IMG/VR virus record: IMGVR_UViG_3300013936_000004
DNA: 46,654 nt
Reading direction: 5' to 3' (one strand)
Source: a virus
Part shown: positions 1 through 46,654 of the stretch, one piece after another
Layout: each line of letters starts with the position of its first letter
Numbering within the stretch: the stretch's first letter is position 1
The notes under the pieces: model-generated
Database searches by the model: none
Seen by the model: only the letters and a program-made list of their open reading frames with translations
Told to the model about the DNA's origin: nothing
Translations under genes and position numbers: made by a program

Positions 1-62
1 GGAGAAGCAGTAGTTTCCAAAGGAATTGGAGAAGCAGTTGTTTCCAAAGGAATTTTTGTTGC
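1..62. repeat. Terminal 62-nt sequence identical to 46593..46654, indicating circular or permuted contig ends
   Basis: Direct comparison: ggagaagcagtagtttccaaaggaattggagaagcagttgtttccaaaggaatttttgttgc occurs at both ends. The variant tttgttgc is seen only there. The minus-strand reading frame is continuous across the join. Confidence 0.85.
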
Positions 63-126
63 AGGAGTTTCCAAAGGAATTGTTGTAGCAGGCGTTTCCA
101 AAGGAATTGTTGTAGCATTTTCTTCC
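1..126 (-). repeat. 27-bp tandem repeat units (core tttccaaaggaatt), continuing the array at 46227..46654
   Basis: The same 14-nt constant core plus a 13-nt variable segment is visible at 1-126. It lies inside the fibre-like CDS. Confidence 0.9.
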
Positions 127-1005
127 GAAACCCATATCATGGCTGTTTATGCCTATTTTGTTACCATATACTTGGTAATTTGATGCTAAGTAATCTTCCG
201 AAAAAAATGGAATAAAAAATATAAAATTCAAGGATAACCTACTTATTATATCTTCATCATCTTTTATGAAAGTTTCAAAATTTTCCTTTATGATATTATT
301 GTTAGGAATAGTGGTATATATATCATCATCTCCTTTCAATCCTATAACTGATGCATCGTAAGATGTTTCTTGTCCATCTACTAACGAAAAAGTATATGCA
401 TAAATGAATGAAGTTGTCTTTTTCATATTATTCATGTTTGCCGATAGGTGATAAGGCACATCCATCTTATTATCGTAGTAATCTTGCATTTTTTCCCATA
501 AGGGGTCAGTTTCATCTACTGCATATATTTTATATTGTATATTCTTGAAATCGTAGAAACACTCGTTGTCCCACTCATCTTTCATCCACCAAACAACACC
601 CTTTCCGTTGGTTGTATCTGCCCAAGCAAAGCGGTTTGTGTCGTTGTCCAAGCAGTATTTCAGTTCCCAAGCACTCAACTTGCATCCACTGAAATAGGTG
701 TCCCCTTTGTGTTGTATCGCTTTGGCATTCTCGTTGAGTACATTCACATCGTCTGCCTTGACAATCACATCAAAGGCGTGCCCTGCACTCCGTGTGTCTG
801 TCTGTACACTTGTAGTCACAAAGTCAGTTATTCGATACCTCCTGCCTGCAACAAGTTTGCTCCCATCCCTCAACGCTTTGAGGTCGGCATAAGTGATGCT
901 TACCATTGGATTGAGAGCATTCTGCACTGCCGCTATTTGCTCCTTAACCCAAGTCTTTATTTTCTTTGAAAAGGTCGTTAAACCCGAATTATTTAGATAT
1001 CCCAT
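1..1005 (-). CDS. 5' part (335 codons) of a ~550-aa tail-fibre/receptor-binding-like protein with NSFGNxCxx nonapeptide repeats. It runs off the window start and continues at 46592..45945
   Basis: ATG at 1005..1003, 3 nt after the stop of the upstream gene. My manual translation found no stop down to position 1 (MGYLNNSGLTTFSKKIKTWVKEQ...). The ORF track omits it because it has no in-window stop. Its phase equals that of the 45945..46217 ORF once the 62-nt overlap is removed. Confidence 0.8.
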   Translation of the reverse strand, partial: MGYLNNSGLTTFSKKIKTWVKEQIAAVQNALNPMVSITYADLKALRDGSKLVAGRRYRITDFVTTSVQTDTRSAGHAFDVIVKADDVNVLNENAKAIQHKGDTYFSGCKLSAWELKYCLDNDTNRFAWADTTNGKGVVWWMKDEWDNECFYDFKNIQYKIYAVDETDPLWEKMQDYYDNKMDVPYHLSANMNNMKKTTSFIYAYTFSLVDGQETSYDASVIGLKGDDDIYTTIPNNNIIKENFETFIKDDEDIISRLSLNFIFFIPFFSEDYLASNYQVYGNKIGINSHDMGFGRKCYNNSFGNACYNNSFGNSCNKNSFGNNCFSNSFGNYCFS

Positions 1006-1008
1006 TTT

Positions 1009-1446
1009 TTATTCCTCCTTTTTGTCTTTATTGTATTCCTCGTATGCTTCTTCCCTTTGCTTGTCAGTGAGGTAGAACCCATTGTTTGCTATGTAAGAAT
1101 TGTAGATGATTTCTTGATACTTGTGTCTTGCATCGAGTTTAGGCAAGTATGCATCCGCAAAGGCTTTTAAGTCCTCAATAGTTAGCCCTATTTCGTTTGC
1201 AAAGTCAGTGACCAAGAATTTGCCGAATTCAAGTCCGCTTGCTTGTTCCCTCTGTGCAAATGCTAATAGTTCCTTTTTTGTTTTGACTGCCCAAAGGAAC
1301 TCACATCTGCCACTCATAGAGGATTGCTTGTAGTGCTTGAAATCCGTGTTCTCGTCAGTCCATACGAGTGTGTCAGTGTCTTTAGATTGAAAACCCTCAA
1401 TCGGGCTGAAAAAGGCTCTACTGCCTACTATAAATCTCTTTTCCAT
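1009..1446 (-). CDS. Hypothetical protein (145 aa), tail module
   Basis: ATG-initiated ORF tightly packed between neighbouring genes. No motif recognised. Confidence 0.6.
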   Translation of the reverse strand: MEKRFIVGSRAFFSPIEGFQSKDTDTLVWTDENTDFKHYKQSSMSGRCEFLWAVKTKKELLAFAQREQASGLEFGKFLVTDFANEIGLTIEDLKAFADAYLPKLDARHKYQEIIYNSYIANNGFYLTDKQREEAYEEYNKDKKEE

Positions 1447-1447
1447 A

Positions 1448-1846
1448 TTATGCTTCCTCCCATATTTTAGTTATCTCTGCATCGGCGATTGTTGCAGAGG
1501 TGTCGAGTTTGTTCGCATACACCTCGTTTATCGCTCCGACAATCGTCTTTGCAGTGGTCTGCAAGGTCTTGTCTGTGATGTACTGCTTGTTCGCTACATC
1601 GTTGAGAATGGCTTGTACCTCAACGGATAACTTGTCTTCGGTTATCTCACCCTCGAAATTCGCAAGTGCTTCTATGTTCGCCCTCGCTTGTGCTTTCTGT
1701 TCCTCTGTGTACTCTTGTGGGTTAATCTCACCCAAAGCATCCACCATCGCCAAGAGGACAGCCTGCAAGATTGGACCCGTAATCTCTCCGCGTCCGTTCT
1801 CCTTAACCTTTTTGGCTATAAGGTCTTTTAGTTGCTCGTAATTCAT
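1448..1846 (-). CDS. Hypothetical tail-associated protein (132 aa)
   Basis: ATG ORF in the tail module. It has a helical N-terminus with a QARANIEAL segment like those often seen in fibre proteins. Assignment rests on position only. Confidence 0.55.
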   Translation of the reverse strand: MNYEQLKDLIAKKVKENGRGEITGPILQAVLLAMVDALGEINPQEYTEEQKAQARANIEALANFEGEITEDKLSVEVQAILNDVANKQYITDKTLQTTAKTIVGAINEVYANKLDTSATIADAEITKIWEEA

Positions 1847-1859
1847 AATGCATTATTTT

Positions 1860-3038
1860 TTAATTGTTTATAATTTTTGAAACGGCTACCCCCTTGCCTA
1901 TTTTCTTTACTACTGAATTGGTTGTGAACTCACATGCTACCTCTGCCAAGTATCCCTGCTCCTGCCAAGTAGGTGTAATCAAAAACGATGTAGCATCGTA
2001 TGTCCATTCGTTTGTCACTATCTGTATATGGTCGCTCAATCGAATGAAACGCATTACATCGCATACCTCTTCGGGTGCAAGGATGTTGAACCTATACCGC
2101 TTGTAAGATACTTGACTGATTGGAAACTGATACCCACTGCGCTCTGCTACTTCTTCCTCGAACTCATAATCGGGCATACCTATCTCCGCATCAAAGTACA
2201 TTATATTTTTATATCCATTGGAATAGACGACTGCTCCTGCATCGAACTCCAAGTCCTCGTCATCCCACCATCTTATCTCCATACACGCACTGCACCACCC
2301 AAAATAAGCCGAATACCACTCGTTGTCATCTTCGTCTACTACCTTTACATACATCTTTGTAGGATGCTTATCTGTTGTGAGTACTACATTTCCGTTATAA
2401 CAGATGTAATCATAGTCACCTTTGTTAACGATATTGAATTTCGATATGTCAAGTGTGGTTATCTGCTCATCTGTATCCGCATCAAAGATGCTAACGCTCT
2501 CCAATGGCACTGGTGCTTCTACGGCTTTGAAATAAGTTGCGTTCTCTCCTCCCGTATATTGTAATATATAGATAGTATCCGCGTCCTGTGGTATGGTTAT
2601 GTATCCGCTCCAAGTCTTTGCTCCAAGAGGTACGGGATTGAGTGTTTTAATTACTTCTCCGCCTGTGTTGAGAAAGGCTATGGAAGTACCTTGTATTTGC
2701 TCACTCAAACCCGAATAGAATGGCGGTGTAGGTAGGTTCTCGATATAGATGTACTTCGTGTCCAATCCGTGCGTTTCGATACTACCCACGCCCGATTTAG
2801 AGGATGCATTCTCTATAAGATTGCCATCTTTGTCCAAATAGGCATTGTCTATGTAGTCTGCGGTTATCTCCGTCGAGGTCTTTTGTATAGAGGTTGTAGC
2901 CTCCCTTTGGATTTGAAAAGGCAATATGCGCTTATTCGGGGTTAAATAAACATAATCCCGACCAAAAGCATACCATTTTTTCTGCTCTATTTTATCGTCG
3001 TAAAAAGGAAGAGGAGAAAAGTTATTTTTGTTACTCAT
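1860..3038 (-). CDS. Tail/baseplate-region structural protein (392 aa)
   Basis: Long ATG ORF downstream of the tape measure and the large tail protein. No catalytic motif. Confidence 0.65.
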   Translation of the reverse strand: MSNKNNFSPLPFYDDKIEQKKWYAFGRDYVYLTPNKRILPFQIQREATTSIQKTSTEITADYIDNAYLDKDGNLIENASSKSGVGSIETHGLDTKYIYIENLPTPPFYSGLSEQIQGTSIAFLNTGGEVIKTLNPVPLGAKTWSGYITIPQDADTIYILQYTGGENATYFKAVEAPVPLESVSIFDADTDEQITTLDISKFNIVNKGDYDYICYNGNVVLTTDKHPTKMYVKVVDEDDNEWYSAYFGWCSACMEIRWWDDEDLEFDAGAVVYSNGYKNIMYFDAEIGMPDYEFEEEVAERSGYQFPISQVSYKRYRFNILAPEEVCDVMRFIRLSDHIQIVTNEWTYDATSFLITPTWQEQGYLAEVACEFTTNSVVKKIGKGVAVSKIINN

Positions 3039-3099
3039 AATTATATTGGTTTAATTGACAAAGAGTAACCCTTTCTCCTTATCGCAAAGGTAGTAATTT

Positions 3100-5259
3100 T
3101 TATTTAGGTGTGAAAATTAAATCAATTTCTAACATTTGGGTATCTAAATTCATTTCCACTTTATCTATCTGCCCATCTCCGATACCTGTATGAATTAACT
3201 TATACAAGTCAAAATCAAAGTAAGGGCAAGAGATGCTCTGCTTCATAGATTTTTTCACTCCGTTGCTCTTCTTTTCCTTGTCGTTCACCTCGATGTTCCA
3301 CGCCGGCATATCATAGAGGTAGTAGGTTTGTAGGGCGTAAAAGGACAAAAACCCGTTTTGTAGGACAATATCGTCCGCGATGGTATAGTAAGCCACTTTC
3401 CATTTTCCCTCGCTTTCTACGGCACTTAAAAGGGCAAATCCGTCACTTTGCGCCGCACTCGGATTGAATAGCATATAATCAATATCCGAATTGAAGTCAT
3501 CTATGGTGATGCTCTCCACATCTCCGCTTTTCACATACTTGCTCTTTATCTCTATCGGGTTGCCCTCAAAGTATGAAGTCGTATCGTCTACCCACTTGAA
3601 TTCGTATCTTTCGGGTAGTTCGTCCTTGTCATAAGATGCAGTGTTCACTCCGAAACTCCAAGCCTTTCCCGTTCTCGGATTGACAAGTTTTGTCAAATCA
3701 AGCCCAATTTGAGGGTTTGAAAAATATGCTCCGCCGTTCATAAAGTAAGATATATGCTCTATCCTCAATCGGTAGTTGTTGCCACTCACCTGCTCTAACC
3801 ACCAATAGCATCTAAATGCATCTCGGAGCATATCGAGTATCTTCCTTAATGTAATCTTCGCTTTTTGCGCAGGCTGGCTATACTCTCCTGCCAAGATATT
3901 ACTCTTTGGCGTCAAGAATAGACTGAACGCCTGCTGACTTATCGGATTGTAAGTGTCGTACAAGAATTGGCTATACGCCTTTGTCCCTTTGAAGTCTACC
4001 GAATATCCGCTATCCTTTGTAATCTTACTCAATAAAGTATCTATCACCGACCACAACGGATATGCATCCTTAAATGTGTATTCTTTGCGGAAAAGTGGCT
4101 CGTATAGGTCGTCCAATAAGTCAAATCTGAACCAATACGATACCTGCGTCCAATAGGTCTGCGCAATAGGATAGTAGTCCTTTATACCCGTGCTCCCTCC
4201 GTGTGGAGGTTTAACATAATACTGATTGTCCTTATAAAACCATTGTGTCGGAGAAGTGCTGAACTCGTCCCAAATCACAATCGTATCGGGGAAGTCGTAT
4301 GCAAGTACCCTATGGAAATTCCTATTGTCACTCACCATATCTTCATACGATAGTGCAGAAGTGGTCATTGTTTCCCCTGCAATCGTATAACTCTCTACAT
4401 CGCATATAAGCCTCGCATAAAAGGCTATGTCGTGGATGTAAAGAATTACATTACCCGTTGCACCACTATCGCTGACGGGAAGTAAAGTTATATCTGCATC
4501 AAATGGAATATCCCCTGCGATAAATACTGCCCTCCATAAAACAACCCTATCTGTTTTCCTTACAATCTCCAAGAACGAACCCGTCGATGCTACTTTCCGC
4601 GCTTGGACAATATATGTGCTATCGGAAATCTGCCATTCGGTATTACTTGCCGGCTTATCCCCTATAATGATATTAGGTAGTTTGGGCGTCATATCCCCCG
4701 AAATCTCTATTAATCTCTTATTGAAAAATTTAGCAAAGTGGTACTTGTCTGTCAAGTCGCTATCGCTTTCTATCGTTTCGCAATCCTGCTCCCAAGTCAT
4801 ACCCTGAAAGAAACACGATACTTTATCCTCGCCCATAGCATAGATTTGTATCATACTGCGCTTGTCGAGCGATACGGCCTGCTTGCGTGGTAGTATCTTA
4901 ATCAAGTCATATTCCTTTTCAACCCCATCAAGCACCGCACTATATGCATCCTTTGTTTCAAGATTGAGGGTGAAAAGCCTATCGTCTATGTTGAACTCGC
5001 AATCCGTCTTGTAAAAAGTACCTGTCCAATATAACCCGTAATCCGAATAGATTATAAGATTGAACTTTGTTTCTATATCTGCGTTATACACAAAGTCGAA
5101 GTCTTCCCCTACAAAAGTAAACTCCCCCGAAAGACTTTGACGGAAATACTGCTCATTCGCATCGTGCGACCATTTCATTGTGCAATTATTCCCGAATATA
5201 GGATGCGCCGTTATTCGTATTTTTGGAGTTTGTAAATAAAATCCGTATTTTGGTTTCAT
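3100..5259 (-). CDS. Large tail-tip/distal tail structural protein (719 aa)
   Basis: 719-aa ORF immediately downstream of the tape measure gene (4-nt gap). This is the typical position for tail-tip proteins. Confidence 0.65.
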   Translation of the reverse strand: MKPKYGFYLQTPKIRITAHPIFGNNCTMKWSHDANEQYFRQSLSGEFTFVGEDFDFVYNADIETKFNLIIYSDYGLYWTGTFYKTDCEFNIDDRLFTLNLETKDAYSAVLDGVEKEYDLIKILPRKQAVSLDKRSMIQIYAMGEDKVSCFFQGMTWEQDCETIESDSDLTDKYHFAKFFNKRLIEISGDMTPKLPNIIIGDKPASNTEWQISDSTYIVQARKVASTGSFLEIVRKTDRVVLWRAVFIAGDIPFDADITLLPVSDSGATGNVILYIHDIAFYARLICDVESYTIAGETMTTSALSYEDMVSDNRNFHRVLAYDFPDTIVIWDEFSTSPTQWFYKDNQYYVKPPHGGSTGIKDYYPIAQTYWTQVSYWFRFDLLDDLYEPLFRKEYTFKDAYPLWSVIDTLLSKITKDSGYSVDFKGTKAYSQFLYDTYNPISQQAFSLFLTPKSNILAGEYSQPAQKAKITLRKILDMLRDAFRCYWWLEQVSGNNYRLRIEHISYFMNGGAYFSNPQIGLDLTKLVNPRTGKAWSFGVNTASYDKDELPERYEFKWVDDTTSYFEGNPIEIKSKYVKSGDVESITIDDFNSDIDYMLFNPSAAQSDGFALLSAVESEGKWKVAYYTIADDIVLQNGFLSFYALQTYYLYDMPAWNIEVNDKEKKSNGVKKSMKQSISCPYFDFDLYKLIHTGIGDGQIDKVEMNLDTQMLEIDLIFTPK

Positions 5260-5262
5260 AGC

Positions 5263-8223
5263 CTAACTTATTATTTTCTTTGTGTTCTTGTAATATATTA
5301 TCGTCTTTCCGCCCGATGTAAGCACTTTCTGCCCACCCTGCTCTACTAACTCGCTTACACCCTTTTCGAGTTTACGCAAGTCTGCTCCTTGTGGCACAAT
5401 ATCGCTACCCACAAAAGCATTGCCGTACAAATTCTCGAAAGTGCCGTGATTTAACGAAGAAATGATGTCGGATACCTTACTAACGCCGTACTTGCGTACA
5501 TTGCGCTTGTTGATTACTCCAATCATCTCTCCTCTTTCAACCCTGCGTCTTGTCCCATCGGGTTTTACTCCGAAATCTATGTCGTGCCCACTTGCGTGCG
5601 AACCACCATAATCCAAGTACTCACTCATACCCTCTCCGTAACTCTCGCTTTGCATCTTTGTGAGTTGTACCGCCTTTATCTTTGCTGCTGCAAATGAACC
5701 CCACATAGCCGCCGTTGCCGCTACTGCTAATGGAATACCCAATACTCCTTTCGTGCCCTCTGCTTTCCATATACTCGCCGTTGCGGTTACAAGACTGCTT
5801 ATCTGTTGTGCAGTGTCTGCGGCTTCCTGCACCTTTTGTAACTCTAATACATCTTGTGCGGCTTTCTTTGCAATCTTATGCTTCTCCTCGTACTCCTTTC
5901 GTGCATATTCCACATTGTTAGCGTATCCGTTTGCCCTTGCTTCGAGTTCATAGTCAAGTGCACTCTTTGCTGCATCCTGCTCGGCTTGTGCCGCTTCTTC
6001 CGCTATTTCTGCCATCTTTATTCGCGTTTCAATCCATTCGTTCATATACTTGAACGACTGATTAAAGTACCTCTCCATAGTGCGCCACTTTCGGTCTGCC
6101 GTTTTATCTTCTTCGTCCGTTGGGTCGGTCGCATTGGTAGACTTACTCCTCAACGCATTCAACCTCTCCATTATCTTGTTGTACTCGTCAATCGTCAGCG
6201 TACCGCTTTCAGTAAGCAATCGGAGGTAATCCTCCCAATACTGAATGTCGGATGCAAGTAACTTGTTGTTAGTTTCCTGCTTAATGGTTTCAATATCCTC
6301 ACCTGCCTTTCTGCGCTCTTCCATCTCGGCATAGATAGCACTATTCCTAACGGCTTTCTCCTGCTCTACCTGCTTCTTGATTAAAGACACATCCTCCTCT
6401 GCAATATATTCATCTTCAACCGCTACGGGTTCGGTTTTAAGTAACTCTTCGCGCTCGGCCTTGTATTTAGATGTAGTATTGCCCATTATTGCTTCTATAT
6501 AGGCTAACTGCGTTTCTATTTGCTTCTTATCTTTCGCATCGGCGGTCTTCTGCTTCTCCAAGAGTTCGGCGCGAATGTCCTCGTATTGCTTCATCTCCTT
6601 TTTGTAGGATAGTTGCAACTGCGCAAGTTGTTTGGTTAGCCCGTCTTCCATAGCATCGATAACGGACTGCCACATATCGAAGTAATAGTCCTTTATCTCA
6701 TTCTTTCCGTTTCCACTGCCACTGCCACCTGCATTGTCATCAATTAAGCCAAAGCCCGATACTTTTTCTCTCAATTTTTCCTGCGCTTCATCGAGGTTAC
6801 TTATCGTTTTAGTGTATTTTTCATCAAACTTATTTAATTCAGTTTGGGCTTTTGTAAGTGCAAGCATTGCGTAGTCCATCACAGAGGGAACTATTAGCTT
6901 GTCCTCAGATTTCAGCTCTTTTATAGCTTGGTAATCGGATTGCGCCCGCTCAACTTTTTTTGCAAGTTCTGGGCGTCCTTTTTCATATGCAATTTCCGTT
7001 TGCAGTCTTTGGGTTTCTAATTTCGTTATCTCTTCAAGATACGCTTGCGCTCTCGCTTTTTTGATAAGGCTCTCGGTTAGATTGTCGTAAGCCGTCTTTG
7101 CTTGACCTGCAACAATTACCTCCGCATCCATATTCCCCAAGTAATCGGGATATAACCTTTGCAGTTCCTTTGCAACGGCTAAACGCTCGCTATACGCCCT
7201 CGTTTGGTCTTGGGTAATCTCATACATCGTCTTTGCCTTTGATGCCGCCTTTGCGCCTGCTTCTGCCGCTTTGAGTTCTGCATCCGCAAGTTCTTCCTCC
7301 AAGTCGATAGTTTCTTCAAGCACATTATTGTACTTCTCCTGCTCTTTGCGCTTTTTGGAAAGATGGCGGAGCACCAAAGGAAGAACTGTCAATACCGCAA
7401 CTAATGCTAATTGCCATAGATTGGTCTTTGACACAAGCAACCTCATCACAGAAAGGTTCTTATTCTCTGCCATTTCTGCTCTGAGTGCGGCGGCTTTCTC
7501 TGCTTCTCCTGCGGCTTCTGCGGCTGCAATTTGCTTCAATGTTTCAACTCTTAAAGACTTCACATTTCCGATGTAATCCATAAGAATAGGGATGTTGTTC
7601 GATATGGCTATCGCAAAGGTCGCTGGGCTATTGGCAAGTGTTGGCAACTCTCGGATTACCTGCGTTGTGGCTATATTCAATCCGTTAATAGCTTTTGAAT
7701 AGTTACCTACCTGCAACTGATACTTTCCTGTTGCTTGTTGCATCATATTCATCCTCTCATACATCTCTTTGAGTTGCTCGACCATTTTCTTTCCTGCATC
7801 GGTGTTCTCCCTTTCGGCTTGCGTCATATTGTTCACAAGTGTTTTGAGGGTGTTGTATTGGGCTTGCAAGCGGTCATACGACCCCTCTCTTGTGCGCTCT
7901 AACTCGGTAGATAGTTGTAGTACCCTATTGCGCTCTCTATTGCTCTTGTTGAGGGCTTGTATTGCTTCGTCATAGAGGTCCACATCTACTTCAAGGCTTT
8001 TGTAAATCTCGCGAAGTTTGTCTAATTGGTCTATTTGTGGTTTTACATTTGTTCCACTGCCTGCGGTCTTGATTTGCCCTCCAAGACTGGCAATCTCTTT
8101 CTTCATCTCCTCGATAGATGCCTGCGTCTGCGCTTGCAACTGCTTGATTTGGTTTATCCACGCATCAAAACCCTCTCGTACATCGGGGCTGACTATGTCA
8201 CTATATTTTATTGGGTTTTCCAT
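5263..8223 (-). CDS. Tail tape measure protein (986 aa)
   Basis: Very long, Ala/Glu/Lys/Gln-rich sequence predicted to form coiled coil. It has hydrophobic segments (NLWQLALVAVLTVLPLVL; GVLGIPLAVAATAAMWGSFAAA). It sits between a chaperone-position gene and the tail-tip genes. Confidence 0.8.
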   Translation of the reverse strand: MENPIKYSDIVSPDVREGFDAWINQIKQLQAQTQASIEEMKKEIASLGGQIKTAGSGTNVKPQIDQLDKLREIYKSLEVDVDLYDEAIQALNKSNRERNRVLQLSTELERTREGSYDRLQAQYNTLKTLVNNMTQAERENTDAGKKMVEQLKEMYERMNMMQQATGKYQLQVGNYSKAINGLNIATTQVIRELPTLANSPATFAIAISNNIPILMDYIGNVKSLRVETLKQIAAAEAAGEAEKAAALRAEMAENKNLSVMRLLVSKTNLWQLALVAVLTVLPLVLRHLSKKRKEQEKYNNVLEETIDLEEELADAELKAAEAGAKAASKAKTMYEITQDQTRAYSERLAVAKELQRLYPDYLGNMDAEVIVAGQAKTAYDNLTESLIKKARAQAYLEEITKLETQRLQTEIAYEKGRPELAKKVERAQSDYQAIKELKSEDKLIVPSVMDYAMLALTKAQTELNKFDEKYTKTISNLDEAQEKLREKVSGFGLIDDNAGGSGSGNGKNEIKDYYFDMWQSVIDAMEDGLTKQLAQLQLSYKKEMKQYEDIRAELLEKQKTADAKDKKQIETQLAYIEAIMGNTTSKYKAEREELLKTEPVAVEDEYIAEEDVSLIKKQVEQEKAVRNSAIYAEMEERRKAGEDIETIKQETNNKLLASDIQYWEDYLRLLTESGTLTIDEYNKIMERLNALRSKSTNATDPTDEEDKTADRKWRTMERYFNQSFKYMNEWIETRIKMAEIAEEAAQAEQDAAKSALDYELEARANGYANNVEYARKEYEEKHKIAKKAAQDVLELQKVQEAADTAQQISSLVTATASIWKAEGTKGVLGIPLAVAATAAMWGSFAAAKIKAVQLTKMQSESYGEGMSEYLDYGGSHASGHDIDFGVKPDGTRRRVERGEMIGVINKRNVRKYGVSKVSDIISSLNHGTFENLYGNAFVGSDIVPQGADLRKLEKGVSELVEQGGQKVLTSGGKTIIYYKNTKKIIS

Positions 8224-8224
8224 A

Positions 8225-8980
8225 TTATTTCCTCCTTATTCGGTCTAATTCCTTATTTATTGCTTCTAATCGCTCGTAAGCGGAGTAATACTCCATTATT
8301 GTGTAGTCTTTGGCTTTACCACCAAACTCCTTACTGATTGCCAAGCACATCTGCTCAAACTGCTTGTCGAACTGCAATTCGGCACTCTCACTCCCCTCGA
8401 ATATCATTGGCTTGTATCCTATCGTCAAGAGTTCGGATAACTTCTTTATCTCGTCCTCGTGCGAACAATCGTTCACTATCTCGTCCACCTGCAACAAAGC
8501 GCGTTTGCGTGCATAGTCTAAAAGGTTCTTATTTTCGCCCTCAAACACTTTGGGGAAGTAATCCCTCAACTCGTCGTCTAATTGCTCTCTAATAGCCCTT
8601 TCTGCGTCTGCAAGGGCTATCTCTTTCTCCCCTATTACGAGTTCATACAACTTCTTCACTCCACTATCGCTGAAATCCTCCCATTTCTTCCCATCTACCG
8701 AATGGACGAAGTACATAAAGGCAACATGGCGAATATCCTGCTCTTGAAGTATCGTTACAAGGTTGTGACGCATATTCATCAATTCTTGCTTTGCTTTGTT
8801 TACATCGAAATCAATTAACTTCATAATCATCCCTATGTGCTCATCTACATCCGCTATGCTATCCCCAATCCCACTCGCTACAAGCATATACTTGCTATAC
8901 TTGTGAAATCGACTTATAGACATATCCTCTATGCTATCATAGAAGACGAACTTGTGTTTATTTATCTTTATCTCTCTCAT
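8225..8980 (-). CDS. Hypothetical protein in the tail-assembly-chaperone position (251 aa, MREIKINKHK...)
   Basis: The ATG at 8980 forms an ATGA overlap with the stop of the upstream 81-aa ORF. The longer track version (to 9088) starts at a non-ATG codon inside that ORF. The gene is directly upstream of the tape measure. Confidence 0.55.
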   Translation of the reverse strand: MREIKINKHKFVFYDSIEDMSISRFHKYSKYMLVASGIGDSIADVDEHIGMIMKLIDFDVNKAKQELMNMRHNLVTILQEQDIRHVAFMYFVHSVDGKKWEDFSDSGVKKLYELVIGEKEIALADAERAIREQLDDELRDYFPKVFEGENKNLLDYARKRALLQVDEIVNDCSHEDEIKKLSELLTIGYKPMIFEGSESAELQFDKQFEQMCLAISKEFGGKAKDYTIMEYYSAYERLEAINKELDRIRRK

Positions 8981-9222
8981 AGTACGGAACTGAATATCGG
9001 TATGAATAAAAAGTAAAGTGGAGCACCGAACAATACCAACACTCCACACACACCCAAAGCAAGCCAAAAGCCACGGCAAAACGCACAACTGAACAACTTA
9101 TAGAAGAAGTCATTTGGAGCGTGTGCCTGCAAAAACGAGAAAATACCCCATTTTTCCCCTAATGTTTGTAGAAATTTTACAAAAAGTGCCACTAAAAGCA
9201 CAAAACACACGAATGTAATCAT
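8977..9222 (-). CDS. Small membrane protein (81 aa)
   Basis: ATG ORF with ATGA overlaps at both ends. Three hydrophobic stretches and a CAFCRGFW motif. Confidence 0.55.
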   Translation of the reverse strand: MITFVCFVLLVALFVKFLQTLGEKWGIFSFLQAHAPNDFFYKLFSCAFCRGFWLALGVCGVLVLFGAPLYFLFIPIFSSVL

Positions 9223-9893
9223 ATCAAATCAACATCAAAATCAAGATTGTAATCCTTATCGTACGCACCTTTTAGGTATCTCGCAAGCCTATCTACATTG
9301 AAATCAAGATTGTAATCATCGTTGTAATCCCCAAATAAAGACTTCAAACACGGCACATTCACCCTCAAATCCCCATCTATCCTCAATCCTGCGTATGGAT
9401 GCATAAGAAATTGGTTCTCCTTATGGTCATAGTCGTACCCTTTGAACACATTTTGTGGTTGCTCATAAATATTCCCAAGAGTGTATGTAACCCCCTTTAA
9501 GTGATACTCCCCTAAAACGGCTATTATTTGCTCCTTTACGGCTTCTCTGTTGCGTGTAGCGGTCGAAGATGATACCTCGTCCACCTTAAACCAAAACACC
9601 ACTGAAAACGGACTTTTTAGCACACTCGCGCTCTTCTCCCATATCGTCTGTGGGTCGCGCAAATAAAAGAAACAAAAATTGCCAAGTTCCGCACACGGCA
9701 TTACTTGTATGTACCTGCCCTTTCGAGTATATACATTGGCGGATGTAAAGGCTTTCCCGTCTTTGCGCTCTACGAGTGTTTCTGTTAGTCCGAAGATGTT
9801 GTCTAACCATCCTATGTTCTGCGCAAGCCTTATCTGTATCTGCGCTATCGCCGCATCGAATAAACGGCTATCTTCTTTTATAAATACTTTCAT
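9219..9893 (-). CDS. Structural protein (224 aa), head-tail/tail region
   Basis: ATG ORF coupled to its neighbours. The C-terminus carries a duplicated DYNLDF(N/D)VD motif. Confidence 0.6.
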   Translation of the reverse strand: MKVFIKEDSRLFDAAIAQIQIRLAQNIGWLDNIFGLTETLVERKDGKAFTSANVYTRKGRYIQVMPCAELGNFCFFYLRDPQTIWEKSASVLKSPFSVVFWFKVDEVSSSTATRNREAVKEQIIAVLGEYHLKGVTYTLGNIYEQPQNVFKGYDYDHKENQFLMHPYAGLRIDGDLRVNVPCLKSLFGDYNDDYNLDFNVDRLARYLKGAYDKDYNLDFDVDLI

Positions 9894-10384
9894 AATCGAT
9901 TTTTTAATTCGTTTACCATATACGGCTGTATGTAATTATCTAATATCGTTGCCCACCGCTCGTCCATAAGCCCGAAGTTCCTCCATCCATACTTATCCAT
10001 TATCCTTTGTGCATAGTTCGTTGTCCCCTCTACTGACATCGTTTCCTCATCGAATTGCATCCCTAACTCCAAATGAAACTTCCCATTGATGTACAAGTTC
10101 GGTGCGTCCAAGTTTGCCCTTTCCGTCTGCGATGGATAAGTGAGTTCGGCTTTCCACTGCTTGTATCTCCTCGCACTATCGATATTCTTAAAGTACCCTC
10201 CACTTGATTGCAAGTCTTCGGAATAATAAGGGCGTAAATCCTCACCACTTGACGCCTTGCCCGAAAAGAGTTGCTCCCTCTGCTCTTGCAAGATTTCTTG
10301 CTCACAAGACTGCGCCCCCTCTCGGATAATCCCGTCAAGATTTTCTAAATACTCCGTTACACCCGTTAATAATTCCTCGATCAT
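9890..10384 (-). CDS. Structural protein (164 aa), head-tail region
   Basis: ATG ORF with a TAATG overlap to the upstream gene and an ATGA overlap to the downstream gene. Confidence 0.6.
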   Translation of the reverse strand: MIEELLTGVTEYLENLDGIIREGAQSCEQEILQEQREQLFSGKASSGEDLRPYYSEDLQSSGGYFKNIDSARRYKQWKAELTYPSQTERANLDAPNLYINGKFHLELGMQFDEETMSVEGTTNYAQRIMDKYGWRNFGLMDERWATILDNYIQPYMVNELKNRL

Positions 10385-11667
10385 TATATCGACCCTATTC
10401 TAATTCCTCCATTCTTACAACTCAAACAAAGTGGGTCAAGCCCCTTTGTATCTATACTCAACGCCTTGAAAGCCCTATCTAATTGTCCTTTCAATCCGCG
10501 TATCCCTTGTCCGTTCCCCTCACTCTCAAATAGAATATCGTTCCTATCTGCGTTGAATTGCACTCGGTTCACCTCTACTTCGGGGTTCATAGCAAGCGAC
10601 TTTAAGGCTTGATTGGCTACTTGCAACTGAATAACACTCGCAAAATCACCTCTCATAGCAATCAAAGTGTCCGTAAGGTCACATCCCATCGAAAACTGCA
10701 TATTCAATCCATAGTTGTCACTCGGAGTGTAGATGTTCTTTTGTATATCCCACAACCTGCCATCCCAATCACTCCCGTTGATGTAGAAAGGCGACAACTG
10801 AACCCACTTGCCCATTGCTCGGTAGACATTCAAATCCCCCTTGTTGCAACTGCCACACGGCTCTCTGCTCCAATCCCTACCGAAATTGATGCTCTCCATA
10901 TAATCGGGCAACTCTGCTTGCGAATATACCAAGTACCAACTACCTCCCGAATTGAGGTCGTGGCTATAATACGGCAAGTAAGTTTCGGGCAAATCGAACC
11001 ATTGGTAAGTCCCGTGAGTGGAAGTGTAGTTCATTTCTTTTACCCATATAGGCTCACTCCTCGATGAATGGAATAAATACAACTTCACTTTTCCGATGTT
11101 CCCTACGAACTGCATCCCAATCCGCTCTAACTTCATCGTTGCTCCATTGGCACGGATAGGAGTTATCTCAAACCCTACTAACCTACCATTGTTCGGAGTG
11201 CGTGCGGTTATCCTCCCTGTGCCGTCAAAAAGCGTCCTGCGGTCAAGTATGTTCTTCGTTTCAAGCCCTACTACCTTTTCCGTCATAAACCTCTGTACGA
11301 CGGCTTTTATGCCACTATCGGTGAGTTTAGATAGGTACTCGGTAAGTGCGTGGTACAACTCCCAATAATCGGCGTCTAACACGCTTCGCCCTTGATTGTC
11401 ATCCGCAACTGAACGATACAAGTCCTCCCCATATACCACAATATCACCCTTTGAGTAAGTCTTTGTCAGTTCGTACTCCGAATAGGCATAGTCTTTCGGC
11501 ATTATCCCTTTCATAGCCCGTAAGGTAAGTAGCGGATGCGCTTCTTGAAAGTATAACCCACTATCCGATTGAGTGAGTTCCTCTCCTATCGTATATTCTT
11601 TGGCACGGGATTGCTCCCATCCAACCACGCCACGAAAGGCGTTTACTATTTCTTTTATCCTTATCAT
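10384..11667 (-). CDS. Structural protein (427 aa), function unknown
   Basis: Long ATG ORF immediately downstream of the capsid gene and its terminator. Confidence 0.65.
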   Translation of the reverse strand: MIRIKEIVNAFRGVVGWEQSRAKEYTIGEELTQSDSGLYFQEAHPLLTLRAMKGIMPKDYAYSEYELTKTYSKGDIVVYGEDLYRSVADDNQGRSVLDADYWELYHALTEYLSKLTDSGIKAVVQRFMTEKVVGLETKNILDRRTLFDGTGRITARTPNNGRLVGFEITPIRANGATMKLERIGMQFVGNIGKVKLYLFHSSRSEPIWVKEMNYTSTHGTYQWFDLPETYLPYYSHDLNSGGSWYLVYSQAELPDYMESINFGRDWSREPCGSCNKGDLNVYRAMGKWVQLSPFYINGSDWDGRLWDIQKNIYTPSDNYGLNMQFSMGCDLTDTLIAMRGDFASVIQLQVANQALKSLAMNPEVEVNRVQFNADRNDILFESEGNGQGIRGLKGQLDRAFKALSIDTKGLDPLCLSCKNGGIRIGSI

Positions 11668-11680
11668 ATTCCAAAGTTAC

Positions 11681-11724
11681 TAAAAAAGGAGAAAGCAATC
11701 CCCTTTTCGGTTCATACTTTCTCC
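11681..11724 (-). terminator. Candidate rho-independent terminator/attenuator downstream of the capsid gene
   Basis: On the minus strand, an 8-bp stem GGAGAAAG/CTTTCTCC (11717-11724 with 11688-11695) is followed by TTTTTTA (11681-11687). Confidence 0.5.
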
Positions 11725-11756
11725 CTTTGAAAGACTATTTTAATTTGTCCCTACAA

Positions 11757-12869
11757 CTACGGAGTAACAGTTATAGCCTTTGTAGGAACAGGGTTGCTAT
11801 CAGTGTTAGCAATAACTACCTGTGGAGTGTAGTCTGTACCCTTTGTTACCTGCGCCTTTATGATTGGAGATGCAAGAGTTTCTGCGTCAGAGTTGTATGC
11901 CACGATGAACGCTACATCTACACTGAACCCATAGTATTCTTTTACATCGCAAACCATATCTGCGGTAGCGGCTCCCGAAATCTTACTCTGGTCACCCACT
12001 TCCTCATAGTAGTGCAAGCCTACTGGGATGTCAATATAAGGCATATTGATTACACTCCATTCGTGTGTGCCACTCTTCGCTCCGCGTGCGGCTGCTCTAT
12101 CGTAACGATATAGCATATCTACACTTCCCTCTTCTACTGCATAGAAAGTAGCGTACTGACCCGTTGCATTGGCAAGACGATTGGTGAAGTGGAATTCCTT
12201 ATTCTCGAATTCAAGTGTCTTGTCCACCTCGTTGTAAGTGCCAAGTTCTTGAAGTTTGCCAAGAATAGACTTCACACCTGCGTTTCCGATGATGTTCACC
12301 TTGCCATAGAAGTCGTTTGCTTCCATCATTGGCTCGATGTCACCAAGTATGTTCTCACGAGAACCGAAAGGAACGCCGATAGTGTCTGCTGTCTTTGAGT
12401 AAAGCAAAGTGTCGGCAAATACCTTTGTCTTTGCGGCTTCAAGTGCGGCAATAGCGGCACTATCAAGTGCAGCACCAAGTGCGCGTGCAGACTTCTTGAA
12501 CTTCGCCATAAAGTCCTTTTCATAGTCAATATCGTTGTTAGAATACTGACCCGGCACCATAGTGAAACCTACTGCATAGGTTACGAAACTTACATCCACA
12601 AGTGCAGAAGTATTCTCCGCATCTGCAATAGTACAAGTGCGTGCGTTGCTTACACTGACGGTTCCGTCATAGTTGATAACGGGCACTTGAAGTGTCTTAC
12701 CTGCGCCGTTTCTTGCTTCCTCTCTCATTCTCTCCGAAAGAAGAGGTGCTCTCTCGCTCTGAACTCGGAAGAAGTTCAAAGCACCATAATCGCTTAAACG
12801 ATTTTCGTTTTTGTCAAGGTTAGTGTCTTTGACCCTAATCGCTTGAATTTTAGTTGCTACTAATGTCAT
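11757..12869 (-). CDS. Major capsid protein candidate (370 aa)
   Basis: Size and position (after the scaffold-like gene, before a terminator). Composition is rich in Ala/Gly/Val/Thr. No homology search was possible. Confidence 0.6.
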   Translation of the reverse strand: MTLVATKIQAIRVKDTNLDKNENRLSDYGALNFFRVQSERAPLLSERMREEARNGAGKTLQVPVINYDGTVSVSNARTCTIADAENTSALVDVSFVTYAVGFTMVPGQYSNNDIDYEKDFMAKFKKSARALGAALDSAAIAALEAAKTKVFADTLLYSKTADTIGVPFGSRENILGDIEPMMEANDFYGKVNIIGNAGVKSILGKLQELGTYNEVDKTLEFENKEFHFTNRLANATGQYATFYAVEEGSVDMLYRYDRAAARGAKSGTHEWSVINMPYIDIPVGLHYYEEVGDQSKISGAATADMVCDVKEYYGFSVDVAFIVAYNSDAETLASPIIKAQVTKGTDYTPQVVIANTDSNPVPTKAITVTP

Positions 12870-12930
12870 AGTTTAGAACTTTTATTTTGTTTGATACTTT
12901 TAGACTTCCCCTTTGTCCGTTACTAAAAAA

Positions 12931-13794
12931 TTATCTTGTAGGAAGTTCGGAAATCTTGTTCTCTCTCCAATACTTGTCAAGTTCTTTTTGGAAAGCACTC
13001 GAACCCTTTACTAATCCTTTGGCAAGGAGTTCGGATGTAATCGCTTCCATTGCTTCCTCTTGCGTGCTTGCGGTTAGCACTTTCTCCTTTTGTGGAGTGG
13101 TCGTGCCCGTTCCCGTCTTTGTCTTCTCTGCCAATATACCATAGTTAGACAATTCTTTTACAAGAAGTTCTTTCGCGGTATATGGGTTGAGTTTGTTTTC
13201 GGGATTGTTCAGTGGTGAACCATTCTCGTCGTGGAAGATAAGTACTTCCTTTCCGTTTCTTTCCTCGTATTTAGGATTTAGTCCCTTAACGCGCTTTACG
13301 GCTTGTTCTACGAGTGTATTCACGGCAACCTCATTCAGTCCCTCTTTGTATTTCAAACCCGATTTAGCCACCTCAAAATCGTTGCTAATGCGGTAATTGA
13401 GGAGTTTCTTCTCACTCTCGCCCTCCAAAGCCTTATATTTGGTTTGTAGGTCGTTGAACTGCTCTTTGGTAGTCTTCAATTCGGCTCGTGTGGTTTCAAG
13501 TTCTTCACTTGTCCCCTCGCCTTTCTTCGACTTCAATTCGGCAATCTCGTTCTCGTACTTCGACTTCATTGCATCTATCGCGCGTGGTAGATAGTCGTAA
13601 GTCTTTTCCGCTCCGTTTCTTGGTACTCCCGAATGCTCCTCGATGGATGCATCTAACTGACGATAGTGTTCACCGAACTTAACTCGGAACTGCTCGTTCT
13701 CATCATTCTGCGACAAAGTGACGATTGCGCCAATCTGCTCTTCACTCAATCCTTTGAGTGCTTCGTTTGCGGTAATAATCTCTTGTGTCAGCAT
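12931..13794 (-). CDS. Scaffolding protein candidate (287 aa)
   Basis: Highly charged Glu/Lys-rich helical protein between the portal and capsid genes. Confidence 0.55.
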   Translation of the reverse strand: MLTQEIITANEALKGLSEEQIGAIVTLSQNDENEQFRVKFGEHYRQLDASIEEHSGVPRNGAEKTYDYLPRAIDAMKSKYENEIAELKSKKGEGTSEELETTRAELKTTKEQFNDLQTKYKALEGESEKKLLNYRISNDFEVAKSGLKYKEGLNEVAVNTLVEQAVKRVKGLNPKYEERNGKEVLIFHDENGSPLNNPENKLNPYTAKELLVKELSNYGILAEKTKTGTGTTTPQKEKVLTASTQEEAMEAITSELLAKGLVKGSSAFQKELDKYWRENKISELPTR

Positions 13795-13796
13795 AC

Positions 13797-14147
13797 TTAC
13801 TTCTTTTTAATCGGTGTTGGAGTAGGTGCTTTGTACTTCTTCTCGTACTCGGCTCTTACTTCGGCTTCTATCTCTTTACGCATCCTTTCTTCGGGCGTTT
13901 CAACAACTCTTTCGGTGTTGTACTTCCCTTCGGGATGGAATAGGATGTTGATTGTGTATCCCTGCAACTCTAAATTGCGCTTCACACTATCGAACATCTT
14001 TGGCGTGGTCTTAATCACCTCTTGTCGGCTAATCTTCTGCCCATTGTGAGGATTGTAAGTCACTCGCTCAATCGTGTAGTGTACATATCCCTCCTCACCT
14101 TTCGGAAGTTGATATGTCGCTCTCGTTAACTTTGCGTTCTCTCGCAT
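13797..14147 (-). CDS. Hypothetical head-module protein (116 aa)
   Basis: ATG ORF that overlaps the 3' end of the portal ORF by 53 nt. Confidence 0.5.
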   Translation of the reverse strand: MRENAKLTRATYQLPKGEEGYVHYTIERVTYNPHNGQKISRQEVIKTTPKMFDSVKRNLELQGYTINILFHPEGKYNTERVVETPEERMRKEIEAEVRAEYEKKYKAPTPTPIKKK

Positions 14148-15828
14148 ACTCTAAAATTGTGTTATATATGGTTTCTATCTTGCTCTCGTAACTAACATCT
14201 GCTCCGAAATCCAAGATATTCGTATTTTCCCGCTCAAATCTACGAATAAATCCGCTAAAATCGTTCTTCAAGATTACTTCTTCTGCGGAAATAAGGTGAT
14301 TGAGGTATAGATTTAGCACTTCATTCTTCTTCAAGTGTCTATATGGCTCTAATTCCGATAGGATTTTCATCCTCTGCAACTGCATAGGGTTGTGCCTATA
14401 CTCGGTCTCGATCAACTGCGTGCGCAAGGCATCTAACTCCGTGTCGCTCGCTCCTCCCTCTTTGGCTTTGTTGTACCTGTCTTGTAGTACTTCGGGCGTA
14501 AGAGTGTAGAACTCCGTACCATAGTTGATATTCGCGCTGATGAAATTATCTCCGTACCTCAATATGCAGATAGTAGTATCTACCCACTTCTGTGCTTCCT
14601 CAAAGCCTTTCTTTATCCTATTGAGTACATTGTCTTTGCTTTCATAGGATGCATCCACCTGCTTGTCGTTGATAGACGCTTCGTTGATGATAGTGCTATC
14701 CACACCCACACACGATGCTATGATACTATTCTTCAACCTTTCCAAGTCCTCTACATTGTAGTCAAGGCTCTGTTTGTCGATAGAAAGCATCTGTATAGGG
14801 TTGCGCATATCGGGTAGTCCGTCCTTTGGTACGGGCACTTCGATATATGTTCCTGCTCCTGCAAGCGACTTCTTGCTCTTACATAACGGACAAGGAATTG
14901 GATTGCCGGCAACATCGAGTTTCATAGTGCCGTCAGGCTTCTGCAAGTGTCCGTGATAACAGATATTGCCCTCTGCGTCTGTATAGTCGCACTCTTCCTC
15001 GTATCCCGAATAGATAGGGAACGACCCGTATAAATCAAGATGCTTTTTAGATAGTACCCTAAATAGGTAGTAGTCCAAGTTTGCAAGTTCCTTACTCAAA
15101 GGAGACTTCTTTATATCCGGATTGGTGATGCTCAAAGGCTCGTTCCAAAAGAACCTTGTAGGGCAAAAGCCTAACCCGTGTGCGGAAGAAGAAAGTAACT
15201 TAATTACATCCGTGTCACGAACCTCGTATGTGCGATAGGCAAGCTCGTCAATAGCCACGATAGTATCCTTTGTACTGCGGAAGATAAGCCACTCCATCGC
15301 ACCATTCATAGGATTGACGCTATAAGACACTACATTCGCTATCGGAACGGGATAGAAGTATGGTGCAGTCCTGCCCTCTTGTGGCTCTTGTGGCATATCT
15401 ACTACCAAGATGCAGTTTATCTCTGTCTTGAAGTAATCCCACATCTTACTACTCCATACATCGGGTTCTCCAAGTACAAGAGTACGATAACGCTCCCAGT
15501 CAGCTCTTGCATCCGCGCTCTTGAACTGATAATCAATAGCGGGATTGCGCCCCTCAAATACCTTTGACAACTTTGTGAAGATGCCATCGGTAATCGCATT
15601 GGTAGGGATAGGGAACTTTAAGTTGTTCAAGCAATTTAGATACTTGTCGTTAGGTAACATCGACTGCAAATAGAGTTTGAAGTCGTTGTATGGACGGCCT
15701 ACCACTGCTGATAGGTTAGTATCTGCGTGGAACTTAATCCGCTCTTGTTGCTTTAAGGCTTCATTTATCTGCGGTCTTTTGCTTGACTGCCTTAACTCCG
15801 CTTGTATTTGATTTAGTAGTAAAGCCAT
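14095..15828 (-). CDS. Portal protein candidate (~577 aa from ATG at 15828)
   Basis: Size and position upstream of scaffold and capsid. The track start at 15843 is a TTG; the first ATG (MALLLNQIQ) is at 15828. Confidence 0.6.
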   Translation of the reverse strand: MALLLNQIQAELRQSSKRPQINEALKQQERIKFHADTNLSAVVGRPYNDFKLYLQSMLPNDKYLNCLNNLKFPIPTNAITDGIFTKLSKVFEGRNPAIDYQFKSADARADWERYRTLVLGEPDVWSSKMWDYFKTEINCILVVDMPQEPQEGRTAPYFYPVPIANVVSYSVNPMNGAMEWLIFRSTKDTIVAIDELAYRTYEVRDTDVIKLLSSSAHGLGFCPTRFFWNEPLSITNPDIKKSPLSKELANLDYYLFRVLSKKHLDLYGSFPIYSGYEEECDYTDAEGNICYHGHLQKPDGTMKLDVAGNPIPCPLCKSKKSLAGAGTYIEVPVPKDGLPDMRNPIQMLSIDKQSLDYNVEDLERLKNSIIASCVGVDSTIINEASINDKQVDASYESKDNVLNRIKKGFEEAQKWVDTTICILRYGDNFISANINYGTEFYTLTPEVLQDRYNKAKEGGASDTELDALRTQLIETEYRHNPMQLQRMKILSELEPYRHLKKNEVLNLYLNHLISAEEVILKNDFSGFIRRFERENTNILDFGADVSYESKIETIYNTILEYARERKVNESDISTSER

Positions 15829-15973
15829 TCTTCGTCCATTCAAAGTTAGTATCCGTTACCCTCCACACGCAATTTGGAAGTCGCATTATCCGCTCTGCGT
15901 GCTCTATCTCGAAGAACTCTGCGGCACTACCCCCAATAGGAGTAAGTGCCACCAAAGTTTTCTTCGCACCCAT
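15761..15973 (-). CDS. Hypothetical protein (70 aa)
   Basis: ATG ORF with a TAATG overlap to the upstream gene. It overlaps the portal 5' end by ~68 nt. Confidence 0.45.
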   Translation of the reverse strand: MGAKKTLVALTPIGGSAAEFFEIEHAERIMRLPNCVWRVTDTNFEWTKNGFTTKSNTSGVKAVKQKTADK

Positions 15974-16584
15974 TATAGGTCAGTTACTGAAAATTCAGTT
16001 GTTACTATCTCCAATCCGTCCGAATAGTTCGGTGCAAAGGAGAACTGCAATGCGTTGTTGTCGGGTTCCTGCAATCCTCCGTGTATCTTATCCCCTACAA
16101 AGAGGGCTTGTATTGGAAGAGGATAGTAGTTATCTCCGTCCTTGATTGCTTCTACCTGCCCATCCGCGTTGATAGGATACACTCCCAAAGACGCCTCACA
16201 CATCAACTCTTTGAGGGCTACAATAGCTTCCTGCGACCACTCGCGAAGTGCAAAGGTCATATTGGTAGGGTTTGAACCTACAATCTTCTCTACACCGCCC
16301 AAAGTGTCGTTTCCTCCTCCGAAAGTGATAGCATCTCCACCATCTTGTGTAGGTGCTTCTACGAATGGAGTTACGGCAATCTTTGTTCCGTCAGTAGCGG
16401 CAGTGAACTTCTGCCAAGTAGCCAGTTTGGTGATGTCGTTTGTCTTGTCGAACTTGTTTTTAGTCGTACCATCAGAATAGATACGTACAAATGCAAGTTT
16501 CTGAATTTGCCCGAAACTCTGCTTGCAAGTTACTTTTGGGATGTCAGGCAAAGCGGCCGAAGTAGTACATGAACATACTCTCAT
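15973..16584 (-). CDS. Structural protein (203 aa), first gene of the late operon
   Basis: ATG ORF about 55 nt downstream of a consensus promoter. Thr/Gly/Ala-rich. Confidence 0.6.
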   Translation of the reverse strand: MRVCSCTTSAALPDIPKVTCKQSFGQIQKLAFVRIYSDGTTKNKFDKTNDITKLATWQKFTAATDGTKIAVTPFVEAPTQDGGDAITFGGGNDTLGGVEKIVGSNPTNMTFALREWSQEAIVALKELMCEASLGVYPINADGQVEAIKDGDNYYPLPIQALFVGDKIHGGLQEPDNNALQFSFAPNYSDGLEIVTTEFSVTDL

Positions 16585-16637
16585 AATTCTATAATGTTAA
16601 AAGGTTTATAAATCGGGCTTACCCTTTGCCTACACCA

Positions 16638-16669
16638 CAAAGATAAAAAACTTATTTTTCTTTTGCAAA
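16638..16669 (-). promoter_or_regulatory. Bacteroidetes-type promoter for the late structural operon
   Basis: Minus strand reads TTTG (16669-16666), then a 20-nt spacer, then TATCTTTG (16645-16638). This matches -33 TTTG / -7 TAnnTTTG. Confidence 0.6.
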
Positions 16670-16692
16670 TCCAATAAAATTTTGTATCTTTG
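16662..16692 (+). promoter_or_regulatory. Divergent Bacteroidetes-type promoter for the RNase H/dUTPase island
   Basis: TTTG (16662-16665), a 19-nt spacer, then TATCTTTG (16685-16692). Its -33 box lies in the palindrome TTTGCAAA, shared with the minus-strand promoter. Confidence 0.55.
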
Positions 16693-17202
16693 TAGGTAGA
16701 GAAAGCGATGAATGGCGAATGTTCAAGTGATTTGTTAAGCCATACATAGAAAGCGATTTCGGGGCGTTGTTTTCTCTATATCTTTTCATGCCATCTTCCC
16801 CGAAGTCGTTTTCTTTTTACATAGTTGACGGAGTTAAGAGTGCGTTTCGCTTACACATTGGCACTATAATCCCAAAGCAAGTGAAACCCCTACGATTACG
16901 TTGTAGGCAACATACTTCGAGTTGACGAAGTGAAGCAACGTCCACAAACTGACGACTTCGACAATTGACAATAGAAGATATAGCCAACAAGAGGTATGAA
17001 TAACGTAAGACGTACGTTGTAATGAAAAAGGGACGGAGTGATGCACCCATACCGCAAGACTGGGATAACGCTCATCGGGAAAAAAAGTTTAACAACGCCC
17101 GCCATACAAACTGAATTGATTTTCTCTCTTGTATGTGAATGTATCTTTTATACTGGTCAAAGGATATAAAGGGCTTGAACACCCTATAATTTGTAGATTT
17201 TT

Positions 17203-17340
17203 ATGGTAACAGACAAACAAGTACTCGATGAATTTAAGTTCTTCCTCTCAAAGTTGAAGTACGAAGAACTCGTGACCTTTTGGAAACTCCTACACACCCC
17301 TCGTATAGTGGACGCCGTTAAATCTGCCTTGAAGATATGA
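17203..17340 (+). CDS. Small hypothetical protein (45 aa), not in the ORF track
   Basis: ATG at 17203 (MVTDKQVLDEFKFFLSKLKYEELVTFWKLLHTPRIVDAVKSALKI). Its TGA stop overlaps the RNase H ATG as ATGA. Confidence 0.45.
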   Translation: MVTDKQVLDEFKFFLSKLKYEELVTFWKLLHTPRIVDAVKSALKI

Positions 17341-17753
17341 AATATACAATCTATACCGATGGCGGCTATTACCTGCGCTACGATGTCGGAGCCTTTGCCT
17401 ATGTCATCCTCGACGAAGAGGGTAAAGTAGTGGCCTGCTCCTCGTCGAAAATCCAAAACGAAACAAGCAATCGCGCCGAACTCCTTGCAATCATCTACGC
17501 CATAGCACAACTCCCAATAGGAGTAGATGCTATCATCTATACCGATAGTAGATATTGCACCCTCGTCTGCAATAGCACAAAGCAATACACCCTCAATGCC
17601 GACCTCATCGAACTCTACCACAATGTCGTCAACGCTCAAAGGGCAAACATAACTATAAAGAAAATCAAAGGTCACAGCGGCAACAAATGGAACGAAAAAT
17701 GCGATGAAATGTGTACCCGTAACATAAACGAACAACTACCATTCAAGAGATGA
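17337..17753 (+). CDS. rnh: Ribonuclease H (RNase HI family, 138 aa)
   Basis: RNase HI catalytic layout is present: YTDGG near the N-terminus, NRAELLA (Glu), IYTDS (Asp), and KGHSGNKWNEKCDEM (His/Asp). Confidence 0.85.
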   Translation: MKYTIYTDGGYYLRYDVGAFAYVILDEEGKVVACSSSKIQNETSNRAELLAIIYAIAQLPIGVDAIIYTDSRYCTLVCNSTKQYTLNADLIELYHNVVNAQRANITIKKIKGHSGNKWNEKCDEMCTRNINEQLPFKR

Positions 17754-18190
17754 AAGTATTAATCAAAAAACTCTCTCCTTTGGCTCAAATCCCAAAGAAA
17801 ACCTACAAAGACGACTTCTGCTACGATGTCGTCGCTACATCCGAAGAAGAAATAGCACCAAATGTGTGGAAATACGGCATCGGTCTTGCGTTCCAAATCG
17901 TACGACCTCACCCAAGTATCTACAACCTCGCAATAGACTTCCGCCCTCGCTCCTCCGTATGGAAAACAGGGATGGTACTCTCTAACTGCGTCGGCACAAT
18001 AGACGAACCCTATCGCGGCGAAGTATCTGCCGTATTCTACCACCTCAATACCTCTCTGCCTCGATACAAAGTAGGCGATAAAATCGGCCAACTCAAACTC
18101 GGCATCACTACCCCTATCGAATGGCAAGAAACTGACACCCTCGACCAAACAGAACGCGGCGACAAAGGCTACGGCTCAACTGGCAAATAA
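17750..18190 (+). CDS. dut: dUTP diphosphatase (146 aa)
   Basis: dUTPase motifs are present: PRSS, GTIDEPYRGE, GDKIGQL and RGDKGYGSTG. The start has an ATGA overlap with rnh. Confidence 0.9.
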   Translation: MKVLIKKLSPLAQIPKKTYKDDFCYDVVATSEEEIAPNVWKYGIGLAFQIVRPHPSIYNLAIDFRPRSSVWKTGMVLSNCVGTIDEPYRGEVSAVFYHLNTSLPRYKVGDKIGQLKLGITTPIEWQETDTLDQTERGDKGYGSTGK

Positions 18191-18258
18191 GCCACTTATA
18201 ACAGAAAATTTGTATCTTGTACCGCCAAAGGTCTAAACCCCTCTAAAAACGCCTAAAA

Positions 18259-18405
18259 ATGACAGACAATAAAGTACTCGAATACTGCAAACGATGCCAC
18301 TTCCGCGAAAGACGCATCTGCAAAACAACTCACCAATTTGAACACTTCTGCCTGCAAGCAAACGAATTCCATAAATTTATATCTCAATGTCCCCTAAAAA
18401 AGTAA
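18259..18405 (+). CDS. Small Cys/His-rich protein (48 aa), not in the ORF track
   Basis: ATG ORF MTDNKVLEYCKRCHFRERRICKTTHQFEHFCLQANEFHKFISQCPLKK with CxxC...C...C spacing. Its 3' end overlaps the next ORF by 19 nt. Confidence 0.4.
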   Translation: MTDNKVLEYCKRCHFRERRICKTTHQFEHFCLQANEFHKFISQCPLKK

Positions 18406-18635
18406 TCAAACCCGTAATCACCGCAGTTAGAGATGCAAAAGGAAACAACATCCTCCGCAAACCTATCCTCAAACTGCACTACCACCCCGATACAATCAAA
18501 ACAAATATCGACGCGCTCATAGACAACGCGCCCGACCAACAAGCACTCTTCCTACTCGAAGATATAAAAACATTAACCGCGTGGGCACTCGCTCACCTAA
18601 ACCTCAAAAAACCAAATGAAACAAAAATTGACTAA
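18387..18635 (+). CDS. Hypothetical protein (82 aa)
   Basis: ATG ORF in the plus-strand island. Confidence 0.5.
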   Translation: MSPKKVIKPVITAVRDAKGNNILRKPILKLHYHPDTIKTNIDALIDNAPDQQALFLLEDIKTLTAWALAHLNLKKPNETKID

Positions 18636-18873
18636 ACTCGACCTCGACCAAGTACTCAACTACTTCCCCGTCTCTATCCTTTGGACTATTTGGCTCATCT
18701 CCTCCATAGTCCTACTCTGTACCCACACCATCCCCCTACTCGTGGCTCTACTACCACTGCTCATCCCCCTCTCCGTGGGTCTCTCTATCCTCCTCATTAT
18801 GGAACTCGCTAACCTAATTACCCTAATAACTAAACGCAAATCGGAAAAACTTAACGAAAAAGGGACTTCCTAA
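18616..18873 (+). CDS. Small membrane protein (85 aa)
   Basis: ATG ORF with two long hydrophobic segments (WTIWLISSIVLLCTHTIPLLVALLPLLIPLSVGLSILLIMELANLI). Confidence 0.55.
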   Translation: MKQKLTKLDLDQVLNYFPVSILWTIWLISSIVLLCTHTIPLLVALLPLLIPLSVGLSILLIMELANLITLITKRKSEKLNEKGTS

Positions 18874-18887
18874 CAGAAGCCCCCTTT

Positions 18888-20411
18888 TCAATTCCCCCTG
18901 CGAATGCCCCTCGGCCGAAATACTCCACCACTATACCCCCTCGTCGCATTCTTGCAATTCACCTCTTTCCCAATTATACTACTCAATACATCCGGTACAT
19001 CGTCATGCGCATTCGCCTTGAAGTGCCGCACAAATCCACTCAACTCCTTGTACGCCTTCGGCCACCTGTCCTTCCATCCCATAGGAAAAACTATCTGGCT
19101 CATTACCTGCCCGGCACTATTCAATATCCTCGCCTCCTTGTTCCCCTCACTGAAATACAACTCTATCTTCGCCCTCACTTTCTTCGCTATACTCAACCCG
19201 AACTGCTCCCCTCCTGCGTTCCGCTCACACCATACCACTTGACTGCCCTGCATGTTTATCTGCTGCGGTATCATTATACTCGTCTCCTCTACCCCCGCAT
19301 CACTCAAATAAATATCCGTCACTAATATGAATACCACTGGCTCAAACCTCCGCGTCTGCTCGTTGTATGTCGTGCTCTTGCTCCTATACACATCGTAACA
19401 TATACTACAAGTGTCATCCCCTCCCCTACCCGCTACATCAATGCAACACCCCTTGCGAATACATACACCATACTCGCTCTTGTCTACGTACTCCTTGAAC
19501 TCACCATACAACCTGCTGTCCTCACTGAACGGATGCCCTTGATACAAACACTCAAATACATACGGATCCGCCCTCTTCTTCATCATCAAACTCTCAATGC
19601 TACTATGGCTCGGAAAGATAGCCTCCCCCTCCTCCCTTGGGTCCAACTCCGTCGGCCCCCCTACCTTTATCGCAGGGAAATTGACATACGCCCATCTCTC
19701 CCCTAAATCCTCTAAATCTGACCACCTCTTCACCTCTACTACCCCCTCACTCGCTATTATCCGCCCTATCAAATCATCCTCGTTCCACCTCGTGAAGACC
19801 ATCAACTGCTGACCCCAATCCTGCAACCTACTCAATACTACACTCGTGTACCACCTCCACGCCTTGTTCCTCACTATCGGACTACTCGCCTCGTTGTAAT
19901 CCTTGTACATATCGTCCATTATCATTACATCCACCTTCCTACCCGTCAACGAACTCCCTCGCCCTACTACCCTCAATCCCCCTCCATCATACCCAACTAC
20001 CTGCGTCTCATCCGCATTGCAACGCCACTCCCGGTCTATCCTCCCATCACTTATCCTACTGCCCGGAAATACCGCCATGTACGCATCACTCCGCATCTTC
20101 CTCTGTACATCCTCGTTGAACGTCCTCGCTAAATCCGTGTTGTAACTCCCTATCACTATGTTCTTCTCTGGCTTTATCCCCATCAAAAAACTCGGCAACC
20201 CCCTACTACTGCACTCACTCTTCCCCGTCTGCGGACTTGCACTAATTATCAACTTCTTAATCCCACCATGCGCGAACTTGTCCACTATCCGGTACAAACT
20301 CCGATGATAACTCGTCATCTCTAAACTTGGGTTCAAATACCTCATATACACCCCGAAGTCCCTCTGCGCCATATACCGCACCATCAACTCCGGCGTCATC
20401 TCATCTATCAT
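18888..20411 (-). CDS. terL: Terminase large subunit (507 aa)
   Basis: N-terminal ATPase with a Walker A-like SPQTGKSE and a Walker B-like VDVMIMDDM. The C-terminal half is nuclease-like. ATGA coupling to the upstream small-subunit gene. Confidence 0.85.
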   Translation of the reverse strand: MIDEMTPELMVRYMAQRDFGVYMRYLNPSLEMTSYHRSLYRIVDKFAHGGIKKLIISASPQTGKSECSSRGLPSFLMGIKPEKNIVIGSYNTDLARTFNEDVQRKMRSDAYMAVFPGSRISDGRIDREWRCNADETQVVGYDGGGLRVVGRGSSLTGRKVDVMIMDDMYKDYNEASSPIVRNKAWRWYTSVVLSRLQDWGQQLMVFTRWNEDDLIGRIIASEGVVEVKRWSDLEDLGERWAYVNFPAIKVGGPTELDPREEGEAIFPSHSSIESLMMKKRADPYVFECLYQGHPFSEDSRLYGEFKEYVDKSEYGVCIRKGCCIDVAGRGGDDTCSICYDVYRSKSTTYNEQTRRFEPVVFILVTDIYLSDAGVEETSIMIPQQINMQGSQVVWCERNAGGEQFGLSIAKKVRAKIELYFSEGNKEARILNSAGQVMSQIVFPMGWKDRWPKAYKELSGFVRHFKANAHDDVPDVLSSIIGKEVNCKNATRGYSGGVFRPRGIRRGN

Positions 20412-20944
20412 TCTCCCCCCTCCCTGAACTTCGCATCCTGCATCTCCCCTACTATCCTCCTCATATCCTCCTCACTCAAATTCCCGAAATTGTACTGGTT
20501 GACTACCTGCTTCCGCTTGTCTACCCTCCCTATCGCCCCTATCAACCGCATCCGCTGCATCCCTATCCGCAACAACGTGTCCAAATACCGCGGGTCTCCA
20601 CTCTGCGGCCTGCTCGCAAAACACTCATCTATCTCATCCATACTCAACCCACGAGCCATTAACGCCGCATACTCCATAGGCTTTAATACCCGCTTGCTGC
20701 TCTCATAGTCCCTCTTCACTACCTCCTCTAAATTGTCTATCCGCATTATCTCCCGACTTACCATGTCATCTATCGCACCTATGTTCGCACGCTTCCACTC
20801 ATCTAACAAATCCCCTTTCAACTGACTTACAAAACTCCTCGCTACCCCAACCTCTCTCCCTATATCCGCATGTAACCCCCCATTCACTATCCCCTCCGCC
20901 ATCTCTATCCTCCTCTCTTCCGCTTCTTTACTCTTTTGTCCCAT
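20408..20944 (-). CDS. terS: Terminase small subunit candidate (178 aa from ATG at 20944)
   Basis: Located directly upstream of terL and coupled to it. It has an N-terminal HTH-like segment (HADIGREVGVARSFVSQLKGD). The track start at 20968 is a TTG. Confidence 0.65.
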   Translation of the reverse strand: MGQKSKEAEERRIEMAEGIVNGGLHADIGREVGVARSFVSQLKGDLLDEWKRANIGAIDDMVSREIMRIDNLEEVVKRDYESSKRVLKPMEYAALMARGLSMDEIDECFASRPQSGDPRYLDTLLRIGMQRMRLIGAIGRVDKRKQVVNQYNFGNLSEEDMRRIVGEMQDAKFREGGE

Positions 20945-20995
20945 TTTTCTTCCTCCTTTTTTTCCCAAAGTTACTACTTTTTCCCTAATTTCCCA

Positions 20996-21053
20996 TTTTA
21001 GTACCGCGCACTTTGTGGAGAACTTCCTTTCCTGTTTTTAGTACCGCGCATTT
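20996..21053. repeat. Two copies of ttttagtaccgcgca (20996-21010, 21036-21050) spaced 40 bp apart, just upstream of terS
   Basis: An exact 15-nt direct repeat read in the sequence. Confidence 0.8.
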
Positions 21054-21250
21054 TGGGCGGACTAACTCCCCCTCCCCCTCCCCTCTCATATAGGGGGGGT
21101 CTAAAATGCAGCCCCCTTTCATCCAAAACGGCTACCCTGCCGCGACTGGAACAAAAACCACGCTCTCCGACTACTTACATTTTTGCCCCTCCTGTCACGC
21201 CCCTATCAAACACAATAGTGCCCCTTTTTGTACACTCTTGCACCCAAACC

Positions 21251-21340
21251 ACCCAAAAATGCGACTTTTTGTAAGTACTTAAAAGTGTTTCCCCCGTGTT
21301 TTCGGAGACCAAACACCCAAAAATGCGACTTTTTGTAAGT
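21251..21340. repeat. Two copies of a 26-bp direct repeat acccaaaaatgcgactttttgtaagt (21251-21276, 21315-21340)
   Basis: Exact repeat with start positions 64 bp apart. Each copy contains the near-palindrome AAAAATGCGACTTTTT. Confidence 0.85.
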
Positions 21341-21494
21341 TTTATAGCCACAACTACGGCTCTTTGCACTGTTCTTTTTGTCAGCTTGCAGTGGGTGGAT
21401 TTGCGCCCCCCTTTCTGAGGGCTAAAAAGCAAAAAAACGGGCTTGCAGGCTTGTGGGAGCGTGATTAAGTAATTCGCGATAAACGAAGTAACCC

Positions 21495-21641
21495 CATACA
21501 AAAGAGCATCATACAAAAGAGCATCATACAAAAGAGCATCATACAAAAGACCCCCATACAAAAGAGCATCATACAAAAGAGCATCACGCAAAGAGCATCA
21601 AACAAAGAGCATCACACAAAAGAGCATCAAACAAAGAGCAT
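21495..21641. repeat. Iteron-like tandem array: ten abutting 14-15-bp units (consensus CATACAAAAGAGCAT)
   Basis: Units begin at 21495, 21510, 21525, 21540, 21555, 21570, 21585, 21599, 21613 and 21628. There are no spacers. An AT-rich tract (atatatatatataatt, ~21711-21727) follows. Confidence 0.9.
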
Positions 21642-21829
21642 CGCCACCCAATGAATAAGCATAAATAAGCAAAGAACATCGAACAGCCTCACCCAATAAT
21701 TGAAAGCCTCATATATATATATAATTACAAATGACCTATATTTGTTTTTTCAGCCCTTTATTCAAAGCCTTCATTATCAAAGCATTAAGAAAGCGGATGT
21801 AAAAAAGTTGAAAAAAAAGTTAGAATTTA

Positions 21830-21861
21830 TTTGCACAATTCAAATTTTTGTCATACCTTTG
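21830..21861 (+). promoter_or_regulatory. Bacteroidetes-type promoter P1 of the plus-strand accessory island
   Basis: TTTG (21830-21833), a 20-nt spacer, then TACCTTTG (21854-21861). The sequence tttgcacaattcaaatttttgtcatacctttg is near-identical to promoters at 22810, 30834 (-) and 42191 (-). Confidence 0.65.
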
Positions 21862-21923
21862 TTCTCAGATGAAGCAAACAAGCCCGCTTGCAAGTGGCTT
21901 TGAACAGTTAAAATTTTAATGTT

Positions 21924-22100
21924 ATGAAAAAAAATGGAAATGAAATGAGTTTATTTTTGTCCGATTTCGATAAAAGAAATGGATCACAACTTGAACAAGC
22001 CATCACAGAAGCCCACACCATTTATATAAATGGTAGTGGATTTTGGAGTTGTATCCGCATTTTGGCAGACTCCGGCAAATGCATAAAAGTTGTAAGATAG
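21924..22100 (+). CDS. Small hypothetical protein (58 aa), not in the ORF track
   Basis: ATG ORF MKKNGNEMSLFLSDFDKRNGSQLEQAITEAHTIYINGSGFWSCIRILADSGKCIKVVR, about 60 nt downstream of P1. Confidence 0.4.
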   Translation: MKKNGNEMSLFLSDFDKRNGSQLEQAITEAHTIYINGSGFWSCIRILADSGKCIKVVR

Positions 22101-22172
22101 TATTTTTCAACCCTTTAAGGTGGGCGGTAAAACCTTAAAAATCAATATTAATCATTTAAAAATCAAATAGTT

Positions 22173-22478
22173 ATGAAAACATTGAACAAAAACACAAAAA
22201 AAGCACAACAGTATATTAATGCCTATAACCATAGCACATTACACTACCTTGAAGACTGCTATAAGTCTTATAGCAATGATAAAAGAATTGCTTACAATAA
22301 ATGTAATCAAGAATTCTTAAAAGTCTATTGGGCTCATGTTTGGGAACACCCATACTCTATGGGGGTTAGAATACTTTCTTTTAATACCTTTGGTTTTACG
22401 TGTGCTTGGCACACTGAGGAAGGACTCCGAGTTGAAACTCCGGCTAATAGCTACCTAATACCAGATGTTACAGATTAA
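22173..22478 (+). CDS. Hypothetical protein (101 aa)
   Basis: ATG ORF followed by a strong terminator. Confidence 0.6.
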   Translation: MKTLNKNTKKAQQYINAYNHSTLHYLEDCYKSYSNDKRIAYNKCNQEFLKVYWAHVWEHPYSMGVRILSFNTFGFTCAWHTEEGLRVETPANSYLIPDVTD

Positions 22479-22486
22479 AAGCAAAG

Positions 22487-22516
22487 CCACTCATTGAATT
22501 GAGTGGTTTTTTTGTT
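22487..22516 (+). terminator. Rho-independent terminator
   Basis: 7-bp stem CCACTCA/TGAGTGG with a 6-nt loop, followed by TTTTTTTGTTTT. Confidence 0.75.
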
Positions 22517-22809
22517 TTAGCCCCCTTTTATTTTTTTCAACCCTTTGTGCCTTTTATGCTCTATGCCTTACAAGCCACAAAAACCCGTCTTAAATCGATT
22601 TATAAACCTTTGCGGTACTCTTATACCTTTTAGGCTTTTTATCCCTTTATTCGGGCGTTTTTGAGCCTTTGGACTTTTACCCCCCTCGTACATGTTATGC
22701 GTATGTGCTATTATGCTAGACGCTCAATGCAGTGGGTGAATTTTTACCCTCCATAAATTTTTAATTTGCAGTGACTTAAAATTAATGTGACAGAAATTTT
22801 TAGTTTTTT

Positions 22810-22841
22810 TTTGCTCAATTCAAATTTTTGTTATACTTTTG
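22810..22841 (+). promoter_or_regulatory. Bacteroidetes-type promoter P2, a duplicate of P1
   Basis: TTTG (22810-22813), a 20-nt spacer, then TACTTTTG (22834-22841). The sequence is tttgctcaattcaaatttttgttatacttttg. Confidence 0.65.
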
Positions 22842-22868
22842 TATCTAGTTAAAAAAAAATTAATAATT

Positions 22869-24071
22869 ATGATTAAATGTAATTCAAACCCACTCCGTAA
22901 GGAGTTAACAGCGCTGCAAATTGCAGCTGTTTCATATCTATCCAAAAAAAAGGTAGATACTGAAATAATAGGAGTGCCTGACCATCAAAGGTATGGCACA
23001 AGCAAGGAGCGTTTTGCATCCCACTGGACGGGCGCAAACGCTTTTATTTTTACCCATAAAGGCGTCGAATACAATATCACAATAGACGCCCGTGAATTTT
23101 CAACCCCAAATCAAAGCCGTGAATTTTCGAAAAAAAATCAAGAAATTAAAACAAATAATAATATGAACAACAATGATTTATTCGCTCCAATCGTAGAGCA
23201 TATTAAAAGTGCTTGTATCAATGACTTACAAGCACAGGTAAACGAATTAAAAAATAAAGTTACAGCTAATAATGCAACTACAATAAAAATTGAGGGGTAC
23301 AAAGATATAAAAGTAGAAGGTACTTTGCATCCAGCCTTTGCAGATATTTTGACCTACTTAAAAGGCGGTGAAAATGTATATCTATATGGTCCCGCTGGTG
23401 CAGGCAAAAACTATTTAGGTAGTCAGATTGCATCCGCCCTCAATGTGGATTTTTATTATCAAAATACTATTTTGACCAAATTTGACCTTTCAGGCTTTGT
23501 GGACGCAAAGGGCGAATATCAAGCAACCGAATTTTTCAACGTATGGACAAAAGGCGGGTTGTTTTTTGCGGATGAATTGGACAACTCGACGGCAGAAGCA
23601 ATCATTGCACTAAACGCAGCATTGGCAAACGGATATTTCACATTTCCACAAATTGGACGCGTGGAGAAAAATAGGAATTTCTACTGCATTGCAGCCGGCA
23701 ACACAAATGGACAGGGTGCAACCGATGAATATTGTGGCCGGTACCAAATGGACGAGAGTAGTAGGGATAGATTTATTTTCAAATTTATCGACTATGATGC
23801 GAATATTGAGCGCGCCCTTTGCAATAATGATACGGATATCATAGATTTTGTTTATGCTTTGCGTACCGCTTGCAAAGCGACTGGGATAAAATTGATTTGC
23901 GGGTATAGACTTATTTCTAGACTTTATAAATTTTCAAACCTCGATGCAAAAATAATTCTTAATGATATGTTACTCAAAGGATTGAGCGCGGATGCAATCA
24001 AAGAACTTGCATCTGCAATAGAGTGTAATAACAAATACGCACAAGCCCTTAAAGAAATAGCAAACGCTTAA
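22869..24071 (+). CDS. AAA+ ATPase, MoxR/CobS-like (AAA_5-type), ~400 aa from ATG at 22869
   Basis: Walker A is VYLYGPAGAGKN and Walker B is LFFADELD. Sensor-like IAAGNTNGQG and an arginine region SSRDRF are present. The ~150-aa N-terminal extension contains an Asn-rich low-complexity linker. The track start at 22839 is a TTG inside the promoter. Confidence 0.75.
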   Translation: MIKCNSNPLRKELTALQIAAVSYLSKKKVDTEIIGVPDHQRYGTSKERFASHWTGANAFIFTHKGVEYNITIDAREFSTPNQSREFSKKNQEIKTNNNMNNNDLFAPIVEHIKSACINDLQAQVNELKNKVTANNATTIKIEGYKDIKVEGTLHPAFADILTYLKGGENVYLYGPAGAGKNYLGSQIASALNVDFYYQNTILTKFDLSGFVDAKGEYQATEFFNVWTKGGLFFADELDNSTAEAIIALNAALANGYFTFPQIGRVEKNRNFYCIAAGNTNGQGATDEYCGRYQMDESSRDRFIFKFIDYDANIERALCNNDTDIIDFVYALRTACKATGIKLICGYRLISRLYKFSNLDAKIILNDMLLKGLSADAIKELASAIECNNKYAQALKEIANA

Positions 24072-24084
24072 TTTATAGAAAGTT

Positions 24085-24867
24085 ATGAAAGAATATAAAC
24101 ATAAAAACATTTATGCCATGTCTTTTACCTCAATACATGAGGTGAAAGACTATATTGCACACACTCCGAATAACAGCGTGTGCAATTATTCAAACTCACA
24201 AAGCAATTCACAAGTCAAATTTACTGGTACAAAATCACTTGCGGACGCTTTGGAACTTATGCAAAACGGATATGTAGACGGCCTCAAAGGGCTGCAAAGC
24301 AAAGATATAAAGGGCGTTCAACCAGCTGCAAAGCGTGTAAATACATTATATTCGGCACAAATTGGATTTATTCCTAATGTAGGGGCGGTTGTAACGGGTA
24401 ATCCTATTAATATGTTCAATATTAAACAGATAGCATACAAAAATACTAAAATTGTAAATATATTCTACAATTGCAGCGTGAGCGCCGGCACTTCTACCGA
24501 TGCAATTATAGCAAAAACGCGCGAACTTTTTAGCATCGTGCAAAGTCTTGAACTTAAAGGATATAGAGTGAATTTGCATGTCGGTGAAATAGCAAAGTTT
24601 AACGAAGTTCTATTGATTGATATTAAGATAAAAGATGCGGGCGAACACTTTGATGCGCTCCGGGCTGCATTTCCGCTTTTGCACCCGTCCTTTTTGCGTC
24701 GTATTTGCTTTGCAATCGACGAGCGACAAACGGGCGTAAAAATAGACAGTTCCTACGGGCGCTGTGTGCAGTCCGATACGGCAAAAACGCTTTTATTTAA
24801 AGTACTACCTAACTACATATATACAAGCTATTATACCGACTTTGAGAAAGAATTAAAGGGGTTATAA
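24085..24867 (+). CDS. Partner protein of the AAA+ ATPase (260 aa), possibly a degenerate vWA-like fold
   Basis: Starts 14 nt after the ATPase stop. The segment KIVNIFYNCSVSAGTS followed by a helix and a strand resembles a vWA beta1-MIDAS region with DxSxS changed to NxSxS. This is weak and inferred. Confidence 0.55.
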   Translation: MKEYKHKNIYAMSFTSIHEVKDYIAHTPNNSVCNYSNSQSNSQVKFTGTKSLADALELMQNGYVDGLKGLQSKDIKGVQPAAKRVNTLYSAQIGFIPNVGAVVTGNPINMFNIKQIAYKNTKIVNIFYNCSVSAGTSTDAIIAKTRELFSIVQSLELKGYRVNLHVGEIAKFNEVLLIDIKIKDAGEHFDALRAAFPLLHPSFLRRICFAIDERQTGVKIDSSYGRCVQSDTAKTLLFKVLPNYIYTSYYTDFEKELKGL

Positions 24868-25148
24868 TATTTAATCCCTTTTTCTTTTTCTCGTGCAATC
24901 GATTTTAAGGCACTTTTAAGGCACTTATACTACATTTATGGTATTGGACTACCTTTGCTCTTTTTACGAGCGTTTTAGAAGGGTTTTTGTGGGTCGGTAT
25001 GTTTGCAGTAGCACTGCAAGTTCTGACAGCTCCACGCGTGCACATGCACACACGCACCACACGCGCGCTCATACACCACCCCACCGCCGTGAATTTTTAG
25101 CCCGTGGATTTTTAAGAAGAAAGGGATACACACAATAGGATGCATCCC

Positions 25149-25178
25149 TCCGTGAATTTTCAGTCCGTGAATTTTCAG
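25149..25178 (+). repeat. Tandem 15-bp repeat tccgtgaattttcag x2, part of the GTGRATTT motif cluster
   Basis: Exact tandem copies at 25149-25163 and 25164-25178. The second copy overlaps the stop codon of the minus-strand 95-aa gene. Confidence 0.85.
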
Positions 25179-25462
25179 AATGGTAGGTCGTCTTTGCCCT
25201 CGTCTGCCTTTGCTATTTGTGCAGCTGGTGAATTTTTGACATGTTCAGGGTCGCTCCACTCGTCGGGCTTTAAGTCTGCAATATAGATAGCCTTTTTGGC
25301 TTCTTTATCCCATATCGTTATCGTATGCGTTGCCCCGAATTTGGACGGCTCCCGCAACTCGGATACACTGATATACACGCCTTTCAATCCTTGGTTGGTT
25401 GTTTGTACTAACTCTTTGGGAATACTACTTAATCTCAAAAATCCTTTTAATCTCTGTGACAT
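25175..25462 (-). CDS. Short protein (95 aa) ending in an SSB-type acidic tail (…EGKDDLPF); putative ssDNA-binding or SSB-tail-mimicking protein
   Basis: The C-terminal DDLPF matches the conserved SSB tip (D-D-D-[IL]-P-F). The body is beta-rich but shorter than a standard OB-fold SSB. Confidence 0.45.
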   Translation of the reverse strand: MSQRLKGFLRLSSIPKELVQTTNQGLKGVYISVSELREPSKFGATHTITIWDKEAKKAIYIADLKPDEWSDPEHVKNSPAAQIAKADEGKDDLPF

Positions 25463-25483
25463 AAATTTTTAGTTTTTAATGGT

Positions 25484-25765
25484 TTATGAATTTTTAGTTT
25501 TGTTTTCTTTTTCGTTGATGACCGAAAATAATTGCATAAATTTTGCTCTCTTTTCGGGATGATGGACTAAAAAAGCGGCTACTACTGGTAGTAATATCAG
25601 CTCTATTTCCGACCTCTGCTCTATTGCTGTATATACACTTGATGCAATCTCATTTCCCATCCCTTTGAGACTTAAAGTTATATCTTCTTCCCCTTTTGCA
25701 ATTATAAATGCCCTTTCGCATTCATTTACTAATTGGTCTGTCAATTCTTCAATTTTATTTTTCAT
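25484..25765 (-). CDS. Hypothetical protein (93 aa)
   Basis: ATG ORF in the early operon. Confidence 0.5.
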   Translation of the reverse strand: MKNKIEELTDQLVNECERAFIIAKGEEDITLSLKGMGNEIASSVYTAIEQRSEIELILLPVVAAFLVHHPEKRAKFMQLFSVINEKENKTKNS

Positions 25766-26477
25766 ACTCTTTTATCCTTGCGACCGCTCTATTGTAGTGG
25801 TCTTTGTTCAACTCGTAACCTATGTAATTTCTCTTCTCTAAAATGCACGCCACCGCGGTTGTTCCACTGCCCATGCAATTATCTAATACTACTCCGTCAG
25901 GCTTCGTGTACATCCGCACTAACATCCGTATCAGTTCAAGCGGCTTCTGCGTTGCTACTACCTGCGTGCGCTCCTTTGGGATATTGAGGATGCTCGTTGG
26001 AAACCCTCGCCGTGGTTGCCTTTCAGTCTTTCTGACATGCGCGAATGTTACTCCATTCCTACACTCTATTCGCTTCGCTTCCACCCTCTCTATTCCACTA
26101 TCGTAATAATGTGGATTTTTATCCCCAAATACACAAATACTCTCGTGCTTGTTGATGGGTTTCGTGTGTGCGTGGAAGAAATCCGTGCCGTTGTTCTTCG
26201 CCCAAATCAACTCGTATCTAAACCACTTCGGGTTACTGCTTATCAGTTCGCCAAGATACGCACCCGATGCAAACAAAATCACATTTCCTCCCTTTACAAG
26301 CACCCTCTTCCACTGCTTCCACAACTCCGATAGGTCTATTCTGTTATCCCATCTGTTGTTTTTGCACCTATTTACAGCTCTACTCGGTAGGTCACAAATG
26401 ATTGTATCTATACATCCGTCGGGTAGGCCTTTCAAACCCTCTAAACAATCCTCGTTATATATCTGATTTACTAACAT
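25755..26477 (-). CDS. DNA methyltransferase-like protein (N4/N6 beta-class layout, 240 aa) with a non-canonical catalytic motif
   Basis: The AdoMet motif DNCMGSGTT and the ATQKPLEL motif are at the C-terminus. In the N-terminal region IDTIICDLPS, the expected (D/S)PP(Y/F) reads DLPS. Confidence 0.7.
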   Translation of the reverse strand: MLVNQIYNEDCLEGLKGLPDGCIDTIICDLPSRAVNRCKNNRWDNRIDLSELWKQWKRVLVKGGNVILFASGAYLGELISSNPKWFRYELIWAKNNGTDFFHAHTKPINKHESICVFGDKNPHYYDSGIERVEAKRIECRNGVTFAHVRKTERQPRRGFPTSILNIPKERTQVVATQKPLELIRMLVRMYTKPDGVVLDNCMGSGTTAVACILEKRNYIGYELNKDHYNRAVARIKEYEK

Positions 26478-26919
26478 ATTTTCCTCGTATCTTTTTGAAG
26501 ATTAAATACATAACTTTCCCATATTCGTCCATAAATCGGATGCCCGTAACTACATTATCCACCATATCCACCGAAATTTTTATTTGGTTGTCTTTGTAGC
26601 GATAGTTCAGTGCCATTACCGCCTGTCTTAACCCGTCTGCGAAGAGTTTTGTGTCGTCTTCGCTAAATACCACATTTAGATACCTGCTTACCGCGTTGTG
26701 TATCTCTATAACCTTTCTATGCGGTGTCATTGCGTTGTTAATGCTATGTAAGATATATTCTCCCATCTTGTCTTTTATTCCTCCTATGATGTCATTTATA
26801 TCCTTGTCGAGCAATCCGCGTATCTCCTCGCTAATCTCCATCTCCTCTGTCGTTGCCCTGCGTGGTAGATTTTTGACTGCATCCGATATCCTCCGTCTGC
26901 GTCGTACTTTATGCTCCAT
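26455..26919 (-). CDS. Hypothetical protein (154 aa)
   Basis: ATG ORF with an Arg-rich N-terminus (MEHKVRRRRR). Confidence 0.5.
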   Translation of the reverse strand: MEHKVRRRRRISDAVKNLPRRATTEEMEISEEIRGLLDKDINDIIGGIKDKMGEYILHSINNAMTPHRKVIEIHNAVSRYLNVVFSEDDTKLFADGLRQAVMALNYRYKDNQIKISVDMVDNVVTGIRFMDEYGKVMYLIFKKIRGKYVSKSDI

Positions 26920-27190
26920 TCTTCTTTTTCTCCCTCGCTCTCCTTTGGTATTCCCTCACCTTGTCGGGGTTGTTCTTAACCCATTCGCGCTGATACTCTC
27001 GCAACTCGTCTGCTTTCGCTCTGTGTTGCTCTAATACCCTATCTTTATTCTTCTCGTACCACTTCTTTTGATACTCTTTCACCTTTTCGGGGTTCTTCTT
27101 CGCCCATTTAATAGCACGAGCACTCACTTCTTTTTTGTGCCTCTCCCGATAAATTCGGGCATACTCTTTTGCTTTCTCTTTCGTTACCAT
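26909..27190 (-). CDS. Basic helical-repeat protein (93 aa), paralogue of 27184..27498
   Basis: Contains repeated W(A/V)KKNP(E/D)KV(K/R)EYQ(K/R)(K/R)W-type motifs. Confidence 0.6.
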   Translation of the reverse strand: MVTKEKAKEYARIYRERHKKEVSARAIKWAKKNPEKVKEYQKKWYEKNKDRVLEQHRAKADELREYQREWVKNNPDKVREYQRRAREKKKNGA

Positions 27191-27498
27191 TTTTTTTGTT
27201 CTTCTTGTATTCTAATACCCTTTGCTCGGTTCTTCTCATACCACCTCTTTTGATACGCTCTCACCTTGTCGGGGTTCTTCTTTGCCCATTCGCGTTGATA
27301 TGCATTCCGCTCATCGCGATGCATCTCCTGATGCTTTTTTAGGTACGCTCTTCGTTGCTCTTTCTGCTCCTCTGTCATCCTCTCCCTGCGGCGTCGCTCG
27401 ACATCCCTCCAATACTCTCTGTATCCATCGGGGTCGTTTGTCTTCCACTCTTCGCGGTATTGACGCATGTATTCCTTTATGTATTCTTTTCTATTCAT
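27184..27498 (-). CDS. Basic helical-repeat protein (104 aa), paralogue of 26909..27190
   Basis: Shares WAKKNPDKVRAYQKRWYEKN with its neighbour. Very rich in Arg/Lys/Glu. Confidence 0.6.
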   Translation of the reverse strand: MNRKEYIKEYMRQYREEWKTNDPDGYREYWRDVERRRRERMTEEQKEQRRAYLKKHQEMHRDERNAYQREWAKKNPDKVRAYQKRWYEKNRAKGIRIQEEQKKW

Positions 27499-28345
27499 TT
27501 TTTTTAATCCTAAAATAATCTCTCATAAACTCTTCGGGCGTCTGCTCTAATGGAAACATCCCGGTTGTCTTCTTAATATAGTCCTCCGAATTTTTACAAA
27601 ACAACTCGGAATACATTAAATTCCAAGCATTGCGCTTGAACACATCTTCGGATATCTTTCCCCCCCCCCTATTGTTATAGTACCTTTGTATCCTCTTTAT
27701 AATTAGATTGAGTAATTGTGGGTACTGCTTCCATTGTTCTATCTGCTTTGTCTGACTTGCAAGCGGACATCCGATGCATCCCAATCGTCTTTCGGGATGG
27801 AACTTCCCCTGCTCGTCATAATAGACGGGTGCACACTTTATTCCTCGCTCCTCGATAAACTCCGCCACATCCTCCAAAGTCCAATCCAATATAGGGTAAT
27901 ATGCCCTTACTTTGGGCTTTCCTTTCATCTTCTTGTATATCCTGCACTCTTCGGGTTCGTGATATCGCTTTGCTCTTGCTGTACTTTCATCTGCTCTCAC
28001 TCCCATTATTGCACGAGGTAAAATTGGATACTCTTTTAACACTCCACAGCAAAACCGCCTAAACCTTGACGGCTTTCCGCGCTTCTCTATTAACTGCAAA
28101 AAAGTCTGTTCGGGGCGTCTAATCTCCACTCCCATATCCTTGCAGTGCTTTATAGTACCTATGGGGTCTATCGTGGTCATCTTGTAGATAGCGCGGTAGT
28201 TGATGCCTGCCATCTTTGCTAACTCCAAGCACACATCACTATCCTTGCCGCCCGAATAGGCTACCTCGATTGGTCCATCCTCCGTCGGAATGGCTTGCAG
28301 TAGCCGTATGGCTCTATCTACTTTCTTTTTCAACCTCTCTGTCAT
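27491..28345 (-). CDS. PAPS-reductase-family PP-loop protein (284 aa from ATG at 28345)
   Basis: PP-loop motif VAYSGGKDSDV and a C-terminal CIGC pair. The ATG at 28345 forms an ATGA overlap with the upstream ORF. The longer track start is non-ATG. Confidence 0.75.
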   Translation of the reverse strand: MTERLKKKVDRAIRLLQAIPTEDGPIEVAYSGGKDSDVCLELAKMAGINYRAIYKMTTIDPIGTIKHCKDMGVEIRRPEQTFLQLIEKRGKPSRFRRFCCGVLKEYPILPRAIMGVRADESTARAKRYHEPEECRIYKKMKGKPKVRAYYPILDWTLEDVAEFIEERGIKCAPVYYDEQGKFHPERRLGCIGCPLASQTKQIEQWKQYPQLLNLIIKRIQRYYNNRGGGKISEDVFKRNAWNLMYSELFCKNSEDYIKKTTGMFPLEQTPEEFMRDYFRIKKNE

Positions 28346-28785
28346 AACAATACAACCAATATGATTACCAATGCCAAGTGTAATGCTACGGATAATTGAA
28401 TGCTCTCGTGGATTGCCCTCTTTTTGTTCTCCCCTACTAAATCGTCCGCCCAATGCTCGGTATAGAAGTGACGATAATTTTTACCCCTATGTAAGCAAGC
28501 GTGTAAAAGGCTCGGCAAACCCACTATAAGCAAGTAGAACCACCCAAGTATCAGCGACTGCTTATAATGCCCTATTTCGTGCCTTTCTGTGACGCAAGAT
28601 AGGTCTTTAAAGACATTGAACTCGCAGAAGATAAATTCCCCTAACGATACACTACCGCGCATCAGTTCTGAATAGTATATCTTCTTCCCATCCACATACT
28701 TCGTCGTGTCGGGTCTTAATATCACCCACAACAACGCCCCTAATAGCGTCTGTGGAAGTGTCCAAAGAATTTTTATTATTTTCAT
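28342..28785 (-). CDS. Small membrane protein with an HExxH motif (147 aa), putative zincin-like peptidase
   Basis: HEIGH motif flanked by hydrophobic segments. ATGA overlaps at both ends. Confidence 0.55.
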   Translation of the reverse strand: MKIIKILWTLPQTLLGALLWVILRPDTTKYVDGKKIYYSELMRGSVSLGEFIFCEFNVFKDLSCVTERHEIGHYKQSLILGWFYLLIVGLPSLLHACLHRGKNYRHFYTEHWADDLVGENKKRAIHESIQLSVALHLALVIILVVLL

Positions 28786-28979
28786 ATCTCTTTTTCATAT
28801 GTCAGTCCTATCGTTGGGATGCTATCCTTTCGCATCCGCAGATACATCCTGCCCGTCAAAACAAATGCTATCCTCTCTAACAGATTTCCTCGATAGCAAA
28901 GGGTAAATCCGTCTTTTTCTTTCCTTATGGGGACATTCCCACTCGTCCCCGTGCAATCGCTAAAATATACTATTTTCAT
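28782..28979 (-). CDS. Hypothetical protein (65 aa from ATG at 28979)
   Basis: The ATG at 28979 forms an ATGA overlap with the ThyX-like stop. The track start at 28997 is a TTG. Confidence 0.45.
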   Translation of the reverse strand: MKIVYFSDCTGTSGNVPIRKEKDGFTLCYRGNLLERIAFVLTGRMYLRMRKDSIPTIGLTYEKEI

Positions 28980-29611
28980 CTTCCAATTAATTTCCAATAA
29001 TTATTTAATTCAATCCTAAATACCTCGCTCTTGTAGTATCCGCAACTCTCCCTTTCGGGACATCTCCCTCGATAGATGCAGTTCGGCACCATCATTGCTC
29101 CCATATCGGGGTCTTGCTCGGTTATTGCTTTCTTGACCAGCGTCCAAGCCTGCCGCGTTTCGGGACTTGCGCAACTACAAAGTCGCTTCCTGCTTATGTT
29201 TATAAGCGTTTGAGCGTTGACATAAAAGTCCTGCTCGTTGCGCTCTCCCTGCAACATAAAGTCCCTTGCCCTCCAATCCAAATACTGCTCTGCATCCGCT
29301 TTCAGTATCTGCATCACCTTTTCCGTCTGCTTCGCCACTGCCTTGTTCCTATCCTCTCTCTGCGAATGGATGAACGGAAGTGTATGCTCGTGCCTTAACA
29401 AGTGCACACCTACCCACTGACGCAAATTTTTGAAACTTATCCGATACTCAACTAACTTTATTTGTGAGTGCTCGGCAAAAAGGGACATCCGCTTCCATTC
29501 GGCGGATGGCTCTTTCTTTATTGGCTCTTTCCCTGCCGTTCTTCTCGCGGCATTCAAAGCCCTATTCCACGAGGTCTCCTGTACAACCTCTACTGACAAC
29601 TGCTTTTCCAT
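28976..29611 (-). CDS. thyX: ThyX-family (flavin-dependent thymidylate synthase-like) protein with an altered signature motif (211 aa from ATG at 29611)
   Basis: Shows the ThyX layout: AEHSQIKLVEYRISF, then LLRHEHTLPFIHSQRE (RH[R->E]-x7-S spacing kept), then NAQTLINISRKRLCSCASPETRQ. Confidence 0.6.
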   Translation of the reverse strand: MEKQLSVEVVQETSWNRALNAARRTAGKEPIKKEPSAEWKRMSLFAEHSQIKLVEYRISFKNLRQWVGVHLLRHEHTLPFIHSQREDRNKAVAKQTEKVMQILKADAEQYLDWRARDFMLQGERNEQDFYVNAQTLINISRKRLCSCASPETRQAWTLVKKAITEQDPDMGAMMVPNCIYRGRCPERESCGYYKSEVFRIELNNYWKLIGR

Positions 29612-29754
29612 TGCCCTTGACAAATCTTTTTATAGGCTTCGGGTGCTGTTATCCAATCCCCCTTAAATTCCCTAAACTTCGCACATAAGTGCAAGTATCG
29701 GTTACCACCGCGCAGTCGCTTCCACTGCAAGTATTTGCACCCGTAACACCTCAT
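29587..29754 (-). CDS. Small Cys-rich protein (55 aa), not in the ORF track
   Basis: ATG at 29754 forms an ATGA overlap with the stop of the upstream 146-aa gene. Sequence: MRCYGCKYLQWKRLRGGNRYLHLCAKFREFKGDWITAPEAYKKICQGQWKSSCQ. Confidence 0.45.
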
Positions 29755-30191
29755 TTCCTATGTGGTATTGTTACATCCATATCACCACGCCTAAAACGCG
29801 GAGCAATTATCCTTATATCTCCACCATTCTCTAACCAATCTATAATTTTCTGACCAACTCCAAAACCTATCCCCATAGATGTTCCCGTCGATAGACAATC
29901 AAAAGCGACTTTCATCTTTTCTTGTAGGGTATTATCCTTGTAAAACCCAACCAATACGCTCACACTTTCATCGCTATCATAGTCGAATATGCCGTTCTTA
30001 ACACCAATGCAGAAAACATCATTTCCACTCCTGTAAAAAGCACTATATTCGGCATCTTGGTATAGATATATAAAATACTCCTCCGTGCCCTTTAACTCAT
30101 CGGGTTCATGATAACTTGAAACCCAACCATTCTGCGCTACTGCTGTCATCCCGACCAACAAAGCGACCATTATTGCCATTATCTTTTTCAT
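29751..30191 (-). CDS. Secreted or lipoprotein-like protein (146 aa)
   Basis: N-terminal signal-peptide-like MKKIMAIMVALLVGMTAVAQ. Confidence 0.6.
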   Translation of the reverse strand: MKKIMAIMVALLVGMTAVAQNGWVSSYHEPDELKGTEEYFIYLYQDAEYSAFYRSGNDVFCIGVKNGIFDYDSDESVSVLVGFYKDNTLQEKMKVAFDCLSTGTSMGIGFGVGQKIIDWLENGGDIRIIAPRFRRGDMDVTIPHRK

Positions 30192-30210
30192 ATCTTTTTT
30201 GTTTTTTTAA

Positions 30211-30328
30211 TCCGCTATGGTAGGACTTGAACCTACATCCCTCGCAAATGCGTGCCTGCTTAAAATTTAACTTCACTTAAAATTCCCACGCACTCCAAGT
30301 GTTCATACCAATTATACCACATAGCGGA
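30211..30328 (-). ncRNA. tRNA-like element (~118 nt): canonical acceptor stem and T-arm, aberrant D/anticodon core
   Basis: On the minus strand, the 9-bp terminal stem TCCGCTATG/CATAGCGGA closes the element. The T-arm is GTAGG-TTCAAGT-CCTAC. U8 and D-loop-like A14, R15, G18, G19 and A21 are in register. The middle ~55 nt instead forms a long hairpin (GTGCGTG...CACGCAT). Confidence 0.45.
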
Positions 30329-30332
30329 TATG

Positions 30333-30620
30333 TTATTTAATCATTCCACTATCGCATACAACTACATTCCCCATTATTACATCCCATATCGGGATTACAT
30401 TGTAATTCTGAGCAATCATCGTGGCGGTAGTATTGATTTCCGCGCCATTCAGTTTGCCCTCATCATCGATTACCATCAAACGATTGTTGTCGTTCAATGA
30501 TAAAATATCTATTACACGGCATCCGATATGCTCGTATAACTCTTCCAAAGAAAAATCAGTGCCGTTCTTTGGATTGATTTCTACCACTGCACCCGTGGTC
30601 TTGTACAAAAATGCTTTCAT
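30333..30620 (-). CDS. Hypothetical protein (95 aa)
   Basis: ATG ORF about 210 nt downstream of a consensus promoter. Confidence 0.55.
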   Translation of the reverse strand: MKAFLYKTTGAVVEINPKNGTDFSLEELYEHIGCRVIDILSLNDNNRLMVIDDEGKLNGAEINTTATMIAQNYNVIPIWDVIMGNVVVCDSGMIK

Positions 30621-30833
30621 ATTGTTTTATGTTTTATTAAAAAGGCGTTGTGAGTATTCCAAGACTTATTCCCCACAAAGAGTTGTCCAAAATCACCTCT
30701 TGCACTCTCTTCCGACCGCCCTATAAGTTGCTACCTTTTCGCGGTAATACGCGACTTTAAGGATTAATCGTAACCTATATTTATCTCAATATTTCAATCC
30801 GTCATTTTTCAGACTTCCGCGTTGTTTGTATTG

Positions 30834-30865
30834 CAAAGGTATAACAAAGATTTGAATTATGCAAA
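30834..30865 (-). promoter_or_regulatory. Bacteroidetes-type promoter, member of the conserved promoter family
   Basis: The minus strand reads tttgcataattcaaatctttgttatacctttg: TTTG, a 20-nt spacer, then TACCTTTG. Confidence 0.6.
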
Positions 30866-30870
30866 TATTT

Positions 30871-31284
30871 TTAGAAAAAATTATACTCTTTTTTTAACTT
30901 TTTTATCGTGACATCATTCTTCTCCTTGATTTTCATACCCTTACGAGTTGGTGCGTGCTCCCATAAATTATGACAACTTATACACAACATATTCGTATTT
31001 CGTGGGTCGTGTGCCATTTCGGGGTGCGCCCCCCTCGTTAAAATATGGCTAACATTAAATGCAGACGGCCAATATAACGGCTTTCCACACTCCTCGCAGA
31101 TATGCGGCTTGTGCTCTATTACCCATTTGTAAAACTTCGCATTGCCCTCCGCGTTATTCTTGCCAAAAAGCCGTTTCTGCACGCTTATCCGCAACTCGTG
31201 GCTCATTGGTAGTCTTTCGTCTATAAGTGGCTCATAGCCCCTCTTTTGGGCGTATAAATACTCCTCGTCAGTCGTTAATAGCAT
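30871..31284 (-). CDS. HNH endonuclease (137 aa)
   Basis: CEECGKPL...SHILTRGAHPEMAHDPRNTNMLCISCHNLWEH shows the CxxC...H...N...CxxCH...H pattern. Confidence 0.7.
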   Translation of the reverse strand: MLLTTDEEYLYAQKRGYEPLIDERLPMSHELRISVQKRLFGKNNAEGNAKFYKWVIEHKPHICEECGKPLYWPSAFNVSHILTRGAHPEMAHDPRNTNMLCISCHNLWEHAPTRKGMKIKEKNDVTIKKLKKEYNFF

Positions 31285-31693
31285 CGTTGATTATCGTATA
31301 ATAATTTTCAGCCCCATATCTCTGTACCCAAGCAATCGCTTCAACCGCTTCCGCAGTGTCTAATTCTTCCCACTCCCTCAACCTTACTTTCCACTTCCCC
31401 TCCTCTCTTATCTCCTCGCAGAAGACAGGGCACTCCCTCCGTATCTTGTCGTATACTCCCTGCTCCGTCAAGTCCTCTCCGTTCTCGTACATTGCCCTCT
31501 GCATCTCCTGCAAGACATACCCGAAAAAATAGGCTTTCATCTTCTTGCTCGGCTCCTTGCTCTGTATCTCCGCTCGCAGAATTATATTGCAGTTGGGATG
31601 CAGTTTGCAGAACTCCTCTAACTCTGCCCACCGCATCCCTAACTCTCCCTTACTGTCTATCTTGCCCCATAGGGTCTTCTTTCGCACTCTCAT
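31268..31693 (-). CDS. Hypothetical protein (141 aa; alternative ATG at 31636)
   Basis: ATG ORF. The longer form overlaps the upstream ORF by 44 nt. Confidence 0.5.
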   Translation of the reverse strand: MRVRKKTLWGKIDSKGELGMRWAELEEFCKLHPNCNIILRAEIQSKEPSKKMKAYFFGYVLQEMQRAMYENGEDLTEQGVYDKIRRECPVFCEEIREEGKWKVRLREWEELDTAEAVEAIAWVQRYGAENYYTIINDAIND

Positions 31694-31853
31694 TCAATAT
31701 CTCCTTTATCTTCTCTCGCATTCGCAGTGCTTGCGCGAATGTTTCAAAGTAATTCCCACTTTTCTTCAACTCTCTCTCCCAAGATAGATTATCACTGCTA
31801 CTCTCTATCTCTCCGAATACATTTAGCCAATATATCTTTTTATCTTCTGCCAT
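31650..31853 (-). CDS. Hypothetical protein (67 aa)
   Basis: ATG ORF in the early operon. Confidence 0.45.
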   Translation of the reverse strand: MAEDKKIYWLNVFGEIESSSDNLSWERELKKSGNYFETFAQALRMREKIKEILNESAKEDPMGQDRQ

Positions 31854-32098
31854 AGTGTTTCCTCCTTTTTCTTTTCGGGGATGTAATAGGTCGCAAATCT
31901 GACTATCTTACCCGTCTTTTTTGATTTCATCGTCTTGAATTCCGTTACTACCTCGATACCCTCCTCCCTCAACGCCTTTCGTACTCTCGATATTACCGCA
32001 GTGTGGTTGCCTATGCCGTAATCGAATAACATATTTAATTGCGTTAGCGTCTTGCCCTCTAATAGGGCTTGTTTGGTTATTTCGTTTTGATTTTCCAT
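31823..32098 (-). CDS. Small putative DNA-binding protein (91 aa from ATG at 32098)
   Basis: HTH-like segment LTQLNMLFDYGIGNHTAVISRVRKALRE. The ATG at 32098 avoids overlapping the upstream gene. Confidence 0.45.
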   Translation of the reverse strand: MENQNEITKQALLEGKTLTQLNMLFDYGIGNHTAVISRVRKALREEGIEVVTEFKTMKSKKTGKIVRFATYYIPEKKKEETLWQKIKRYIG

Positions 32099-32102
32099 TG
32101 TG

Positions 32103-32513
32103 TTATATTTTAATGTTATCTGCTTTTTCCGCAATTCCATTGCACCTCATAAGATGTTGCAATTCGTGGAGGTAATGTATAGGTAACTCTTCTCCATACA
32201 TATCGTAATTAACATAAATCCCATCATCATATACCATAAGACTAAAATAATTATAATAACCCTCTATTGCATATTCCCACTCACAATCAATGTTAGATGG
32301 GTGCTTATAGCCAGCCTTGGCTAACACATCCTTTGTTAGTGGTATGCCATAACATGGGTAATCTTTGTCGTCAAACTCCCACGGGTCGCCCTCGTTGCCC
32401 TCAAAGTTAGCGTAACAATAATTCTCTCCCACCATTTCTATCTGCATCGGAAATCCGTGCTCGTCCATTATCCAATCCCCTACCATAAGGGATGCACATT
32501 TAATCTCGTTCAT
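32103..32513 (-). CDS. Hypothetical protein (136 aa), LMVGDW-family paralogue
   Basis: Shares N-terminal LMVGDW and C-terminal HELQ motifs with 32510..32905. Confidence 0.55.
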   Translation of the reverse strand: MNEIKCASLMVGDWIMDEHGFPMQIEMVGENYCYANFEGNEGDPWEFDDKDYPCYGIPLTKDVLAKAGYKHPSNIDCEWEYAIEGYYNYFSLMVYDDGIYVNYDMYGEELPIHYLHELQHLMRCNGIAEKADNIKI

Positions 32514-32905
32514 ATCCTAAACCAATTTGCTAAATCGTTATACCCCATTACTCTTAATATATTCTGCAATTCGTGTACGGATGCAAAAGTTGCTACCTCA
32601 TTACTGCCATGCCACATATTATCGATAGATGAGAAAATAACATAAATGTCCGCATTGAGTTCTTTTTTAATAAAAATTGGTTCACTACATGTCCAATAAT
32701 CAATACACTTAATTAAATTCTTATCTAATATATCAGGAGTAACAACTATTTTACCGACTTTCTCGATAGGGACATCCTCGATAGCATTTATTGTTTCTAT
32801 CGCTATGTAATTTTTATTTATTCCCTCGACCTTTCCGTATAGATAATTAGATGTCATTGTTTCAAATTCCACCCAATCTCCTACCATCAACTCAGTTATT
32901 TTCAT
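32510..32905 (-). CDS. Hypothetical protein (131 aa), LMVGDW-family paralogue
   Basis: Contains MKITELMVGDWVEF... and ...VHELQNILRVMGY. ATGA overlap with the downstream paralogue. Confidence 0.55.
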   Translation of the reverse strand: MKITELMVGDWVEFETMTSNYLYGKVEGINKNYIAIETINAIEDVPIEKVGKIVVTPDILDKNLIKCIDYWTCSEPIFIKKELNADIYVIFSSIDNMWHGSNEVATFASVHELQNILRVMGYNDLANWFRI

Positions 32906-32999
32906 CTGTTATTAAATCTATTATCTTCTGTATTTCCTGTTCAACATAGTACCAATCTTGCAGTGTGCCAACCATTAACCCACCTTGCCTTATTTTCAT
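32892..32999 (-). pseudogene. 35-codon ORF resembling only the N-terminus of the LMVGDW family; possibly a vestigial third paralogue
   Basis: Manual translation: MKIRQGGLMVGTLQDWYYVEQEIQKIIDLITDENN. It overlaps the next gene start by 14 nt in another frame. Confidence 0.3.
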
Positions 33000-33002
33000 T
33001 TC

Positions 33003-33272
33003 TTAACCCTCCGAATTCGGTGTGTTTAACCTCTCATATTTTAGTTCATCTATCTCTCCATCCCAAACCTTTCCATCTTTTGTTTCAATATTATCATCTT
33101 CGTTGTAATGCCAACAATTGGGGCAATACCACTTACCACCTCTTTCTGTCCAATCAGAGTTCTCTGCATTAAACTTGACACTATCTTCATCCGAAGTCCA
33201 ATACTCATCGTCAAGTAATTCCCCACAGCAATCACATCTCATATTGAAGAAGTATTCTCTTATTATTCCCAT
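33003..33272 (-). CDS. Zinc-ribbon-like protein (89 aa)
   Basis: Paired CxxC motifs (CDCCGELL ... CPNCWH). Confidence 0.55.
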   Translation of the reverse strand: MGIIREYFFNMRCDCCGELLDDEYWTSDEDSVKFNAENSDWTERGGKWYCPNCWHYNEDDNIETKDGKVWDGEIDELKYERLNTPNSEG

Positions 33273-33284
33273 ATCCCTATTTCT

Positions 33285-33455
33285 TTAATTCTTCGATATA
33301 ATACTATCTCTTATATCTTGTCTTATTAAATCCTCTAACTCATTTGCAAAATCAATCAATTTGTCCTCAACAAAATCTCTACTATCTACAAAATTTCTCA
33401 ATATCGCATCTGCATATTTTTCAATAATCATTTTTCTATTAACCCAATATCCCAT
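33285..33455 (-). CDS. Small hypothetical protein (56 aa), not in the ORF track
   Basis: ATG at 33455, 3 nt after the upstream stop. Sequence: MGYWVNRKMIIEKYADAILRNFVDSRDFVEDKLIDFANELEDLIRQDIRDSIISKN. Confidence 0.4.
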   Translation of the reverse strand: MGYWVNRKMIIEKYADAILRNFVDSRDFVEDKLIDFANELEDLIRQDIRDSIISKN

Positions 33456-33458
33456 ATC

Positions 33459-33689
33459 CTATTCCTCCATTGCTTTTCTAAAATTCAGAAGGAGTAAGTC
33501 TAGATCATAATACTCTCCTTCACCGTAATATCTACAATATTGATCCTCATACCCATGTCTTGAAAGCCAATCTATTGCAGTTTCCAACATCCATTCTGCA
33601 CCTGCATAAAATTCCTTCAATCTGCCTACTAATTTAGGCAAACTGGTACATCCTGCATAAGCCTTTGCTTGTTGTTCTATTTTATTCAT
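33459..33689 (-). CDS. Hypothetical protein (76 aa)
   Basis: ATG ORF. Confidence 0.5.
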   Translation of the reverse strand: MNKIEQQAKAYAGCTSLPKLVGRLKEFYAGAEWMLETAIDWLSRHGYEDQYCRYYGEGEYYDLDLLLLNFRKAMEE

Positions 33690-33731
33690 AATTTATTCCT
33701 CCGCATATTTTTCAACTCTATTCATAATATA

Positions 33732-34007
33732 CTATTTATTTTTTCTCTTGATTACATAAGTTGTATCTGTTTTGTTATCTATGGTTGTTGTCTTTATGCT
33801 TATAGTGTAATTCTCTGCTGGATATGTCTTCGGTGCATCAAATACTCCAAAATAGTTAAGAGCACTTCCAAAACACAAACCAGCACAGAGTGTTGATATC
33901 CAAGCTATAATCTTATTTTTCAAATCCTTATCATAATCTATACTAAATGTTAGAACCAAGCTAAGAAATCCAAAAACAAAAAATAGTATTCCTAAAAGTA
34001 TTTTCAT
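33732..34007 (-). CDS. Small membrane protein (91 aa)
   Basis: Two hydrophobic segments (ILLGILFFVFGFLSLVL; IIAWISTLCAGLCFGSAL). Confidence 0.5.
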   Translation of the reverse strand: MKILLGILFFVFGFLSLVLTFSIDYDKDLKNKIIAWISTLCAGLCFGSALNYFGVFDAPKTYPAENYTISIKTTTIDNKTDTTYVIKRKNK

Positions 34008-34010
34008 TTT

Positions 34011-34388
34011 CTATTCCTCCCATTCGATTTTAATCGTTCTAATATAAAGTTCGTTACTGGTTCGCCCTGCCCCAATTGCATCTTCTTCGGTTTTATAAAT
34101 CACACACCCTAAATTTAGTTCCCTGCAATTTAATTTATACATATTCACCCACCCCTCATGCTTTTCGGGTGCAAAGAAAAGGTCAAATATATTTTCCATA
34201 CCTTCGCTATATTCTCCGCTTAAAGTATAAGTCTGAAAATCTTCTGTACCATTATCATTCCTGATTAAGGCTATGATTGGATAATCGAACATCCTATCTG
34301 TGCATATTATCCTTGCGCTCCTGCCATCTCTCGTCACAACCTTGCGTGACGGATTGGCTAAATACTCTTTTAAGTTAAATTGTTTCAT
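34011..34388 (-). CDS. Hypothetical protein (125 aa)
   Basis: ATG ORF coupled to the upstream gene. Confidence 0.5.
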   Translation of the reverse strand: MKQFNLKEYLANPSRKVVTRDGRSARIICTDRMFDYPIIALIRNDNGTEDFQTYTLSGEYSEGMENIFDLFFAPEKHEGWVNMYKLNCRELNLGCVIYKTEEDAIGAGRTSNELYIRTIKIEWEE

Positions 34389-34807
34389 ATCTTATATATT
34401 TCTCTGTTATTCAATCTGTTCTGTTCCCTCTTGTAGGCTTTAATTACATAGTCGGGAACACTATTCATAATTAATTCTGACTTGATTGGATGCGCTTCCT
34501 TTGCTGCTTGTAGCCACTCGTTGAAATTAAAGGATATTTTCAGTTTAAGTTTGGTGAGTTGCATAGATGCCTCCTCGTATGCCAATCTCGCATTTTCCTC
34601 GAATACAAGCACTTGCGCAGAATTGTATCTTATGCGGTCTTCTTTCTCGCTTTCTGACATCTCCTGCCAATAATCATATCCTACAAAATAAGCATACTTA
34701 TCTCGTAGTTCGTTATATAACCCAAGTCGCATCCCCAACTCGGTCATAGCATCGCCCACTGCCTTGCAGTCGACTACTATCAATCTTTGTTCTTCTGCTG
34801 TCATCAT
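34385..34807 (-). CDS. Hypothetical protein (140 aa)
   Basis: ATG ORF with ATGA overlaps at both ends. Confidence 0.5.
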   Translation of the reverse strand: MMTAEEQRLIVVDCKAVGDAMTELGMRLGLYNELRDKYAYFVGYDYWQEMSESEKEDRIRYNSAQVLVFEENARLAYEEASMQLTKLKLKISFNFNEWLQAAKEAHPIKSELIMNSVPDYVIKAYKREQNRLNNREIYKI

Positions 34808-35082
34808 TCATTGCATATATTATCCATCATCTTCTCCCCCTCTTTTTCGCCAAGTAGCATAAAAAACTCTACATCCTTTGTGTTTGTCCTTATGCGTATT
34901 GAACGAGAATGCGTCCCTCCAATAACCTCTAACTGCCCCACTCCGAACTCATGCGCCATATCTACAAGTCCACAAGAGTACACATACCAGTGTCGGCTAC
35001 ACTCATCTTCCGTGTCATGCACACCATTACATACTAATTCAGTGTGCCCTTTTTCTTCTTTAAAAATCCAATAATGTTTCAT
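34804..35082 (-). CDS. Hypothetical protein (92 aa)
   Basis: ATG ORF. Confidence 0.5.
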   Translation of the reverse strand: MKHYWIFKEEKGHTELVCNGVHDTEDECSRHWYVYSCGLVDMAHEFGVGQLEVIGGTHSRSIRIRTNTKDVEFFMLLGEKEGEKMMDNICNE

Positions 35083-35160
35083 TTTTTTTCTTTTTTTGAG
35101 TTGTCAAAGGTTTTTTGACAACTGGTTTTCTGTCGCTTTTGTTCGTGCTTTGCAGAGCCT

Positions 35161-35334
35161 TTATTCTTCGAACCAACACAAATCCTGCAAGTATTCCAAA
35201 TACTCTGGGTTGTGCTCCCATACTACACCCGTTCCACCGCAGAGGGTGCATTCTATATATTTGCCGTCCTCATCCTGCCCCTTATATCCCGTGCCCTTAC
35301 AGATAGGGCAATCAATATATAAATCCTCTTCCAT
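35161..35334 (-). CDS. DnaJ-type zinc-finger mini-protein (57 aa from ATG at 35334)
   Basis: Two CxxCxGxG motifs (CPICKGTG, CTLCGGTG). The ATG at 35334 gives a TAATG overlap with the upstream stop. Confidence 0.55.
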   Translation of the reverse strand: MEEDLYIDCPICKGTGYKGQDEDGKYIECTLCGGTGVVWEHNPEYLEYLQDLCWFEE

Positions 35335-35534
35335 TATTTTTTCCCAATTAATTTCCAACTCTCTTCGTCGAGTGGGATGCAACATCCGTCGAAACAGATA
35401 GTATTATCTATATCCCCTATTCGCCTTACTTCGTGGTAGATTGTCCCATTGCAATTCATCCTCTCGACATATATACCCGTTCCCCACATATCGTAGGTAG
35501 TGTTACGGCATACTACTATATCTCCTGCTTGCAT
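35334..35534 (-). CDS. Hypothetical protein (66 aa)
   Basis: ATG ORF. Confidence 0.45.
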   Translation of the reverse strand: MQAGDIVVCRNTTYDMWGTGIYVERMNCNGTIYHEVRRIGDIDNTICFDGCCIPLDEESWKLIGKK

Positions 35535-35755
35535 CTCTTAATCCTTTGTGCGACCTCCCAAGTGCCGCAGATTATATAATATACTACCATCGGTATCAAT
35601 ACGCAGATACCGGATATACGCAAATAGGACACGGGCACATCACACACAAATATGTGACATACTCCGCATCCTACTATTCCTAATACTCCTATTCCTTCGA
35701 GTACTACCATACTCCAGAATAGAACATTTAATAGAATTTCTTTAATCTTTTTCAT
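35516..35755 (-). CDS. Small membrane protein (79 aa from ATG at 35755)
   Basis: MKKIKEILLNVLFWSMVVLEGIGVLGIVGCGV..., with two or three hydrophobic segments. The track start lies inside the promoter. Confidence 0.5.
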   Translation of the reverse strand: MKKIKEILLNVLFWSMVVLEGIGVLGIVGCGVCHIFVCDVPVSYLRISGICVLIPMVVYYIICGTWEVAQRIKRCKQEI

Positions 35756-35778
35756 ACCTTTTATGTTTTTGTTTTTTG

Positions 35779-35810
35779 CAAAGGTAGGAATAAAATTCGG
35801 ATTGAGCAAA
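35779..35810 (-). promoter_or_regulatory. Bacteroidetes-type promoter
   Basis: The minus strand reads tttgctcaatccgaattttattcctacctttg: TTTG, a 20-nt spacer, then TACCTTTG. Confidence 0.55.
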
Positions 35811-35816
35811 TATTTT

Positions 35817-36302
35817 TTACCAATTTTTTAATCTTGCATATTCTGCAATAAGCAAACTATCTCTGTCTGAATGGTTTACATCGTTAAAAATCGGATACAA
35901 TCTATTGCCAATTTGTAGGCTCATTGACTTCAATTCGTCCTTTTCAGTCCCTCTGGGCAGAATTTCCTTCTGCCATTCCTTGCTATCGATATAGCGCAAA
36001 GGCAATCCCAATTCCTCTATCAATATCAGTTCCGCTTCGTGGCATCGCAATGCCACCGCACTCGCTATAAACCTCGTAGGATTGACCATTGGACGCTCCA
36101 TAACCACTAACACCTCCGCGCCTTTATAAGGCTCTAAAATCGCCTTTAAAGTGCCATAATCGAGCCGTGTTATCATCTTCTTTGCTTTCGTGTAGTCCTG
36201 CTCTTTTTTTACGGGTATCTTGCCAAAGGCTTTCTCCTGCTCGGATAGGATTGTATAAGTCCCCGTAACTCCGTTATCAATCCCGATGTAAGTCTTACTC
36301 AT
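35817..36302 (-). CDS. RuvC-like Holliday junction resolvase candidate (161 aa)
   Basis: N-terminal YIGIDNGVTG (catalytic Asp context), an internal VVMERP (Glu), and a C-terminal HSDRDSLLIAEY (Asp). Confidence 0.5.
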   Translation of the reverse strand: MSKTYIGIDNGVTGTYTILSEQEKAFGKIPVKKEQDYTKAKKMITRLDYGTLKAILEPYKGAEVLVVMERPMVNPTRFIASAVALRCHEAELILIEELGLPLRYIDSKEWQKEILPRGTEKDELKSMSLQIGNRLYPIFNDVNHSDRDSLLIAEYARLKNW

Positions 36303-36924
36303 CTTCTTCTCTATTTAGATATGTTACCACCTTGTTTGCAAGCGCAAAACAAGTATTTTTAAGTTTTTCCGCGTTATTGAGGTTACAGACAAAATCCACA
36401 TTCAAGTCCCTTTCATAACTATTCGCCATCTTAATCAAGCACTTACGCATATATTTGAGGTGCATATTCGTTTCCCCCTTTCTGTTAGGCAAATAGACAT
36501 AGAGGTTAGTCCACAACAACCCTGCAATCTGACATAGCAAGTCACATAGTAAGATGGATGCAAGCACATCCCTTGCGCTTTCTCCATAGGCATCTAATGC
36601 CGTGTAGAGTTCCATTTTGCACATCTCGATATAGTTATGCAATTCAGTCCCAAGATTGTCCATCTCGTCCATCATAAAATCCGCTTCGTCCATTGTAAGC
36701 GTGCGGAACAAGTCCGAATTAAACGCTTTATACTCTTTTGCAAAGTCGGTAAGATACTTCCGCGCTTCGTGCTTAAACTCCCTGTTTTTTATCTCCTTAC
36801 AATAGATTTGATATGCTATATCCATAAGGTAGTAAGGCGCAAGTAATGCAGTTGCATCCCCCTTTACCTCCATCTGCTTGTACTGTCGGAAGTACTTAAT
36901 CGCTATATCCTTGTATTGTTTCAT
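36295..36924 (-). CDS. Hypothetical protein (209 aa)
   Basis: ATG ORF coupled downstream of the helicase gene. Confidence 0.55.
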   Translation of the reverse strand: MKQYKDIAIKYFRQYKQMEVKGDATALLAPYYLMDIAYQIYCKEIKNREFKHEARKYLTDFAKEYKAFNSDLFRTLTMDEADFMMDEMDNLGTELHNYIEMCKMELYTALDAYGESARDVLASILLCDLLCQIAGLLWTNLYVYLPNRKGETNMHLKYMRKCLIKMANSYERDLNVDFVCNLNNAEKLKNTCFALANKVVTYLNREEDE

Positions 36925-38210
36925 ATTTCAACAAAATGTGTATAGTTTTCATTTCCCCTACATGCGATTTTCAGTCCTCCACCTGCTCCTGCTCTATTCT
37001 TCTGCAAGTACATATTAACCTCGTTAGTATTCTCGCCGAACTCGTTGCGTACCCTTTCAAGCATTATTACGATATCTGCATCCTGCTCGATTGAACCACT
37101 ATCCCGCAAGTCTTGTAGTTGTGGTGTTCTGTTAGCCGCATCGCGGTTCAACTGGCATAGTAACACGATAGGTATTTTTAAACTTTTGGCAAGTTTCTTC
37201 AATCGCTTCGTCATCTCCGTCACCTGCCTATATAGGTTCTTGTCGCTATCGCTTGTGCTCATCAGTTGCAGATAATCGATATAGACGATATCGCACCTCC
37301 CTTTGAGGGCGTTGAGCGTTATTGCAGTGCAGACATCATCCGCAGTTGCTTGCGCATCGTCAAACCACATCTTGCCGTTGTTGAGCATTTGCTTCGCCTT
37401 GTCGAAATTCTCCCAATCTACTTTGCCTGCTGCTATATCTCTTTTGTCAAGCAATCCCGTACTCGATAGCAACCTTTCCCCAAGTTCGATATTGGTCATC
37501 TCCAAAGACAAGATTAAAGCATTATAGCCGGCTATTGTCGCCGCTCTTGCCATCTGCATCATAAACATCGATTTTCCGACCGATGGGCGTGCCGCCAAGA
37601 CTACCAAGTTGCCTGCCGTAAATCCGCCGTAGGTAAACCAATTTAAAGTGCTAAAACCTGTTGTTATATGGGTTTCTGTTCCCTTGCTGACTTTCTCTGC
37701 TATCTCGTTAATCACCTCGCCTACACTTCGGGTTGTTTCGGAGTTCATATCTTGTTCGAGTGTGCGTGTCAGCGCAGTGGGCGCATCCATCACCTCCGAT
37801 AGTTGCGTGGCTTCATTGCTTGCTATTTGGAGGTTTCGTATGGCTTCAAAATATAACCTACGGCGTTGCATCACTACTTGCAGTGTGGTTATATGGCTTC
37901 GCACTTGCATATCTGTGCCATATCCGATTTGAGATGCAATTTGATTAAGGAAATAGGTCTTATCTACCCTTGCACATACGGATACCATATCGATAGTTTC
38001 GCGGGCATCGTACATTGCTCGTAATACTTTGTAGACTTCTTTCGCATCTCTGTCGTAGAATAGTCCCTCACATAGGATATTTAGGTTTTCGGGTATTAAT
38101 TCGGGACTTGTGATTAACTCGAATAATAGTTTCCTTTCGAGGTTCTCCTCGTAGGGAATAGGGAACTCTGCAAGTTGCAGAGGCTCTCTAAAATCTGTGT
38201 TTCTTTTCAT
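36921..38210 (-). CDS. dnaB: Replicative DNA helicase, DnaB family (429 aa)
   Basis: Walker A is ARPSVGKSMFMMQMA and Walker B is IVYIDYLQLM. SGSIEQDADIVIML is present. The N-terminal domain is typical of DnaB. Confidence 0.9.
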   Translation of the reverse strand: MKRNTDFREPLQLAEFPIPYEENLERKLLFELITSPELIPENLNILCEGLFYDRDAKEVYKVLRAMYDARETIDMVSVCARVDKTYFLNQIASQIGYGTDMQVRSHITTLQVVMQRRRLYFEAIRNLQIASNEATQLSEVMDAPTALTRTLEQDMNSETTRSVGEVINEIAEKVSKGTETHITTGFSTLNWFTYGGFTAGNLVVLAARPSVGKSMFMMQMARAATIAGYNALILSLEMTNIELGERLLSSTGLLDKRDIAAGKVDWENFDKAKQMLNNGKMWFDDAQATADDVCTAITLNALKGRCDIVYIDYLQLMSTSDSDKNLYRQVTEMTKRLKKLAKSLKIPIVLLCQLNRDAANRTPQLQDLRDSGSIEQDADIVIMLERVRNEFGENTNEVNMYLQKNRAGAGGGLKIACRGNENYTHFVEI

Positions 38211-39048
38211 ATTCTTCTATGTATTTTTTCGCATCCATTGTAGGCACTTCTGAATATTGCGCCTGTGGTTGTGTTTGGGGTTGTCTTGTATATCTTGCCT
38301 TACGTTCTTCATCGTTGCGCTTCCAAGTTTGCAGTCTTCTTTTTAGTTCCCATGTTTTTTCTTTCTCAAACCGCATTTTTTTACCGCCGAACTCTGTCCA
38401 GTAATCGCAGAATGCTCGTATCATTCTTTCTCCATATTCGGCTTCGTACATTTCGGCTTCCGCTCGGAACTTATCTTCGCGTTCTTCCCTTGTGAGAGAG
38501 GGGGGTGCTGGCGTTGTATGGGGGGAGAGAGTCACTTCGTGACTATTTTTGTTTTTAAGGTTGATACCTTCGGTTTTAGTACTACCCTTTACTACATTGG
38601 TAGGATTGGTCAGTGGGTAGTTTGAACTTTTTTCTTTGCTAAAACTATTTATAGTTTTAGTTTCTTTATTATCGTTATGTATATTATTTATATATATATC
38701 TTTATTATTGGGTGCAAATTCTGCACTACCCCCGTGCAAATTCTGCACTACCCCCGTGCTAATTTTTCCTTGATTGCAAGTATACCTTATTCGTTTAAAT
38801 TGCCCGTAGTCTTCTTCGCTTCTTATAAGATATTCTTCTCTTACTAAACTTTGCAAAGCATCTATTACTGCACGACGGCTATATCCTGTAAACTCTTCAA
38901 GATAAGAAATAGTACCATAAAAGGCACTATTGTTGTCTTGACAAAAGCCATAAATAATTGCGTACAATTCGAGTTGCAAGCCTTTCAACCCAAACATGCG
39001 CATCCAGCCGTGTACGACATAAAAATTGGTTTCTGTTATTTGTTTCAT
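38188..39048 (-). CDS. Replication initiator / helicase-loader-like protein (286 aa)
   Basis: N-terminal winged-helix-like region (LQLELYAIIYGF...ISYLEEFTGYSRRAVIDALQSLVREEYL). Positioned directly upstream of dnaB, overlapping it by 23 nt. Confidence 0.5.
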   Translation of the reverse strand: MKQITETNFYVVHGWMRMFGLKGLQLELYAIIYGFCQDNNSAFYGTISYLEEFTGYSRRAVIDALQSLVREEYLIRSEEDYGQFKRIRYTCNQGKISTGVVQNLHGGSAEFAPNNKDIYINNIHNDNKETKTINSFSKEKSSNYPLTNPTNVVKGSTKTEGINLKNKNSHEVTLSPHTTPAPPSLTREEREDKFRAEAEMYEAEYGERMIRAFCDYWTEFGGKKMRFEKEKTWELKRRLQTWKRNDEERKARYTRQPQTQPQAQYSEVPTMDAKKYIEEYEKKHRF

Positions 39049-39150
39049 TTTCTAAAAAAATATCCCATCTCTTTCAAAAGCAATCTGCAACTTGCTCCCT
39101 ACTCAAAATGGGATTTTAACTTTCTCAATCGTTGCTTGCAGTCAACAATA

Positions 39151-39182
39151 CAAAGGTAAAAATAAAATTCGATTTATGCAAA
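39151..39182 (-). promoter_or_regulatory. Bacteroidetes-type promoter upstream of the replication genes
   Basis: The minus strand reads tttgcataaatcgaattttatttttacctttg: TTTG, a 20-nt spacer, then TACCTTTG. Confidence 0.55.
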
Positions 39183-39710
39183 TTCAAACAACTGGTTTTC
39201 GCTATATCTGTCTTTTATTTTCGCAATCTCGGACAAAATGGCCTTAATTATTGCGCTATTGTTCGTCTGCTTGTATATCCCCTCATCGTCGTATTCTCCT
39301 TGTATTGGGGATAATCCCAATACCGCCTGTTCTATATCTACAAGTGCAGCATAGATAGCATCTCTTTCGTTATAGTACTTACCCTCATATCGTGCACCAC
39401 GGCAAAAGCCACTTCCACCGCATTTGCTTAAATCGTATGCAATCCCATAGTCCCACTTGCCCATAGGGTTCTCACAAGTAGATATTATTATTTTGCATCC
39501 CCTTACTTCGAGGTCTATTGGAGTGTTAGGTGTAAGGCATACATCGTTGATATTGTACTCATAGGTCTTATACCTAAAAACAACCTCATCTCTCTCATCT
39601 CTGCTATTGTAGTAATGGCTTTTGCAGTACTCCCACCATTCTTCTTGCGTAAACGCCTTGTTTAGGCACTTACACTCAAAAAATATATCTTTTTCCATCT
39701 TTCGTTCCAT
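39174..39710 (-). CDS. Hypothetical protein (178 aa)
   Basis: ATG ORF. Confidence 0.55.
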   Translation of the reverse strand: MERKMEKDIFFECKCLNKAFTQEEWWEYCKSHYYNSRDERDEVVFRYKTYEYNINDVCLTPNTPIDLEVRGCKIIISTCENPMGKWDYGIAYDLSKCGGSGFCRGARYEGKYYNERDAIYAALVDIEQAVLGLSPIQGEYDDEGIYKQTNNSAIIKAILSEIAKIKDRYSENQLFEFA

Positions 39711-39783
39711 TGTTCTATTCGTATTATGCCCTCAAACGGATTTTAAGGCACATAGGACGCGTTTATAATCTTTTTTGGTGTAA

Positions 39784-40149
39784 TTACTCGTCTTTGACTT
39801 TCATCGCGGTTTTAGACGGGTTTTTGAACTTCGGCAATTCTGCAAACATTTTTGCCTTTCCCTTGACCTCCTCTTCGCGATGCTCGTTACCCTTAATCCT
39901 AATCTTATTATTGTTCTTTAAGCGATACCACATAAAGAACTTTTGATGCTCATTAATCCAAAATTCTCGCTCTTCCTTACTTAACTCCCTAAAAGGGAAA
40001 GCATACAACATTGTATGCTCTCTCTTTATTCCTCTCAATAGGTTCTCACGGAACTTTGGGTTCTTTTGATATTGGCACAACAATTCACAGAACCTATCGT
40101 ACCATGGCTGACTTGCTATATATCTTGCTACATCTTCGTATGTTCTCAT
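39784..40149 (-). CDS. Hypothetical protein (121 aa)
   Basis: ATG ORF with an ATGA overlap to the upstream gene. Confidence 0.5.
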   Translation of the reverse strand: MRTYEDVARYIASQPWYDRFCELLCQYQKNPKFRENLLRGIKREHTMLYAFPFRELSKEEREFWINEHQKFFMWYRLKNNNKIRIKGNEHREEEVKGKAKMFAELPKFKNPSKTAMKVKDE

Positions 40150-40817
40150 TTGCCAATCATTTTAACTTCACTGACCATATTCACATTCCCCGTTGTTTCG
40201 TTAGGGATAAGACTGACAACAGGAAAGCGACTTGCTCTCGGATTGTCAGACTTTACAAAGGTAACATTTAAGTCGCAAAGAACGCCACTGATGTGCCCAT
40301 TCTGCTCTAACAAAGCATCGAAAGTATCTCTGATGTGTGGGATGCTACTCGCTACGGCTTTGGTCTCAAAAGTCCATACGCCGTAAATCTTATCCACCAT
40401 AGGCAACACTACATTGAGCGTCAGTGTTACCTGCCATCCTGTCTTACTCGGATACTTCTTCTCTATCTGCTCCATAAGGTTAGGCGTATCGTTAGTATTG
40501 CACTTAACCCTGCGTTGTGCTTTCTCGCTCCATACCCAAAATTCCTCTCCATCTCCCTCTGCTATCTTCTTACCTGCATTGTCCCTATATACATAGTTCT
40601 CCCTGCATACTTGTTCGGGGTCGTCACTCGGAAAGTACACAAGCAAAGTACTTGCATGCGGATACACCGCTTCAAAGAGTGGCGCATACTTACCCGTCGC
40701 CACAAAATAGTCTATACTCTGCGGAAAGCCCCTATCGCTCTTAATCCCGCACTTTATCTTACCTAATCGAGGAGGTAGCGGACTGACCGCTACTTCCCTT
40801 TTAATTCTTCCGTTCAT
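40146..40817 (-). CDS. Hypothetical protein (223 aa), possibly an ssDNA-binding/annealing partner of the adjacent nuclease
   Basis: Assigned only by its position immediately downstream of the PD-(D/E)XK nuclease. No motif recognised. Confidence 0.35.
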   Translation of the reverse strand: MNGRIKREVAVSPLPPRLGKIKCGIKSDRGFPQSIDYFVATGKYAPLFEAVYPHASTLLVYFPSDDPEQVCRENYVYRDNAGKKIAEGDGEEFWVWSEKAQRRVKCNTNDTPNLMEQIEKKYPSKTGWQVTLTLNVVLPMVDKIYGVWTFETKAVASSIPHIRDTFDALLEQNGHISGVLCDLNVTFVKSDNPRASRFPVVSLIPNETTGNVNMVSEVKMIGK

Positions 40818-40823
40818 AAACTA

Positions 40824-41900
40824 CTAAAATAGTGTATCGAAATCATCATCTAATGTCGTTTCATCTACTTCTTCTGCGTCTACCTCTGCCCTATGTTGCT
40901 TTACAAGGTCTGCAAGATTATAGACTTGTACATTGTTGCCTGCATCCGCTTTGAGGTCTATAACTCCACTGATGTTCACTATCTTCCTCTCTTTCTCTTC
41001 CTCACAAGCAAACAAAGCCAATATATAAGGCACTTTTGCTATTGCAGGGTTCTCCGTCTGCTCCTCGAAGTTGTAGGATGGTTGCTTCTTTGCAGTGCCC
41101 ATCCACTCCTTTGGTGCAATGTTAAATATCCTCTCAATTGGAGTGTCGGAGAAACTCTCATTCCACATTTGGCGATAGATGTCAAGTTGTTGCGCATAAC
41201 TATCGTAAAAACCCTTTTTACCGCTCTTAAAGTCGATTATAGCGTCGAGCCTTTGCCCGTACTTCGCTTTCGCTTGTGCGACCTTTTTAGCGTCCTCTCC
41301 TGCCTTTTCTACTGCTTCCCTTTCCTTGTCTATTGGATACTCTCGGATGTTCGCCACGAGGTCTATCATCCCTGCACATCCAAGTGTCGGACTGCATAGG
41401 GCAATCTCCACTGCGTATGGACGCACATCGTAATCCCTCATCCACTTTGCAAATGCTACAATATCTGCCTTTGCTTCCTCTATATGGCTCTCAACAAAGC
41501 CGTAAGGTAGTTTCTCCCTCTCTACATATTTGTCGAGTAAGTCCTTAATCTCATCAAGATTGAGGGTTTGAGCAATTATCAACTTCTCGATAAGAGAGTG
41601 TAGGAATGTACCATAGGATGCACGCTCGTTAGTGTAGTCCTCTGCGGCTTCCTTGCCAAGTCGCATCTTCCACTCTGTGAGTACCTTGTTTTCAGGTGCA
41701 CACTTGTGGAGAATAGTAGTGACAGACGGGAAGAACACGGGTTCTCCGTCTGCGTTGAAGAAGTAGTAGTACCTCTCGCCCTTTGAATTGAGTTGGTAGA
41801 GGTTATACGCTACCTCTTTGAGTTGTGTTGCGTTGAAGTACAACGCTTTCATCTGCTCGGCAGTCGTGCCGAAAGCAATTTGTAATTGACCTTTTTCCAT
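40824..41900 (-). CDS. PD-(D/E)XK (RecB/Cas4/YqaJ-like) nuclease (358 aa)
   Basis: GMIDLVANI ... AIIDFKSGKK ... YAQQLDIYRQMW matches the D...(D/E)xK...QxxxY pattern. Confidence 0.65.
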   Translation of the reverse strand: MEKGQLQIAFGTTAEQMKALYFNATQLKEVAYNLYQLNSKGERYYYFFNADGEPVFFPSVTTILHKCAPENKVLTEWKMRLGKEAAEDYTNERASYGTFLHSLIEKLIIAQTLNLDEIKDLLDKYVEREKLPYGFVESHIEEAKADIVAFAKWMRDYDVRPYAVEIALCSPTLGCAGMIDLVANIREYPIDKEREAVEKAGEDAKKVAQAKAKYGQRLDAIIDFKSGKKGFYDSYAQQLDIYRQMWNESFSDTPIERIFNIAPKEWMGTAKKQPSYNFEEQTENPAIAKVPYILALFACEEEKERKIVNISGVIDLKADAGNNVQVYNLADLVKQHRAEVDAEEVDETTLDDDFDTLF

Positions 41901-41905
41901 TATAA

Positions 41906-42166
41906 TTATTTTTTTGAAGTTTCTATTGGACGGATGCTAACTACTCTATCGTAATCAGAGTACCAAAATTCGCCCTTGTAGTTAGTACGAGGGATGAACC
42001 TATCCCCCTTAATCGTCATAAACTGACATTTGAGCGGATGCATACACTCTATAACACCGCCGTATGTGTTGTTTCCCCACGCACTCGGTGCTTTCCACTC
42101 GTATGCCGTTATCCCTTTTTTTGCAAGAGAAAGGACTAAACTCTTCGTCATAATTTGCCATTCCAT
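41906..42166 (-). CDS. Hypothetical protein (86 aa from ATG at 42166), first gene of the early operon
   Basis: The ATG is 25 nt downstream of the -7 box at 42191-42198. The longer track start lies in the promoter. Confidence 0.5.
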   Translation of the reverse strand: MEWQIMTKSLVLSLAKKGITAYEWKAPSAWGNNTYGGVIECMHPLKCQFMTIKGDRFIPRTNYKGEFWYSDYDRVVSIRPIETSKK

Positions 42167-42190
42167 AACTTTATATGTTTTTATTTTTTG

Positions 42191-42222
42191 CAAAGGTATG
42201 ACAAAAATTTGAATTATGCAAA
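42191..42222 (-). promoter_or_regulatory. Bacteroidetes-type promoter of the early (replication/recombination) operon
   Basis: The minus strand reads tttgcataattcaaatttttgtcatacctttg: TTTG, a 20-nt spacer, then TACCTTTG. It differs from P1 (21830) at a single base. Confidence 0.65.
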
Positions 42223-42228
42223 TAATTT

Positions 42229-42266
42229 AGAAAAAAAACCTCCCATCGTGTCGTGCCGATAGGAGG
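42229..42266 (-). terminator. Rho-independent terminator, probably the end of the late/lysis transcript
   Basis: 10-bp stem (one mismatch) CCTCCTATCG/CGATGGGAGG with an 8-nt loop, followed on the minus strand by TTTTTTTT. Confidence 0.7.
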
Positions 42267-42550
42267 AAAACATAAAACACTTATATATAAAGATTTTGGA
42301 AGAGCATTCACTGCTATTCTCAACAAAGATATAAAAAATAAAGCAAAGAGCATTCTCTGCTGTTTGCTTTTGTCAGTTAACACATTAATAATCCAATAAC
42401 CATTTGTATATGAATAGTCTTTTGCAAAGGTAATAAAAAACGGAAAAAGTTGCAAGCGAGGCGACTTTCTCCGTTATACCTTTATCATCTCGACAGAGGA
42501 TTTGAAGATGCGTTAAAAATTTGAATGTTATGAAAAAAATGTAATTCAAT

Positions 42551-43030
42551 TCAATTTGCTATTGCAAAGGTAAACAAATTATACGAAATTCCAATACCTA
42601 TGTAAGGTTTTATTTCACCACAATACCCAATTCCTACTTGTAAGCCTACCGACATTTTTGGTTTTTCAAACCTTGTAGTGGTTCGATAAATAGTTGTGGG
42701 ATACACTTCTATACTCTCTAATCGTGGCTCGTATCCACTGACTACTGCCTTGTAAGTAGTGTCAGCATAAATTTTTATTTCTCGTGGCAAAACTACATAG
42801 GTAGTGTCTTTCCGCACTATCGTATCTCTTACTGCTACCCACATAGTGTCCACTACTCTGTGCTCGATTTCTACGGGCTTGTAGAGGGTTATAGTATCTC
42901 GGACGATAGTTTCCTTTACTTCGGTCTTTATCTCCGTTTTAGGCGGTCTAAAATAGGCAAAGAGGGGCAATGCTACCACTGCCCCCAATACCATACCAAA
43001 GACTATGTTCTTTATTTCAGTAAAAGACAT
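42551..43030 (-). CDS. Membrane-anchored protein (159 aa), lysis-cassette member (spanin-like by position)
   Basis: N-terminal TM segment (IVFGMVLGAVVALPLFAYF) and a beta-rich C-terminus. Adjacent to the holin-like and endolysin genes. Confidence 0.45.
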   Translation of the reverse strand: MSFTEIKNIVFGMVLGAVVALPLFAYFRPPKTEIKTEVKETIVRDTITLYKPVEIEHRVVDTMWVAVRDTIVRKDTTYVVLPREIKIYADTTYKAVVSGYEPRLESIEVYPTTIYRTTTRFEKPKMSVGLQVGIGYCGEIKPYIGIGISYNLFTFAIAN

Positions 43031-43284
43031 ATTCCAATCGCTATAAGTATCCCCAAAGCATCAAAGATAGCATCGTGGATAGTTGCCTGCTTCGTCTGCT
43101 TCTTAAAGGCTACATCAGTGGCTTCCTTGAAGAAAGCACAACCAACGGCTACCATTGTCCCTGCAATAGGGAATACACTTGGGTCTGCCAATGCGAAAGT
43201 AACTACAATCGCATAACATACGAGGAAGTGAAGCAATCCATCGACTGCCATGTACTTCCAAATAAGGTTAAAAATCTTTTTCAT
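43012..43284 (-). CDS. Holin-like small membrane protein (90 aa)
   Basis: Three hydrophobic segments and a charged region. Located just downstream of the endolysin. Confidence 0.5.
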   Translation of the reverse strand: MKKIFNLIWKYMAVDGLLHFLVCYAIVVTFALADPSVFPIAGTMVAVGCAFFKEATDVAFKKQTKQATIHDAIFDALGILIAIGICLLLK

Positions 43285-43324
43285 ATTTGTATTGATTTTT
43301 TAATCCCACCGAATTCGGAGGGTT

Positions 43325-43693
43325 TTATTCGTAATAATCCCATATTACTTCTTGTGGCAAATTCTCGTCGAAATCCGCGTGGATGAAAGTCTTGCCTATG
43401 CCTATCCTCGTGCAATAGTTGTCCAACAAGGCTCGTATTATCTTGAACCGATTGGCACTGCTCGTGCATTTTATATCCAATGCCGTCCCTCTCGTGTGTG
43501 CAGAGTTGCCACTCCTGCCGTGTTTCTTATCCCATTCTACACTTCTATATGCAGAGTTAATTACAAGCGGTATGCCTGCATCCTCCCTCACTCGGTCAAA
43601 GAGTGCCATTGCATCCGCGTCCATATCTTGTAGACTACACGGAGGGTCGCACCTGCGGAACTCCTTTTCACTAAAATACTTGCTCTTAATCAT
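43325..43693 (-). CDS. Endolysin, peptidase M15 (VanY / L-alanyl-D-glutamate peptidase-like, 122 aa)
   Basis: SAYRSVEWDKKHGRSGNSAHTRGTALDI ... FIHADFD gives the Zn-ligand pattern H...D...H of the M15 family. Confidence 0.8.
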   Translation of the reverse strand: MIKSKYFSEKEFRRCDPPCSLQDMDADAMALFDRVREDAGIPLVINSAYRSVEWDKKHGRSGNSAHTRGTALDIKCTSSANRFKIIRALLDNYCTRIGIGKTFIHADFDENLPQEVIWDYYE

Positions 43694-44283
43694 AGGTTTA
43701 CATTGTGATAAAAGTCTAATTTAATCTTCGCAAAAATGGTTTCGATGTTCGTCCTCATCAATCCATTCTCGTGGTCAGAATATACCTCCGTTTCTACCTG
43801 CGTGGCTAATAGCGGTATCCACTTCGGGTCAGTGTAGCAAGATAGTTTCTTCCCCCGATAGGTGAAACAATCGAGTTTGGAATTCCTATCCTCGTGGGCA
43901 TTGGTGCATAGATTTTTGATTTTTGCTTTCGTTGCATCTTGGTCTGCAATATGGTTCTCGGTCTTTACCCTTACTATCATCTTTAAGGTGTTTTCAATCC
44001 CTAAATCAAACACAAGATTGCTAATCGTCTTTATCCTCAACTGCGTTTCCACTTTCAACCCCTCTGCGATGTCGTCTAACTTCTCGTTCTGCGACTTTGT
44101 TTCAGTGACAAGACTTTCCATCGCTTTTCTCTGCGTGCTCATTGTGTCGTTTATGACCTTTATAAACCACTTAAAACACGCAACCATAAGCAACGCGGAT
44201 AGAACCAAGAAAAACCCTGCTGAAACGGCAAGCATACCGAAATCCGATATGCTATGTGCCGTATTGATTGCGTTGTCTATCAT
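43690..44283 (-). CDS. Membrane protein (197 aa from ATG at 44283)
   Basis: TM segment GMLAVSAGFFLVLSALLMVACF followed by a coiled-coil-like region. The track start at 44310 is non-ATG and overlaps the upstream gene. Confidence 0.5.
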   Translation of the reverse strand: MIDNAINTAHSISDFGMLAVSAGFFLVLSALLMVACFKWFIKVINDTMSTQRKAMESLVTETKSQNEKLDDIAEGLKVETQLRIKTISNLVFDLGIENTLKMIVRVKTENHIADQDATKAKIKNLCTNAHEDRNSKLDCFTYRGKKLSCYTDPKWIPLLATQVETEVYSDHENGLMRTNIETIFAKIKLDFYHNVNL

Positions 44284-44294
44284 TTCCGTTCCTC

Positions 44295-44963
44295 CTATGC
44301 AAGTGTCCAACCCTTTGCAGTGGCGGCGGTCTTCTGCGCTTCTGTCACCTTTGCAAGATTGGTTTCACCAAGCGTTAGTGTCTTACCCGTTACCTCTTTG
44401 AGGTGTGAAAGTATATAATCTATGCTTTCTGCATCCAAAGGACAATCCGATAGAGTGAGGTCGCAACCAATGTTATCCACTCTCATATAAGATAGTTTTG
44501 TGCAATGAGTAAAAGCATTTGCCGCACTTGTAACCGCTCCAAAGTCTACTGAACCACTTATCGGAAACTGCGTTAGTGCTGTACAACCAAAGCACAAGTT
44601 CGTTATATTGGTTACCTTTGATGCGTTCAGTGATGGTACGGATGTAAGTGCTATGCAGTTGTAAAACATATTACTCATATTCGTTACCGCTTTGGTGTCT
44701 ATGCTCTCTATGTCAATCAAGTCTTGACAATCGTAAAACATAGCCGCACAAGTCGTAAGGGATGCAAAGACAAGTTTAGGAAAATGCGTTGCCGTACTTC
44801 CTTTGAATTTCGTTCCATCGGGTAAGGTAGTCCCCGTAGGGATTGCCTTAATCCTTGTGGCATAGTTTGCCAACACCTCGTCACAAGCCACGCCCTTGCT
44901 TGTTATTGCGCTCTTGATGCTTGCTTTTGAAGTCTTTATGCTTGTTATCTGTTCTTCTACCAT
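44295..44963 (-). CDS. BspA-type leucine-rich-repeat protein (222 aa), fibre/receptor-binding candidate
   Basis: Repeats of the LRR_5 type: MFYDCQDLIDI..., MFYNCIALTSVP..., LCFGCTALTQFP..., AFTHCTKLSYM. Confidence 0.65.
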   Translation of the reverse strand: MVEEQITSIKTSKASIKSAITSKGVACDEVLANYATRIKAIPTGTTLPDGTKFKGSTATHFPKLVFASLTTCAAMFYDCQDLIDIESIDTKAVTNMSNMFYNCIALTSVPSLNASKVTNITNLCFGCTALTQFPISGSVDFGAVTSAANAFTHCTKLSYMRVDNIGCDLTLSDCPLDAESIDYILSHLKEVTGKTLTLGETNLAKVTEAQKTAATAKGWTLA

Positions 44964-44967
44964 AGCC

Positions 44968-45927
44968 CTATCCTATTATTTCATCTAACTGCTCACTTAC
45001 TGATTGTAGGCTCGTTGTGCCCTTTATCAAAGTCCCATCTGCCTGCACTTTGATGCAGATTGCATCTTCGTAGTTGTTAGTGTTCTTCACTAACTGACCA
45101 AACCACTCCGTACCAATCTTGTGCAGAGTACCTGCATAGAGGTCGTTGTAGGTGCAGTGCATCACTTGTGCAGTAGGGATTTTCGATAAGTAGACTTCGA
45201 GTTGTGCCTTATTCGACAAAGTGGTGTCAGTGAAAGGCACTGGCGTGTAAGAGTACTTGATTGCATCTAACATCTCCACAACCTCATTTGAGGTCTTTTC
45301 AAGGAAATAATTGTCTGCACTGAAAGTCACTTCTCCCGTTGAAGTGTTCACATTCATAGGATAGTGCTTGCTTTCATTTATGTCCGTCACTATACCGCTC
45401 AAAAGAGTGCCCGTACCGATATTAAGAGTGCCAAAGTATTCGGCTTCGTTGTCGGTCAAGACAATAGGGATTGAGTAGCCATTTGTGGTTTTTATCCCTG
45501 CATCTGTTAGTATCTTTACAAAGGCTGTTATTGCCGTTTTATTGGCGGCATTTTGACCCGTTGTAAGGGTTATAGGAGCAAAAGCATTGACTGCCTTTGC
45601 TTTTGTGTTCACCTCGTTGATTTTTTCATTCACATCGGTGGTCTTTGCATACCCCAAAGCCTCAACCTTTCCTTTAATCCAAGTCCATAAAGAGGAAAGT
45701 GGGCGTCTGTGATATGTAGTGGTTTCTGTTCCCCCACTTGTATATTGTGAGATGAAATAGTCGGCATCCACGGGTGCTGCTATTCCCGTACTCAACTTGT
45801 TTATAAGCCCGTTCAATCCACTTTCCGTGTTGTTTACCTTGCCCGTTATCTCCGTTTGTAGGCTCGTTGAAAGTTTCTCCTTGCTAATGCTTTTATCTAT
45901 TATCGCATCGGGATTTAATTTTGTCAT
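44968..45927 (-). CDS. Tail-fibre-like protein (319 aa)
   Basis: Thr/Asn/Gly-rich ORF lying between two other fibre-like genes. Confidence 0.55.
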   Translation of the reverse strand: MTKLNPDAIIDKSISKEKLSTSLQTEITGKVNNTESGLNGLINKLSTGIAAPVDADYFISQYTSGGTETTTYHRRPLSSLWTWIKGKVEALGYAKTTDVNEKINEVNTKAKAVNAFAPITLTTGQNAANKTAITAFVKILTDAGIKTTNGYSIPIVLTDNEAEYFGTLNIGTGTLLSGIVTDINESKHYPMNVNTSTGEVTFSADNYFLEKTSNEVVEMLDAIKYSYTPVPFTDTTLSNKAQLEVYLSKIPTAQVMHCTYNDLYAGTLHKIGTEWFGQLVKNTNNYEDAICIKVQADGTLIKGTTSLQSVSEQLDEIIG

Positions 45928-45944
45928 CTTTCAGTCCTCCTTAA

Positions 45945-46654
45945 TTAATTGATTAAATCTGCTTCGCAGTATTGTTTGATTTCTCCATTGCTGTTCTTTG
46001 CTACTATCCACTCATAGTCAGCACCAAGCGCAATACTACTACAATCTATCGTGAGTTTCTTCGAGATGTTTGTACCCTTTATACCCGACTTGATTGTTAG
46101 GTTCTGCAAAGGTGCACTCGATGATGGTTTCGTTGCTTGCTCATTAAACAAAAGTTGTACATATCGCACTCCATTGTCCACATGTATATATTGGATGTTA
46201 TCGAATTGAGCATCCACGATTGTTCCTTTTCCAAAGGAATTGAAGTTGCAGTTGTTTCCAAAGGAATTGTAGTTGCAGTCGTTTCCAAAGGAATTGAAGT
46301 TGCAGTTGTTTCCAAAGGAATTGGAGGAGCAGTAGTTTCCAAAGGAATTGGAGTCGCAGTCGTTTCCAAAGGAATTGAAGTAGAAGCCTTTTCCAAAGGA
46401 ATTGGAGTCGCAGTCGTTTCCAAAGGAATTGTTGTAGCAGTCGTTTCCAAAGGAATTGGAGTCGCAGTCGTTTCCAAAGGAATTGTAGTAGCATTTGTTT
46501 CCAAAGGAATTGTTGTAGCAGGCGTTTCCAAAGGAATTGTAGTTGCAGTTGTTTCCAAAGGAATTGTTGTAGCAGGCGTTTCCAAAGGAATTGGAGAAGC
46601 AGTAGTTTCCAAAGGAATTGGAGAAGCAGTTGTTTCCAAAGGAATTTTTGTTGC
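45945..46654 (-). CDS. 3' part of the junction-spanning fibre-like gene: NSFGNxCxx repeats plus a ~85-aa C-terminal domain (46593..46654 duplicates 1..62)
   Basis: The frame containing the 45945..46217 ORF stays open upstream through every repeat unit; I checked all 13 distinct variable 13-mers and found no stop. It is in phase with the 1..1005 ORF. The track shows only the GTG-initiated tail because this frame has no start codon within the repeats. Confidence 0.8.
   Translation of the reverse strand, partial: NKNSFGNNCFSNSFGNYCFSNSFGNACYNNSFGNNCNYNSFGNACYNNSFGNKCYYNSFGNDCDSNSFGNDCYNNSFGNDCDSNSFGKGFYFNSFGNDCDSNSFGNYCSSNSFGNNCNFNSFGNDCNYNSFGNNCNFNSFGKGTIVDAQFDNIQYIHVDNGVRYVQLLFNEQATKPSSSAPLQNLTIKSGIKGTNISKKLTIDCSSIALGADYEWIVAKNSNGEIKQYCEADLIN
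46227..46654 (-). repeat. Tandem array of 27-bp units (tttccaaaggaatt plus a 13-nt variable segment). About 16 units lie here and the array continues at 1..126, giving 18 NSFG units in the joined gene
   Basis: Units were read directly. The minus strand has no stop codon in any of its three frames. Confidence 0.9.
46593..46654. repeat. Terminal 62-nt sequence identical to 1..62
   Basis: See the feature at 1..62. Confidence 0.85.

Follow-up and report, generated by a model that had tools for sequence, protein, structure and literature searches.

A Bacteroidales phage genome carries, between operons that are all on the minus strand, a plus-strand block (positions 21830–24890) encoding an ATPase and a closely linked 260-aa partner. 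What these two proteins do, and whether they belong to the phage core or form an accessory cassette, is the question raised by this locus. The block was analysed within its window, the whole 46,654-nt stretch of DNA of record IMGVR_UViG_3300013936_000004. Together the two proteins probably form a remodelling machine driven by ATP and of the MoxR/vWA type, an early auxiliary pair of the finger-in-pore kind. The pair is best read as neither a cobaltochelatase nor a recognised defence system.

Organisation of the plus-strand block

Minus-strand genes lie on both sides of the block, with TerL and TerS at 18888–20968 and all genes from 25175 onward. The block contains four plus-strand ORFs, two promoter copies and two terminators (Table 1), and its GC content is lower than that of the genome. 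The original prediction of an opposite-strand block agrees with the ORF strands and with a change in the sign of GC skew within the cassette, and all of the structural elements it described were found, either where they had been placed or a few bases away. Unit 2, between its promoter and terminator, consists of only two genes, those for the ATPase and the partner. Neither ORF58 and ORF101 of unit 1 nor the small minus-strand ORFs adjoining the cassette had an informative match in Pfam or PHROG. An Rfam scan of 20900–25300 returned a sub-threshold Phe-leader, overlapping terminator T1, as its sole match.

The proposed near-identical duplication of the promoter is borne out by a 43-nt direct repeat at 21820–21862 and 22800–22842, the copies of which are 86% identical. 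The repeat core, TTTGC.CAATTCAAATTTTTGT.ATAC.TTTG, fits the pattern TTTG-N-TAnnTTTG; the Bacteroides consensus is a −33 TTTG and a −7 TAnnTTTG (PMC7366714). The 13 matches of this pattern in the window compare with an expectation of 1.7, and none of 100 shuffles reached that number. Six members of the promoter family are present in the genome, P1 and P2 on the plus strand and four on the minus strand (30865, 35810, 39182 and 42222), and members of the family precede the helicase, initiator and exonuclease genes. The promoters had been described as a phage early promoter, but they are of the host-type Bacteroidetes sigma-ABfr kind, and the pair would depend for its transcription on the primary sigma factor of the host. 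Since the promoter family is common to phage replication genes, an early or middle function is suggested; judged solely from promoter similarity, expression would likewise be early or middle.

A strong terminator had been assigned to the block as a whole. Such a terminator is present (T1), but it closes unit 1 only. The weaker T2 overlaps the stop codon of the partner gene and is kept in relatives without the pair.

Table 1. Features of the plus-strand block and the basis on which each was assigned
Feature	Position	Strand	Description or basis
Promoter P1	21830..21861	+	Bacteroidetes-type, −33 TTTG, −7 TACCTTTG
5' leader of unit 1, predicted	21862..21923	+	Putative start site
ORF58	21924..22100	+	Small gene without assigned function
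ORF101	22173..22478	+	Small gene without assigned function
Terminator T1	22483..22517	+	Intrinsic, ends unit 1; hairpin 22483–22510 and T-run, −17.6 kcal/mol, z = −5.0
Promoter P2	22810..22841	+	TTTG ... TACTTTTG
Variable segment	22843..24842	+	Replaced in ~99%-identical genomes L009–L011
MoxR-class AAA+ ATPase, 400 aa	22869..24071	+	Pfam AAA_5, phrog_249, model fold
Walker A GPAGAGKN, residues 174–181	23388..23411	+	
Predicted helix-2 insert, pore loop	23460..23528	+	Conservation and model secondary structure; role by analogy with NorQ and CobS
Walker B LFFADELD, residues 231–238	23559..23582	+	D235 and E236 invariant
DUF7192 protein, 260 aa	24085..24867	+	MIDAS-less, vWA-like predicted adaptor
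Candidate finger, aa 84–117	24334..24435	+	From the model and by analogy to the NorD finger and CobT shaft
NCSVS, residues 129–133	24469..24483	+	Degenerate MIDAS position, loop past first core beta-strand
HPSFLRR	24682..24702	+	Family signature motif; P201, R205 and R206 invariant
Terminator T2	24855..24890	+	Weaker; hairpin 24855–24881, −11.5 kcal/mol, z = −3.4

The ATPase and its DUF7192 partner

The ATPase matches Pfam AAA_5 with 36.1 bits (cut-off 22; E = 7.8e-9) and phrog_249 with E = 6e-46. Best PDB matches to its AF2 model are CbbQ (6l1q, E = 1e-11) and NorQ (9qh4 and related entries), and the top 20 are all CbbQ or NorQ (E = 1e-11 to 7e-9; target-normalised TM 0.60–0.75). Together with the GPAGAGKN and LFFADELD motifs, these matches confirm the predicted MoxR/AAA_5 ATPase. 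Translation likely begins at ATG 22869, because the candidate TTG at 22839 falls inside promoter P2 and was rejected. In the AF2 model a folded N-terminal domain of ~60 aa (residues 12–71) is followed by an Asn-rich disordered linker (74–103), a long helix (106–132) and the AAA core (~150–400). The predicted Asn-rich linker is accordingly present, but the N-terminal region is not unique as had been supposed, being conserved in Bacteroidales homologues; the N-domain had no informative match in Pfam or PHROG.

Motifs for Walker A, Walker B, sensor 1, the arginine finger and sensor 2 are all present. GPAGAGKN, Walker B, sensor 1 AAGN(278)T, SRDRF and GYR(347) do not vary in 60 homologues. Of 76 family members examined, 72 end Walker A in Asn where Thr or Ser is usual, and we assume that the enzyme is catalytically competent with this unusual residue. 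The predicted helix-2 insert is among the most conserved stretches of the protein, and the pre-sensor-1 insert region is also conserved, although it forms a low-confidence part of the model.

The partner gene begins 14 nt past the ATPase stop codon, the tight linkage that was predicted. Its product matches Pfam DUF7192 (PF23822; 105.2 bits, cut-off 27, residues 5–236) and phrog_1909 (E = 1e-34), and was modelled by AF2 with a pLDDT of 90.7. In Foldseek, chain G of NorQD complexes accounts for the five best PDB matches of this model (E = 1.6e-5 to 1.5e-2, best probability 1.0); we take this chain to be the NorD vWA chain. A BFVD fold search returned the protein's own family first, followed by ~12 phage CobT-like/vWA proteins (E = 4e-5 to 1e-3). 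Superposition on NorD is poor (TM 0.26–0.32, rmsd ~10–13 Å; TM 0.2–0.33 when phage vWA/CobT-like proteins are included), so the vWA relationship is drawn from the local 3Di score of Foldseek. None of the sequence profiles ties DUF7192 to vWA, NorD or CobT: Pfam VWA did not match the protein at E ≤ 1, and the DUF7192 profile gave chance matches alone against PDB sequences (E ~1).

In the model, a hairpin leads through a single strand to the MIDAS-equivalent loop, an order that agrees with the published description of NorD. The hairpin (aa 84–117) carries a short helix at its tip and holds the most conserved motif of the family, GF.PNVP.YL.G.P.NM. A degenerate vWA start had been suspected at NCSVS, and this motif indeed lies at the DxSxS-equivalent loop of a vWA-like model. 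The family shows here a relic pattern, [N/S/D]-x-[S/A/T]-x-[S/D/N], which begins with Asp in 10 of 103 family members; DxSxS was found anywhere along the protein in only two of the same 103, and the MIDAS motif DxSxS...T...D is not present in the partner encoded in the window. The predicted structure supports a partner that is vWA-like and has no functional MIDAS.

Both NorQ/NorD and CbbQ/CbbO resemble the window's pair in gene adjacency, in an AAA_5 ATPase of the CbbQ/NorQ fold with highly conserved pore-loop inserts, and in a partner whose best structural match is the NorD vWA domain. With NorD the modelled partner further appears to share a candidate pore-finger hairpin, which a single strand connects to the loop at the MIDAS position. 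In contrast to these systems, the pair is phage-encoded. The DUF7192 protein is much smaller (260 aa against ~640 for NorD and ~770 for CbbO) and lacks the MIDAS, the long N-terminal client-binding domain and sequence-level homology. The ATPase is extended by an N-terminal domain, with a disordered linker and a helix, and its Walker A is of the GKN type.

Family spread and replacement in close relatives

Far from being rare, the pair is a member of a very large family already catalogued in phages (DUF7192, phrog_1909 and phrog_249), with at least 8,900 DUF7192 clusters at 50% identity. In the library searched, no paper names DUF7192, and two Kayvirus transcriptome papers are silent on the ATPase. 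The best 150 DUF7192 representatives are all stand-alone proteins of 254–319 aa with no domain fusions. Since the cassette had no blastn match among 50,697 phage records, relatives were located through proteins. The genes lie side by side in the same direction, in either order, in 79 of 86 phage loci, or 79 of the 80 informative ones; six of the seven others are contigs cut just past the gene, and in the seventh (L033) the ATPase is mostly deleted. The order ATPase–DUF7192 is that of the Bacteroidales subgroup and a minority (10/79). Pairing holds in Kayvirus, Listeria and Acinetobacter phages, crAss-like cr10_1 and mycobacteriophage JoeDirt, and related loci were found in Prevotella and Paludibacter MAGs. 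In most other phage lineages the pair is located within replication/recombination modules, next to RuvC-like, Cas4-like and RecA-like genes, or a helicase and primase in cr10_1. In 70–80 kb Bacteroidales phage contigs it heads an operon with an ArdA-like gene (a weak Pfam match) and many small ORFs. The window's pair is a true member of the same two families as the pairs of Kayvirus, Pecentumvirus, cluster-L mycobacteriophages and crAss-like Suoliviridae; it differs from them in the lineage-specific N-terminal domain of the Bacteroidales ATPase and in forming a swappable cassette, whereas elsewhere it is part of the replication module.

Close relatives demonstrate the swapping. In L009–L011 (~99% identical) a 103-aa ORF stands exactly in place of the pair, flanked by the same promoter and terminator; the replacement insert is ~385 nt in L010, and the inserts differ in L009 and L011. 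The 103-aa ORF gave only a weak, sub-threshold DUF7832 match in Pfam and PHROG. At P2, homology to the relatives without the pair stops 1–12 nt past the −7 box, and the 3' end of the pair survives as a remnant where it has been replaced. More distant relatives, with TerL ~80% identical, carry the pair at the same locus but with only 37–51% identity, and in such syntenic genomes it diverges faster than TerL, TerS and PAPS reductase. Because diverged relatives have the pair in the same place and a 3' remnant remains, it was apparently the slot's ancestral occupant. Universal conservation as core genes, the alternative named in the original prediction, was not found, given the ~99%-identical relatives without the pair: the pair is dispensable in this lineage, and is auxiliary rather than core.

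Unit 1 is variable as well. A protein identical to that of ORF58 is encoded behind P2 in L009 and L011, where the unit 1 leader has moved with it, and a 41% homologue is present in L013. L009 and L010 keep ORF101 with 98% conservation, L015 encodes a 38% homologue of it, and L011 has a 46-aa ORF in its place. The locus shows that repeated promoter copies can serve as recombination joints moving small genes. In this lineage the pair sits in a slot prone to recombination, with a promoter at one end and a terminator at the other. Like phage morons, the cassette has an autonomous promoter and terminator, lies on the opposite strand, differs in composition by its lower GC and is present or absent between near-identical genomes; unlike them, it is driven by the phage's own early promoter family and not by a foreign promoter.

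Candidate functions of the pair

Viral cobST clusters of cyanophages, haloarchaeal viruses and jumbo phages likewise place a MoxR-like ATPase beside a vWA-type partner. The pair could consist of genuine cobaltochelatase subunits, auxiliary metabolic genes that hijack host CobN and raise cobalamin supply, a role that has been proposed for the viral clusters. Such clusters are widespread (PMC8651126), the ATPase shares their PHROG label (phrog_249, ‘porphyrin biosynthesis’), many GenBank records name it CobS, and the DUF7192 fold is weakly similar to phage CobT-like proteins. Those proteins, however, have ~600–860 aa, a peptidase-like N-domain and a vWA domain with intact MIDAS; the 260-aa partner has neither feature, did not match the M48C-type N-terminal domain of CobT, and belongs to a separate Pfam and PHROG family. 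No CobS, CobT, CobT_C or VWA match was obtained in NCBIfam (E ≤ 0.1) or Pfam (E ≤ 1), NCBIfam returning only sub-threshold P-loop noise for the cassette proteins, and no CobS structure is among the PDB fold matches listed for the ATPase. CobS/CobT homology with an intact MIDAS, which the original prediction had set against its own reading, is therefore absent; motif and profile tests reject a true CobST identity, this function is very improbable, and the porphyrin/CobS label on the ATPase is probably wrong. The same kinds of test reject a McrBC-like NTP-dependent nuclease, in which the ATPase would act as McrB and DUF7192 as McrC, with its finger and PD-(D/E)XK nuclease. McrB is also an AAA_5 protein, McrC also binds through a finger in the pore, and weaker DUF7192 fold matches do include PD-(D/E)XK nucleases. 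The probability of these matches is ~0.15 or less, against 1.0 for NorD; a conserved D...(D/E)xK is missing, K183 alone being invariant after hydrophobic or variable residues, and the 50 top fold matches obtained for the ATPase do not include McrB, so that we consider this reading the merest chance. A chaperone of virion assembly is improbable too, though it has a precedent in the MoxR-vWA pair reported in tail development of Acidianus two-tailed virus, with a similar role proposed for jumbo phages (PMC7824862), and the cassette adjoins the terminase genes. It is nevertheless divergent from the packaging and structural operon and shares the promoter family of replication genes; it is dispensable in relatives with structural genes ~99% identical, and elsewhere it is embedded in replication modules.

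A stronger though still unlikely competitor is an anti-defence or host-takeover module, which would remodel or inactivate a host protein (for example a defence complex or a factor for replication or transcription) or exclude competing phages. The hypervariable accessory slot with its own promoter, terminator and lower GC, the exchange for other small genes in ~99%-identical relatives, the rapid divergence of the pair and the operon with an ArdA-like gene all favour it. Against it, the pair is stable and conserved in the replication modules of most other lineages, including 236 Staphylococcus phage records (nearly all Kayvirus-like), and contains no recognisable effector or anti-defence domain. 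PADLOC matched none of the four cassette proteins, neither an effector gene nor a VMAP-type third component is present, and the suggested link to NTP-dependent conflict systems was not upheld.

In the preferred remodelling machine, the ATPase would form a hexameric ring and DUF7192 would be its dedicated, minimal vWA-like adaptor. The DUF7192 hairpin (~aa 84–117) is predicted to insert into the ring pore and to touch the conserved helix-2 and pre-sensor-1 inserts, and the energy of ATP hydrolysis would go into twisting or pulling the adaptor together with its bound client. Client binding would have to differ from that of NorD, CbbO and CobT, because DUF7192 has lost the MIDAS metal site. We lean towards a client acting at the stage of DNA replication or host takeover, since the pair lies within replication and recombination modules in most other lineages. 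A more daring version, which we hold to be doubtful, is a phage-specific AAA+ remodeller that traded the MIDAS for a client surface centred on the invariant HPSFLRR and seizes or dismantles a host complex (defence, or a replication or nucleoid factor) early in infection; if true, it would explain carriage by thousands of phage lineages, fast evolution, and swapping in Bacteroidales phages.

As a MIDAS-less relative of the NorD/CobT vWA adaptors, the partner would offer a concrete and testable finger-in-pore model. Carriers of the pair include therapeutic Staphylococcus Kayviruses, Listeria P100-like phages, mycobacteriophages and gut crAss-like phages, and the lineage of the window supplies isogenic phages with and without it, a natural experiment on its client and its effect on fitness.

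Layout, promoters and repeats of the plus-strand cassette

The window has an exact 62-nt terminal overlap (positions 1-62 are identical to 46593-46654) and is thus a complete circular phage genome of 46,592 bp. Nearly every gene lies on the minus strand. Between TerS and the right-hand genes there is a plus-strand cassette of two transcription units, where the GC skew switches sign. The GC content of this block is 0.34-0.38, compared to an overall 0.42 in the genome and 0.50 in the terminase genes. The terminase region (18000-21000), with a GC content of ∼0.50, is far above the rest of the genome, and its GC skew (-0.42 to -0.57) is more extremely negative than elsewhere.

Features of the cassette and its surroundings, and segments of the two modelled proteins (aa, residues of the respective protein)
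Feature	Position	Strand	Remarks
Portal		-	left of cassette
TerL	18888-20411	-	left of cassette
TerS	20408-20968	-	left of cassette
Promoter P1	21830-21861	+	unit 1
ORF58	21924-22100	+	unit 1
ORF101	22173-22478	+	unit 1
Strong intrinsic terminator	22483-22517	+	closes unit 1; -17.6 kcal/mol, z = -5.0
Promoter P2	22810-22841	+	unit 2
ATPase, 400 aa	22869 (ATG)-24071	+	unit 2
DUF7192 protein, 260 aa	24085-24867	+	unit 2; 14 nt 3' of ATPase
Weaker terminator	24855-24881	+	closes unit 2; stop codon in loop; -11.5 kcal/mol, z = -3.4
Methyltransferase, PAPS-reductase-like gene, DnaB-like helicase, replication initiator, exonuclease		-	right of cassette
Other promoter-family members	30865, 35810, 39182, 42222	-	inside region holding replication genes
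ATPase small alpha/beta domain	aa 12-71		N-terminal; model
ATPase linker	aa 74-103		Asn-rich, disordered; model
ATPase long helix	aa 106-132		followed by AAA+ module; model
DUF7192 first hairpin	aa 84-91/110-117		short tip helix; model
DUF7192 strand	aa 123-129		followed by loop; model
DUF7192 helix	aa 138-157		model
DUF7192 second hairpin	aa 161-183		followed by helices; model

The promoters of the two units, P1 and P2, share a 43-nt repeat (86% identity), and its core (TTTG, conserved spacer, TA..TTTG) follows the -33/-7 consensus described for sigma-ABfr, the primary sigma factor of Bacteroidetes (PMC7366714). Transcription is predicted to begin ∼5-8 nt past the -7 boxes. This pattern occurs 13 times in the window versus 1.7 expected, and six occurrences (P1, P2 and four on the minus strand) form one family with a conserved spacer. 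The phage early promoter of the original prediction is thus real, and it is of host type. Because the family is also found in the region holding the replication genes, the cassette is probably expressed early or midway in infection, like replication, as judged from sequence. Genomic relatives of the ATPase occur in Prevotella and Paludibacter MAGs, which agrees with the host assignment from the Bacteroidetes-type promoters.

Several repeats surround the cassette. Between TerS and P1 (21468-21640), a 15-nt unit (CATACAAAAGAGCAT and variants) is repeated in tandem ∼8-10 times; this array could consist of iterons, serve as an origin or pac element, or bind a protein. Upstream of TerS, in non-coding sequence, a 30-nt repeat, AACCACCCAAAAATGCGACTTTTTGTAAGT, is found at 21247-21276 and 21311-21340 (97% identity between the two copies), with a third, degenerate copy at 21210. 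The convergent intergenic region past the cassette (25087-25175) has four copies of the 11-mer CCGTGAATTTT, as two pairs 15 nt apart, and the ATPase linker has two more (23090 and 23117), which code for REFS. With one mismatch allowed there are seven matches versus 1.2 expected, and the 11-mer could function as an iteron or operator. The stretch from the cassette terminator to the GTGAATTTT repeats includes an unusual tract rich in CA/GC, CACGCGTGCACATGCACACACGCACCACACGCGCGCTCATACACCACCCCACC (25030-25090).

Linkage and structure of the ATPase and DUF7192 proteins

Linkage was surveyed in 86 DUF7192 loci, comprising 80 IMG/VR viral loci plus annotated phage records and metagenome contigs. A co-directional ATPase homologue is present at 79 of these, mostly less than 200 nt away, downstream of the DUF7192 gene in 69 loci and upstream in 10. 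Six of the seven remaining loci are on contigs that end just after the DUF7192 gene, and in the other (L033) the ATPase is mostly deleted. The pairing is kept in Staphylococcus Kayvirus GH15 (ORF047/046), in Enterococcus, Clostridium and Rhizobium phages, Acinetobacter phage AM24, Listeria Pecentumvirus and mycobacteriophage JoeDirt (gp131/gp130), and in the crAss-like cr10_1 the pair is flanked by helicase and primase genes. The genes have stayed adjacent, in either order, in phages as far apart as these, which is a strong argument for a complex, be it physical or functional. JoeDirt encodes two DUF7192 paralogues, of which gp130 adjoins the ATPase gp131 and gp123 lies ∼4 kb away.

Profile searches assign the ATPase to Pfam AAA_5 (E = 7.8e-9) and to phrog_249, which is labelled ‘porphyrin biosynthesis’ (E = 6e-46); no CobS model in NCBIfam matches. 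Its structural model has a mean pLDDT of 76 overall and >85 across most of the core, and the best PDB fold matches are the MoxR ATPases CbbQ (6l1q, E = 1.3e-11) and NorQ (9qh4 and related entries), with a target-normalised TM of 0.60-0.75. No variation is seen in Walker B, sensor 1, SRDRF and sensor 2 among 60 homologues, and an unusual hallmark is the Walker A motif G..G.GKN, in which Asn replaces Thr/Ser in 72/76 family members. Conservation is highest in the predicted helix-2 insert (residues 195-222) and in residues 271-302, which cover sensor 1 and the region of the pre-sensor-1 insert. The corresponding loops of NorQ and CobS are pore-lining and hold the partner. The N-terminal domain, which falls outside the PHROG profile, had been considered unique, but is conserved in Bacteroidales homologues and hence not peculiar to this phage.

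The partner belongs to Pfam DUF7192 (PF23822; 105 bits, cut-off 27) and phrog_1909. At 50% identity the family comprises 8,908 clusters (E <= 1e-3) or 2,333 (E <= 1e-30), and the best 150 representatives are all stand-alone proteins of 254-319 aa. An AF2 model from a 103-sequence alignment was confident (pLDDT 90.7, pTM 0.82). In Foldseek, chain G of the NorQ-NorD cryo-EM complexes of 2026 takes the top five places among the PDB matches (E 1.6e-5 to 1.5e-2, probability up to 1.0), ahead of weaker matches to vWF A1 domains. Chain G is taken to be the NorD vWA chain, since it is a seventh chain beside six NorQ chains. In the two fold searches, ATPase and DUF7192 thus each appear to match best one partner of the same solved complex. 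The BFVD search returned DUF7192 proteins (TM 0.55-0.72) and then about a dozen phage CobT-like/vWA proteins (E = 4e-5 to 1e-3). The global TM to NorD is only 0.26-0.32, none of the sequence profiles tried detects a vWA domain in DUF7192, and low-probability PD-(D/E)XK matches are also present.

The modelled secondary structure fits the N-terminal half of a vWA core with a beta-hairpin in front, and this hairpin carries the most conserved motif of the family, GF.PNVP.YL.G.P.NM. The hairpin-strand-loop layout agrees with published descriptions of NorD, where a single strand connects the finger (the hairpin inserted into the ATPase pore) to the loop of the MIDAS metal site, and of CobT, where the shaft ends in a short hydrophobic helix. 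The sequence NCSVS (aa 129-133), proposed earlier as a degenerate vWA start, is found exactly at the loop after the strand. Its first position is N, S or D in 88/103 homologues, with Asp in only 10/103, and DxSxS occurs anywhere in only 2/103. NCSVS is thus no MIDAS, and is best read as a degenerate relic. The family has its invariant signature elsewhere, in HPSFLRR (aa 200-206) with K183, E213 and Y224.

Presence and absence of the pair at the locus

In three genomes from IMG/VR (L009-L011) exactly 22843-24842 is missing, and the sequence on each side of this variable segment is ∼99% identical to the window. A 103-aa ORF replaces the pair, with the same P2 promoter ahead and the same terminator after it, and the last ∼25 nt of the DUF7192 gene (EKELKGL-stop) and the terminator are retained as non-coding sequence. 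L100, whose homologue is 61% identical, has the same gene-end/terminator arrangement. The pair hence seems to be ancestral and to have been replaced in the three genomes, and this is supported by the more distant relatives L098 and L014/L015 (TerL identity 79% and 82%), which have the pair in the order TerS / promoter, small ORF, terminator / promoter, ATPase, DUF7192, terminator / orf95. In these relatives identity is only 50-51% for the ATPase and 37-42% for DUF7192; the pair is more diverged than TerL, TerS, orf95 or PAPS reductase, and about as diverged as the methyltransferase (47%).

Small genes have also been exchanged between the P1 and P2 slots in L009 and L011, where ORF58 and its leader have gone from P1 to P2. 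This points to recombination at the repeated promoter core, which would serve as the joint. The equivalent of 21860-24843 in L009-L011 is a hypervariable slot with alternative small ORFs of 103, 46 and 80 aa (the last 98 aa if read from an upstream ATG). The 141,886-bp L009 contig (IMGVR_UViG_3300013383_000017) contains a near-identical phage copy, for which prophage integration, a concatemer or a mis-assembly could each account.

Possible roles of the pair

The reading with most support, which we consider somewhat probable, is that the two proteins are a MoxR/vWA-type remodelling pair, auxiliary in this phage lineage, in which the DUF7192 finger would dock in the ATPase pore and which would be transcribed from an early-type host promoter. 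Neighbours in other lineages (RuvC-like, Cas4-like and RecA-like genes, dCMP deaminase, helicase, primase) are a loose hint at the replication stage. A role in anti-defence or host takeover, which we regard as improbable, would nevertheless fit the swappable slot, the fast divergence of the pair and an ArdA-containing operon in larger Bacteroidales phages. A true cobaltochelatase is unlikely, as there is no CobS/CobT profile match and the partner lacks a MIDAS and is less than half the length of CobT. Virion-assembly chaperones have precedent in ATV and jumbo phages (PMC7824862), but such a function fits poorly with the promoter class and with the dispensability of the pair among phages with identical structural genes.

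Both proteins are members of already catalogued families, and the cassette itself is no new kind of object. What is new is the structural evidence, from models, that DUF7192 may be a minimal, MIDAS-less relative of the NorD/CobT adaptors, its near-obligate pairing with a GKN-type MoxR ATPase, and the clean natural presence/absence polymorphism. The pair is useful, testable and relevant to therapeutic phages, albeit of little surprise to a specialist.

A McrBC-like nuclease was also considered and failed the motif test. In three 70-80 kb Bacteroidales phage contigs (L005-L007) the pair constitutes the first genes of a long rightward operon of small ORFs, which contains an ArdA-like gene (weak Pfam match) and a serine recombinase.

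Follow-up and report, generated by a model that had tools for sequence, protein, structure and literature searches.

The distal tail-fibre adhesins of T-even phages (gp37/gp38) reportedly carry conserved motifs (His boxes, glycine-rich motifs) that flank hypervariable segments. Here we describe a 27-bp tandem array in the window, the whole stretch of 46,654 nucleotides that was analysed, which is a siphovirus-like genome of ~46.6 kb. The array resembles the T-even adhesins in the alternation of conserved motifs with hypervariable residues, in its position at a tail-fibre locus and, as we propose below, in a change of specificity through recombination or duplication between conserved motifs. 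The two have no kinship in sequence or fold, however: the polyglycine-II sandwich of the adhesins contrasts with a predicted beta-solenoid of strict 9-residue, 27-bp units, and the copy number here varies between 7 and 26. Massive variation at a few NNC-type codons of a tail-fibre protein also characterises Mtd of Bordetella phage BPP-1, which is diversified by a diversity-generating retroelement (DGR), but the array gene lacks the reverse transcriptase, template repeat and adenine specificity of that system, and its variable region is a tandem array instead of a C-type-lectin fold.

Among short-period repeats, the RTX nonapeptide beta-roll (GGxGxDxUx) shares the nine-residue period, the short strand plus turn per unit and the variable number of units, but the array unit (GNxCxxNSF) has no Gly/Asp calcium-binding motif and places two inward-type residues (F and C) in each unit; HemolysinCabind (RTX) was not matched in Pfam, where the joined protein hit 0 families at E ≤ 1. 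The quadrilateral beta-helix of pentapeptide repeats (e.g., the SV2 luminal domain) is likewise made of very short units with an inward Phe/Leu and a small residue (Ala/Cys), but its period is five residues, A(D/N)LXX, instead of 9; Pfam Pentapeptide gave no match, and SV2 luminal domains appeared weakly in Foldseek (E 0.3–1, TM <0.3). CroV588 (PDB 6nyr) is built from a 22-residue FGxxFN leucine-rich repeat (LRR) unit, LxxLxFGxxFNQxIxENVLPxx (PMC9525666). FNIP/FGxxFN LRRs have an F-G-x-x-(F/C) motif in common with the array, and a family profile matches CroV588 at E 2e-17, but the CroV588 unit is 22 residues long and the profile alignment has a posterior accuracy of 0.41–0.58 with no consistent register; the joined protein has no match to Pfam FNIP, and the similarity to CroV588 is motif-level only. 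In the literature, we found no description of the nine-residue unit or of nonapeptide or solenoid repeats in phage tails. The array represents a new type of repeat, and the tail-fibre family to which it belongs is very large and uncharacterised.

A gene divided between the two contig ends

Tandem Repeats Finder placed the 27-bp array at 46228–46646 (15.5 copies, 87% matches, no indels), with a second stretch at 6–117 (4.1 copies). The minus strand contains 20 copies of the 15-nt core of the unit, AATTCCTTTGGAAAC, at ≤2 mismatches, compared with 0.16 expected by chance, and all 20 are confined to these two stretches at the window ends. The last 62 bases of the window are identical to its first 62, and no other end overlap of 20–600 bases was found at ≤10% mismatches; the window is a circularisable contig with both ends within the array. 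Two of the 20 cores are duplicates arising from the terminal overlap, which leaves 18 units of consensus G-N-x-C-x-x-N-S-F with a period of 9 residues. A sequence-only reading of this DNA had proposed 18 nonapeptide repeats with one strictly conserved Cys per unit. Tandem Repeats Finder and the core search bear out the repeat and, after removal of the duplicate, its count, but the Cys is present in 17 of the 18 units, unit 13 reading GKGFYFNSF.

The repeat lies in a single minus-strand ORF of 550 codons that runs from an ATG at 1005–1003 to base 1 and continues from 46592 to a stop at 45945–45947 (Table 1). The 62-bp overlap decides the frame: as 62 mod 3 is 2, plain end-to-end concatenation shifts the NSFGNxCxx frame, and only when the overlap is collapsed does this frame close to give 550 residues. 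The earlier reading was thus right to take NSFG as the coding frame and to expect a product of about 550 residues, but it had missed the terminal duplication on which the join depends. The gene is intact in mid-contig, with the same neighbours, in two related contigs of 45 and 37 kb (L001 and L002), and likewise intact in mid-contig, again beside these neighbours, in two IMG/VR contigs (L003 and L004); the best database homologues are 550, 568, 496 and 453 residues long, with alignments covering 100% of the query. At the sequence level, these intact mid-contig relatives independently confirm the gene model.

Table 1. Positions of the array gene, its parts and its neighbours in the window
Feature	Position	Strand	Remarks
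Gene, 5' part	1..1005	-	residues 1-335; ATG preceded by AAGGAGGAA
N-terminal core domain	511..918	-	residues ~30-165; beta-rich, pLDDT >90; conserved
Lineage-variable insert, core to array	127..510	-	residues ~166-293; low model confidence
Array units 1-5 (5 partial)	1..126	-	residues 294-335
Array units 5 (rest)-18	46233..46592	-	residues 336-455
C-terminal domain and stop (45945-45947)	45945..46232	-	residues 456-550, GKGTIVDAQF...AKNSNGEIKQYCEADLIN
Terminal duplicate	46593..46654	.	copy of window 1-62; to be removed when reading the gene
180-aa (ETTASPIPL)n ORF	46097..46639	-	spurious, alternative array frame
98-aa (LQFLWKR)n ORF	46198..46494	-	spurious, alternative array frame
Tape measure protein, 986 aa	5263..8223	-	phrog_20660, E 1e-125
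392-aa protein, upstream	1860..3038	-	PHROG annotated tail fiber, phrog_33450, E 4e-35
132-aa protein, upstream	1448..1846	-	first 38 residues 55% identical to P0007 N-terminus
222-aa DUF285/BspA-type LRR protein, downstream	44295..44963	-	domain match
Endolysin (Peptidase_M15_3)	43325..43693	-	marks end of tail module

The protein consists of a short N-terminal helix, a beta-rich core of ~135 residues, a variable insert, the 18 units and a C-terminal domain of ~95 residues. In a 52-sequence alignment, the core has 24 invariant columns, often occupied by Asp, Asn, Arg, Tyr or Trp and including Y57, R58, D79, E92, D102, Y104, W113, Y117, N121, D122, W128, D143, N147 and Y151-D152-F153-K154. The C-terminal ending, ...AKNSxGxxKxYCEADLI, is kept in many family members.

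In the window, the array is open in all three minus-strand frames and, as the sequence-only reading had warned, misleads ORF calling, with both an ETTASPIPL and an LQFLWKR ORF listed. Among complete arrays of the family, by contrast, both alternative frames are open in only 1 of 51 and both contain stops in 34 of 51, and we therefore reject selection for three open frames. The three-frame openness in the window follows from stop-free units together with variable codons ending in C, and, judged from their sequence, the two ORFs are by-products of a stop-free repeat.

The arrays of the window and of the family were all assembled from short reads, a procedure in which 27-bp repeats can be collapsed or scrambled. 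For at least 11 of the 79 IMG/VR loci (L016, L021, L024, L026, L033, L041, L048, L053, L055, L056 and L058), a contig end lies within 26 bases of the array or inside it, and several contigs of metagenome-assembled genomes (MAGs) also appear to stop at the family match. Contig ends inside the array are much commoner than chance allows, and the "direct terminal repeats" used for calling such contigs complete may stem from the repeat itself. The number and order of units in short-read assemblies are provisional, as is the count of 18 here, which is the assembler's solution given that both contig ends fall within the array. As the array disrupts short-read assembly, automatic annotation splits or frame-shifts the gene or puts spurious repeat ORFs in its place.

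Tail-module context, family and predicted fold

Transcription of the genome is nearly all on the minus strand, and the array gene follows, in order, the tape measure gene and genes for proteins of 719, 392, 132 and 145 residues; after it come a 319-aa protein, the DUF285/BspA-LRR protein, a 206-aa protein and the Peptidase_M15 endolysin. The array gene is thus flanked by the tape measure and tail-fiber PHROG matches on one side and the endolysin on the other, an order that is the same in L001 and L002, and other family members are also located in phage late regions. Several homologues carry informative fusions: PTR (phage tail repeat) stands at the N-terminus of P0099 (E 5.5e-12), Mtd_N at that of P0110 (E 1.4e-8), and in P0007 the N-terminal adaptor of the 132-aa protein is fused directly to the core, array and C-terminal domain module. 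Judged from these sequences, the N-terminal 38 residues of the 132-aa protein (NYEQLKDLIAKKVKENGRGEITGPILQAVLLAMVDALG) look like a swappable tail-fibre adaptor; the counterpart of this protein at the same position in L001 is 261 residues long. The case that the 550-aa protein is a tail fibre, or of receptor-binding type, is good though circumstantial, gene context and domain fusions both pointing to it, and the earlier description of a fibre-like protein fits this setting.

A strong Shine-Dalgarno motif stands upstream of only 7 of the 38 minus-strand ORFs, among them the array gene (AAGGAGGAA), the next gene (44968–45927) and the tape measure gene. Most leaders are AT-rich, in keeping with a Bacteroidota-type host.

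With the N-terminal 290 residues as query, phmmer found 3,614 cluster representatives (50% identity) at E ≤ 1e-3 and 1,804 at E ≤ 1e-30, and a word-indexed search gave 3,581 matches among 8,000 scored candidates, none of which bears a functional name. Among species-representative genomes, the family is found in MAGs only, mostly of Bacteroidales (Paludibacteraceae, Prevotellaceae, Muribaculaceae and Porphyromonadaceae) from gut and rumen. Some family proteins contain up to 7 matched core stretches, with sizes to 2,482 residues, and many members are concatemers of core, array and C-terminal domain (P0009, P0013, P0066, P0121–P0130). A variant unit, S-W-T-C-G-N-x-C-x, replaces N-S-F-G-N-x-C-x-x in P0005, P0060 and P0113 and in L005, L007, L016 and L021; in this unit Cys takes the place of Phe and Trp that of Asn, so that each unit has two Cys, and P0005 combines both unit types within one array.

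Searches of the joined protein against Pfam, PHROGs and NCBIfam returned nothing significant, the sole entry being YdhT, far below the cut-off, and tblastn against 50,697 GenBank phages found no homologue at E ≤ 1e-3. At E ≤ 10, the core was covered only by gp99 of Sphingomonas phage PAU (27.8% identity over 93% of the core, E 0.9) and by one unannotated faecal phage scaffold. PAU gp99, an unannotated protein of 1048 residues, is the only cultured-phage protein with a core-like domain, sharing the motif ITYxxL...YRIxDY, but unlike the protein described here it has no nine-residue array after that domain. It is encoded at 72355–75501 of JQ362498 (our L143) in a cultured phage of 219 kb, with the core domain near its C-terminal third, and PAU could serve as an experimental handle on this domain. 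A Foldseek search of BFVD gave two matches at E ≤ 0.001: the unnamed H9NBX6 (E 1.3e-5, prob 1.0, 26% identity over 135 columns) and a 138-aa mimivirus TNFR-Cys protein, which we take to be a Cys-repeat artefact. The H9NBX6 match is consistent with the similarity to PAU gp99, the identity of H9NBX6 with gp99 being only putative. These searches define a large unannotated phage tail protein family whose unit and core have no Pfam, PHROG or NCBIfam model and lack a convincing counterpart in the PDB.

All structure predictions are monomer models. AlphaFold2 gave the full protein a mean pLDDT of 70.7, with values >90 in the core and 57–77 in the array. A second model, made from the last residues of unit 5 through unit 18 plus the C-terminal domain with a register-anchored alignment, reached a mean pLDDT of 80 and 85–92 over most of the array. 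Its DSSP assignment is strictly periodic (EE----E--, period 9), each unit forming bridges at Ser-Phe and at the residue that follows Cys. The array is thus a predicted beta-solenoid with no close solved relative. A beta-helix or beta-roll had been suggested from the repeat pattern, and the model agrees; the accompanying comparison with YadA/Hep_Hag head repeats did not hold, as Pfam gave none at E ≤ 1 and the top 50 Foldseek matches contained no YadA-type structure.

For both models, Foldseek found nothing in the PDB better than E 0.2. Beta-solenoids are well represented among the weak neighbours (phage tailspikes, PL6 and pectate lyases, Ag43, SV2, RP2/TBCC), the best beta-helix-type match having E 0.24 and TM 0.31. 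Searches of the PDB with phmmer and profiles yielded repeat or low-complexity matches only (9hcj, an FG-rich chain with a WD40-like domain; CroV588; Spt5), which we rejected as compositional or motif-level similarity. In the solenoid we envisage, F and C together with Asn/Gly turns would form the core and corners, and the three x positions would face outward as a surface rich in Tyr, Asn, Ser, Asp and Phe; this outward face may make contact with some variable structure on the host surface, a polysaccharide being the likeliest.

Hypervariation of the array and how it may arise

Seven variants of the phage have arrays of 7, 12, 18, 18, 19, 20 and 26 units, with 45 unit types among 120 units. Their flanks are nearly identical, at 99.0–99.3% nucleotide identity in the N-terminal regions and 97.6–99.0% in the C-terminal domains as measured for L001–L004, the other variants being known as proteins only. 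Some pairs of variants share runs of units; L001 and L004, for instance, agree in their first 12. Copy number had been expected to change in frame, and the range of 7–26 units between near-identical phages bears this out; the idea of a length-adjustable stalk holds as far as unit number varies, but it had missed three hypervariable positions in each unit.

The contrast between constant and variable codons within units is sharp. Across 96 units, the constant codons GGA, AAC, TGC, AAT, TCC and TTT are invariant at all 576 synonymous sites, the sole changes being five AAC to AAA replacements, which are non-synonymous. In the same 96 units, positions 1 and 2 of the three variable codons have an entropy of 1.36 bits. 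The variable codons are NNC, with C as the third base in 256 of 288; genome-wide, C- and T-ending codons are about equally frequent, and TCC is a rare Ser codon (9%). The amino acids at the variable positions are restricted to Y, N, S, D, F, K, E, G, A and R. Near-identical flanks with differing arrays also occur in other lineages (L013/L015, with 20 vs 19 units; L044/L073; L097/L098). In other lineages, the third base shared by the variable codons is T (32/36 in L060), and the constant codons differ at synonymous sites by between 0 and 0.93 bits. Given the T third bases and the synonymous divergence in other lineages, the core is unlikely to be required as a DNA sequence, and we rejected a DNA-level function of the invariant 15-nt core on these grounds.

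The explanation that we consider best, and judge to be probably correct, is that the 550-aa protein is a tail fibre in which recombination of units, together with selection, diversifies the face of the solenoid. Units would be added, deleted and reshuffled through slippage or unequal recombination between the identical 15-nt cores, and diversifying selection would act at the three exposed codons of each unit; together these processes would change the length and binding face of the solenoid with the frame kept. Concerted evolution combined with strong diversifying selection on three exposed positions is the simplest account of the pattern. The array is a clean natural case of extreme non-synonymous variation at fixed positions of a repeat scaffold without a DGR. 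It is relevant to how host range evolves in the gut and rumen phages associated with Bacteroidales, and it could be a designable binder scaffold.

Alternatively, the array might be a rigid, length-adjustable spacer with neutral x residues, receptor binding residing in the N-terminal core or the C-terminal domain. The in-frame copy number of 7–26, the richness of the core in invariant polar and aromatic residues and the conservation of the C-terminal domain over much of the family would all suit such a protein, and the invariant core residues could mark a real binding or catalytic site. Neutral drift, however, cannot yield saturated first and second positions beside zero synonymous change at 576 sites, and the restricted set of amino acids at the x positions points to selection; we regard a mere spacer as unlikely.

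A bolder reading, which we hold to be quite unlikely, makes the array a DGR-independent, self-diversifying binding scaffold in which units are actively shuffled and the three exposed codons actively renewed, keeping pace with variable glycans on the host surface. If this were true, thousands of gut and rumen phages would use the solenoid as a counterpart of cassette-built receptors such as the lamprey VLRs, and ordinary slippage and selection would not suffice: recombination or mutation would have to be a dedicated or strongly favoured process.

The weak Foldseek neighbours could also be read as a sign that the protein is an enzymatic tailspike, a polysaccharide depolymerase with the solenoid as its catalytic beta-helix, in that PL6 alginate lyases, pectate lyases and phage tailspikes are among them. 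These matches all have E > 0.2 and TM 0.1–0.3, however, Pfam shows no beta-helix or lyase match at E ≤ 1, the perfectly periodic 9-residue unit leaves no space for irregular active-site loops and the length of the array is freely variable, all of which make an enzyme improbable enough to carry little weight.

Very improbable, in our estimate, is a dedicated mutagenic mechanism, DGR-like or otherwise targeted, that recodes the three NNC positions in every unit. In the variability of its first and second bases, the NNC pattern does resemble the AAC codons diversified by DGRs, and Mtd_N occurs in one distant homologue, but we found no reverse transcriptase domain in any ORF ≥280 aa or in the Pfam annotation of the syntenic L001, and no template-like second copy of the core exists anywhere in the genome. 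Moreover, the adenines of the constant GGAAAC and AAT never vary, findings that together exclude a DGR. Lys (AAA) and Glu (GAA) codons are present, which adenine mutagenesis of AAC cannot give, and the NNT codons and accumulated synonymous change of other lineages speak further against any such mechanism. Finally, that the feature is an assembly artefact, or that the ETTASPIPL or LQFLWKR frames are real genes, has a near-negligible probability: both contig ends do lie in the repeat and short-read assemblers often fail at the array, but thousands of independent homologues keep the NxFGNxC frame using different codons, the alternative frames do not join the flanking domains and they are seldom open together in complete arrays, as counted above.

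Other repeats and a possible cassette in the genome

Further repeats lie elsewhere in the window. A 15-bp tandem repeat, CATACAAAAGAGCAT, spans 21495–21642 (~10 copies, 88% matches), just map-downstream of the terminase region, and might act as an iteron, a packaging site or a regulatory array. At 38712–38764, a 22-bp repeat, GTGCAAATTCTGCACTACCCCC, is present in 2.4 copies with an internal palindrome (GTGCA...TGCAC), in or beside the replication genes, which include a DnaB homologue at 36921–38210. The only sizeable plus-strand block, at 22839–24867, encodes an AAA_5 ATPase (410 aa) and a DUF7192 protein (260 aa) at a low GC content of 0.36; short TCCGTGAATTTTCA repeats lie at 23090–23141 and 25149–25178, and the block may be an inserted accessory or defence-type cassette. 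The early region encodes, on the minus strand, an N6/N4 DNA methylase and a PAPS-reductase-domain protein (25755–26477 and 27491–28453), which may have DNA-modification functions.
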